A stretch of 64,000 nt of DNA from Curvularia clavata (Eukaryota). The notes below the pieces were generated by a model. It had not been told where the DNA came from and made no database searches. It saw only the letters and a list, made by a program, of their open reading frames with translations. Positions within the stretch are counted from its first letter, which is position 1. Every line of letters begins with the position of its first letter. Location of the stretch: positions 4,960,001 to 5,024,000 of the forward strand of contig CP089275.1 of the NCBI GenBank assembly GCA_023920165.1, written 5' to 3'. Shown here piece by piece: positions 1 through 64,000 of this stretch. The position numbers and the translations under genes are program-made.

Positions 1-482
1 CATGGGGGGAGCTTGACTTTCTCATCGTGGACACACCACCTGGTACATCGGACGAGCATCTCTCAGTCAATTCGTTTCTCAAGGCGTCCGGTGTCGATGG
101 GGCGGTGCTCGTATCGACGCCGCAGGAAGTGGCGCTGCTGGACGTAAGAAAGGAAATTGATTTCTGTCGTAAAGCTGGCATACCTATTCTGGGTATCGTG
201 GAGAATATGAGCGGCTTCGTGTGTCCGGGGTGCAAGCATGAGAGCCAGATTTTCAGAGCGAGTACAGGTGGTGCAGCGAGGTTGGCAAAGGATGAGAATA
301 TTCCGTATCTGGGGGCCGTACCGCTGGATCCCAGGATTGGAATGGCGTGTGATTTTGGAGAGAGCTTTTTGACAGCATACCCTGATAGTCCGGCGTGTAA
401 GGCTATCCAGGAGGTGGTGAGGAGGGTAGGGGAGCAGATGGGGTTGGGGAGGGATGAGGTGCTGCCGGTGGAGGATGAGTAA
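1..482 (+). CDS. NBP35: Cytosolic Fe-S cluster assembly factor Nbp35 (Mrp/NBP35 ATPase), 3' part; 5' end outside window
   Basis: Motifs [50 protein letters not shown] and [15 protein letters not shown] are typical of Nbp35. Confidence 0.9.
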
Positions 483-1680
483 GATGAATGGAACGGCGTC
501 TAGTGAGTAGACGCTGGGGTTGACGAAACAGCATGTGCTCAATTGCATAGCCGGTAGCGTTGTTTACAGGGAATCTTTCTGGCCGCTTTGGCCTGCATTT
601 TGGTCCAATCTCAAGTCAAATAAATGAACATGTTACCTATGTTTAATAAACGCAATGCATGCCAAACGCACGTCGTGTATCAGCCCACTCTGTCAATGCG
701 TGATTGACATTTACAAGCGCATCCGCATGCAAGGCTTACGAAAACCGTTCACGCAATCCCATGGCAGATCGCCATTTTGAAACACGATTCACAGTCTTGG
801 AGAGCTCAGCTGCTTGTGTTTGGCAGCGGTGGCTGAATGGGAGATTGCAGAGTGGATCAGAGCCACAATTACACCGCCACTCAACGTGCGTCATTGCACC
901 TGCCCTGCCCTGCCATGCGGGAAACATGCTCCTGCTTTTGTGAACAAGGGAAGGCACAAACCCGTCGCATTAGCGTGCCCTTGTGCGAATGCGAAGCTTT
1001 GCCCAAGAAAGGTGTCATGAGCTCATAGATGTCGCCCGTGTCGATGGTAGCTCAGGTTCCCGCGTCGATGACCCTTTAATCGCGAAGATCGCATCTGCAG
1101 CTATGCTTTGGTACACAAGAATGGTTCGAGCATGGCCAGGACTCTTCCCCACCCACCCCGGCTTAGCGGCACCGTCATCCCTGCTTGTCTCTGTGCTCAT
1201 CCCTCACTACTGGCACAACACACAACTTTCTGGGACTTGAAGGCCTGTCGAGGCGTACATGCCTTTGCGCCCCCTCCCAGCCTCTTTCCTTCTCTTCTCT
1301 TCCCCTCTGCCCTCAAAAACACGTGCAACCTGTCCGGCCCCCTAATATACCCACCCAAACTTAATTTCTGTGGTTGCTGTGTCTTTTGCTTTTGCGTTTC
1401 GCCCGCCTCCAATTGCATCGTCCGCGACGGAGCTACCTACCGCTACTATTACCCCCTCGTGTCGCGCGCGCATTCCCCATCTGCGCCCAGAGCTGCGGCT
1501 TATCCCAACCTCAGCCCATTGCCATTGTGAGTCCAATGCCTGTCCCAGCGTCAACCTGCGTCTGCTAACTGCAGTCCTAAAGGCACCGTTGCGTTCCCTT
1601 TGACGCGCTTGCGCAGAGCCTACTAGTTTGTTTTCAATTGCACCAGGCGGAGCCGTAAATCACGACCGGAAACTTGCGCT

Positions 1681-3873
1681 ATGGCGTACGAAATGCAACA
1701 ACCCGTCCTGGACGTAGTCCTGGGCCCGCTCCTCAACTACAGGCGCACCAGCAACCAACAGACCGGACAGCCCATATGGCACGGCAGCGTGCTGATTGTT
1801 ACAAAGCCTGGCCCCCAGGATGCAAGTGGTGCAGGTCCCGCCCCTCAGCTGGTGCTTTCGCCGGCTGGCGCTGTAGACAAGACCCTCGGCGATGTGAGGT
1901 TTAGCGTGGGCGAGACAGTGTCCCATGGCCAAAAGCTGTATGAGGACGGCGACAAGGCTTTCTGGCGCTTTCTCCTCGAGGCGCCCATGCAGCAGTTCGA
2001 GTCGAGGTGGAGCTACAACATTCAGGGCCTCCGGTACGCTGACGGCGCCGAGAAACCAATGCGATTCGTGATTCCCTCCATCACCCAGTCGATGCGCATC
2101 ATGTTCCACTCTTGCAACGGCTTCAGTGTTGGCACCGATCTGGATGTCTGGCAGGGACCTGTGCTCTGGAATGATGTCCTGCGCATGCATGAGCAGCGAC
2201 CCTTCCACGTCATGATTGGTGGAGGCGACCAGATCTACAACGACGGAGTGCGAGTAGACGGCCCGCTCAAGCCCTGGACCGACATATCCAACCCTCACAA
2301 GCGACGCGAGTTCCCCTTTGACAGGAAGATGCGTGACGAGTGCGATGTGTACTATTACAAGAACTACATCAGGTGGTACGGAACCGCTCCTTTCTCCACT
2401 GCCAATGGCCAGATTCCTCAGGTCAACATCTGGGATGACCACGATATTATTGATGGATTTGGCTCCTACACCGATCACTTTATGAATTGCGCAGTATTCC
2501 GTGGTATTGGAGGCGTCGCTCACAAGTACTATCTCTTGTTTCAGCATCATCTCGCTCCGCCCAAGAGCACTTTCACCACTGATGCTCCGCAGACGACGGC
2601 TGTACAGGCTTTGGGAGAAAAGACAACGCCTGTTGACCAGGTTCAGGCCCAGGATTCCTATGTAATGACCAACGATGAAGGCGACCCATCTTATATTATC
2701 GGTTCTAAGCCGGGTCCCTACGTGGAAGAGCGAAGTCGCAACATTTACTGCCAGCTTGGTGCTAGGATTGCGTTTGCGGGTATTGACGCGCGAACGGAGC
2801 GTACAAGACATCAGGTCAACTACCCCGAGACGTACAAGCTGCTCTTTGACCGTCTGGATGCTGAGTTTACTGCCAACCCGGAACTCAAACACATGATCTT
2901 GCTGCTCGGTGTCCCAATCGCGTATCCCCGTCTGATCTGGCTTGAGAACATCCTGCAGTCACCCCTGATTGCACCCATCAAGTTCCTGAACAAGCGTTTT
3001 GGCTTCGCAGGTGGCTTTTTCAATCAGTTCGACGGCAAGGTCGATTTGCTCGATGATCTTGACGACCACTACACTGCCCGCCAGCATAAGGAAGAGCGCA
3101 GACATCTCATGCACCAACTGCAAGCATTTTCCCAGAAGTTCTCCGCCCGAGTCACGATCCTTGGAGGAGACGTGCATCTGGGAGCCATTGGACGCTTCTA
3201 CTCCAATCCCAAACAAGGACTCCGTGCAGAGGAGGACTGGCGCTATATGCCCAACATCATCAGTTCTGCCATCACCAACAAGCCTCCACCTCAAGCCGTG
3301 GCCAACCTCCTTGCCAAGCGCAACAAAATTCACCACCTAGACAAGGAAACCGACGAGACGCTCCTCGAAATCTTCGACCGTGACCCAGCCCTCCCTGAAG
3401 GCGCTACTGTAAACGGCACTGCGAACGGCACAAACGGCACCGACACAGACCTCAAGAAACCAGACTCCAAAACCTCGGACTCAAATCACGCTACCATGCC
3501 CTCCCGCAACTATGCCATCATCTGTGAATCTACCATTCCTCCCCCCGCCACCCTGTCCGCTCCCGGCCCCCAACCCGGTGCCACGCCTTCTGTGCATACC
3601 AACGGCGACGCAAAGTCCACGCTCAGTGAAGCCCCTGGCCTAAAGGACAACATGCGTCACCCATTCCACCTCGGCGAGCAGGGCGCTGGCACCCAGCATC
3701 CTGCTGCCAATGGTATCCAGTCGTCTGGCTTGTGCGGTCCGTATGGTCTGGATGTTGTCCTGAGGGTGGAGATTAGTAATAAGGACCGTGAGGGCCGCAC
3801 GGATGGTTATGGATTTACGATTCCGGGCCTGGCTGTAAGTGAGGCCATGAAGGCGAAGGGGAGGCATTGGTAG
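1681..3873 (+). CDS. PhoD-like metallophosphatase family protein (fungal, no signal peptide)
   Basis: Intronless 730-aa ORF with MFHSCNGFS, GGGDQIYND, WDDHDIIDGFGSY and LGGDVHLG metallophosphoesterase-type motifs. Confidence 0.85.
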   Translation: MAYEMQQPVLDVVLGPLLNYRRTSNQQTGQPIWHGSVLIVTKPGPQDASGAGPAPQLVLSPAGAVDKTLGDVRFSVGETVSHGQKLYEDGDKAFWRFLLEAPMQQFESRWSYNIQGLRYADGAEKPMRFVIPSITQSMRIMFHSCNGFSVGTDLDVWQGPVLWNDVLRMHEQRPFHVMIGGGDQIYNDGVRVDGPLKPWTDISNPHKRREFPFDRKMRDECDVYYYKNYIRWYGTAPFSTANGQIPQVNIWDDHDIIDGFGSYTDHFMNCAVFRGIGGVAHKYYLLFQHHLAPPKSTFTTDAPQTTAVQALGEKTTPVDQVQAQDSYVMTNDEGDPSYIIGSKPGPYVEERSRNIYCQLGARIAFAGIDARTERTRHQVNYPETYKLLFDRLDAEFTANPELKHMILLLGVPIAYPRLIWLENILQSPLIAPIKFLNKRFGFAGGFFNQFDGKVDLLDDLDDHYTARQHKEERRHLMHQLQAFSQKFSARVTILGGDVHLGAIGRFYSNPKQGLRAEEDWRYMPNIISSAITNKPPPQAVANLLAKRNKIHHLDKETDETLLEIFDRDPALPEGATVNGTANGTNGTDTDLKKPDSKTSDSNHATMPSRNYAIICESTIPPPATLSAPGPQPGATPSVHTNGDAKSTLSEAPGLKDNMRHPFHLGEQGAGTQHPAANGIQSSGLCGPYGLDVVLRVEISNKDREGRTDGYGFTIPGLAVSEAMKAKGRHW

Positions 3874-4463
3874 AAGGTGTATCTTTGGTAGATTGAGAGA
3901 AGGTCGACGAGGAGTTTTAATGCGGTGGAAGGGATGGAAGTGTGATGGTATGTTTAGTGGCTCTGTTATGGTTATGTTTACTGCTACTGTTTAGTTACAT
4001 ACCCTTTAAAATGATTTGTTTTTATTGCGAAATGATTATATCGTTGCTGTACGGGGCTAGTTCTATTGAGAATTGAGGTTTGGTCGAATGAATGGAAGAT
4101 CCCTCTGAGGAATCAGCTGGAGCTTTTACTATCACATTATATTGTATGCAGATACTTAGGTAAGATGTGTAATCGATTTCGAAAGGTCCAAGGACGACTC
4201 GCAATTAAGTAATCAAAAGCAGGTATTAAGAACCAATCGTTAGTAGTTCTTTTCGGGGGTTATCTGCTCCGAAAAAGGACCTGATATAGTCCATCATCTG
4301 ATCAAGTGACACCACACCACGACAAAATTTTAGGTTTACTAGACATACACACATTTTCGAGGCTCACACATTTTTGAACTTTCCATATTTTTCTATTTTT
4401 TCTTTTGCTTACATGGCAGAGCAGGCGGCATAGCAGCAGACAGTGGTATATGTGCGTATATGT

Positions 4464-4482
4464 ACAACAACAACAACAACAA
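4464..4482. repeat. (CAA)n microsatellite inside a purine-rich low-complexity tract (about 4400-4760)
   Basis: acaacaacaacaacaacaa seen directly. Confidence 0.8.
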
Positions 4483-4764
4483 AAAGGGCAAACGGGCCCC
4501 AGAAAGAAAAAGGAAAGGAGAAAAGAAACAAAAAAAGGGCAAAAAGCGCCCTTTTTTTTTCTAGAGAGAACTCGTGGGGCGTTACTTGCTTTCTGATTTT
4601 CTTACAGGCGGAACGACTCGTACACGGGAAGCAAAGACATGAGGAAGACAAGGATATCCAGGAGAAGACCAAAAAAAAGAGAGGAAGAGAAAAAAGGAAT
4701 ACATGATGACACATGGAGGAAAGGAAGGGGGGGGAGAAAAAGGAGCTTACGGACATATGTAGCA

Positions 4765-6309
4765 TCACCACGAGAAAGAATGCTGTAGCGACCTTGGCTC
4801 CTCACTCATTGGCTTCCTGAGCGAAGCAAACAATGCAAGCAACTGGGCCGCCTCCATAGCCCCAGACTCTTGCCAAAAGGTCGACGCCGAAGTCTGCTGC
4901 ATGGCGAGTTCATAGCACGTTTCGAGCAGGGCATTGGTGGGCTCGGGAGAGTCCTTGATGCGAACTTTCATGGCAATTGCCATTGCGAGGAAGACGTGGA
5001 ATCGGGCCATGGACATGGAGACTGAGATTTCGACGGCGGACGAGGGCTGGGGGTTGGGGTAGACGGCTTCGCAGAAGCGGGCAAAGAGCAGAGGGGACAA
5101 AGAGTAGGCTTTGTAGTCGAGGGCTTCGACGTGGCGGATGAACTCGTTGGTGAGGGTTTCAGCTTCGAAACGGCTGGGCAGAGGCGTAGTAGCAATGGCT
5201 CGGCTCCGGTCTGTGAAACTGGATCGGGACGACGATGGGCCGGGGCTGTCTGCTTGGCGGGCGGCGAAGACTCCCTGACGGGGGAGCCGTGGGGCGGGGG
5301 CCAGGGGCAGCAGATCGTCTTCGACTTCGGGGATGGGCGACATGGTTTGCTCGTTGCTTCCTACGGACAGGGACGACATGGATGTTTTGCGGGAGTGGCC
5401 GCCTCGACTGCTCGTCCCCGGTTGCAGCTGGTTGGAGCCCGCTTGCGCCATGAATTCCCACGAGGGCGCAGTGTGCATTTCTGACCCTGCTGGCGCGGCT
5501 GCTGCTGCCGATGACGACGATGGAGAGGCGTGCGATTTCGAACCGTACCTGGCCGTATAGGAAGGTAGCGATGGACCCGAGAGCATGGATTCGGGAGAGG
5601 AGGCACGCGTGGTACCTAACCATAATGAAGGTACTGGTGAAGACGGCGAGGAAAAGTTGGGGAAAGGCTCACATTCGTCTATGGCGATTGAGGGCATGCT
5701 GCCACTTCGAGCCGAGAAAGCGCCCAAGTCCAAGTCGTCTGCCGTAAAAGTCGCGGGAATGCTCGTATCAAGGTTGAGATGGTGAGATGGGCCTGCTCCT
5801 CCGGCGTGCTGCCAGTCAAACGATGTGGGTGTACCGGCCATGAGATTATGGTCAATCGACTCCATGCCGTGCATTGGCGCATTCACATGTCTGGCGAGTT
5901 GGGCTTCGAGCTGGTGTATTCGACCTTCAAGAGCCTCTCGATGTTCCCTTTGCAGCCGAGAGTTAGTTGCATTTTCGTCAGGTGGAGTCCCGCGCGACAT
6001 GGCTTTTGCAGCGTCGCTTTGTGGGAGAGCGAGGGTACTGACGATGCCACGACCTCTTTGGGTTTTTGCGTTCTTATACATTGCACTGCAAAGCGTTTAC
6101 ACGTTGCGCACGGCGTCTCGCCGTCGCAGCGAATCTTCCTCCTCCGACAGCGCTCGCATGCATTCGACACGGACTTTCGTCTGGGCTGCCAATCCTTTAC
6201 GGCGGTAGGTGCGAAGCGCGCTGGACCTTCTCCTGAAGGAAGTGATGCTTTGTTTTCTTAGCAATGTTAAGATGCAGGAGGGTATGCCAAGCTTACTGAA
6301 GGGGCACAT
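4765..6309 (-). CDS. Zn(II)2Cys6 transcription factor
   Basis: ACERCRRRKIRCDGETPCATC binuclear cluster. Intron 5948-6042 (GTCAGT...CTAAC...AAG) joins EVVAS to EHREALEGRI. A probable short first exon (ATG 6309) is followed by a GTAAGC intron, so the start is less certain. Confidence 0.85.
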
Positions 6310-7212
6310 GCTGGTGGCCAATGTAGAGCGTTCCGCTTCGGATGAGAGGGCTTCCGAGAGTCTTTGATCAATTGCGGAGAGTGGACAGGGCGTGATCATA
6401 AGACGGAGGCGTGAGAGGGAAGGGTACTGCGGAGGACGAGATCTCGGTTTGTTTTACATCCCGCTGAGGAGAGTGATGACAGACCTCGAGGCTTGACTAA
6501 TCGTCTACACCTGCCGCGAAATTGGGCGCTGAGGACCCAGACGACACAGATTTCCGACAGTTGGGGCTTCACCAAGGGCTGCGACATGTCTGCAGCGGGC
6601 GCTGGGCGTTGCGGGTCCTGATAGGCCTGGGCCTGCGACGACTGGGTCCTGGGTTTCGCATCGACTTTCCCTCCACATGGCGAACTTCTAGAAGATGGAC
6701 CATCGCGGCCGGGGTTGCAGGGACGGGAACGCGGCCGCCCCTCCGCTTCTGCAGCATAAGTGTCGCAAAGCCCCTCGCCCCAACGGCCCTTTGGACATGC
6801 AAAAGGGCGGAGTCGACGGTTCAAGCCTCCGCTGCGTTTGTCGCATTGCATTTCAGATCGGTGGGCGCATACCTCGAGCCGCCGCACAACGCTCTTCACC
6901 TCACACCCAGACACGGCGGCCAGTAGCCATGTGGGCCCGACGACGTTGGAACTAACCTCCGCCCATGGCCTTGGTCTCGCCGCGCGCCCTGATACCACCA
7001 GGAGCGCCGTTCAACTGCCGAGAACACACCAAACATCGTCGTCCCGTGTTTTCACCCCTTATCATGACACAAAAGCCTTGGCATCCCCTCGCCCTCTTCG
7101 ACCTGGGAACCGACTCTGCTTGCGCGAGCCGCGCGTCTTCACAATCACTTGCACGAACATCAGGCCAGGCCACCACCGTCGCCGTTACAACACTCCATTC
7201 TTCAATAGGACA

Positions 7213-9267
7213 CTATGCGGCACTACGCGACTCAGCGCGACATAGCGGGCCATCAGTCGATTGAACCCCTTTGCCAATGATCCCTCCGTCCTCAATCGCC
7301 CATCCCTCAGTACCGATCCCGTGGTGGACATAGAACAACATGCTGGGATCGTATTTGTTCTTGATCTGCACGAGCCTCGGGTAATTGTCGCCCCAGAAGG
7401 ATCGCTGCCAGTCGGGCTCTGCAATGTCGGCTTCATTACCGTACGCGCCGCCCTGAGATGTAATTTCACGTAGCGGCGCCATGACAGTGTTGGTGAGCTT
7501 TTCCACTGTGGCCGCCCATCCTGCAGGCGTCTCATCGGCAACCCTGTTGATAATGACCATCTGGCTCTCTGCATCGCGAAAGGCGGGGTTTGCTGAGTTG
7601 ACATCTTTGTTGTCCTGCTCAGCCGGTCGCTGGTGGTACATGCTGACTATCCCAGCGCTATCGACCACGTTTCGAACAGCGGCAAAAGTTTGATTGCGTA
7701 TCTCAGGATTCTTCCAGTTATCGGATGTCACTATACGATTCGACGCAATACCTCCAGCACCACCGATAACCCAATCCAATGGGGCGAATGTGGCCTGGTA
7801 AGCTGGGTAGAAGCTGTCGTAGTAGGTGGTATTCGCATTGATCTTAATACCCAGCGAAGCGCACTTTTTATAGAAAGGCTCCATCAGAGCCTCATACTCA
7901 TCAACACTTTTGTCAGTCGCGAAAAAGGGCCCCATAGACCACATATAGCTTCCAGGCCCCAGTGCCAGGAGTGTAAAAAAAGAGTAGGTCTTAGCTCTGT
8001 TGTACGCAGGCATGTTGTCAAAGTAGAACCTAAAGGCTTCCCAGAAGCTGTCAGCACTAACGGTCTCAGAAGTCATAATAGTCCAAGTCGAGGTGGTAAC
8101 GGGGACTTGGCGATGGACTTTGACAATAGCAGAAGTGATAACACCAAAGGTGCCGCCACCTCCTCCAAGCATGGCCCAGTACAGATCGCTGTTTACCTCG
8201 GGCGTGACGGTGACGAAGCGCCCATTCGCCAGCACGGCCTCGAAAGCGACAACCTGGTCAGCGCCAAGTCCGAAATGCTGCATTAGAGGTGAATGCCCAC
8301 CACCAGTCGAGTAACCACCAGTGATGCCAACTGTTGGACAGATACCAGCCACAGCAGAAACGCCGTACTTGTCAGCGGCTTGATAGAGCTCGAAACCTTG
8401 CACACCAGCACCAAGCTTGAAGACGGGTCCCTTGTACGTAGAGCTTGCGTAATCCTTGACGTACTTGATTTCCTTGAGTCCATGGGTCCAGATGCTGAGC
8501 GCCCCCTTTCCAACTGAACGGCCGTTGTAGTCGTGACCAGTATTGCGAACAACTAGACGAAGGTTGAGGTTGCGGGCGAGATTTACCGCCAATTGGATTT
8601 GCGCAACATTACTAACTTTGACGGCATATTCTGAGTAGCCGCCTTGAGTGCAAGTGCCATTTGCGGAGTTGCCTGAAGCTGGAATTGGGCAGGTCATGCC
8701 GTACCACAAAGGATTCATCAAAGCACCGTTATCATTATAGCTACGTGCGTTAGCTATCAAACCACCATGACTTTGGACATGCACATACTAGATCTCCTCG
8801 GCATTGAAGTTCTGGACAAGCTCGGCACACCTTGCAGCGTCGTAATTATTGTATTGCGATTGTTTATAGCACGGCGAGCCAATAGGAACAATCTTCTCCA
8901 ACGCACCACCGAGGAGGGCATTGAATACTTTCCAGCCAGATTCGCTCGGGTACAAAGGGTCACCTGGCATAGTTTTGCAGCGAGGAGACCTACGGGCCCG
9001 GCGGGTGCGCGCCGAAGTTGCGGGTTCCAGGCTGTCTCCAAACTCGACAAGTGAGGCGTACTCCGCATAGTCAGTGTGCTCTTTGATTGCTGCAACGACT
9101 TTGTCCGTCAACTGTATGACCTCCGTGTCAAAGAGGGGCAGGTTGGCAGGTGTGACATCGGCAGGAAGTTTTTCTGCAGCAGGTGAAACAGAAACAACCG
9201 TTGATCCATTTTGCGCCGACACTAGGGCTGCGTAGAATATTCCAAGAGAAATCGAGTGTTTCAGCAT
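7213..9267 (-). CDS. Secreted FAD-linked oxidoreductase (berberine-bridge/isoamyl alcohol oxidase-like)
   Basis: Signal peptide MLKHSISLGIFYAALVSAQ. Intron 8741-8788. RNTGHDYNGRS FAD-attachment motif, GGYSTGGGHSPL, and C-terminal AYGNEAD/FWGDNYPRL...KYDP BBE motif. Confidence 0.9.
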
Positions 9268-10509
9268 CTTGATGTATGAGCTGCTGAGCGAGAAGAACAA
9301 GGTCACAAGGAGTGGCACAACAGGTCCTAGCAACCACGTTTCTGCGGCTTATAGAGACCTTTTGTATCCTCTCGCCACAAACGTACATACTGCGGCGAAG
9401 ACCCCATTTCTGTCGACAATATTATACACATTGCTTGGGTACACCATTCGGAGCATGGATGGACGGCAGTAAGCGGCAGTAGTGCGAGGTAAGTTCATCA
9501 GAAATCCGCTATGGTTGGGCGAAGGAGTGAGGTACCTTTCGTCTAGAACGCATAGGCGACCGGTTAAACATGCAACGGGGATGCTTCTCCGACCGTAATG
9601 CTGGACCCTTGATTGCCATCAAAGGTACGCCTTAAACTACCAGTATTCTCCACCGGCCGCCAATGCCGTTTGCATCTTGGATCCTGCAGGATCGTGGTCG
9701 CACACCGCTTGCCAAGGACCGTTTTGCTAGTGCATCCATGTCCCGCTATGTGTAGTAAGGGTTTCGCCGCGTTTGAAACGAAAGGAAAACATAGTATGCC
9801 TGACGGCCTCGTCGTTCGTTATGCCGCAGTTTGGTAGAGCTGCATTCTCTTCCTTGTACAGCCACGTTGTCGTGACGGGATTTTGCTCCGCGTTCCTTGT
9901 AACCTACCGAACCGCTGTTTGCGCTCCGCGGTCGTTCGAGACAAGTTCCACGGGACTGGAAGGATCGTTTCGTAGCAGCTTGTTTCGGGCAACACATCCA
10001 GTACTAGCGTATTGAATGCGTATGCGTGCTACTCATGGCAAAGTTAATGCGAGAGGCCTATAGACCAACACGTCCTCAATGAATGAACGTTAGGCCCGAA
10101 TTGGGGTTGTGACTAGATGTGAAGAATGAAGGATAAACAGGTGCTTATTCCGTTCTGCCAAGACGTTTTGAGTTGGACTTGATCGGGACTAGCCTAGGTT
10201 CTGGTATCTAGGCGATGTCGCAAGTATGACACTATCAAGTCCACCAAGCAATTGCTTCGAACATTTCTCTATAGATTTCATCTTGTCATGCGAGAAAGAC
10301 TGGTGTCGTACTCGGGAATATCTGTGGCGCTCACGTGAGTATCGGCAGGACTCGGTAGAAGTTGACCCGCATGCGAGCACCGGCAATGTTTCCGATCTTT
10401 AGGCGATATACCCGGGTTACCGACTTCCCCTCAAATGCCATCACGGAGGTTGGCCGATGCAGGAGATAAGAGCTTAACCTGGACAGAGTGATTGTTAGAA
10501 GCTGAAATC

Positions 10510-12125
10510 ATGTCGCGAATCAATGGAGCAGAAGTAGCGAAGCATCACAGCAAGAATGACTGCTGGATTGTCCTAGATTCCAAAGCGTACAATGTGACTA
10601 GCTTCTTATCTGAACATCCAGGTGGCGCTCCGATCATCTTGAAGAATGCTGGGTCGGTAAGTTTACTGTAGTGCATGGTGGAAACATAACCTTACACCTG
10701 AATAGGACGCGACGGAAGAGTTCAAGAAGTATCATCCATTGAGCTACCTGGAAGACTATCTACCAAAGGATGCCTATCTAGGGCCTGTCGACCCTAACAG
10801 CTTCGGCCAGCTTCGTCAAATCAAAGACACGGATTCGAAGAAACCATCTGAAACCGACCCCAACTCCAATGAAATTCCACATGTGAGTCTTTGTGTCTCC
10901 ACGACGGATTTTGAACCCGTTGCAAAGGTTGTTATGCCCCACAAGTCATACATCTATGTCTCTGGCTCTGCAAACACTGGTGCATCGATCAAAGGCAACA
11001 TCGATGACTGGAGTCGCATCAGTTTCCGCCCGCGCGTAATGCGTAATGTAGGCGAAGTAGATACCCGCCGCAAAATCTTTGGACACAGCTCGCCATATCC
11101 GTTCTACATCTGTCCCATGGGAACAATGGGAGCCATCCATCCCGGTGCCGAACCGGAAATGATACAAGGAGCCGTCCGCAAGGGGATACACAAAGTCGTC
11201 AGTACAGCTAGCTCCAAGAGCACCGAGCAAATCTGGCAGAGCTACGTCGACGAACAGCAGCGGCTTGGTAACGGTAGTCCGACACAACTATTCTTCCAAT
11301 ACTACATTCCCGTAGACAAGCAAAAGGCCCTCGAGCTCCTACGCCTAGTGAAGCGCTGCGGATACAAGGGCCTATGGATCACAGTCGACACACCCATTCT
11401 CGGCAAACGCACCGCGGACCGTCGCCTCCAAGCCGAAGAAGCCTTCGCAGTTGGTCTTACCGAGGAGAGTCCTGGAGAATGGGAAACCGGTGGCGAGAAC
11501 GCATTTGCACCCGCGATGGGTGGACGCCCTGTCCAAGGCCAACTAACGCCCTACATGACATGGGCAGATCTCGAGTGGATCCGCAAAGAATGGGAGGGAC
11601 CCATTGTCCTCAAGGGCATCCAATGCGCGGAGGATGCCAAACTAGCCATGGAATACGGCTGTGACGGTATCTTGCTTAGTAACCACGGCGGACGACAATT
11701 ACATACGGCACCCAGCGCACTCATGACGCTGCTTGAAATCCGCACTTACTGCCCAGAAGTGCTGGGCAAGCTCGAAATCTTCCTCGACGGCGGCCTGCGC
11801 GACGGAAACGATGTGCTCAAGGCATTGTGCTTGGGTGCAACAGCAGTCGGTGTCGGGCGCCCGTTCCTCTACGCGCTGGGTGCATACGGTGCCAAGGGCG
11901 TTGAGAGATGTGTTGATAGTAAGTCTGAATGTGTACAAAAACCTTGCAAGATTGTATAACTAACCACCGTACTTTTTTCTAGTCCTTGCCGATGAGGTCG
12001 ACACCGGAATGCGCTTGTTAGGTATCACGTCGTTGGATCAGTGCAAGCCCGAAATGGTCAATGCAAGTCGTCTACTGAACGAGATGTGGCGGCCTGAGCA
12101 CCTGCATGCGAAGAGCAAGTTATAG
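10510..12125 (+). CDS. Flavocytochrome b2-like FMN-dependent alpha-hydroxy acid dehydrogenase with N-terminal cytochrome b5 domain, C-terminal SKL
   Basis: Exon 1 has HHSKNDCWIV...HPGG (cyt b5). FMN-domain motifs ITVDTPILGKR, SNHGGRQ, DGGLRDGND, GRPFLY. Two introns; spliced C-terminus ...HAKSKL*. Confidence 0.9.
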
Positions 12126-12226
12126 ATACATCATAGAGACAGTACTTTTGAATAGACTGATGAGATTTATCGTACCTGTGATCGCCAATAGTATGTCTAT
12201 ACTTAGATGGGTTGCTTGATACTAGC

Positions 12227-12955
12227 GTATCTGGTCAGTGCGTGCAACGGGTCAGTCAATGCAACACTCCGCTTACTGCCAAAACGAGGCTATAGAGCCA
12301 CAACCAAAAACTATTATCATAAGACTTCTTGGTGTCGTAGTCTATATAGTCTAAATATCAGTTCTGTCTATTTATATTTCTTTAGCAGGCTGTTTTTGTG
12401 GCTGCGCGTAGTAGTTTTAGCGATACCCGCTTGCGAAAATTCTACCACTTTGACTGCCAATATCACCACCACTGTACAGTACTTTAGACTTTTGGAATAA
12501 CTGAATCTTCTATATATCTCTACTTTGCATATCGCGAGATTTTCTTAGAGTTTTAACTTTAGAATCTCAAGAAATGCAAGTCTTAGCAGAAATACCGCTT
12601 GAGAGTACGAAAAAAACTCGAAATTAAAAAAACAAGTAGAGAAAAGAGGTGTTAGCTATATTTTCTCAAAAGTCTCGTGACTCTAGGGTTAAAATTTTAA
12701 GGAAATCTCGCAATAGATAGAGTAGATATAGAGAAAAAGATCTAATATTTTAAAAGTTAAAAAATTGAAAAGGTAGTGGTGGTGTAGGCATTTAAAGTGG
12801 CGGTAGCTCTGCATTAAAACTACCATGCGCAGCCACAACAACAGCCTGCTAAAGAAACCTAAATAGACAGAATTGATATTTTGGCTCTATAGCCTCGTTT
12901 TGGCAGTAAGTGGAGTGTTGCATTGACTGACCCGTTGCACGCACTGACCAGATAC
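12227..12955. mobile_element. Non-autonomous foldback/MITE-like DNA element with long terminal inverted repeats
   Basis: 12227-12300 and 12882-12955 are inverted repeats matching at 73/74 nt. Weaker inverted similarity continues inward for about 350 bp per arm. AT-rich interior with no coding capacity. Confidence 0.85.
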
Positions 12956-13157
12956 CTTGGTGAAGGAAAATTGCATGATGGCTACCCCGCTACCCCACAT
13001 CGGGTACAAAATCTTTTCACTGACCACGAAACTTGGATTTTTGAATGCACATGATGCCTCTCACAATCTCGTGATTATTAGACTCGTTCGAAAACCGGGT
13101 TTTGAACCTCAGGATATATTGTTTTCTTTCATCTGATCTTCCATCAAATTACCTTAC

Positions 13158-13256
13158 GGTGAGATGGCCGAGTTGGTTATGGCGCCAGGTTAAGGTTATC
13201 TTAACATCATATTCCTGGTCACGAAAGTGGCGTGGGTTCGAGTCCCACTCTCATCA
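13158..13256 (+). tRNA. tRNA-Leu(AAG) with 17-nt intron
   Basis: Acceptor GGTGAGA/TCTCATC-A. D arm TGGCCGAGTTGGTTATGGCG. Anticodon stem CCAGG/CCTGG with loop TT-AAG-G[intron]T. Long variable arm; T arm GTGGGTTCGAGTCCCAC. Confidence 0.93.
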
Positions 13257-13291
13257 GCATTCGTCTGGCTTCAGTCAGATACCCCAGGTTC

Positions 13292-13298
13292 TTTTTTT
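13292..13298 (+). terminator. Oligo-T RNA polymerase III terminator of the tRNA
   Basis: T7 run about 35 nt downstream of the tRNA 3' end. Confidence 0.6.
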
Positions 13299-13559
13299 GC
13301 CTGTGGTTGCTCTTCGAGAACTTGGTGTGCGAAGTCGAAACACCTCGCAATTCTTCCCTTTTTGGACTGGGCGTTTTGAGGACAGGTTTAGACCAAACAA
13401 TAATGAAAGGGCGTTTTCTGACGTTTACAAATCGATGGTTTCCGTGCCAGGTGCACTAAGTGACGATCCAAGACAGACACCAACCGATCGGGCGTATACT
13501 GACATCGAATGTATTTTCATTAAGCTAAACATCTAAGCTTCGCCATAAGGATAAGCGTC

Positions 13560-14417
13560 TTACTTCTTCGCCACTGCCACGTACGCCACCATTGGATAAC
13601 CTACCACTTCCACGATTTCAGGATCCTTCTTCCCGTTGCGGGGTCTCTTTGCCTTAACTGCCAATCTCTTCCCTGCCGCCAGTAGCTCCTTTTCAAACTG
13701 TGCGTTCTCTTCGTCTGTCCACTTGGGTCCAATCTGCTTCCAGAGGCCCATTTGGTAGCGGCAAAGATCTTCAACAGCGTTGGCGCCATAGGTACAAGGA
13801 AATTCGTGTATCTCAACATCCTTGAACCCGGCATTTTCCAGCGTTTTGGTCAAGTGCGACCCCTCAAACCAGGCATCGTCAACAGGCCACTTGAAATGTG
13901 GTCCCTCTGGCTTGACGGCTCTATCTGCTGTATACACTGGTTCCAAGTGACCTGGGACTTTCCAGGACGTGAGAACAGCGGTGCCGCCGGGTTTCAGGGT
14001 GCGGTAGATTTCTCGCGCGCCAGCGGCAGCGTCCTTGAAGAAGAAGATACCCAGGCTGGTGACGGAGTGTGTAAACGTCTCGTCCGGGAACGAGAGCTTT
14101 TCGCCGGGCATTACCTCGAATGAGACCTTGGAAGACGGGTTCCCTTGGGGGACGCTGCGGCGCGCTAGCTCGATCATAGATGGTGCAATGTCGGCGCATG
14201 ATACGGTCAAGGGGGTGTCGGGGTACTCGACGAAGAGCTCCTGCGAGAACATGCCGTTGCCGCAGGCGTTGTCGAGAACGACCGAGTTAGCATCTACTGG
14301 TGGTAGGATGTCGACAATATGGGAGACTAATTCTCGAGCACAGCCACCGGTTCCGGCCTCGTAGTTTGCTGCGAGAGCTTCGAAAAAGGTCTCCTGAGGT
14401 GGTTCTTGTTCGCCCAT
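13560..14417 (-). CDS. Class I SAM-dependent methyltransferase (UbiE/COQ5-like)
   Basis: VLDNACGNG motif I, ADIAPSMI, FPDETFTH, EIYRTLKPGG. Confidence 0.88.
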   Translation of the reverse strand: MGEQEPPQETFFEALAANYEAGTGGCARELVSHIVDILPPVDANSVVLDNACGNGMFSQELFVEYPDTPLTVSCADIAPSMIELARRSVPQGNPSSKVSFEVMPGEKLSFPDETFTHSVTSLGIFFFKDAAAGAREIYRTLKPGGTAVLTSWKVPGHLEPVYTADRAVKPEGPHFKWPVDDAWFEGSHLTKTLENAGFKDVEIHEFPCTYGANAVEDLCRYQMGLWKQIGPKWTDEENAQFEKELLAAGKRLAVKAKRPRNGKKDPEIVEVVGYPMVAYVAVAKK

Positions 14418-15018
14418 TTTGGTGAAAGTTGAAGATGGATTGATTTAGAAGGGTAACCAAATGGTAGATATGGGAAAAAAAGAACTGCATGGTTACGGTA
14501 TGATATTTATGTACACAGCCTATGTGGGAATGTAAGCTGATGCCGTGGCTGAAGCGGGGCCAATGTATCTAAGACGAATGCGGAAGCTAGAGCAAGGCGT
14601 AAGATTTCTCTTAGCAAATGAGCGTTTGCAGTTCAAGGATGTGGTGTATCTCAAAGAATCGCTGAGCCCGTTATTTTGCTGTAGTCGGAATACAATTTGT
14701 CCGGGATATGCCCGACAGTAAGACCGTCTTAGAGGCAGATAGTCTGTGCACGAAGTAGGCGTAGAACTTGTCTCCGTCGTGTTCTATCATCAATCAAATG
14801 GAAACCAACCAGTACTTCTTCTAGAGTATAAGGAGGTAGCTGTTTTGATGTGCGAGACGTACAGGGTATTGATTGGGACCACTGAGGAACCTACGTAGTA
14901 CTTTCGCACTAAGCCTCATATGATAAGCTATGCCTCTTCTAATCCATGGGCATTTACAGAAAATGCCAAGTCTACTAGGCATCCTTTTATTGCTGGGATC
15001 TTCATGATAATCAAAAGC

Positions 15019-16199
15019 CTACAACTTCACTCCATCCTTAAATCGAACCATCCCATCTTGAAAAGTAGTCGCGATATGCACTCCGCTCTCATAATCCCAC
15101 ATGCGACTCGTATGCATTGTTCTTCCCCCGGCCGCCCTCGTGATCCACGCCTCCTGCATAAACCACTTTCTCCCATCCGCATCGCCCTTACCATGTCCTT
15201 CAAGATTGCACAATGGCAAGGACCCATCTTCCCACAACGTTGGATCAGCGTTTGGATGATTGATCCGTGGCTCAGGCGGCATTAGAAGATCACGAATGCC
15301 CACGTGAAAGATAACGGTATGGCTGAGAGATGCCATGTGCGTGAAATCTCGTGGTCTGTCCAGGTGCCTTGGCACGATGCAGAGGGAGTTACAATCTGAG
15401 GCGTACAGATGAGCGCATGCATGCATGTTTGCTTCTCTGGTCAAAGTTATGGCTTTGCTAGGGTCTGTCGGTGGCGGATAAGGCGCTGTGGGCAGTGGCA
15501 GGGCGCCGCGCAGCGTGTAGAATATCAGTTGCCTACGTTCAAGTGGTGTACGAGAGCGATTGTATTCTGCCATTTCGACTTTTCGCATGTGGACACCTCC
15601 GACAGGATTGAAGTGCTCTGGATGTGCTGGGAGATAGACCTCGTAAAAATCTAGAATGTCTATGCTGGGTGCCTCTCCGTGGAGCATTGGATCGTCTTCT
15701 TTTCCTTGCAGGGCTTCTTGATACACTTCCTTGAGGTTTAAATGCTCTTGTACGTCGACTGGTGAGGCCTCTTCCCGCTTGAAAGAGCATGTGCATGTGA
15801 ACATGTCCCCAGATGGTGTAACCTGACTCACAGTTACGCTGCGAGTGCAATATTTGTACCCATCTCGTATCTTCTGCACACGGTAGGTGCAGTGTTCGTT
15901 GTCCATTCCACCTAGGAGAAACCAACCAGTGATGCTCTGGTAGCCTAGTCAGCGAGACTAAAAAAAGCAGTTATCGGGCTACAACTTGCATGAATGAGGA
16001 ATCCTTCTGCCACAGTCTGTGCAGCTGCCCATGCAGCTTGCGCAAAAACATGTCCACCATATGTTCCATTTTCTCTGCCTGTTGGTGAGTAAGCCTTCAC
16101 TATCGAGCGGAAGGTCCAGTCGTCGATGCGCTCGAGTTCGATGACTTTGTCGAAAGGAAGGACTTTCTTCTCTTCCGTGAAGTGGGGGCGGACCACCAT
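15019..16199 (-). CDS. Acyl-CoA thioesterase II (TesB/PTE1-like, double hot-dog fold)
   Basis: TYGGHVFAQAAWAAAQTV, YRVQKIRDG, HLYASD, MASLSHTVIFH, HIATTFQDG. One GC-AG intron at 15937-15989; ends VKL. Confidence 0.88.
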
Positions 16200-16531
16200 G
16201 ATCAAGACACGAGATATACAACCAGGACAACTACCGAGGCTTTCTGGCAATTTATATTTGCATGTCCGAGGCTGAAGTCAGCCACCACCGACTATCGGTC
16301 TGGGAGGCGCGGGGCCGGAAAGCTAACCTGACTCGAACCAATCAACTCGACAACATCTACAGCTGAAGTCACCGATGAACCAGGATGATCCCATTTACCG
16401 TACTCCATAAGCAAAAATGATATGTCTTAAACACGTGTTTCTAGAAGAGTCGGGTTTATCTTTGGACTGCGCATTTGCGAAGGAATGTTGAAGTGACATC
16501 CATCGCCAAGTGTTAACCACACATCCTTCCC

Positions 16532-18188
16532 CTACGCACCATATCTCTTCTTCAGAATCCACAGCCTAATATAATAAAACACGATACCAATGCACCAGAT
16601 AGCTACAAGAACTATTGCCTGAACTGGGGCAAATACAGCACCACGAATAACGACAAAGCCGCTAATTACCGCGAATATGATAGGCACGAAGATTAATGGC
16701 TTTACAGGCCGCGGCAACTCTGGTTCTCGGAAGCGGAGAATGATCGCACCGAGGACTGTCAGGAAGAAAAACGCATACTCGGCGAGACCGTTGAGGGTTA
16801 GCAAGATGCGCATATTCCCAAGCAATATGTAGATTGCCGAGAGGACAGTGTTGAGGATTAGTGCGTTGCTAGCGACAGTTAGAGAACGTTCGATTTACTC
16901 AACAGACCACTTACATTGGCGACTCCCCGTTGTCCATTGCGAGGTCTGCTGGTTCATCTTCTTCAGCATCTTTTCTCACTTTGAAGGTGCCGATATACCC
17001 AACTGTCCCAAGGATATGTGGGAACCAGTTGTTGTTCGCCGCTGCTACGGTCATTCTTCCAGCTACGAAAGAATTGCCAAGCGCGGAACCGGCAATGACT
17101 AGACATATCAGAGCGGTAGCAAAGTAGGCTACACCTTTTCCTAGAAAGTGTGTGACAGCTGTCTACCAAGGGTCAGCAGGGATATGCGTGGAGGGGAGTT
17201 CCGGTAAACTCACCACAGCAGCAGCATCGGTCGTTGACACTACTTCCCATGGAAGCAGAACGTAGTAAACAGCGTTAGCTGCTACATAGCAGATGATAAT
17301 GGTTGGGATGGCGGTGTTAATCGAAAGTGGCAGCTGGCGGCTAGGATTCCGCAGCTCAGCCGCAACATAGTTCGCTTTGTCCCAACCAGAGTATGCCCAG
17401 AGTGCCCCGTACAACGCCGTGCTATAGAAGCCCAGTGACTGCCACGGAGTCACCTTGGTCCAATCAAATCGCGAGCCATCAGGCAGCACTGTATCGCGAG
17501 GCGAAAACCAGTTATTTCGATGCCAGTCACCCCCACCGAAGTCCTTATTCTTCCCAAGGAAAACAAAGACAACAACCAACCCAGCAATCATCAACAGAAA
17601 GATGGTAAACAGCTTAATCGCAACAAAAAAGCTCGACAATCTCGTGCTCGTCTTAGTGCTGATAGAATTAAGCGTCGTCACACAGACCAGCACCAGCAAC
17701 GACAAGAGCTTATGCGTCAATGGCGGATCAGGCTCATTTACACCCAGACTAGAGTATATCGACTCGACGAAGATAATGCTCAGAATAGCAAGTGTGGCCG
17801 GCATCGTAGCTACGACCCACGACCACGCCGCCATGTACCCAAACACATCGCCGTAGATGTAGGAGAGGTACGGCTGGATGCCACCCTCGCCAGGAAACGC
17901 CGTCCCCAGCTCAGCCATGGTGAGTGCACCCGTCCAGGCAAGAATGCCGCCGACAAGCCATACTAACAAGCCTGCGCCGGGTGACGGTACGTTTGCGTCA
18001 ATAGGTCCGGGGGAGGAGAAGACGCCAGAGCCGATGACGATGCTTATTAGCAGTGCGAAACCGTCCAGGGCACCTAGGTTGCGAGCAAAGGTGCTCCGAG
18101 GCACGGCGGTGTCTTCGTGTTCTTCATCAGGCGCGTATGATGTGGTTGATTCTCCGCGTAGGAGGGGTGCTGTCTCTGAGGATGACAT
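16532..18188 (-). CDS. APC superfamily (LAT-type) amino acid permease
   Basis: IGSGVFSSPG, AELGTAFPGEGG, ALWAYSGWD motifs; multiple TM helices; two canonical introns. Confidence 0.9.
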
Positions 18189-19553
18189 TGGAAGGCGCAA
18201 AAAGAGGAGCTAGACTATGCTCTTTCCGATGTGGTTGCGCATGGAGTGTACGATGCAAGCTGAAGCCTACGGAGCTTGTCCTGCACGCATCCAAGTAACC
18301 AGCAGGTGGTGTTTGTCGCGGGGTTGTCTTATCAATGTTACAGAGCTCGAGGGCCGAGGTGCTAGAAGTTGGAACGGAACGGGACCACGCGCCCGAGACT
18401 AGACCATCGCTAGGGCGTGGCACGATCGCGTCAAAACGAAGCTTTGTTACGTCATTGGGTTGCGCAAAAGGATTTTGTCGTAACAAGTGATGAATATTTG
18501 TGCTGATATATTTACATGGCGTTGGCATCATAATTACACATTTGCCGGCGGGTCTGTTGAGGGATCTGACATGCGTGCTGCACTGGGGAATCTCTTCTTT
18601 CCAACCACGGCCACGTGAGTGGACGCGAAACTGGTATTACTAGCGTCTGTCATCTCGCGGTGTCACATGGTACCATGTTCCCGAGAAAATGATTGTTTCG
18701 TGGTTTTTGAACGCCACCTCGAGCTATCTAATGGTTTTAACTGCGGAAAGTGGGATTCACATGACCACACGTTTGTTGTTATTCGTGAGGATCAGTCTGC
18801 ATCGCTGTTGTTTGATGACAGTTTTCTTGAATATGCTCATCAACTTAGTCGCGAGGCATACGTCTTGCTACCAGAGGCTATTGATTCTACATGTAAATCC
18901 AGAAATAGCTTTGAAGAAAATATGAAGAATAACGGGTCTAGACTAATTTTTCAGCCATGACGAACCAAACACAGTACAGAAAAAATGTCGGGACCGACAA
19001 AAACAAAAGGCAAATGGGAATTAAGAATAGGACACCGACTAGCAGAGTGCTAAGATGGATATCATTCTTACATATAAATGAATACGCTCTTCTGTTCAGT
19101 TTACGAAATGCTGAGCATGCATTCCCGAGACGCTAGATGCGATTCTACGCGTCTCCCATCAAGCCACATAATTCCAATGGTCCAAAACCTGTTCACCATG
19201 CCTTTCCTTTTCCCATCCCACTAAAAAGAAGATCAGAATAGAAAAGGCGGGGTGGATGAGCTAGACTGTTTACCGCCATGACGAGCCAATGACGCCCTGT
19301 GGATCCCCCGGGTCTGGCTTCCTAGCGGAATGCACAGGGCTTAGCGTTCCGAACCATCATGTCGACGTCATTTCTAACAACAATTCTCGGTTTGCTAGAA
19401 TGGATTGTAGGGTCCTTTAAAGCTCTAGGTCTGCTGTCGAATTCTCTGCTCATTCAAACATTGTCTCTCTAAGATACCCCTCAATTCTTCTTTCTCTCGT
19501 CCCCAAATACCTCCAGCACCCATTGAACTCGATACGTTCACGTACATCCCAAA

Positions 19554-20786
19554 ATGTTCTCTCGACAAGCAACACAGAATGCACGCTTCGCAGCTCGCTG
19601 TGCACGTCGCCCAGCAGCTCGTGTAGCAAATCCTCAATACCGCGCCCAACAGCCACGTTTCCAATCAACCCAATCAACTGCCTCTGGTAACTCTGGTGCT
19701 GGAACACATGCCGCGGTTGGCGCCGCCTCAGGTGCTCTCGCCGCCATAACCGTAGGATACATTTTTTACAGGCAATCAGGTGCCCGTGATGTTGTCATGG
19801 CCTCCAAGACTGCCAAGGGCTATGTTCAGTCAGCTTCACAGAAGATCAAGGAGCAGACGCCTGAGCCAAACGAGGCGCTGCAATGGATGCGTCAAGCCGC
19901 TCAGAGTTATGCTGCGTTCATTCCCGGTGCCAAGGGTTATGTTGACTCTGCCTTTGACGATCTCGACGCGATCCGAGCGAAGCACGGTGAGGAAGTCGAC
20001 AACATTGTGCGGGAAGCATACGAGGAGATGCGACAGGTTCTCGGCAAGGGCGACATGAGCCTTGTGACTGCGCACAAGACCTGGGACGTCATTACCAAGC
20101 ACATGAGCCGCATTGCAGACCTTGCCGGAGATGCTTCACAGCAAATCATGGACAACCACCCACAGCTGAAGGAGAAGCTGGGCGGCAACATTGACAAGCT
20201 CAAGGAGTATGGTGACAGGTACGGCCCTGAAGCAAAAAAGGAGGTCGACAGGACTTGGAAGCAAATCAGTGATGTTGTCAAGACTGGAATGAGTGCGAGC
20301 AACATTGAGAAGATCAGGAGCATAGTCCAGGAGAAGATTGAGAAGCTGAACAAGATGGGCGATGAGGCTTGGAAAAAGGGAATGGAGCAGGCTAAGCCCT
20401 ACCTCGACAAGAACCCGCAAGTTAAGAAGCTCGTGGAGGAGAACGCTGATGCGCTGAAGGGCGGCAATGTTCAAGAGCTGTACCAGCGCGTCAAGTCGGC
20501 CGTCGAGAAGGGCGACACTGGCGACCTTCAGTCATACATCAAGAGCATTGCCGACAAGGCCAAGGATGGCGGTTTTGGAGACTACGAACAGTATCTCAAG
20601 AAGATTCCCGGTGGCGACCAGATACTCCCCAAGCTGAGCCAGCTCCAAGAAGTCGCGCAGAAGCACGGCGACGAGGCACAGAAGATTCTTAAGGATGCGG
20701 TCTCGGAGATTTCGGAAATTTTGCAGAAGAAGGGCGATGAGGCGTCCAAGTTGGCTGAGAAGGCCAAGGAGGATTCGAAGAAATAG
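19554..20786 (+). CDS. Uncharacterised helical (apolipophorin/LEA-like) protein with probable mitochondrial presequence and one TM segment
   Basis: 410-aa ORF with strong codon bias; Arg-rich N-terminus ending RFQST; hydrophobic AAVGAASGALAAITVGYIFY; K/E/Q-rich amphipathic remainder. Confidence 0.75.
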   Translation: MFSRQATQNARFAARCARRPAARVANPQYRAQQPRFQSTQSTASGNSGAGTHAAVGAASGALAAITVGYIFYRQSGARDVVMASKTAKGYVQSASQKIKEQTPEPNEALQWMRQAAQSYAAFIPGAKGYVDSAFDDLDAIRAKHGEEVDNIVREAYEEMRQVLGKGDMSLVTAHKTWDVITKHMSRIADLAGDASQQIMDNHPQLKEKLGGNIDKLKEYGDRYGPEAKKEVDRTWKQISDVVKTGMSASNIEKIRSIVQEKIEKLNKMGDEAWKKGMEQAKPYLDKNPQVKKLVEENADALKGGNVQELYQRVKSAVEKGDTGDLQSYIKSIADKAKDGGFGDYEQYLKKIPGGDQILPKLSQLQEVAQKHGDEAQKILKDAVSEISEILQKKGDEASKLAEKAKEDSKK

Positions 20787-22048
20787 AGTACTCGACGTTG
20801 TTGCCGGGCATGAGGAAAGTATAATGAGATCGGAACCTGTATTCTAACGTATGATCAGCGTGGATAGCATGAATAGCGCATCACATGAGTCGTGATGATT
20901 GCTTCATTTTCTTGCATGTACGAACATCCCAGGTGTATGGATCGGTGGTAGCTTTCTACTAATCATCTTTGACTAGCAAAAGTGCAAAGTTTCTGGGGTT
21001 TAAACGTAAAGCAGCTTGGCCACAGCATGTATCTTGCGGAAAGTGAATGCCGCGAATGGTTAAAAAGGTAAGGCATCGGTGTGGTATGGGTCGCCCATTG
21101 GTCGAATGTTCTCCGGGGCTAACATGAGATGTAACTACCAGGATGAAAGACGCAAAAGCAATGGCTACACTTCAGCTGTCGAAACGAGCACCGGAATAGA
21201 AGCGTATAGCATGCAGGTCTATAGCGCGCGGCGAAACTCTAAGCAATAAGCTACCGGAAGCTGGCGGCAGATAGCCGATGGATTGGGAGAGGTGCAGCCG
21301 ATTACCGTGTGCCATGGCTGGACATGCAGTGCTCAGTCGTACTCCGGGGTTGATTGTTGGTGCCCGAAGCCGATGTAGTGCGTCTAGTACTGGCGAAACG
21401 ACCACCTCTCCGCATTCGTGGCTGCATCGAAACAAGGGCGGGGATGCACGCCTATCACCGTTTGTATGCAGGAACTCTCACTGAGAGCACACCGCACTCC
21501 GTGGCAGGACTGTGGCTCGTCGAGGCGGGGTGAGATGATGCTTGCAAACAATCATTGGGCCGCGTGTTCTGCAGTGATACAGACATGGTGCCAAAGCAAG
21601 CGAGGCCAGCAAAAGAAAAGTACCGATGAGAGAGGGCGTTGCAATTCTCGCATTGTCGAGACAGACGAAGCGGTGGTTACAGGCAAAGGACAGCCGTGAT
21701 ATTACAAAGAAGATGCGAGAAGGCTTACCCCGCTATACTGCAAGCAGGTGAAGGTGGGCCAAAGTGAGAGAAAAGTGGTGAGAGAAGTTGCGGCCCGCCA
21801 ACAGACCAAGCACGCCCCACCAGATTGGCCAATGACGTAGGTGCGACTGCCCGCTGCTGCACCGCCGCCCTTGCCTGACGCCTTGCAGGCGCTCTGTTGT
21901 CTCCTTATTTACCTCTCCCAACAGGCCTCGAGTTCCTCTTCTTCTTCCCACTCCACTCCACACTCGTCCGCTCTCCCAGCTTCTTCGAGCCGTCCTTTGA
22001 CACCACTGGCAACCTGTTCAGCCTCATCAAGAGTCCACTACAACAAAC

Positions 22049-22854
22049 ATGGGCAAGGTAAACACACCCCCACGCCCAACATGTACCCCGCCATTGCCCC
22101 GCTAACCCATGTACAGGCAAAGTACATCATGCTCGACTGCGACAACACGCTTGTCCAGTCGGAGCGTTACGCCTTCGAGGCCTGCGCCGACCTGACCAAC
22201 GAAGTCCTAGCCAAGCACAACATCGACGCCAAGTACACGGCTGAGACACTCCTCGAGGACTTTGTCGGTCATAACTTCCGTGGTATGCTCAACGGTCTCC
22301 AGAAGAAGCACAACTTCCAGATGCCGCCCGAGGAGATGGACGACTATGTCCAGCAGGAACTCGGTGCCGTCACTCGCAAGCTCAGCCAAAAAGCAGTCGC
22401 GTGCCCCGGTGTCCCTGAGCAGCTCGCGTGGCTCAAGGAGCAGGGCTACCCCATGTCCGTTGTCTCGACCTCAGCCAAGAGCCGTGTTGTCGCCTCGATC
22501 GAGAAGGCTGGCATCGACCACTTCTTCCCCAACGAGCACGTCTACTCTGCCGCTACCTCACTCAACCCTCCCTCATCTAAGCCTGACCCCAAGATCTACC
22601 TCTACGCTGCCGAGCAGCTTGGTGTCAAGCCCTCGGAGGCGGTAACCGTCGAGGACAGCAAGAGCGGTGCCACTGCGGCTATGCGCGCTGGCATACCCTG
22701 CATTGGATACGTGGGCATCTATGGCATCGAGGAGGGCAAGGAGAAGATGGACGAGATGGCCAAGCTCCTAGCTGAGGAGACCAAGTGTGCTGCCATCATG
22801 TACGACTGGAAGGACTTCCCCGAGTGCCTCAAAAAGGTTGAGGCTTCCATGTGA
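22049..22854 (+). CDS. HAD-superfamily hydrolase (subfamily IA phosphatase-like)
   Basis: ATG GGC AAG, intron 22058-22116, then motifs LDCDNTL, VSTS, KPDP, VEDS. Confidence 0.9.
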
Positions 22855-24263
22855 ATGCATGGCAGAGCACTGGGTCAGACCAAGATCTGACGACTCTACC
22901 CGCCATTGCGGACGAGATTATGACCATTGACGGCTTCTATGAGTACATACATTCGATAATGAATACTTAGTGGGCACAAGTCCCCTTTTACACATCTTTG
23001 CTACTGTTTGTTTTTTGATTGTTGTGTTTACAAATTTTGGCTTGTGACGCAACAGCGGACCCCGCGATGTTTGGCCATCGACGCGTCGTTGGCGGCCCAA
23101 CGTTGCCCCGCCATCCCCACCAGCTCACGATCGGAGCCAGAAAAACTGGCTATGCAACAGGTGCGAGACTGGGTGAAAACGTTCAAAGCGGCATAGCTTG
23201 CCCACACCATGGCACGTTTTCTACGGGACGATACTTTGTAGGCCAATTAGCAGCGGGGAATTATGGCGCAAAGCTACAGGCAGCCCCTCAGGCGGAAAAT
23301 TTGGCATCGCCTTTCCAGTATCACAAGCAACACGGTCCTGTAGGTCGACGGCAATATTCACCAATGTGTGCAATTCCGAGCACCGATGACGCACTTGGGT
23401 AAAGCTGCAGGCTACGTCGGATGACCCCAAAAGCAGATGCTTCCAATAGTCTTGGCAGTGCCTGCAGCACAGCGCTTGCAAGCATAGCGCTGAACAGAGG
23501 GGCTGCCTCGGTATATTACTTGTAACTCTGCTTTTCCAGCTCTACTGGATGTGGGAGAGCTATGGAGTATTATAACGGCAAGCTATCAACACATTCAAAA
23601 AAAAAGTAACTGTGACAACTACCGCTACTTTTTGAGGTCGGGTCATAGGTGCTGAGAACATAGTACATAATAGATACCTGTGACAACTACAACCACTTTT
23701 CAAAGAAGAAGGTAGTTTTACTCTGTACTATAATGAGAGTAATCTTGTAGGCCGCCATTTTCCGGTATTACCAGTAATAGCAATGCGAGCGATGCAACCT
23801 CGTGCTGCAATTTTCCATCTCAGGAACACGCGCACTACCCGTTATCTCGCGTCATTGAAGATCTCCTTGGCACTCTGGGCACAGCCCATTCCCGCCGCCT
23901 GATCAGCTGCCGCCAAGACACTTCGAAAAGCCTCCTTCTCAAAGCGGACAAGCAAAGCAGAGCTTAATTTGCGACTCGCCAATGCCACACCTCTGCCGGC
24001 TGCCAGCCTGGTCTATACAATGCTTTGTATCTCTGCCGACTGCCCTTGTGCACCCACACCACCTTGTACTATGGGCTACCGCGTGCGTGGTGTAGCATCC
24101 AAAGGGGCAGGTCTCGAGGCTACCTGCCCAGTTGGCCATAGAGAATGCATTTTGGTGATTGTAATATAGAGTAGTTCCATGTCGAAAATGTACATTTAAG
24201 AGCCGTGATGTCCTTTAGTGCTTCCAGTACCGCTGTCTCGTTGCCTCCCAAGCCACCGCAAAC

Positions 24264-25989
24264 ATGTACCTACGCACAGCTCTCCTTTCCCTATCCGCCC
24301 TTGCGGTGGCCAAGGAAATGCCCAAAGATGAGCTCAGGGCAGCGCAGCTCTATGATTCTGGTATCAGGCATGAAAACAACATGGCCCTGAAGAAGGTTTG
24401 CAAATTTGTCTCCGTATTTTGGAACTCAATGTTGACTTGGTGATAGGAATCATGGGCCAAGCAGGAAGCTGCAGGCATGTACAACTCTGCTCAGTTTTCC
24501 GAGATCAAGGACAAGGTCGAGTGCATCAACGGTACCGCTGTCACTGACAAGGATACCTTCCGATGCAAGAACGTTAGTGGAGCCCGTATCTCACCTAGAT
24601 AGCTATCACTGACCTTGGCCAGATTGATCTTCTTCACTTCCTGTCCCACGCTGAGCTCGGTAGTACGCGTGGTGTTGGATCTTCGTCGTGGGGTGAGCAA
24701 TTCAAATGACCCTTAGAACCCTCATGCTAACTATCTACAGGCTGGACGTCAGATGATGGCCGTGAATTCGTTGCCATTGGACAGCAGGACGGTGCTGCGT
24801 TTGCGGAAATTACCAAAGAAGGAAAACTGTCTTACCTTGGACGCCTCCCCGCATACTCTTCACCTAGCACCTGGCGCGAGATCCGTGGTCAGAACAACCT
24901 AATGATAAGTATGTTTGCCTATGATAGATCAAATTTCCAAGTCTAAAGTTTTTTTAGTTGGCTCCGAAGCCCAAGGACACGGCATTCAGATCTTCGACAT
25001 GAAGAAGCTTCTGACAATTAACCCTGCCAAGCCAGTGACTTTCAGCAACTCCAAAGATCTTACTGGCCATTACAGTGGGCTTCCTAGCGGCCGTACCCAC
25101 AACGTCGTCACCAACCCCGAGACCAACTTCATCTACTCTGTCGGAGCCCAGCCGAGGACTGACAAGTGCAAGTCGGGCATTATCTTCATTGATATTAGCA
25201 ACCCCGCTAAGCCCACAAGTCCTGGATGGTAAGCACGCATATATAACTATCTTCTCTGCTCCACTGACACTGTTCTTCAGTGCGTCTCAGGATGGCTATG
25301 TCCACGATGCCCAATGCCTGATTTACCACGGCCCCGACACTCAGTTCGAGGGACACGAGATTTGCTATGGTTACAACGAGGATTCGCTGACTATCTACGA
25401 CGTAACGAACAAGAAGGCACCAGTCGTCTTGTCCATCACTTCATATGAAGGTGCAGCATACACCCACCAAGGAGCTGTCCTTGATCCCAAGAACCAGAAG
25501 TATCTGCTTCTAGATGATGAATACGACGAGTATGACAAGGTTGGCCCTGGTGCAGCTGGTCATCCGATCACGTACATTTGGGACATCTCATCTCTGCGTG
25601 CACCAAAGCAGACTGGACTCTACAAGAGCGGTGCTAAAGGTGTCGACCACAATCAATACGTATTCAACGGCTTTGCATACCAGTCGAACTACGGCACGGG
25701 ATTCAGGGTGTTAGATGTCCGTTCGATTCCCCAGGACCCGACCGGTGCTGGTGTGAAGGAAGTTGGCTTCTTTGGTGAGTTTTAATCACTATTATCTCTT
25801 CTAGAAACAACTAAGCTAATTGTACTCATAGACGTTTACCCCGAGGATGACAACATGGCCGGGGGTGGCACTGTTGACTTTGTCGGAACTTGGTCGAGCT
25901 ACGCACTCTTCAAGAGCGGCCACATCCTCGTGAACACAATGGAACGAGGAGCCTTCGTTGTTAAAATGCAACAGGGCTTTGATAAATAA
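24264..25989 (+). CDS. Secreted protein of the choice-of-anchor B / LVIVD-repeat-like family
   Basis: Signal peptide MYLRTALLSLSALAVA. Six canonical introns give a continuous frame with SSWGWTSDDGREF, WREIR, GYVHDAQC, YTHQG, DHNQY, QSNYGTG. Confidence 0.75.
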
Positions 25990-26925
25990 GCGGAGGATGA
26001 TAGAAACAAAGGGGTGGAAAAGAAAGCCATATCACGTGATTCATGATCACATGACTGGTGACTAAGCTGAACATCCTCAAGTATATCGATGTCTGTGCCC
26101 ACACGCACTCACCCGGTAGCAAGCATAGTATCTTTCTGTTAGATTCATTTCCCGGTCGGCTTTCATACACCGAATGACGCCTTCATGGCCGGTTTAGTCG
26201 TATTCGGTTGCTTTAATTGCAGCTAGGATCATATGTACATACGCAATTTTATCAAGGATGCTCGGTTGAATTCGATTCGTATCTTTGTCTATCATGCAAC
26301 CGTCGCCAAGTCTACATAATATACGTAAATCGCCGTAGTAGCGTCAACGACCACCAACAGTCGGTACCAGTAAGACGCTTCGTCGAAACTGCTTCAATCG
26401 AACATACCCACCATAGAAACAATTGCCCAGTCACTATGTTTCTCGCAATACATCACACCAGCGGGAACACCTTGCGGGATCCTCCACTATCACTTCTGAT
26501 TGTGGCGTTGTTGCGCCAAGGCCGCGTTTCTTGGCCCGCCCGTCTCATCTCGTCCTTCCCAATCAAGTGTCGTCTGGCCGTGGGCTAGGTGTATTCTCCT
26601 GCCTCATTGAACACACGACCACGCAGCCAAGTCGACCATCATCAATTTCGTCGCCTTCGCCCCAGCCCTTCACCCGGCTACCCGTCACCAACAGCCCACA
26701 GTATGCCTTGAATACCCATCTTTGGTTCCTGAGCGGTGGCGAGCTAGCGATCGCATCCGCAGCTGCCTGTACTGGTTAGACATGGAAGCACAGAGCCACC
26801 CTTGTTCGACATTCCAAGTCGACTTTACAGATATGAACCAGAGTATATAGAGCCATGCGGCGCCGGTTGAATCTCTCACGGCAACCTTCTCATTCTCTGC
26901 TCATCTCTCGTTATCAGCATTCAAG

Positions 26926-28554
26926 ATGAGGTTCGTTCCCTTCCTTGCGCTCGCTGCGCCTGTCCTTGCTCAGCAGCTTGATGCGCAGCCCAAGCCACCA
27001 GGCAAGCCTGAGACTCCCAGCAAGCCTGTTACTCCAGGAAAACCTGTAACTCCCGACAAGCCTGTGAAGCCGGGAAAGCCCCTGAAGCCCGGGAAGCCAC
27101 AGAAGCCTAAGAAGCTCGTCACCCCCAAGGATCTGATCAACGACATCAAGCTTGAGGATCTGCTCGCGGGCTCCCAACAACTTCAGACCTTTGCCGATGA
27201 AGCTGGTGGTAACCGTGCTTTTGGTGGCACCGGTCACAACGCCACTACTGAGTGGTTGTACCAGACTTTGTTGGACACTGGCTACTACAACGTGTACAAG
27301 CAACCTTTTGTTGAGCTGTTCACTGCTGCCACTACCAAATTCACTGCCGCTGGTGAAGAGATTCCAGCTTCTTACATGACCTTTGGTCCCTCCGCCGACG
27401 TCACGGCCAACATTGTCAAAGTCAACAACCTGGGATGTGCCGACGCGGACTACCCTGCTGCGGTTTCCGGTTCACTAGCCCTCATCTCCCGAGGCACTTG
27501 TCCTTTTGCTGACAAGGCCACAAAAGCAAAGGCAGCTGGCGCCCTTGGAGCCTTGATCTACAACAATGAGCCAGAGCAGGCCCTTTCTGGTACGCTTGGT
27601 GGCGAGGGCAATTATGCCCCGGCTGTTGGCATCACCAAAGAAGCTGGAGAAGCTCTCGTTGCCAAGCTCGGCAATGGTACTACCATCGAGGCAACTCTCT
27701 TCATCGATGCCATTCGGGAAAACCGCACCAACTACAACGTCATTGCCGAGACTAAGGAGGGCGACCACAACAATGTCCTCATGATTGGTGGTCACACCGA
27801 CTCCGTCTTCGCCGGCCCTGGTATTAACGACGATGGATCCGGTACCATTGGCACTCTTGTCGCGGGTCTTGCCCTCACGAAATACAAGATCAAGAACGCT
27901 GTCCGCCTTGGTTTCTGGGGCGCTGAGGAGTTTGGCAAGCTTGGATCTTTCTACTACATGAAGACCATCAACGGCAGTCTTGGTGGCAGCACTGAGGAGG
28001 CCAACAAGATCCGTGCCTACCTTAACTTCGACATGATTGCTTCTCCCAACTACGTCCTCGGTATCTACGATGGTGATGGCAGCGCGTTCAACTTCTCCGG
28101 CGCCGCTGGCTCCGACACCATCGAGCGTGACTTTGAGAAGTTCTACGAGGAGCGCGGTCTTCCCCACGTCCCCTCCCTCTTCACCCTCCGCTCCGACTAC
28201 GCTGCTTTCCTCGAGAATGGCATTCCCTCCGGAGGTCTCTTCACCGGTGCTGAGGTCCTCAAGACCGCTGAGGAGGCTCAGCTCTTTGGCGGTGAGGCCG
28301 GCAAGCCTCTCGATGGATGCTACCACCAGGCCTGCGACGACATCAACAACCTTGCTCACGACGCTTACCTCCTCAACACCCAGAGCATTGCCAACTCCGT
28401 TGCCAAGTATGCCGTCTCGTTCGAGGGTATCCCGAAGGCTAATGCCACGCTCCGCAAGCGCGGTGCTGAGTCGGCTAGGTTCATGAGCAGGTTCGATCAC
28501 GGTGGCCATGAGCACCTGGGTCAGCCCTGCGGTGCTGGAAAGCACGCCATCTAA
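26926..28554 (+). CDS. Secreted aminopeptidase Y / leucine aminopeptidase (M28 with PA domain)
   Basis: Signal peptide; PA domain (ISRGTCPF, ALIYNN); M28 motifs GGHTDSV, GINDDGSG, WGAEEFG, NFDMIASPN, RSDY, CYHQACD. Confidence 0.93.
   Translation: MRFVPFLALAAPVLAQQLDAQPKPPGKPETPSKPVTPGKPVTPDKPVKPGKPLKPGKPQKPKKLVTPKDLINDIKLEDLLAGSQQLQTFADEAGGNRAFGGTGHNATTEWLYQTLLDTGYYNVYKQPFVELFTAATTKFTAAGEEIPASYMTFGPSADVTANIVKVNNLGCADADYPAAVSGSLALISRGTCPFADKATKAKAAGALGALIYNNEPEQALSGTLGGEGNYAPAVGITKEAGEALVAKLGNGTTIEATLFIDAIRENRTNYNVIAETKEGDHNNVLMIGGHTDSVFAGPGINDDGSGTIGTLVAGLALTKYKIKNAVRLGFWGAEEFGKLGSFYYMKTINGSLGGSTEEANKIRAYLNFDMIASPNYVLGIYDGDGSAFNFSGAAGSDTIERDFEKFYEERGLPHVPSLFTLRSDYAAFLENGIPSGGLFTGAEVLKTAEEAQLFGGEAGKPLDGCYHQACDDINNLAHDAYLLNTQSIANSVAKYAVSFEGIPKANATLRKRGAESARFMSRFDHGGHEHLGQPCGAGKHAI
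26989..27113 (+). repeat. Coding 18-bp tandem repeat (P[G/S/D]KPxx) in the aminopeptidase N-terminus
   Basis: PGKPETPSKPVTPGKPVTPDKPVKPGKPLKPGKPQKP. Confidence 0.85.
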
Positions 28555-29282
28555 GTGATGAAAAGGGAAAATGATGAGATGATACCATGAGAAAATTACG
28601 TTGTAGATGTACACAGAAATAATACCTTTATTTGTTCAATTAGTCTGAATTGCTTAACAGTGACGTCGGTGCCGAGGTTTTGAATATTGTGAGATTACGT
28701 ATTTGTCACATGTCTTTAATGTTGGCATTTACGACCATTTGTAAACGAGTGTGCTGATGTGATGTGGATCACCACAGGATTGCTGGAGTGCTTTTGACAT
28801 CCGGTCCTTTGTCGATTAAAAAAACTACCATCATCCTTGGTCCAGTGTTTTTCCTCAGCAAACCTCCTACCCAAATGAGATTGAAGACGCCTTTATATGC
28901 AACATTGTCCTCTCTCTCGTCATTGTGTGTGGGCTATGGAATCTTTCAGCGAAGCAAGTGCATTAGGAGCAGTTCGGACAAGCTTTCTTGGACTTCTGAA
29001 CTAATGCACCATGCGCAAGCATGCGAACCCGACTATATCTACCCAACGAGAGGGGCAAGCAGGGGGTGGAAATGCAGAAGTAGGGAAAGCGTGGATACCT
29101 TGATGGCGGACACGTACGTTCGCCTCACCACCACGTTCTCTTTCGGCACTTCGCCATAAAAAGATTCAAGAAGAAACAAATGATCTAATAGTCTATGGTA
29201 ACAAGTAAAGTACAAATAAAATGAACAAAACGACTCTTATACCAAACTCCCCCTTTGCACCCCTCTACACCCCTCTACGCCC

Positions 29283-30470
29283 CTAACATCCACATTCCCC
29301 CTCACCCCAACTCGCCCTACACAACACACACGTCGTACCCCCACCTCCCTCAGCACAATGCTCTTCCCAAACCCTAAAACAAACTCTATGCACACTTTTT
29401 CCACACCCCTCCTTACACCACACCAGCCCCCCTTCCTCTCCTTCCAACTCCTCATAACAAATCCCACATTCCCCTTCCACCTCCCTGCGCGGTACGTGCA
29501 AACACCCCTGGCATTCACACTCATCAACCCAGTCTGCGCGACACATGACGCATGTGGGGGACCGGCCATCGCTAGTGCGTTGTTGTGCCCAGCGTGAGAA
29601 ACAAGATTTGTGGAGGGACTGGCCGCAGGAGGATTTGCACCAGGTGAGGGAGGAGGGGGGCAAGGCGGAGAGCTCGGGACCGGATTGGCAGACGGGGCAT
29701 TGGGTGGAGAGGGGGAGGCGGCGGGCGTGTGGGGTCGTGCAGGGGGTCGTTGTTCGTGAGGGGGAGGTGGATGTAGGCGATGGGGGCTCTGAGGATGAGG
29801 ATGAGGATGGGGCTGCTGAGGTTGCTGGTGTGCTAGGCCGTGAGTTGGTTGTTGCAACACGACGAGGTGATTGTGTGGTGTCGCTGGATGATGGCGTTCT
29901 TGGGGCAACACTGGAAGAAGGTGTGGAAGAGCGGGAGGATGAAGAGGATGAAGAAGACACTGAGTTGACAGAACTCGAGCCGGTTGTCGCTGTGGAGCGT
30001 CGTGAGAGCGCCAGTGAAGATATGTCGGAGGTGGAAGTACGAGTGACGGGCGGCGGCCGGACTGAAGCCTGACGGCTATTCGATACGCGCTCTATATATT
30101 CTTGTGCAGACGCTCGACGTGGTTCTGAGCGAACGGTTCTTGGATAAGCTGTACGTATCTTTTTGATCCATTTCTCCACCAAAGCTTCCGCCTGGTCTTG
30201 ATGGTTGCGTATACATAGTCCATATCCAGCGAGTTCCATGAGGTCATCTCGTAATCGCTCAGGGTTTGGTGTTTTTTTCGAAATATAATCCAGCTTTGAG
30301 CTGAAATTGGTTCTGTTCATATAGTTGATAGGATTATGGCATTCGCGTCGCTTAGAATAAGCATAGCCAATGCATCGGCCGTCCTCGCAGAGGCTTAGGA
30401 CGTCGACTGGGGACCACAGCTGTAGGTTGTGGCGACCAGGTGAATGGTGCCTCTGAGTATTTGAAGGCAT
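29283..30470 (-). CDS. Protein with two C-terminal RING-like zinc fingers, a Ser/Thr-rich linker and an N-terminal Cys/His domain
   Basis: CPVC...WCKSSCGQSLHKSC...CVMCRADW and CGIC...WCKEGCGKSVHRVC...CVLCRASW. Confidence 0.8.
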   Translation of the reverse strand: MPSNTQRHHSPGRHNLQLWSPVDVLSLCEDGRCIGYAYSKRRECHNPINYMNRTNFSSKLDYISKKTPNPERLRDDLMELAGYGLCIRNHQDQAEALVEKWIKKIRTAYPRTVRSEPRRASAQEYIERVSNSRQASVRPPPVTRTSTSDISSLALSRRSTATTGSSSVNSVSSSSSSSSRSSTPSSSVAPRTPSSSDTTQSPRRVATTNSRPSTPATSAAPSSSSSSEPPSPTSTSPSRTTTPCTTPHARRLPLSTQCPVCQSGPELSALPPSSLTWCKSSCGQSLHKSCFSRWAQQRTSDGRSPTCVMCRADWVDECECQGCLHVPRREVEGECGICYEELEGEEGGLVWCKEGCGKSVHRVCFRVWEEHCAEGGGGTTCVLCRASWGEGECGC

Positions 30471-31066
30471 TGTAAGCAAAATTTTGCAGAAAAAATGTAG
30501 ATGTGTAGTAGATGAGTAGTAGATGAGTAGCAAAGTATCGAACGCTCATTCACGCAGCATCTCTTGAATTATAGTCACGAGCGACCTCCATCATGTGTTC
30601 ACCCCACACTTTCGTAGTTGGTGGCGTACTGCACCATTTTCCTCAACAGCCACACAATTCATGCGATGTGGCTATGTGGTGTCTAGTGAATGCCGGCAGA
30701 ACGAGCCTAGCGTTCAGCCTTGCGAAATGGTATTGGAGAGGTGCCGTTAGAAGGATCGCGTCACTCAAATCTTTGAACAGGTGTTGCGAGGCTGTGCGCT
30801 TCCGCGTTAATGCATGTAGCCTAGAGCAAGGTGTGCTGTGTTGTTGAGGGGCTGAATTGCGGCGTGGTTATCACGTGCAGGCCTCCGATACATTGAATGT
30901 TTCTGGCTTGTCGCCAGGCGTGTGCATTCATTGGTCTAAATCACGGCCTTTACCAAACTGAAAGATGTCCGCCGAAAGTTTAGGGTATTTCGGCGTGGGG
31001 GAGTCTTGGGTGTTACGTGGCAAAGGAAGACATCGATTTCTTATTGCTCAACACTGCGGACTTGTA

Positions 31067-32410
31067 CTACCGTGTTGCGACGCTTTTTGCGTCATTCATA
31101 ATTTCTGTCGCCTGTGCCATGTCTTCGAGGATGTTGTGATCCCAGATCCAACTCATCCTGGTCACTGCATTCTGTTTGAGAGTCTCGAGATTGTCTCCCA
31201 CTCCGTCTCCTTCCAATTCCCACAACATTCCGGCTTCGCGACTCGTCTTGACTAATTTCTGACTGCGCGGTCTTCTCACCGTATCATATGCGTGAAAAGC
31301 CTTCTGAATCTCATCCTTCGTGTTGCACCGTGAAAGCAGTTCGGAAAGGACGTAGGCATCTTCAACACCCATTCCAGCCCCAGCCCCTTGATGAGGTGTC
31401 GAAGCATGGGCTGCGTCACCGACAAGACAGATAAGTGGCTTGGCCGAGTAGTAAGTAGATGCAGGGGGATGATCAAATAGCGCCCATATGTCAGGCTTCT
31501 GCAGGCTATCCATGACGGCGCTTATGGTGGGACTCCAGTGTTTGTAGTCATTCAGCAGGTCCTCATGGGATGTTTGTACTACCCATTCTGGCTTATCCCA
31601 TGTGGGACGGGAAGAAAAGGCTACCACTATGAACATGTTAGCACAGTGCGCTCAGTACGAGACCCATAACCTACCATTTAAAATCGTCCCATTTGCAATA
31701 GGAAATGTGAGTACATGTCCTCCATAGCCCATGTACAATTGCGGCGTCTCTGGTATGCCTTGACCCATTATCTCGACAGCCTTGGTCATGGGTATCAGCC
31801 CACGGTACGCGTACTTCCCAGAAAATACCGCTTTTGATGCCTCAGAGTCGCCTAGGAGGATGGACCGCGTGCGCGACTTGATTCCATCGCATCCCAGTAT
31901 CGCGTTATGCTGCGCCTTGGATCCATCGGCAAAGTGGAGGACTACGTCACCTGATCCATCCTCTGCCTCTGTGATGTCACGGAGTCTTTTCTTGAATTGT
32001 GCAATGCCTTCAGGGACGAGTTTGATCAGTTCATCCAAGAAGTGCGCCCGGTGCACTCCACCTCTGGGGCCTTTCCTGGCTGGCATGACAAATACTTCCT
32101 CACCCAATGCGACGTCCTTCTTCCGCTCGTCGCCAACTCTTACAGTGAACCATCGAGGGGGCTCTATGACGGTATTTCCCTGAGTGCACTTTTCGAATGC
32201 AGCAGCAATACGTGGATCGATAAATCCCATGGTGCGAACCATGACTGGCTCAAAGCCAACCCCTGCGCCTATCTCCCCAAACGCGCTGGCAGACTCATAA
32301 AGTGTTACGCGGATGTGAGGGCATTTCGTGAGCATGGCAATCGTCAGCGTGAGGCCTGATATGCCGCCCCCTACTATCGCAATATTCAGCGTGGTCGTTT
32401 CAGCCGCCAT
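31067..32410 (-). CDS. FAD-dependent monooxygenase, salicylate hydroxylase-like
   Basis: IAIVGGGISG, EIGAG, HRAHFLD, GCDGIKS, LVGDAAHASTPHQGAGAG; one intron at about 31629-31675. Confidence 0.9.
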
Positions 32411-32925
32411 GATGCTAATTTGCGGGTAACCCTTGAACGACGGTACGGGAATTGGGGAAGTGGATGGAAGACGCCAGTGAGATCGAAATATTAACGCGAA
32501 CAATATCTGACATTGCAGATCCGCGCGGAATAACAAATAGCAATGCAGGTATTAAGCGATCTCGTTTTGGCGCTTACTGTGTACATGGGAGTTATGTGGA
32601 GCTTACAGGCAGAGTCAGGCACCCTATCGTAGACGGCACGCTCTGCATGTAGATATTGCTGTCTAACCTTCTGAGGGTCCAGAGACAATGCGCTAAATTA
32701 GCGCTGTCACGAACAAGCACCGGGATGAACCCGCAACTACATCCTGACATCGGCTGGATCCGAGCCGTAAACATTCGTGTCCGAAAGTTTATAATTCGGA
32801 CAGTTCGGGTCCAGGTATCTTATTTCATTAAGTTGAAATGTCTCACAATACACCAGCTCTCGCTGATAATGGAAACACTAGACGTAACTGTTTCTATTTC
32901 TATTTCTATTACGCAATGTTAGACA

Positions 32926-34220
32926 TTATTCTCGGATAACCTTTACGTCTGTAGTGACAGTTATCCCTTGGTACTCTAAAGTGTCGCTTGCGCTATCAGT
33001 ACTCCGAGGCCTACTTGTCGTGATGTGAGCCACCGTCTTTGTGCCGTCCATGATGTGCTCCTGGCTCTCGCTGGGGCTCACATCCTCATACGTGTCTAGT
33101 CGCCCCTTGTTGCTCTTGACATTACCCATAACAAAGGAATGGTTGGGATCCGCACCCGAACGACCTCTTGATGCACCGAGCCCATGAGCACTGGGCCTGC
33201 TGTTGCCATATTGCTGATATGCCCCGCTGGTTCCTTTCTTACTCCTCCATTTTTTGGGCCACAGCGCTGCCACACTTTTGCGCAGACTGATCAGACATGC
33301 GCATATGACGCCAGTCGCAGCTTCGATGAAGCTCCACAGGTTCGTGGGTGCAGATTCCCAGGTGGGCTCTTTGGTTCCGAGGGTTAACGGCAGCGTTCCC
33401 ATGCGGAGGGCGGTCGTCAGGCAAATGAAGAAACCCATGGAGAAGAGGACCACGAGACCAACTCGACTTCCGACAGACATGTTAAGACGTACGATGACTG
33501 GCATGGGAAGAATGAAGATTGCGATGTCAGTTATAAGATTAGTGATTGCGTTAGACCAGCTACAGAGATCGTCAGCGCTGATCATGAACAAATTTAGCAT
33601 GGTACTTACCGGTGTCCGAAGAAGCTGATACAGTGCCCTGGAATCGATCGATCATAGACGCGGGGTATCGGCGTACATTGGAAGATCACCACAAATATAT
33701 ATGATATTGTCCAGCCCACAGATAGAGCAAAAAAGATCTTGCAGACAAGCCGGAAGCGCGGCATGGGAAACACGCGGTAGTATAGGGCAATGAAAGCCAT
33801 CTTGTTGAAGCCGTTCGTCAGAGTGTAGAAGACTTGGGTAAGCCAGAAAAACTACGTTCAACATGTCAGCGTGGCAGTGATGGCAACATGGTCCGTTCGA
33901 CTGACCTTCATCGCTTCCTTTATGTTGCCACCAGTTCTTTTGATGTCTACGACACGCATACCAAATCCGTGAATTGTGGCCATGTAGACACATACGGCGA
34001 AGATAATCAGCCAGACCTGTTCTGCGTCAATGTCTGTCTATGATATTCGTAAGTGAGCACTTACGGTTGATGCAATGACGAGAACATCTTCCACTCCCAA
34101 CCAACCCCTATTCTTGATGGTAATGGATATGCGAGACGCCAGAAGTATGACGGCAATGGCGGTCAAGGTCACGGAAACCCATCGCAAGTCGTGCTGCTCG
34201 CCAGGATAGGCGCTGTACAT
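32926..34220 (-). CDS. PTH11-like integral membrane protein (fungal rhodopsin-like GPCR domain, no CFEM)
   Basis: LGVED, IFQCTPI, TDIAIFILPMP, WSFIEAATGVICACL motifs; three canonical introns. Confidence 0.88.
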
Positions 34221-35646
34221 TTTCGCGTGAGCACAGAATTTTTGACAGACAACCGGCTCAAGAACATACAGAGATCGACCGAGCCAGAAGTCATTACGGT
34301 AGACTTATAGCAGATCCTCTGTTTTTCATTGACAGCCATGCCTGCGACGCCCAGGTTCGGCCTATGGTATCTTGTTTGAGCCTTACCGTCTGTGCTTTTG
34401 GTACTTCGTACTCCCCTGTTATGCATGATGGTACATGGCATAGCCTCTCCAGCGCAAAGGGCCTACGGCTGTGATTCCACTTCCGCGTTGCGCCTTTTCA
34501 GCCACAAATACACCACTGACGCATACCCGCGCCGAACGAACTTTCTGACCGGGAATTCTTTCATTTCAGCACCTAGAAAAGAGAATTTTCCAACATGTGC
34601 AACTTGACAAGAAACAGTGATGGTTTTCGGATGCAATTATCCCGCAGTTCGATACCCACATTTACAGCCTCTGAAGGATCGCCTTGATCTAATGGCAGGC
34701 TTCGAAGAAAGGCCGAGCGGCCTTATACCAGCTTGGCTACACCACTTGTTGCGGGTTTCGCAATGGTTTTGTAGTCCGGAGCGGGCCCCAGCACATATTT
34801 CGCCGAATACGAGATTAAGCAGTTCGGCCCTTGCATCCGCACGGTGGCGTGGTTCGGTTCTGCAGAATTGAGGCTCAGAGCACGAGATCCTTCGAGAGGA
34901 CGGTGACAGTCTTCTTATGTTGTCGAGAGGGATATTCCTACAGGAACAAATAAGACTGGGGCGGCTTACTGCTCGCGCGGAGAATTTCAAGAATTGATCA
35001 ATGGTATTGGGGCGTGGCTAAACTTTCTACCCGGCCCGTCGCGTGGGGAACAACAAGCCGCTCCCGTCGGATGGGAGAATTAAGCCCGACCCGCACATCT
35101 GGCGATTATCAAGGTTTCTTTTGCACTAACGCCAGAGAAGTACGATATGCCGGCATTTTTCAACAGCGATTGGTCCACGACATGCCAGGTCGGTTAACGG
35201 TCGTAAATCAACGTGGTAGACAGAGGTCCAGGCCTCACATCATTAAGTCTCGCCCACCTCGAAGACCAGGGGGGCATTAGAAGTGGCTTCATATTACACC
35301 AATAGCGAATAACAGTAGAGAAATCTTGGGTCCAGGATGGCTGTAGACCCTTTTCCGGAACGCCTTATTGTCACCCCATTTTGCAACGCTTGGGGGTATT
35401 TCGGAGCTTCTGGAACAAAACGCTATCTCAATCCATCCTGTGTCCCGTCTGCATCTCGCTTGGAGAGTTTTTTCCTATCATCTCCGCTAAGTGGTTAATG
35501 CCCATGCGGTTGGGATTGGTTATTATTCCCCCCAGACCCCCTGGTCCTTGCTTACGTTGCAGGCCAACCGGTTACTCAAAACGCAGTGCTTTGCCGCCAT
35601 AATCTACCGCTCAACCCCGCCTCAACTCAGCAACTCCCAATTTGCA

Positions 35647-37264
35647 ATGGAGAACTCCAGCTCTGTCGAAAAGGGCGCCTACGTCCAGGATTCAACAGTA
35701 TCTTCTCCCGGTTCGACGGCCGAAGTTACCTTTGACCCTGCTGCTGAACGAAAACTTCTGAGAAAACTCGATCTCAGGATCTTGCCTGTGCTATGGATTC
35801 TTTATCTGGTGAACTTCATCGACCGGTAAGAAGAATTGCATCGTCTTCCAAGTGGAGAGCTGACGGGGTTTACAGAGCAAACATCGGAAATGCCAAGATC
35901 GCGGGTATGGAGAAGGAGCTGAACCTTATCGGTCAGCGCTTCAATATCAGTGTATGGGTCTTTAATCTTGGATACCTTGTCGCAGGAGTCCCACTCCAGA
36001 TTGCGTTCAAGAAGTATGGACCAAAAACTTTGTGCATCATGATGCTCTGTTGGGGCGTCACAGTCATTGGATCTGGACTGGTGAAGCGATGGGAACAACT
36101 GGTTGTTTGCCGTCTGCTCACAGGTATCGCTGAAGCAGCCTTCATATCTGGTTCCGCCTATCTTATTGGCGCTTACTACTCGAAGCGCGAGTACCTCTCA
36201 CGATATGTTTACTTTCTTACTGCTGGTATCATTGCTGGTGCTATCAACGGGTTCCTCTCGTCACTTATTTCGAAAATGAGCGGCACAGCTGGCTACGCAG
36301 CGTGGAGATGGTGAGTTTTGCATCTCACATAGTTCAGAGCGCTAGTTGCTAACTTGGAAAAGGATTTTCATCATCGAAGGCTGCGTGACAATCTTCATTA
36401 GCATTGTTTGCTTCCCCTTTGTCCCACCGTTCCCGGAAAACTGCAACTTCCTGTCGCCCGAAGAAAAGGCACTCATGCTCGCACGTGTGAAGGCTGACGG
36501 AGGCCATGTTTCCGACGACGAAATTACACTCAAGAAGGCTCTCGAGTACCTGAAAGACTGGAAAATTTGGACCGGGTAGGTGGCTTGCTGTTCTTTCGGA
36601 TAGACGTCGATGCTAACAACGCGGCAGTGTCGCTATGAATCTTGGTGTCACTGAAAATGCCAACTCTCTCGCAAACTTCCAGCCGACTATCCTCAAAGGT
36701 CTCGGCTACACAGCTATACAGGCTCAGGTTCACACAATTCCTGTGTACCTTGTTGGTGCCGTCTTTTCCGTCATATTTGCGTACATGAGTGAGAGGCTGC
36801 ATCGCCGCTACCTCTTCTACATGTTTGGTTGGGCCGTTCTTGCAGCAGGTCTTATCGTTGAGATTGCGCACCCATCCAACCCCAAGGTACGATACATGGG
36901 CATGTTCTTTATCGCATGCGGCTGCTACCTTGCCATGCCAATTTCCATCATCTGGGTCTCCATGAACTGCGGAAGCGGATACAAGCGTGCTGTGGCGATT
37001 GCAGCAATCATCAATTTCGGTACTGCAGGTGCCTTCGTTAGCTCTAACGTCTTTCTCTTCAAAGAGGCTCCCAGGTTTCGTACTGGCTTCAGCACGGGCC
37101 TGGGTTTAGCCTGTATGGGAGCTGTCGCCGCGACCATTACATGGTACGGATGCAAGAAGGAAAACAAGAAACGGGACCAACGAAGGCTGGAGCTGCCCGA
37201 GGTTCTCGATCAAAGCATGAAAGAATTGGGCGACGATCACCCAGACTTCCGCTTTGCCCTCTAA
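35647..37264 (+). CDS. MFS transporter (ACS/allantoate-nicotinate family)
   Basis: ERKLLRKLDLRILP, DRANIGNAKIAG, WRWIFIIEG, AQVHTIPVY, HPDFRFAL; three canonical introns. Confidence 0.92.
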
Positions 37265-37762
37265 ATCTCTATGAAGATAGTCGCTACTCTGTACATAAAC
37301 TCTCCCGCTTGATGCGTTAATCCAATATAGACCTGATAGATCGCAATAACAGCCTTTCACACTCACAGCTCATTGTCACGATCAACCCTTTAGGACAAGG
37401 AATCAAAAGGGAACTTTTGAATATGCCGCAGTTTCTTGGCACACCCCTGGAAACTAACGGACTCTTTTCGCCCAGTACGCCGTCGAAACTCTCAGCAAAC
37501 TGCTCATTAAAGGGGCTCATACATGGGCACAGTTTCATATAGAGGTGCATTATCTTTGTGACAATATCACACTCATGAAGCCTGTTGACACTGGACATTA
37601 AAGAGAACGGAGGTCAACGACGGAAAAGGAAGGACGCAACAGATATGTTATAATGAACAAAAACCTTGATAAGCATCCACGATGCATTGACAACGCCAAT
37701 GTCAGTATTATGATAACACAAGATGATTGTACGCACTGCCGAGTACACACCATAATCTGCCT

Positions 37763-39413
37763 TCAGTCGTGTTTGGTGTAGACCTTGACATACTTGACGT
37801 GCTCATTACCTTGCGCGTCCTCATACCGCTTGCTGACGATCTTATAGCCTCCTATTTTCGGCCACACCTTCGTCCAACAAGCCCAGTAAAACACGCCTAG
37901 GAGTAGAACAGAGACACCTACAACAGGGAAGACGTAGAACGGGTAGCCTTCTGCGTTCCAATCGCCGTCTGGTGGAATGAAAGGGACAAGTGCTAGGAAG
38001 ATATTGGCAGCCAGGTACAATAGAGCGACAGGAAGATAGGTATGCCACGGGGACTCCCAGCGCTCCTTTTTCGAGTAATGGAGATAGATGAGACCCGCGG
38101 TGACGAAGCCGTTGATCCATGCGCCTGGATAGGTGTAAAGGTCGGTGATGAAATTGTAGGCGGGTCCAGCGGGTGGTGCGAGCAGGACAACTACAGTGAT
38201 GAGCCAATGTAAAAACAGAGCAGTTGCAGGAGCATTGAATGGTTTGTTTGATGCCCAAAATCGGCTCCAAGGTAGCAAGCCTTCTTTCGCAAACTCTTGG
38301 TTCAGCCGAGCATGCGCAAAGCTGACCGCGAGAACATTGCCCAGATTGCTAAGTGCGACGAATGCCGGAAGACTACGTGCTCCAGCACTGTTACCGAAGA
38401 CGTTACGGAAGAACAGACCGGCAACGATGACTTCGCTCTTCGCAAGATCAGATTTCGGGATTGCGGCGAAGTAGGCAACGTTTGCGAGTACGTATAAAAT
38501 AGTCGTTCCACCAACAGCGAGCGGCGCGGACCAACTGAGCGTCTTCTTCGGGTTCTTGATTTCTCCCAGGACGTAGTTGGCATTCTCCCACCCCTTGTAT
38601 GAGTATATGATACGAAGAAGAGCTTGACAGTATTCGTATGCACCTCCTCCACCGTAACCATCACCGACTTCGAGACGGAATGCGTTGTCGAAATTATGCG
38701 GCTGTTCAATTTTCAGATGACCGGCAAGCGCAGCGAAGCCAGAGAAAACGATAAATAAGAGAATAAAGACTTTGAATATTCCCAGGACGTTGAAAAGGCG
38801 AATACCCCACTTCGGCAGGGTAGCATGAAGAGTGACAGCGAACGTTACGCATGCAACAGCAATGCCACGCGCTGCCCAGCCATCGGGTGATTCCGATCCA
38901 GATGCGAAAAGGACATAACGACCAAAGGCCAGGGAGTTACCGGAGGAAAAGCCTAGGAAAAGCATCTGTGCGGCTAACACACACGTTGCCATATACTTCG
39001 GATGACGATAGACACGCTCTAGGTAGTTCTTTTCGCCACCGGACCGGGGAATTGCAAGGCCAAACTCGAGAAAGACGGAAAGTCCGCAAAACGTAAGGAC
39101 ACCGCCGATGATCCAGAGGAAAAGTGATACTCCAACCGATCCCGTCACAGCGAAGATACCAGAAGGCGTAGAGAAGACGGTTGAACGTTAGTAACGGCGT
39201 GGTGCTATGTAGCTAACTATACTTACTGCCAGTCCCAATCATCTTGTTCAGAATCACAAAGACAGTCGCGGTGTATCCCAGCTTTTGGGAATCGTCATAA
39301 ACATAGGCATTGTCCTCCTGAACGCTGCCCTCATCCTGAGTTGGCGGGGATGGCGGCGCCTCATCAGTGGTGTACTGCACTATCTTCGCCCTGTCGTCGA
39401 TTTCGCTCGCCAT
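37763..39413 (-). CDS. High-affinity methionine permease (MUP1-like, APC); first intron has a non-canonical acceptor
   Basis: NKMIGTG|IFSTPSGIF, EFGLAIPRSGGEKNYL, YSYKGWENANY, QEFAKEG. Intron 39178-39226 reads GTAAGT...TACTAAC...CCG. Confidence 0.85.
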
Positions 39414-41737
39414 GCTGGTGGTTAATCTGAAGCTACTGTTGCTGCTGGGGCAGGCTGTAAGTTAAATGTAACGTTGCATAGCAGTATGCAGTGACGCGAT
39501 AGCATAGTCTCAGCATGCCACGCGAGATAAATTGCACTTTTTTCTTCCTTATGTCGCAATCGACACAGAGTGTAAGATTCCAAGGCCTGAGATGCTCACG
39601 GTGCCAGACGATGGCTCGTCCCAAGACACTATAACGGGAAGGTGAACCATTTTGATGGGATCGAAGCTCTTGGTATAGCTTCTCGGCCATACGCATCATC
39701 GCCCAGGGTAATGTCGTGATCCTGGGCACCATTAGCTTGCCGCGCATATCCTTGGCACCCACGATCTGCATTTAGGCACTTGTTATCATGATAGCGATTG
39801 CCTCGCAGGCTATAAGTCGAAGAATGTCCATAGTCGGAGACGGTAATGTGGTTGATTGCGGTCAGCTTTGGCGGCAGCGCTAACGGTGCGAGGTATGAAA
39901 ACCGATGGTATGCGACGGATCCTGGCCAAGGTGTTCGAAAAGGCAATGGATGGAGGATTCTGTTGGGGAGTGTCATTGCCTATGGCATCCGCGACGGTGT
40001 TGTAGCAACGAAGTAGTTTTATTTTTGATGACAACGGAATAGCGCGCCCTCCCCGAAGTGCCGACTAAGACAGGCTTTGCGCTTCCCTTGTTCGACCGGC
40101 GAAATTAGATACGCCGCACGACAATACTGCCACTTCACGTTGTAGAGGTCACGGCTTGACCCGTACGTATTTCGAAGCTGACCAAAAGAAAAGGTTCATT
40201 CATGCCTAACAAGAATCCCTGTGTTAGCTGGTGTGAGTGCGAACCAATCAAATTGCATCGACTTCAGTCGATTCGCGCACGGCGAGTATCGGGCTGGCAG
40301 TTGTGTGATCGCTCACATCTAGCAGGTGTTGTGGCGGTAGCTTAGTCACATTCGACTAGCATTACATGAGTCTGAGAGGCGTTCTCATTGGAAGTAGTGT
40401 TAAACAAGTTGTACTGGTGTGTGTTTTTGAAGGAGTGGTGCCACGACGCTCGGATCTCGAGATTCTCTCAGCCATCCAACGGTAAGCAACGTCACGTGGT
40501 ATGTGCTAGACAGGTCTGACAAAATTGTCGGGTATGTACAGAGGCAATTGCAGTATTTCACTCATATCTCTTAGATGCTAAATAGTAGTTGACCCACGTC
40601 TGATAGGCATCGTACACCTAGCGACGGTCAAACATGCATCCCGACTACGTGAAATGGGAACTGTTGAACGCCACCGACAGCCATCATATTCACTTGAACC
40701 ACACCTCATAGCTGCTGGATGCGTGAAAGTGCCACAGGTGGCGATTTTTAACAACCAAAGTGTTGATCAAAAGGCGACTACGTCTTTCTTCCCATGTCTC
40801 GCAAACTCCTCTCTGCCAGTGCTAGCTGCGAATCATCGTATGACATGGCCAACGGGCCCAGATTCGCAATGGCTGTTGTCTTCTATTACCCTATTTGAGT
40901 GATTCAATGGATGTTTCGCCGATCTGATGGTAGTCGGCGCTCTCGCTCAACACTAGGGGGTGTCCCTTTCTAGACCCACCGTCGCGCACGCTTCTACTTT
41001 TGTCAAGGCGTCGCAAAACCGATTGCTTACAGGACCGAATGTGGCTGGTTACCCTGTGAACAGTGCACTGGTTTATGGCGTGACAGACTTAAAACAGTGG
41101 CTGGCCTTCTAGGAAAATAACTCATTCAAGGGCAAATCTCGGAAGCTGTATTATAGTACAAAATCGAAGTGCTGGCAATATAAGACATGGGATGTAACCC
41201 ATTACCCATTGCCGATGTTTCGCCTACTGCTAGCTTATGCACGTAGTCCAGACGCGTTGTGACATGATCAAGCATAAGTACCATACAAGCGGGAACAAAC
41301 CACCGAAGTGTCGCGCGGTGAGCACGTCGTCCTCAACGTCCGATGGCAATAGTGGTATCTCTTGTACCTCGGATACCGGCTGTTCATTGAAGCATAAACC
41401 ATTTTCCTGTTCCCCTTAGGGCGCCGGCTGATTGGTGCATTATCTTTCCCCATCTACCCCATGTTTCCATCGTTTCCCCGTACAGGCCACCCCCGCGTTT
41501 TGTGGTACTCGCATCAGGTGTAATTGGAGGCATTAGACAGTAATCTGCTAACACAAGTAAATGCGGCTGAGTGTCACCAAAATTCCGGAGATATGATCAT
41601 CGTGCGCAACATGCTAGAGTCTACAATTAGCCGCAACTGTACCGGGGCAAATTAGTTTATAAGGAGGGTACCAGCCAAGCTTTAAAGTCGCGAGACTGGC
41701 CGAACCAGAGTAAATTCTGTACCCCAGAATTACCAAT

Positions 41738-42889
41738 ATGCGCTTGGCTATTATATGCGCTAGCCTGCTGCAGGTGTGCGCAGCTATACCAACGGTCAAT
41801 CGGAAAGCATGTCAGCATCCTAGCAAACAGCCCCTGGACGGGTGTCCGAAGAACACGCTCCTTGTCGGACCAGGGCGTAACTTCTCTACCATCCAGTCTG
41901 CAGTCCTCAGCTTGCCCAATGATACAACACCCTACCACATCCTTGTCCTTCCCGGTAACTACACTGAACAAGTCAACGTCACTCGGCCAGGTCCAGTCTA
42001 CCTCTTTGGCCAAACAAAGTCGCCAAATGACCAAAGCAAGAACACTGTCAACGTCATCTGGCACAACGCCACTGGCGCCGGACTATCAACACTGGATAAT
42101 GCATATACATCGGTTCTCACAGTCGCGCCCACCTTCAACGCAAGTTTGACCGGTTCAGGACCAACTGGCTTCCCCGTTCCAGCAGACACACCCTTCGGAA
42201 ACACAGATTTCCGCGCTTACAACCTCAACTTCATCAATGACTACCGGCCCTATTCCGCCGGTCCTTCCTTGGCTGTTTCCGTTAGCTATGCAAATACAGG
42301 CTTCTACCACTGCGGCTTCTACTCCTACCAAGACACCGTATACATTGGCAAACTCGGCAACGCCTATTTCTACAAGAACGAGATCGCCGGTCAAACAGAT
42401 TTCTTCTACGGTTTCGGCACAGCATGGATCCAGTCCAGCCTGGTAACCCTGCGCAACTGCGGCGGCGGCATCACTGCATGGAAAGGCACAAACACGACTT
42501 TCGAAAACAAGTACGGGGTGTACATTCACGACTCGAATGTCAAGAAGGCCAATGCTTCGCTCGCAATTACAGGAAAGTGCGCGCTGGGAAGACCGTGGAA
42601 TGCGCTTCATCGATCCATCTTCGCCAAGTGCTCGCTCGATGATTCGATCCAGTCCAATGGATATATTGAGTGGAGTACCTCGGATCCGAGAGTGAACGTC
42701 AACACGACAATGGCGGAGTATAAGGACTTTGGGCCAGGATGGAATGAGACGGCAAGACGAGCCAGCAATGTCAGTATTGTCATGGATGCGAAGAAGTATG
42801 AGCCATATTCTACACCAGAGAAGGTGTTCCAGTATCCGTTTTCTGGCAAGTTTGGAAATACGGCTTGGATTGATAGATCTCCGGAGTGA
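41738..42889 (+). CDS. Secreted pectinesterase (CE8)
   Basis: Signal peptide; FSTIQSAV, GNYTEQV, SYQDT, GQTDFFYG, LGRPW, AEY. Confidence 0.92.
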   Translation: MRLAIICASLLQVCAAIPTVNRKACQHPSKQPLDGCPKNTLLVGPGRNFSTIQSAVLSLPNDTTPYHILVLPGNYTEQVNVTRPGPVYLFGQTKSPNDQSKNTVNVIWHNATGAGLSTLDNAYTSVLTVAPTFNASLTGSGPTGFPVPADTPFGNTDFRAYNLNFINDYRPYSAGPSLAVSVSYANTGFYHCGFYSYQDTVYIGKLGNAYFYKNEIAGQTDFFYGFGTAWIQSSLVTLRNCGGGITAWKGTNTTFENKYGVYIHDSNVKKANASLAITGKCALGRPWNALHRSIFAKCSLDDSIQSNGYIEWSTSDPRVNVNTTMAEYKDFGPGWNETARRASNVSIVMDAKKYEPYSTPEKVFQYPFSGKFGNTAWIDRSPE

Positions 42890-43096
42890 TTAGGAAAGTG
42901 GTTTTCAATACAATACTGCACTTCATGCAATAGAACGTAAACTTAAGTCTCTTTTATTTTCTGCTATGTGAGGATTTTCGTGTTCTCCAGGATGCATCTC
43001 TCCAACGTGTCCGCTGTAAAACAGTAGAGCAGTAAATGACGCAAAATGAGTCTTTAAACTAACTCGCTAAGACTCAATACCACCTACCAAGACACT

Positions 43097-44868
43097 TCAA
43101 GCTTTCTCCAGCACATCCTTGGAATCCTTTCGGACAAGATCTCCGGGCACCGTCTTCCACTGCTGCTCCTCATCAAGCAGCGTCTCAGCCTTCTCCCACT
43201 CCTCCCTAATAATCGCAGCTTTCTTCTCATCCCTCGGCGTGATACTAGCAGGAAACGGCTTGGGCTGTGCAAGCACGCCTTCCGTAAAATCATCTCTCTC
43301 AGGAATGATTTCTTTACCATTATTGTCACGGGCAGGCGAAATATTGAAAGCCCACAAAAGACGAGCCATTGTCAGGAATAAGGACCTCTCGGCGATGTGC
43401 ATGCCTTGACAAATGCGGCGTCCGGCTCCAAAGCCAAAGTGATCGCGTTTAGAGGGGTCAGGGTTGTTTGCCGACTCTGCTGCGGATTGTTGGTCATCGA
43501 TGTAGCGGGTTGGGTCGAAGCGGCGGGGGTCTGGATGGCGTTTGGGGTCATTGTGAATAGTCCAGTTGTTTGGTAAGACGCCAGCGCCTTTTGGGATCTT
43601 GTACCCCATGTACTCGTCATCTTGGATCAGGGCATGAGGGGCTCCCGAGATAACCGTAGGCATACATCGAAGTGTTTCTTTGATGCAACCGTTGATATAC
43701 GGCAGATTTGGCCAGTCCTCAAGAGTGGGAAGCCGATTGCCGCACACGCGATCGAGCTCTTCCTGCGCGGCTTTCGCTACGTCCGGAAATAGGATCATGG
43801 ATTGAACGACTTTGGCATGTCAGTCAAAGCCCCAAGAGGGTGAATGAAATACTTACAACTAATGATCTCTGCAGCTGTGGTGTCAGCGCCAGCCTCGAGT
43901 ACCGAACCGCTAATGTATCCTGCGAGCTCGTCCGAGAAATTCTCTTCCTCCTGGGCGCGTGCTAGATCAACACAGAAACACGAACTTGCGGTGCCGTTTT
44001 TGATCTTCTTTTTCACATCTAGCCAATGACCGACATACAACTCGCTCGACTCCTTATGAAGATGTTTAGCATATCTTCGTTCTGGAAGAAAAGCATCAGG
44101 TAGCCATCGTAGAATGGGGTAGAGGTCAAGTAGTGCTGCAGTCGTCTTCCCATGCACTTGAGACATTTTCTCAACTCCCTGTAGTAACATTAGCAATTGC
44201 AGCATCAGTTTGTGAAGAAATTACCTCAAAGAGCTGTATTAGCTTGGGATCATCGATCCTAGTAGTGCGAAATCCGTATATCATTTGTGTTGTAAAGCTA
44301 CCGGTAAACCGCCGTACATGATCGGCGAAATGCTCTGGTGTTTCCAGTAGCCCAACGAGCAAAGCCTTGTTCTCGAGGTCTTGATATGGCACGTAGGATG
44401 TGGCAACCTTGACATTCAGATTAAAGTGTATAATTTTTCGAATCATGCGCCACGTATCGCCATAGGGCTAGGTATGTTAGCATTTAGGGCATATCTAGTA
44501 TTCGAACAATCAACTCATACCATCAATGCCATGCGAAGGCCACCACTTGCTACATTGGCAAGATAATGGTCCGGGCGCGACGAGTAGATTCCGCTGCGCT
44601 TATCAAGAAGGTCCTTCACGGCCTGATCCGACCCAAGTACAACCATGACCATGGTACCAAGCATGAGTGAGTAGACCGGGCCATATTCATCAGCCCATTT
44701 CTTGAACTGGAGGTGAGTTTTTTCCTTGGGCATAAGATGAAGGTTACCGATAAGTGGTAATGTTGGAGGGCCTGGCGGATATCCTTTCGGCCTTTGACCG
44801 ATCCTGCTTAGCCGATATATGGCTATACTGAATAGTGTCGCGAACAGCGTGTAAGTTAGGATAGACAT
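43097..44868 (-). CDS. Cytochrome P450 monooxygenase
   Basis: N-terminal TM plus PPGP, AGADTT, ETLR, FDPTRY, FGAGRRICQG. Three canonical introns give an intact frame. Confidence 0.93.
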
Positions 44869-46342
44869 TGCGTTAGATGAAGACCCTGGGTTGCAAAATC
44901 ACGGTTTATATCATCGTTTCACAGCACCACCTACTATCAGTAAGCGGGGTACAAGATATGAGCAAGTCGATCTTGTCATCTAAAGCCGATGAATTTGCTG
45001 GAGCTGAGCCTGGGATGTAAGCCTTGGGTCACAGGGATGTACTCGTTCAGCCTAGCTTGGCTCACCCAAAGTGGCGCCAATGCACTTAATAATCAGAAAG
45101 CGTTACACACAATCTTGGCATGATGTGTGAAAATCATGACCCATATGCTCATTGGACTCTTTCCGAGAGCTGAGATAACAATGCGACATGAGCGGAGTTA
45201 CATTTGCGCGGCTGCAGCGGTTTTGGGCCGCCAGTGCCAATGCTCATCCATGCAGCAAGATGAGGACATGGACAATCAGCTCAAAACGAAACGGAACAGC
45301 GAAAGATACCAATAATCCTGTGGTGAGCAGTGCATACTGAGCTTTAGGAGTGTTTCGGCAGGCGGTATACAAAAAAGAAGCCGAAAGCTGCATGTGTGGC
45401 CATATTCTAGGTGAGCATGCGTTCGAATAGTCGTCGCGAACTTTTTGCATGCTATGACGGTGAACAGAGCTACTAGTAGCCCTGGGATAAGCTGTAGTCT
45501 CTCCTTCCGGACTCTCTATAAATTGAAGACCGAAGAGAAATCCTAGAGGGCAGCTATTAGGCATACAACAGTTTCTGATTGTATATGTAGGTGGCAGCAG
45601 TCTCCACTCATTAACTCCCACCACTACTCCCTTATTCCTGAGCAAGCTTGGATTTCGGATCAGGTATTAAGTAGGTATCGTGGTCCGACACACTATACTC
45701 CCATTCAATGTCAGTGTTGAAGAGAAGTCTCACCCGATCTTCACCTTGTCATATAGTCTCACAAAAAATAAGACCAGGCAAGTCACACACAATAGGTATC
45801 TGACAAAAAAGAAATAAGCAACGTGAACTGAAGAATGGAGATTTCATCAAATGAATACGACTATTAGACATTAAACATGACGGATAGTTAGTAACAATAT
45901 ATGTAAGAGTAACAAACACTTTTCACATTACTAGTAAAGGAGAATAGAGCCCTTGAAGTAAAATAACTCCTTTGCAGTGCTCTTTTTAAGAATTTGACGT
46001 CTCCACCGTGCCAACTTTTCACGTCTTTCCCATCACATCGCCCCTTTCCGTTCAACCCGTCCGAGGCAGAGAGGAAGAAAAACGAAACGAAGGGTTCAAA
46101 AAGTAAGCAATATGCAAAACAGGAAAAGCAAACCCGTCAAGCAGGTATCAAGCTCCGACACCCCTGCCTCACGTTATCGGAAAAAGCAACTTAACACATC
46201 AAACGGTCGTGCATTGACGAGCGGGGGAAGCCCTGTCTTGTGAGGGACCAAAAGAAAAGAGAACAACAAAGCAAGGCATGATGCAGAAATGGAAATGCCA
46301 TGCTGATTATGAATAAATAGGATATCAAAGTGGGGGGAATAA

Positions 46343-47797
46343 TTACAACACCATAAGACCCAAAACAGCAATGACAATGGCGCAAACCGAGCCGCTCATG
46401 TGCGAAAGGCCAGGCTGAACCGTTGTCGCAGCACCGGTAGAACCGGAGCTACTTCCACCCTGGACAAAGCCAGACGAGCTTCCACCGCTACCTCCTGCTG
46501 CCTCGGTAGACTGTGGGTTGGAAGCCTGTCCGTCTGAGCTGCCTGAGCCGCTGGAGCCACCGGCGGCCTGGCCACCGGGGATGACGACACCAGGGACCGA
46601 CATGACGGTTCCGGTAGGCTTAGGCTTGCTGTTGTCGTTAGCCTCGCCTGGTTCCTCGCCGGTACCCATGAGCGAGCCAAGGACAACAACATCATCGGTA
46701 ATAGCCACCGTGTTGTTAGTTCCGGCCTCATCCGTGTACTTGTACGTCTTCTTTCCCTTGATCTGCGCTCCTTGTGGGGGGTCGTAGCACTCAACAGTGA
46801 CTTCGGAGAAACGGGCTGCGTAGTATCCGTTGACCATGTATGGGCTGTTCCAGTCGATCAGACCGCCTGCCCAGTCAATGGTACCCTGTGCGTTGGTGTC
46901 CTTGCCGGCGGGCCACAGAGACAGCATGACGCGAGATGGGGTTTGCGGGTAGTCGAATCGGCCCGAGGTGCTATTCCAGGTTCCTGATCGTTCGAGTTTG
47001 CGCATTTCCTTGCCGTCAACAGACCAGGTGAGGGAATCTTCTTGCCAGTCGACGCAGTACTCGTGCTCAGTCTCGACTGAGTTGCCGTTGGGGATGGTGA
47101 GGTTCTTGCCGTTTGTGTCTAGTTTTCGTATTAGTATCCATTCTCAAACGGGACAAGAGAGCAGGCAAACTCACAGACTGTCACGCCCTGGGAATAGAAA
47201 TTTGATTGGACGTCGTTGACATCCATACCAACCCACTCAAAATCAATTTCGTCCTTGACGTCCGACATGAGAATGAAAGCGGTGACAACGCCCTTGCCCT
47301 GAGCAGTGCTGAGCTTGGAGCAAATCTTGCCATACCAAACATAGAAGGTCGATGCCAACAGTGTTCCATCTGTTCCTTGGGCCATGGTCAAGAGAGTCGA
47401 CTTCTTGCCTGACTTGGGGTCTGTGTATATGGTGGGGTCGCCTTGCGACTGCCAGTTGATCTTGGAGGCATCACCAAGGTACTTGTCGATGGACAGAACG
47501 TCGTCGAGGTTATCGAGCGAGTAGGTTCCGGATTTGCATACGGGAGCGGGAACGCAAGAGTCAAGAGAGTTTGACATGGTAGGGTCGCATCCACCCAGGC
47601 AGAAAGCGCCGACACCGCAGTCGCCATACACTGCATGGTGGTTAGCACGCAGTTGTGAAATGAAGATTGGCGCAATACGCACGCGAGCAGCAGGGCGTCT
47701 CTTTGGGGCAGTGGCTGTTCTTTGTGCACTTTGCACTGTGGGCGACGCCAGCAAATGCGGCGGCCGCAATCGCGGCGGAAAGCACACCACGAACCAT
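46343..47797 (-). CDS. GH16 chitin transglycosylase Crh2/Utr2-like (CBM18, GPI signal)
   Basis: Signal peptide; CPKETPCCSLYGDCGVGAFCLGGCDP; catalytic DEIDFEW; YPQTPSR; Ser/Gly-rich stalk; hydrophobic C-terminus; two introns. Confidence 0.92.
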
Positions 47798-49642
47798 GGC
47801 TCGGACCGTTTTCGCAGTCGGTGATGTCGTGATGATAAGCTGATGTGGAGTTGAGTCGGACCGCGATCAGATTCCTATCGCAGGACTGGTGGGAGGCACT
47901 TTCTCAGAGTTTGTTGAGTGATGTCAATCGTAAGCACGATGGTGATCCGCGTAGGGGTTCGTCTTGGGAGAAGGCTAGTAAAGCAATATGGCCGTTTATT
48001 ACACCCCTGGCTATCCTCAGGCCCAGTTTCGAGTAGCGAGCGTTGGTAAAAGGAAACGAAAAGCAAGCACAACGGCGGGTTAGTATAGCGAGAGTGGTCC
48101 CTGAGGGAGTGAGGAGGAGAGAGCAGGCCTGGACGGGCGGCCAGCTTCCTCTTGAAGAAGGGGTTTCTGGGGTACGAGGTGGCGCATCAATATGGAATTG
48201 CGCCATTCTGGTTCTGGCCATTGACTAGCCGCTTGCATCGGCTAATGAACCATTAGCGACCCGGCCGTCCACACCATCAGTCCGTCATGGCCCGCGGCGT
48301 GTTTCGTCGACGGCACGCCCTGCTGCCTGACTTGCTGGCGACATGGAACGCCTGCCTGGCGCAGAGTTGTGTAGGCAGACAGCCTCGCCGTGTTTGTGCT
48401 GCCGTGTCAGTGCTGCCCTGCATTTGCATTGACTCGATTCCTTGTAGGCGTAGCGCCCTCATTATCGACACGCCCTATTTCTGGAACGCCCTGCAGGAAG
48501 ACCCTCGTCGCCCCACCGTCTGCCCGCTGCCTCCCTGGTACATCCCCCGTCATACTTGAATTTTCGATTTTTTTCCCCAGGACGACGTCACCTTGGGTCA
48601 TACCATGTACAAGATACAGTTATCGTGTAACCTGTGCTGCCTTCTGCGGGGTTTGTGGTTGTGTACCCCCTGGCATGACTCGGATTCCAGCCGAGCACGT
48701 GTGCAACTGAGCACGTGTCTTGTCGCCTCGCATGACCAGCAAACCTTGCATCCCATAGCGCTCCCATTCAGGCCATCCAAACTGCATTGGGCCGGTACTC
48801 GGTGTCATATTTGCATGTCACACGTTGTCCTTTTGCTTTTGGCGATCCTGAAACGGACTGATATCGAGTTCAAACGGTATACATGATACAAACAACAAAC
48901 GTGAAAGGGGTTGAGCAGCATGGCTCGCTCTGGTCATTAAGTTGGATTGGAACACCAACTGAGGCCAAATATGCTCCAGCCTATTAGCGCTCGTAATCTA
49001 CGCAACCACAACAAGAACTGCAGCGCCAATAATGTCTCAAGTTGTGTGGCTTGCGAGGGAATCTGGACCTCGCATTTCGAGTTATCTACTTCCACAATAG
49101 GGCCGTGGAACGGTATGGCATGCATGGGACTACATAACCGAGGAGAAGGCAAATCCTCTTCATATGTGCTAGTCAGCCTCCAAGCGGCATTCCTCGTATT
49201 TGCAGAGATGTACAGATCTTGTCGATCTAAGTGACATTCAATATAGATGCCGCATGCTGGAAGTATCTACTACGGTCAAGGTCACGTGGCTGGTTCGTAT
49301 TCCCTCAGCCCTAGTGCTTCATGCACGTGACAACGTTCCTCAGTCGCCATTTGGATCATCCTCAGAGAACCCTTACCGTACACCAAATTCTAGCCCTTTG
49401 GTTGTCATTTTTGTATGCTTAAGGTCCTCATGTTATCATGCAGGGTTGAGGCACCGACATCGAACTCGGTGTACGTAGGTGGTTAAATCACTAAGCCTCG
49501 GCAGTTTACCTGCGCTTCCCTTACTTCTTCCCGAGCACTACCGCAAACCATAATTCAGTCAGAAGTTCTGCAACATTTCGGTCTTTCCAAACCATCGCTC
49601 TGGATGTCATACCTCCTCCACGGTAGCACATCTCACACGGGG

Positions 49643-50239
49643 ATGGGCTGGGTCGATCTTGTTCCCCGCTGTGGTCGCATCTACATCGGCGGCCTATACG
49701 CCTTATATCAAACCGATCTCATTAAAGCCGCGGGTATAACGCATGTACTCTCAGTCATCGACTACGATGCGTTGTTGCAGGAGAAATTCAAACATCTGAA
49801 GCATTTTCACATCCGAGCCGAGGACCATCCAAACGCCAATCTGTTACAATATTTCGAGCATGGTGTAAGATATATCGATGAAGCGCTAGCTTCTAAGGAT
49901 TCCGAGGCTGGAGGCGGTGTCTTCGTTCACTGCGCCATGGGCAAATCTCGCTCTGCTACCCTTGTCTGCGCCTACTTGATTTGGAAATACAATCTCTCGC
50001 CCACAGCAGCATTGGAGCAACTGTGCGAGGGAAGACCAATTTGCGATCCAAATCCAGGCTTCAAAGAGCAGCTCGAAGTTTGGAGTAAGATGTGCCGTGC
50101 TGAAACTGAAGAAGAGAAGAGAAGGATATACGAGTGCTGGGAAAAAGAGAGGTTCACTGGCGAAGTATGGGATTGGGAAGCTAGAGTGAAGAAGCAGGAA
50201 GGAGAAAAAGCAGGAAGTCTGAGCGCATCGAAGCTTTAG
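49643..50239 (+). CDS. Dual-specificity protein phosphatase (Yvh1-like catalytic domain only)
   Basis: VHCAMGKSRSAT active-site loop and PNPGFKEQL. An in-frame ATG at 49604 is an alternative start. Ends ASKL. Confidence 0.88.
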   Translation: MGWVDLVPRCGRIYIGGLYALYQTDLIKAAGITHVLSVIDYDALLQEKFKHLKHFHIRAEDHPNANLLQYFEHGVRYIDEALASKDSEAGGGVFVHCAMGKSRSATLVCAYLIWKYNLSPTAALEQLCEGRPICDPNPGFKEQLEVWSKMCRAETEEEKRRIYECWEKERFTGEVWDWEARVKKQEGEKAGSLSASKL

Positions 50240-50322
50240 ACATTGATAAATTACATAACGCATTACGATGAGAACAAGGCTATCGTGCCAACTCAAGCCT
50301 ACACGTCCCATCTTCTTACAGC

Positions 50323-52073
50323 TCATTGCTTTGCGTGAAAGCATGGTAGCCACTCTCTAAGGGCCTGGTGGAAAAGCTCCTGAGTTACAGGTATATCTGG
50401 GACATTGTCATAGGCCCCCATAGTCTGATCGTAACCATGTACCGCGTTACGCAGCACCTTGCCGAACACCTTGCTCTCCCCTGTGCTCACACCACACTTC
50501 GGAATCTCTTGCGTGATCTCAACCTTCGGTGCCTCAGGCAGATCGGAACCGGGGCTTAGCTGGCGCCGAAAGTCCATGTCACCGTTGGTCCAGTACACAT
50601 TTGAAGGGCGGATCGTCCATCCACCGAGTTTTTCAATAATCTTATCACACTTGGGCAGATCTGGTAAGAGACGAGCGGGCGCCGTCGGGAACTGGCGTTT
50701 GCAAATATCTTTCTGATGTTGAAATGAATTGTACTTGGAAACCATCTGGGTAGGACCCAGATTAGCGGGCTGAAGGCCCCCTATAATCGTTAATGTCGAG
50801 AATTCTGGGGAAACAGAATAAGACTTACCCATTTCTGTGCAGTATTGCCAACCCCAAGCAATAGACGATGCCGACGTGAATGGCAAATCGAGATTGCAGT
50901 CACCCGTTTTGTTCAGACTGCCCGAGCATGATAAATCCCAATTGTCGTTCACAATAGCTGTTAAGTTTGGATAAGCAGCCCACCTGTCTGACGCCCATTT
51001 GTCGCCCTTGGTTGCTGCCCAGCCCGCTTCTGGCGCCAACTTGTTCGTCTCAGGGTCCGTCTCCAGCCAGTCACAGAAGTAACGAAGTCCCCATTTTCCG
51101 CCTTCTACGCTATTGAACGTCCATTGGTAATAGATCAACGAAAGAACCTCGCCAAATGATGCGCTTGTACTGTTTCCAGCGCCAAGCCCTAGGAACTGCT
51201 CCTTTAGCGCGGTGGCGGCAGATTCGCCTGAGTCAAGAACCTTATCAATATGTCGAATCGCAGCCTGGATATCTCGGGTACAGTTTCCAAAGCCTTTGGT
51301 TATCATTCCCTCCCGTATGATGTCCCAGAAGAAACTAGTGTCAACTGTAACCTGGACGGGAGATGACGTAGAATACGATGCGAAAATAATCTCAGGGTGT
51401 TTTTCACGCAGCCAAGCACCCCTCATCCCTGGATACGAGCCACCTACCCAAACCCATGGTGTGTGATCGGGGGTGAGCTTGTAATCAATGTCCTTCCTGC
51501 TAAACTGCTTCGCGAAAGTGACGAAATCTTCAAGCGCTTGCTCGGTCGTGAAGAACTCGAAGGCCTCCGGTGGTGTATCAACGGTAATATTAACCTTCCT
51601 ATCGATTAGCTATTGTATTTGGATATAAGCACAATACTTACGGGTGTCGATTGACCATAGAATCGATGCTCCCATAGAATACCAAGACCATCGAAATCAT
51701 TCATGAAATGCCAAAAGTAGCTGTTGTTCTTGAAGAGAATGTATTCATACCATGCTGCAGCATCTGTTTCACCTGCATCGAAGATGAAAACCGGGCCACC
51801 TGGTTTGTAGGTTTTCGAGTTGACCCAGAATCTGTTGCGAAAAGTGCCGGCGTTGGTCCCGAAATGATCGAGTGGAAGGTCGATCCATTCTGTGTTCTTC
51901 TCTGCAGGTGAGATATCCCGGGTAGAAAGAGAGGACGGTCCAACGGGCATAGTGTCCGTAATAGGGCCCGCTTCGGCAAGCAGGCGCCAATCTTGGTATG
52001 TGCTTCCTTTTGAGGCATTGGTGCTTTGCAGCAGCGCAAGCAGGGAGGCCGCTGTCGATGTCGAGAACCGCAT
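50323..52073 (-). CDS. Secreted serine carboxypeptidase, family S28
   Basis: Signal peptide; LPLDHF, WEHRFYGQS, EQALED, GGSYPG, WQYCTE, C-terminal His; two introns. Confidence 0.9.
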
Positions 52074-53072
52074 ATTTGATGTGTTGGATTCGCGACTAAA
52101 ATGAAGCCAAAGTAATAATTCAATACGCTGAAGATTGAGGCGAGATTTGTACCTCACCCATCCAGTGTAGGAATCTGGACAGTAGAAGGAGAGGGGTTAT
52201 CTCCGACGAACGAAGTTCTCTATAGCACATTATATAGTATAATTGCCAAAAACGGCCGAACTTCATTCTTTACACGCCGTGGCCAATGATCTGGGAAACA
52301 CGTCCCATGTCGGCGAAACTCGCGGTCTGAATATCGAAAAGGCACATGTCATCACCCGTAAGATGTTTACGCATACTAAACCATATTGGCCGCTTAAACA
52401 GCGATCGTCTCCAGATTATCGGCGTGACAGACCATTGGGGCTCTTAATAGAGCAAAGCTCTTTAGTATAGTTTACGAAATAATCGGCTGTTGATATCAAG
52501 TTTCTCATGGCCTTCTTCAGCCTTGCAATGTGATGGGGCTAGAACGGCACGGATACGCTCTCACACCGTGTCGGCGAGTAAGCAACACTGCTGTTTTCGG
52601 TCGCATGTAATCGGCGAACAATCGGGGTCTGATGCAAAACTCACAAGACTAGGGCCGTTCGAGCGTCCAGGAACCTGTCTTGCTGTAGCTTCAGGGACGC
52701 AACTGACGCGCCCTTTCTTGTTTGAATCGCTGCCAGGTTCTAGTACCAACTAACAAAAACTCATTAGGTGCCTCCGTATGTATGTACAATCTAGACTATT
52801 AGTGAACCTCACCGCCACATAGTAAGACGAGTCTATGCGTATCCTAGCATGTTCGGCTTATGCAGCCGGAACTTCGGTGGACCCACCCCTTTTCATTCTG
52901 GCGACAAGTATGTAATTATACTGAGATTACTCGTTTTCAGCAAAAAGGAACACCAAGTCACAAAACTAATCTTTATTCTGTTCTATCGGTCGATATTTCG
53001 AAGCATTGCAGGTACGTCGGCAATCTGAGGACGGATAGGTAGCGCATGAGACATCAAATGAGCAAATTAAAA

Positions 53073-54619
53073 TCAGCGCATCCATCGCTGTCGCAGGACC
53101 CAGATACCCAAAGTCAAGGCCGTCAAGGGTATCGCAAACGCCCAATACACCCAGAACCTCTCAGAGACTGACCATTTTCCCGGTGCGCCATCTTGAGGCG
53201 GCGTATAGTTGAAAAAGCTCATGCTGAAAACAGCCTGTGTCATGATCAGCAGCAGCTCAACATCTGCACCACGAAACCTTACCGAGATGAATGTCGGTGG
53301 CAGGAAAAACATGCTGACCACTGCAATGGTTCGCATTGCACCACTGTCTTCTTTGGCTGCCGCTCCAAGCTCTTTCATGATCTGACTGTCGTATCTGGCC
53401 GCTTCGCCCAGGTTCGTCATGATCTGACTGTCGCGCTGTGCGATCATGTTGTAAGCCTGGAAGCGCGTTAGTGCCTACTTCTACGGAGAGAACATGCATG
53501 CCTTACGAGTGCGATCTCATTTTGCAACCTCTCTTTGTTTGACTGGGCGCGTAGTTGGAGGTTCTGAAGCATGCGAACATGGAATTCAAGATGTCGATTG
53601 ATTGGCTCAGTTGGATCTTGAAAATCCGGCGATGTCGCTGATTGTTGATTCGATTGGGTTGCAAGGTGCTGCTGGATGCTGCTTAGTGTTTCTATTGCTA
53701 CACTGAGAGTTTCTGAGGAGTGGATGGCATGTCTTGCTGCTTCGTGGAGCAATGTGAAATGAATCGTATCGTGCGTCGAACGCTTGCGGTCCTAGCATGT
53801 GCCTCGTGAGTCTTAGAAGTCCACTTGATCGTTCTCTGGTCACGTACTTTCTCTGCTTGCCGTACAACGTCTCGAATCGACCATATCGATCGATCGTACA
53901 GTGCGACGATGACTTCCATTAATGGCACAAGCAAGGTACCGGGATGCGTTCCCTGTAACTCAGGCCACATTTGATGGAGAGCTTGTTGGAGATCGGACTG
54001 AATTGTATCATCGACTCCCAGGCATAGCACAGAACTGTTTTTTGAATCCCATCGACAGCAGAATGTCATTTCGTACCAATGGTAATGCAACCCGCCCTTG
54101 TTACTTGCTATCTTAATCAACATGCGAAACCACATGTCTGGGAAGGTTAGCAGCGGCAATTCTCCGGGTTTGCGTACTCTTACAGGACGATTCACGCTGG
54201 CCATTTTGATCTCGCGACTTTTTAAAAGCAAAGAATCCATTAGAGCGCCTATAAATGTCGGCCCGAAGGTACTGAGGAATCTGAAAATATTCAACAAGCT
54301 CTGGCGGCACATGGCCGCTACCGCTGTCGGAAAACGGATCGTCGAACAACAGCCTGAGGTCTGGTTAATGCCAAAAAACAAACCCCATGGACACTGAGAG
54401 AGTACAGGTATTCTTTCGTCGAATGGCCGTGGTCCTATCGTGGTGCTTAGTCTTGTATGCCAGCAAGCGGGAAAAGAAATACTGTATCATACGCGGAACC
54501 AGCTGTCCAAACGTTCGGTATCTGAAATCCAGCCACCGGAATCTATCAAACAGTCACTTTCGTTTCTTTGAGACTCAAAAATTCCTCTTACTTAATTTTA
54601 CTGTGTTGACTGTAGCCAT
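53073..54619 (-). CDS. Fungal CorA-like domain membrane protein (two C-terminal TM helices, no GMN motif)
   Basis: Manual splicing of seven short introns gives an intact frame with YDRSIWSIRDVVR, LHEAARHAIHSSETL, RLQNEIALAYN, DSGAMRTIAVVSMFFLPPTFISAVFSMSFF, FWVYWAFAIPLT. The 5' exons are less certain. Confidence 0.8.
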
Positions 54620-55131
54620 GGATGTCAAAGAGAATGTATGTGCTAGAAAAAGTCCGAAAACAGCATGCTGCTTGCTCTATTAACTCGAGCTGAAGTCCCT
54701 CAGAGGCCGCAGGGCTACGCCACAACAGCTTATGCACAATGAATCGAGCCATTTAGGCAGGCGCATCTATCGTGTGCGAGGCTGTCCAATGAACGCGTGA
54801 GCAGAGTCCCCATCAACTTAGGCGTTTGGGGGCCGAATTATCCGCACAAATGATGATCTCGCGTCGCAATCCTGCGTAACATGTCCCTGGTCACTAGCTC
54901 CCTGCTTTGCATACTCCGTCTCAGCAACCGAGTCTATAGAGGCTGAGTGCTAGCCACATAGCTTCTGCATACTTTCTGCGACAGCCCTCGCCCGTGCTCC
55001 ACGTCTGCACTCAACTCCCAAATTCTTTGGCTCTGCTCCATTTCATCGCATTTCAATATCTATTCTCAAAACTCTCCACTTTCCATGAGCGCCAGGATAT
55101 CTACAGGGTTGGCCACATGAACTGATTGCAG

Positions 55132-58100
55132 ATGTCGCACCAGCCTGGCCGCGATGAGTATACCGTAGGATGGGTATGCGCGCTGCCGGTTGAGTTGGTA
55201 GCAGCGAGATCGCTGCTAGACATAAGGTACGATGCTCCTGATCTCGAAGCAGGCGAGAAGTGGGATGACACATACTACATGGGATCGATAGCTGGCCACA
55301 ATGTTGTGATCGCTTGCCTCCCATGGCGTACTGGAACAACTTCTGCAGCGGCCCTAGCGACACGTATGCAAGCCAAATTCCGAGGGATTCGACTGAGGCT
55401 TATGGTAGGCATTGGAGGAGGGGTTCCGAGCCACCAAGCAGATATCCGACTTGGTGATGTCGTGGTGAGCGTACCACAACATACCTATGGAGGTGTAGTG
55501 CAATACGACATGGGGAAGACGACACCGACGGACGTCATAAGAACAGGAAGCTTGGCTCCACCACCCCACGACTTGCTTAGTGCAGCGGTAGCGTTGCAAT
55601 CTGACATTTTGATGGGTGAAAGCAAGTTACTCAACATTCTCTCCGAAACCGAGCGTATCCCCTGCTTAAGGCACTGCGAATCCAGCGACGTACTTTACGA
55701 AGCCGATTATGATCATGAAAATGGCCCGACTTGTGAAAAATGTCTTCTGAAGAGACAGGTTGTGCGACCACAACGACTGAAAGGACAAGAGGTGGTGGTG
55801 CATCACGGAACCATCGCATCTGGTAACCAGGTGATGAAGAGCGCGGCTGCCAGAGACAAGATCAGCCAACGGCTTGGTGGTGTACTATGCTTCGAGATGG
55901 AGGCAGCGGGACTGATGAACGATTTCCCGTGCATGGTGATCCGTGGAATTAGCGATTATGCGGATTCGCACAAGAATGATCACTGGCAAGGTTACGCAGC
56001 GGGCACTGCAGCCGCATACGCCAAAGAGCTCCTGTCGAAGATCCCGCCAGCCCAGGTGGCAAAACTCCCTAGGGTAGATGAGACCATGACGGATACAAGA
56101 AGTCAGTACTGGTAGAATTTGTTTCACAATACTTGGCTTAGATTAACATGACGATAGAACGTAACGCGCAATCTCCAGAGGCACACTCTGTTGACTCGAA
56201 ACGTAGAAGGATGGGAAACACTGAAGGCCCGGCACTCGGATACGAAGAGTGAGTTATCTACAATTTCGGAAGATCTTATCGTCTTTAGGTGGCTAATGGT
56301 CGCAGAAACACGTCGATTGTTTGTACGTAAGCCAACTAACAATAGGCAACTAAATTTTAACTGACTGCATCGCCTAGTACAAGATAGAACCCGTAAAGCA
56401 GCGAACGAAGATCAGACACACCAATTCCGCAAAGAATATCAACCACGCCAGCCACTGAATGAAGAGCAAAAAGAAAAACTCCTGGAATCTCTCAAGTTTG
56501 ACCAGATTGACGAACGAAAGAACACAATCAAAAGAGCTCATATAAAGACCTGCAAGTGGCTCTTGAATAGTACGAGTTATCTGGAATGGCAGGATGCCAC
56601 GAAGATACAGGACCATCATGGTTTTCTATGGATCAAAGGAAAAGCTGGTGCAGGAAAATCCACATTAATGAAGTTCGCTCTCGAGAAAGCATGCAAGGGA
56701 CAAAGCGGCAATCTGGTCCTCTCGTTTTTCTTTAACGCACGAGGCAGCGAACTGGAGAAATCCACAATCGGAGCCTATCGGTCGTTATTGCTAAAACTCC
56801 TCCTCTCATTTCCTGCTCTTCAGGATGTTTTCGAAACACTGTACACTCGCACGTCAAGCTTTGATGCAAATCATAATTGGAGTGTTGAGTCGCTAAAGAC
56901 GCTACTGGAGGAAGCCATACAAAGGCTTGAGAATGTTTCTGTCGTCTGCTTTATCGATGCACTGGACGAATGCGACGAAACCGAAATTCGGGACATGGTT
57001 CGGTTTTTCGAGCATGTTGGAGATTTGTCAATCGAAAGGGGTATACGCTTTTTGATCTGCTTTTCGAGTCGGCATTATCCTCATATCACTATCCGCAACG
57101 GCTTAGAGTTAGTTCTGGAAGGACAAGAGGGCCATGACCAAGATATCACCAACTATATCGAGACGGAGCTAAATATTGGAAAAAGCAAAAAGGCGCAACA
57201 AATTCGCGCCGCTGTCCAAGAGAAGGCAGCAGGAATCTTCATGTGGGTTATTTTGGTAGTTGGGATTCTGAATAAGGAATCAGACCGAGGTCGTGTCGAT
57301 CGGCTCCAGCGAAAATTGCGCGAGATCCCAAGCGACTTATACAATCTCTTTCGAGACATTCTTACTCGAGACTCGAACAACAAAGAAGAGCTAGTTTTGT
57401 GTATCCAGTGGGTACTCTTTGCGAAACAAGCACTTAGCCCCGAACAACTCTATCACGCCATTCTTTCGGGTGTAGAGCCTGAAGCTGTTTCTGCATGGGA
57501 TCCTGAAGAAACCGATCAAGTGGCAATCAAACGTTTCATACTTGATTGTTCTAAGGGTCTTACAGATGTCACTGCCTCTAAGAATCAAAAAGTGCAGTTT
57601 ATTCACGAATCAGTTCGTGATTTTCTGCTCAAAGAAGAAGGACTGAACAAGATTTGGTCTGAGTATAAAGACAATTTTCTGGGTCAAAGCCACGAACGAC
57701 TAAAGCAATGCTGCTCAGCATACCTCGAAATTGACCTGAAGGAGTCACTGGATATACCCGAACCTCTGCCTAAAGCATCCTCACATAAAGCGAAAGAATT
57801 ACGTTTATTAGCTGAACAACAGTTTCCTTTGCTAGAATACGCTGTTCGCAACATATTCTACCACTCAGATCTAGCGGAGGGCTACGGCATATCCCAAGCG
57901 CAATTTGTCGATGACTCCCAGCGGAAACTGTGGTTTTGGGTTCAGCTACACAACGTGTTCGAGAAGTTCGAAGTCCGAAGGTATCGAGGGACTCTTAGTC
58001 TTCTGTACGTGCTAGCCGAGCTCGACTGTGCAAACCTGATCAGGTCTCATCTCCCGCTCGACGAATGTTCCAAGGCAGAAGATGAGCGCTACGGTTGCCC

Positions 58101-59526
58101 CCTTCTCGCTGCCTGCGCCCTGGGAAACAATGCAGCGATGCAAGTGCTCTCGTCTACTTTTGTACCAGCATCTACCGGGAGAGATTCAGATTACGACCGA
58201 GCTCAATGTGTTGCAATGAGTACCTCCGTTCAACAATCACATCGCGATTTTGCGTATTCGAAAGGCCAATCACTTTTGTTTAACGCAGCGCAAATAAGCC
58301 CTGAATGGCTGATGGTTCGGCTCTTGAGCTCATCAAGGTGCATTTCTGTCACTCCGACATCTGAGATCCAGTATGTGCTCGAAAAAGCATCTGAAAAAGG
58401 GTTCACAACCGTCGTTGAGAAGCTACTGCACAGCCACGCATTTGAATCTGATGAAGGATTTCGTTGGCAAGATCAACCGTTACTTCTTGCAGTAAAGAAC
58501 GGGCATGAATCAATCGTCAAATTACTCGTCTCGAAGGGTGCCAATACCGACTTACGAGACTACGGCAAAAACTCCATCCACATAGCCTCAGAAAAGGGAT
58601 TTGAAAATATTGTAATGTTCCTCTTAGACGAGCGTCCCGACCTCATTGAAAGCAGTGGTTCACGCGGCGAGACTCCCCTCTTTCTAGCAGTGACCAACGA
58701 ACATCCCTCACTTGCTGAAGCACTAATCCTGAGAGGGGCCAACATCCACTCTAGAACTATACATAGTAAGTCAGTTGTGGAAGAAGCTTCCCTGAAGGGT
58801 CTCAAAGATATTGTAATACTACTACTAGATCGCGGCGTTGGTATCAATGGACAAGATCATGCCTTCTGGGCGGCTTGCTGGAAAGGACATGAGGACATCA
58901 TCGAGCTTCTGCTAGAGCGAGGTGCTGACGTTAACATGAAACGTAGCGGTGTCAGCGATGCGCTCCACGTAGCTTGTCGTATGGGCCGCCAGAGCATAGT
59001 TGAGCTTTTGCTGAAGAGAGGTGCTTATGTTAACGCTCAAAGCGACAGGCACGGCAATGCGCTCCAGGCAGCTTGCTTTCCAGGTCAAGAGGGCATCGTA
59101 GAACTGTTGCTAGAGAAGGGTGCTGACGTTAATGCACAAGGCGGCATGTACGGCAATGCGCTCCAGGCAGCTTGTCGTTGGGGCCACCAAAGCATAGTTG
59201 AGCTTTTGCTAAAGAGAGGTGCCTATGTTAACGCTCAAGGCGGCGAACACGGCAATGCGCTCCAGGCAGCTTGTCGTTGGGGCTACCAAAGCATTGTAGA
59301 GCTGTTGCTAGAGAAGGGTGCTGACGTTAATGCACAAGGCGGCATATACGGCAATGCACTCCAAGCAGCCTCTTTCAGTGACAGCCCCGATATCGTTGAG
59401 CTTTTGTTAAGGAGAGGCGCCCATGTCAACGCACGAGGTGGCCTATGTGGCAGCGCTCTGGCTGCCGCTAGAAGTCCAAGAGTTGTGGAATCGTTAAAAT
59501 CATATGGAGCAAAGCTGCATTCTTGA
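55132..59526 (+). CDS. Fungal NLR: PNP_UDP_1 effector, NACHT NTPase, ankyrin repeats
   Basis: YTVGWVCAL, MVGIGGG, CFEMEAAGL, IRGISDYADSHKN (PNP). GKAGAGKST and FIDALDEC (NACHT). About ten ankyrin repeats. Introns 56102-56157, 56249-56305 and 56323-56377 join the two ORFs in frame. Confidence 0.92.
58855..59470 (+). repeat. 99-bp high-identity ankyrin tandem repeats
   Basis: GGCAATGC(G/A)CTCCA recurs at 59053, 59152, 59251 and 59350, with weaker copies at 58954 and 59449. Confidence 0.9.
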
Positions 59527-61240
59527 GCATTCCTTTCACCACATAAACTCTCATTCAGCTGCTGTTACACCGGGCTATTGTATCCGAAAACCAGGTCACT
59601 ACAATTGCAATTTTGCTTCTCGCCTCCCACTGTACACGCAACAACCACTTGATTCTCCCAATCCCACCTTATTACACCATGAGCTGCCTCAGTCTTAATA
59701 CTGCAACGATCCAATTAGCCACCCCTTTCACGATAGCAATGTAAACAAAGTGAAGAAAACTCTAATTACTTTACCACAGGATGCTCGCAGTACCACCAGA
59801 ACCAATCATACACCCCACTGACGAGACACCAAATCTCGACAATGAAATACAAACTCTCACTCTACCATACCAGCATGATCCGCCCTAAGTTCCTCAAATG
59901 CGAATTTTCTCCAACCTATTCCTTGGTCTCTTTCTCCAGGATCCACTTGCACATGATAATGGAGTCCTTTGCCCTCATTATGTACATCCTGTAACAGCAC
60001 TAGCTAACTTTGCATCTGTACAACGAGCGTAGCCTCCTAGACCTATTTGCAATATCATCCTAGTGTCTCAGTCCGTTGACGCCCGGAAATTAGTCAATGT
60101 TCTTTTCTTCTACCATCTTTACCGAGGCTATGCTCATTTCCACGCCCTACACCAACACACTAAGACGGGAACATGTCTTAAGGCGGAGAGGCATAAATAC
60201 TATCATCTTGTACATATCACATGTAAGAGAAGTTTTTTAGTGTGAGAAAAACATTAACGTGTCGGGGGAAACACGAAAGCGACAACTTCCGGCGCTAGCA
60301 AACGAGTCTAAGCTTTCTAGTGTATTCCGGAACTACTAGTTACACTAATTGGTAATCTTGTATTCATGCATATTGTCCCTGACTAGACGAGCTGTGCTCC
60401 CACCGAGGGCCTTTTACATCTGGTATGTGACCTCTATAATTTCATTGCTCTAATCTTCAGCCATGACATGCACATGCACCACCGCTATACCTAAGATAAT
60501 GATTACCATGCGCTGCTAGCATATCTGACTAAGCCTCTCACCCTGTGTTGCTAGTCTCACTCCCCAAGTAGAGACAACCGCACGAGCCGCATTGAAAACA
60601 ACGCTAGACACTAAACACACCAAACAAACATCAGCAGAACAACGTCAATAACATCAATATCAACAGAGTCAACATCGATGGCATCAATATCAATAGGACC
60701 AATATCACCATAGCAGAAAAGCCGTGAATTCGCTATCTTACACAAACCCTACAAGCACTCCCTCCTCAATGGCATATCGTAAGGTATCCAACCCCATCCA
60801 TATACAAGTACACAGATATCTACATAGAACCGAAAAACAAGGGCCTAACATCCCAGAGTCCACCAAAACCCCGGAACTCACACAAAAAGCTCCGATTTCC
60901 TCGACCCGAGAAAAAAAAAGGGCCTTTGAAAATGCACGTACACAGAAAACACAAGCAAGAAAAAGAAAAGAAAAGAATAAGACCAAAGTGAAGGGTTACA
61001 TCCGCTTAACGGACCCCCCAAAAAGCGGGGAAAACAACAAAGTATCAGAATAAAAAAAGAGACTAGGCATGAAGAGATGGACAAAAAAAAGAAATGATTT
61101 CAACCATACATTACTACATTGGGTCATATGAGAGAAAAATTTATACAAGAACACTACGACATTTAGGAAAACCCCCTCTCTTCGTTGAAGAAGAAGAAAG
61201 TGAGACATGAATAGCTAGACAATAGGAGATATGTATCGAC

Positions 61241-61270
61241 AGATGGATAGATAGATGGATAGATGGATAG
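61241..61270. repeat. GATG/GATA simple repeat
   Basis: agatggatagatagatggatagatggatag seen directly. Confidence 0.7.
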
Positions 61271-61611
61271 AAATTAAGGAAAAAAGACTTTGCGCATCAT
61301 GACAAACGACGCCCTTTTCGTTAGTATTTCAATAGTACAAGTGTGTAAATAGACAGGAGAAAAAAAAGGAAATGGTAGTTGTAGACATAGATGGTAGAAG
61401 TGTTGGAAGAAAGCAGAGGGAAAAAAAAACATACGTCCTTCGCTCGCTTCGCCATTTGAATTTCCTTTGCCCGTCTCGAATCCAGTGTCATTTGAAGTTC
61501 CCAGAGAAACAAAAAGCGGCCGTTAAATATGCATGTATGCGCTAGAATTTTTTTGATTCCCCCACTTATTGGAACAAAAAAAGATCAATGAGTAGTCCCC
61601 CTCTTGCCCCT

Positions 61612-64000
61612 TCAATGTGACCCGCGAGTGGGATTCGAGTACGCAATCTGCGGCCAATGCACTGGGGGTTGGTGATGAGAGGCCGCGTGCTGAGCATGAT
61701 GTGCATGGTGGTGCTGGTGATGAGGGTGATGGTGGTGACCTTGAGCACCCGATGTCTGTACTAGACCCTGACCGTCGGTGCTGGTGCCATGCGAGGGGAC
61801 AGAGTCGCGGCCGAGCGTCATAAGCGTCGTTGCTGTGTTCAGGTAATCACCAGGCTGTTGCTGGCTTTGGTCGGGCTGTTGCATATATGCTCGTGTCCAT
61901 TGGGTCCAGTCCTGTGCGGCATAGCCATTGGCCGTGTACGGGGGCTGTGAGTGGGCGTTGCTCGCAACGTGGGTTTGGGAATAGGTGTAAGCATCGGTGG
62001 GGGGCTGGGAGATGCCGGTGGTTGACGATGCGGCAGCAGCGGCAGCAGCAAGTGCTGCAGCGTGGTTGGGGTTCATGCTTGCCTCATCGCCGTTGTACGT
62101 GTGCTGGTCATAGCCTCTGTTTGGTTGTGAGGGAACACTAACCTGTGACCCCAGATTGTACGAGTGCACAGAGTTTACTGGCAGAGTTGTGTACGATGTA
62201 GATTGTAAAGGGAGATTGGGATCAGTGGGCCCGCTCGTGGTTGTTGCATACTGATCCTGGTATGCGCTCTGGTCGTATGTCGATGCAGATGCATTGGGTT
62301 CCGAGCGAGCTGGAGCCTGCATCGCAACACGGGCAAGAGACTCGGTCGCGGTTCGCTTGACGATGCTCTCGTTTATGTTACTAAGCGACTGATCGACAAT
62401 TCTTGAAACTGCTAGCTTCAATCGATTTCCCGAGCCAAGGAAATGATCGCACTCGCCAAGTACATCTACCCATGAGGCCATATCGTCTTTGAGCTTAGTC
62501 ATATCCGAGGGTGTCATCTGATCCTGCTTTGTCGAGGATATATACAGGGTCGTAAAAGCAGCTGCAATATAGACGACAGTATTTATCCAAGGAATATCCA
62601 GACTCTTCTTGTTCATCAGCTCTGTGCAAATGTGCAGCATTCTTTGCGCTGCATGCTGACACTTGTCGAGATTCGAGTTGATGATAGCCGCATCGGTTGA
62701 TCTGCAGATTCCGGGATGATGCAAGAGCAGCACAAAGGAGTGGTACCAGCATTCCAGGTACAGGGTAAATATTGTGTCGTGGTTGGAAGCATGTGATATG
62801 TCGCGCAGCTCATAGGGCAACTCTTCTTTCCACTGCCGAATTCCTGCAGCAAGGCGTTTCAGGTTTTCCTCGTATGATTTTGTCGAGTGCCGAACAGCGT
62901 AGATGGTTTTGTACAGCTCAACTTCCCAAATAGTATACTTGGCAATCTGAATGGCTGGTTGGAACGAGCATTGATGGAACGTGTCCAATTTTGCCTCTTC
63001 GCCAGGCAAACAGTCGTTCATGGGCTCAGGAAACTCGACATCAATGTCTTCATTGCTGATTGGCATGGGACGTCCCAGCCTCCCATTGAGATTAACTTGC
63101 AGGGCATTCAGTGTCCAAAAAACCCGCTTCCTCATCTCAATGTCGAGCTTGCTCAGTTTGCCAGTGTCATCTTCCCAGACCTTGACGGAGCGATGCAGGC
63201 CGAGTTGAATGGCAAAGAGATAGACAATTGACGTCATGATCCAGGCAGCGCCGGGCCTGGGGAAGTTTCGTAGATGATGGCAGATCATTGTCAGGGCACG
63301 GACGTCCTCCCAGCCATGGTCACCGAGAACGAGCTGTTTGAAGAAGGTCAAAGAGTAGTGGTAGTGGGCATGTGAATCACTGAGCATGGCGCTGCCGCCT
63401 TGGTCGCTGTTGCGGATGGCTATTTGGTAGGTAATGGTAGCAAGCATCATGTGGACTGTTACCGTCTCAGACGCCGATGGAGTGAAGTTGGGCTCGTTTC
63501 CGATTCTCCAAATCTACGTATTGTCAGCGGGTGGCCGAGGGACAAAGTATGGGTCAGACGGTACCAATTGCATAAAGGCAGGCTTGTGGACCAGCGCGGT
63601 GTATGGATTCATGGAGCGCAGATACCAGATGGCGTACTCTTTGAGCTCGTTGTAGGGCGGTAGCTGAGGCGTTTCAACCGGCTGGCCGCCCATGGCGATC
63701 TTGATGAGGGTGGAGTAGGACATGGCTTCCTTCTCGTACTCGGACTCGCAGGGCATGAAGTCGGTGATGTCGATCTCGGTGCCGAAGATGGAGAGCGAGG
63801 TGCCCTTGATATGGCTCAGCGGCAAGTCGCCAGGCGCAACACCCAGGTAGTTGTCGCCAATGGAGCCATGCTTGAACTGGGGCAGCGATTCTGGCTTGGC
63901 CGAGGGGGCGGCGGGCGCGTAGCCTGGCAGCGGGGAAGGGCTCGTCCGACGAGAGGCATCAGGCCACGAGGCCGTGTCGTTGGAGGCAGAGGACCACGGG
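61612..64000 (-). CDS. Fungal-specific transcription factor (Fungal_trans/MHR domain); 5' end outside window
   Basis: AIQLGLHR, EMRKRVFW, LGRPMPI motifs; intron 63514-63564; Q/A/H-rich C-terminus; frame open to the window end. Confidence 0.88.

Follow-up and report, generated by a model that had tools for sequence, protein, structure and literature searches.

A permease gene of Curvularia clavata whose intron ends in CG: a used 3' splice site or a strain's own acceptor allele

The window analysed here, a stretch of 64,000 nucleotides from Curvularia clavata, holds on its minus strand (37763-39413) a gene of two exons for a permease of the amino-acid/polyamine transporter (APC) superfamily. 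Its single intron begins with the donor GTAAGT and contains the branch-site match TACTAAC, but it ends in CCG, where the introns of relatives end in YAG. The question raised by this locus is whether the spliceosome of this fungus joins the exons at the CG end, whether the base at the penultimate intron position (-2) is instead a young change that damages the acceptor in the window's strain, or whether the letter itself is wrong.

Gene structure and the place of the intron in the TM1 motif

The coding part of exon 1 (39227..39413, minus strand) opens with the ATG at 39413-39411 and comprises 62 codons and the first base of an isoleucine codon (phase 1); its last letters, ...ATT GGG ACT GGC A, end at 39227, and its last residues, NKMIGTG, match those of orthologs. 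The 49-nt, phase 1 intron (39178..39226) starts with the GTAAGT hexamer (39221..39226) and carries TACTAAC at 39187..39193, whose branch A (39188) lies 10 nt from the last base of the intron. Its 3' letters are AACCG, the last of them at 39178, and within the terminal CCG (39178..39180) position -2 is occupied by the deviating C at 39179. Exon 2 (37763..39177) opens at 39177 with the last two bases of the isoleucine codon, as TC TTC TCT ACG CCT TCT GGT ATC TTC, which after the isoleucine reads FSTPSGIF; it contains 470 codons and the stop at 37765-37763. Joining 39227 to 39177 yields a 533-aa protein that reads ...NKMIGTGIFSTPSGIFAVTG... across the junction, in agreement with its orthologs.

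Exon 2 alone matches the Pfam family AA_permease_2 (PF13520) with 283.8 bits (cut-off 27, E = 3e-84), covering profile positions 17-424 of 427. Among named proteins, the closest carry the annotation 'high-affinity methionine permease', in Stemphylium lycopersici (94% identity) and Alternaria species (93-94%); these identities place the organism near both genera but in neither. That methionine is the substrate is no more than a label transferred from the annotation of these 93-94% identical proteins. The nearest solved structures are those of SLC7 transporters, the best being xCT (7ccs_B, E = 6e-40), with y+LAT, b0,+AT and LAT1/2 also found; they have the fold family and the TM1 motif in common with the permease, whereas these are animal proteins whose sequence likeness to it is distant only. 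The TM1 stretch IGAGIFVSPKGV of xCT aligns with IGTGIFSTPSGI of the ortholog P0003, and by way of this ortholog the IGAGIF of xCT is aligned to the G-x-G-I-F stretch in TM1 of the permease. Judged by this alignment, the intron interrupts the TM1 motif, and in the predicted product the G-x-G-I-F stretch is intact solely when 39227 joins 39177. The 533-aa product of this join contains NKMIGTGIFSTPSGIF, and the same sequence is found in 14 of the 16 orthologs that were fetched; these 14 are full-length (among them is a Setomelanomma protein whose model is aberrant at the intron point), and of the remaining two, one is a truncated ORF call and one reads through the intron.

Every other way of reading through this region damages the predicted protein. 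Upon retention of the intron the exon-1 frame reads GSKYS and then meets the TAG at 39215-39213 (ORF 39213..39461), and the exon-2 frame is blocked upstream by the TAA within TACTAAC (ORF 37763..39187). There is no AG in the sequence between the branch site and the GAG at 39130..39131, which is the first AG downstream of the branch site and lies 58 nt from the branch A; as an acceptor it is in frame, but its 517-aa product is short of 16 TM1 residues. When all GT/GC...AG pairs that leave an open frame were considered, 11 canonical alternatives were obtained with products of 463-520 aa, each of which loses at least 13 TM1 residues, and none of the 11 retains the TM1 motif. A preliminary description of the locus, made from the sequence, had listed the GTAAGT donor, TACTAAC at 39187-39193, the CCG end and the flanking exon letters, and had claimed that only splicing after CCG restores the TM1 motif, that retention runs into an in-frame TAG and that the next AG, at 39130, is in frame at the cost of 16 residues; the minus-strand sequence bears out all of this.

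Extended donor and branch consensus sequences characterize U12 introns. A U12-type intron was considered and rejected, as GTAAGT and TACTAAC are U2-type signals; the intron has these signals and ends in CG in place of the terminal AG of a GT-AG intron.

The same intron in relatives and the strength of its signals

A scan of metagenome contigs with exon 2 returned 43 loci, of which four do not extend to the gene's 5' part and a fifth (L024) is without exon 1, leaving 38 with both exon ends. The intron is present at the same phase-1 position in 24 of these 38 loci and absent from 14. The 24 loci represent 20 distinct introns of 42-87 nt, and every one of these ends in YAG (C or T before the AG), most frequently as ACAG, which is also the end of the partial intron in L024. 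When the intron is aligned with those of the eight closest loci, the G at -1 is invariant, the base at -3 is C or T, and the base at -2 is A in eight of eight, as compared to C in the window. A CG end was found in 0/20 distinct orthologous introns. Because all of them end in YAG, this comparison indicates that the CG end is derived, recent and lineage-specific, and one A>C change at -2 from an ACAG-like end would explain it. The preliminary description had proposed that a CG end conserved among orthologs would mark a genuine non-canonical site, and the relatives speak against such conservation. It had also suggested a splicing throttle on methionine uptake, an idea that finds no support here; as no relative has the CG end, a throttle would not be a conserved design.

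One relative records the splicing of this intron at a canonical end. The flanks of locus L001 are identical to those of the intron-bearing loci L019 and L020, and L001, one of the 14 loci lacking the intron, is without their 51-nt intron; it is the spliced (transcript-type) form of the L019/L020 gene, whose intron has a canonical ACAG end, and shows the same exon junction. Two other loci, L002 and L003, have near-identical introns that end in GTAG and GCAG, respectively, a natural Y/Y polymorphism at acceptor position -3. DNA loci were used for these comparisons instead of the read-through proteins P0005, P0006, P0123, P0125 and P0136, which fix positions -3 and -1 and not -2. A search with exon 1 and the 90% cluster of P0003 (40 of its 192 members read, 15 listed) returned, among the matches listed, Alternaria and Stemphylium models with the normal motif, and no model from the window's own organism. 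The same cluster also lists Alternaria proteins of 687-728 aa (P0132, P0134, P0135, P0142 and P0144) that are unlike the permease, which looks like an oddity of the listing or of the clustering. Around this intron, errors are frequent in public models and ORF calls (P0143, P0063, P0006, P0005 and P0123); examples are a 500-aa Alternaria alternata protein without 33 residues, the aberrant Setomelanomma model and the metagenome read-throughs.

The signals at the 5' end and branch site of the permease intron stand out from those of its relatives. The GTAAGT hexamer is also found in 3/20 distinct orthologous introns, and the full TACTAAC, read by eye, in 0/20; the orthologous branch sequence is usually TGCTTAC or a similar variant, with TACTAAG in three loci. 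The distance of 10 nt from the branch A to the last intron base is the commonest spacing in the intron family (6/20). Across the window, GTAAGT followed downstream by TACTAAC occurs once, at the permease intron, as compared to 24 generic intron-like patterns. The donor and branch signals of the permease intron are unusually strong, which in this one case may reflect compensation for the CG end, a permissive background or chance.

The exon junction and what it says about the CG end

A run search listed 21 sequencing runs, among which the DNA runs X1 (the probable source of the window) and X2 contain all sampled words of the gene, both being possible sources. The exon junction itself appears in X4 and X8, two runs of two studies that carry the same organism label as X1 and whose RNA kind is a guess. 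One contig from each (2660 and 4233 letters at depths of 27 and 82, respectively) skips exactly 39178..39226, joining 39177 to 39227 without the 49 nt and without ambiguity, and the GAG at 39130..39131 is absent as a junction from both contigs. On the plus strand the skipped stretch has the ends CG..AC, or GT..CG in the orientation of the gene. Shifted intron boundaries were rejected, as no letters fit both sides of the skip, and a transcript of the opposite strand was rejected as well, as its intron ends would read CG...AC and be likewise non-canonical. The join of 39227 to 39177 is most probably an mRNA junction of the organism, recorded in contigs that are guessed to be RNA and that come from a strain other than the window's. 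The junction 39226/39178 of the preliminary description is upheld as to its exact position, but in another strain. Whether the CG end is spliced or is a private allele, the correct protein at this locus needs this junction.

The X4/X8 strain differs from the window by 19 listed single-letter differences that are identical in X4 and X8 (22 other letters were counted, or ~1%). As the two contigs are without the intron letters, they are silent on whether this strain has CCG or CAG. An intron-bearing contig is absent from X4 and X8; contigs drop rare variants, so this is no measure of splicing efficiency. A further run that is on record as RNA (X17) yielded 4 short contigs at depth 2-3.3, which cover parts of exon 2 only, none of them reaching 39066-39413; at 38702, 38708 and 38819 they have the window's letters and not those of X4/X8. 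Within the coding sequence the window and the X4/X8 strain are separated by 12 differences, 10 synonymous and 2 conservative (A228V and V89I). These counts indicate that the permease gene is under purifying selection, constrained in both strain lineages, and is not an old pseudogene. Given this constraint between the strains, the window's allele, if dead, would have died recently.

We assign a probability of roughly 0.5 to the reading in which the window's strain splices, wholly or in part, at CCG. The CG end itself would then take exon ligation, at least in part, supported by the perfect TACTAAC 10 nt upstream at the usual spacing of the family. In the second splicing step the terminal G of an intron contacts its first G, in line with PMC10711555. 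This terminal G is kept in the permease intron, at the site where the family's YAG always sits, and ligation there would face no YAG competitor, since the next AG is the GAG at a distance of 58 nt from the branch A, a poor acceptor. Use of the CG end would give the complete 533-aa permease, its TM1 motif IGTGIFSTPSGIF intact; splicing might be less efficient than with CAG. Several observations favour this reading: two runs from two studies show the exact junction; the CCG is real in DNA (the X1 contig and the X2 words, detailed below); only the 39227|39177 join retains the motif of all 14 full-length orthologs; the gene appears to be under purifying selection; and the donor and branch signals are unusually strong. 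The same reading is weakened by the strain difference between the DNA and the RNA, because of which the RNA strain may have CAG, and by the guessed RNA label of X4 and X8, as well as by the absence of CG from the relatives, the usual severity of -2 changes, the rarity of GT-non-AG introns and the little use made of non-YAG sites in wild-type yeast.

A more demanding version, that the organism has the CG end fixed and that splicing of this conserved, selected gene uses it constitutively, is put forward tentatively and falls somewhat below an even chance. The wild-type spliceosome would in that case pick the site by its 10-nt spacing and terminal G, without an A at -2, and the CG would have arisen from YAG in a lineage ~6% protein-diverged from Alternaria and Stemphylium.

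The strongest competing explanation, to which we give a substantial but somewhat less than even chance, is that a young A>C change at -2, private to the window's strain, blocks or nearly blocks exon ligation there, and that the RNA strain has CAG. Its outcome would be intron retention, with the TAG at 39215-39213 and a transcript that is probably degraded, or a join to the GAG at 39130 that loses 16 TM1 residues. Changes at acceptor position -2 usually abolish normal splicing, and they form a classic class of loss-of-function variants; like these, the permease intron departs from the normal by one base, within the invariant AG. The permease differs from such variants in its optimal remaining splicing signals and in having its exact junction present in contigs of the same-labelled organism whose RNA kind is a guess. 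That 20/20 distinct orthologous introns end in YAG makes the change recent, the sole junction evidence is from a strain with 19 listed differences, and a methionine permease is unlikely to be essential in a fungus that presumably makes its own methionine, all of which agrees with a private allele. Against it stands the strong constraint on the gene (10 synonymous versus 2 conservative differences), under which a dead allele would have to be young; by a rough estimate from those counts, its death would fall within about the last quarter of the strain's own branch. The perfect donor and branch site, found together once in the window, with TACTAAC in 0/20 orthologous introns, would moreover be a coincidence, and the allele is present in two DNA runs of two samples and two studies, though these are possibly of the same strain. 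As a rough estimate, constitutive GT-non-AG introns and young acceptor lesions in a constrained gene both occur at about one in ten thousand introns. The unusually strong signals make us lean to use of the CG end, whereas the fact that no relative has CG, together with the usual severity of -2 changes, favours a private allele; the permease intron either belongs to the rare GT-CG class or carries an ordinary splice-site allele, two of the three options in the preliminary description.

The other two explanations fare much worse. According to the first, which the preliminary description had kept among its options, the C at 39179 is an error of assembly, polishing or sequencing and the true base is A. 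The prior rarity of non-AG ends speaks for this, and nothing else does. A contig of X1 (45,875 letters, word depth 93), which was built by Logan from reads and separately from the window's assembly, shows 0 differences from the window over the 2201 bases of 37500-39700, including the CCG, and run X2 contains 1.00 of the sampled gene words. If X1 is the source of the window, its contig is not independent of a systematic read error, but such an error is itself unlikely for a plain substitution at depth 93. As the separately built contig is identical to the window at this depth, an error is very unlikely.

The second holds that X4 and X8 are DNA from a strain with a precise loss of the intron or with a processed copy, so that the skip is uninformative on splicing; their RNA label is only a guess, but this explanation is highly improbable, as their contigs are short (2660 and 4233 letters), both stop at the same upstream place, the longest of their 34,971 and 76,839 records (28 kb and 19 kb, respectively) are short beside the 376 kb of the DNA run X1, which is of similar total size, and a processed copy too would record the 39227|39177 junction. 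By contig and record lengths, X4 and X8 look like RNA.

The X4 and X8 contigs also bear on the surroundings of the gene. By record coordinates, and assuming colinearity with the window, they run past the ATG and both end at ~40134. The upstream stretch that they cover (39414..40134, minus strand, 721 nt, its end point taken from the contig record coordinates) contains 14 upstream ATGs and two frames of 112 and 115 codons, the end of one lying 20 nt ahead of the main ATG. The stretch could belong to a long leader with a regulatory role or to another transcript that overlaps the gene. On the other side, the X8 contig reaches back to ~35853 by record coordinates and spans the 3' ends of the permease and of a convergent gene, seen as three successive ORF pieces on the plus strand (35748-37264) that look like a membrane transporter with short introns. 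Further long ORFs lie nearby at 41714-42889 (+), 43097-44898 (-) and 46343-47874 (-); by eye, the nearby ORFs look like a secreted carbohydrate-active enzyme, a multi-exon cytochrome P450 and a glycoside-hydrolase-like wall protein.

Comparison with known non-AG introns and meaning

Minor non-canonical splice-site pairs have been surveyed in general by Frey and Pucker (PMC7072748), and two fungal data sets offer closer points of comparison. In the manually corrected 'golden annotation' of Ganoderma lingzhi, Table 1 gives 19 GT-CG junctions, a ratio of 0.0206% of the sites it counts (PMC11590231). The ends of the permease intron are the same GT...CG dinucleotides, a very rare class in that table. 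The Ganoderma set is transcriptome-wide and comes from one basidiomycete, whereas here we deal with a single intron of a conserved ascomycete gene that has AG in every relative, and with RNA and DNA from different strains. Fusarium graminearum is a filamentous ascomycete too, and among 2604 of its introns 0.31% had pairs other than GT-AG and GC-AG, a proportion that refers to genes chosen for wrong models or alternative splicing; seven genes with such introns were confirmed by Sanger sequencing and were not sequencing errors (PMC3577648). The passage of that study on these introns names real GT-GG and other odd pairs, GT-CG not being among those it names.

A mechanistic parallel comes from budding yeast. 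The account in PMC10711555 describes ligation at 3' sites that lack the consensus A or G, chiefly in the absence of Prp18; by the same account, yeast spliceosomes can ligate at non-YAG sites ending in G, which are little used in the wild type. In the 'BG' sites of S. cerevisiae lacking Prp18 the terminal G is kept and the -2 base is not A, as in the permease intron, and the CG site lies near the branch point, as the yeast sites do, at 10 nt by the counting of that study, which is also the shortest natural branch-to-3'-site spacing that it gives for budding yeast. The parallel has limits: the yeast BG sites, as described there, are alternative sites of low use unmasked by a mutant spliceosome, whereas the permease CG would be the main site in a wild fungus, and the poly(U) tract reported as an enhancer in yeast (PMC10711555) does not precede the permease CG.

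Introns with non-AG ends are rare, are usually dismissed as errors and are a source of wrong gene models; at this locus, the 517-aa form and shorter ones are all that standard gene finders would offer. As a private allele, the CG end would mean that a single strain has lost one of its amino-acid permeases or has it in weakened form, an ordinary event of interest mainly for annotation. If instead the CG end is spliced, the permease intron would be a clear-cut example from nature of exons ligated although the otherwise near-invariant A at -2 is missing, in a conserved gene with an ancestral YAG in many relatives and with no competing site; and if it is constitutive, the intron and its YAG-ending relatives would form a natural before-and-after pair for AG-independent exon ligation.
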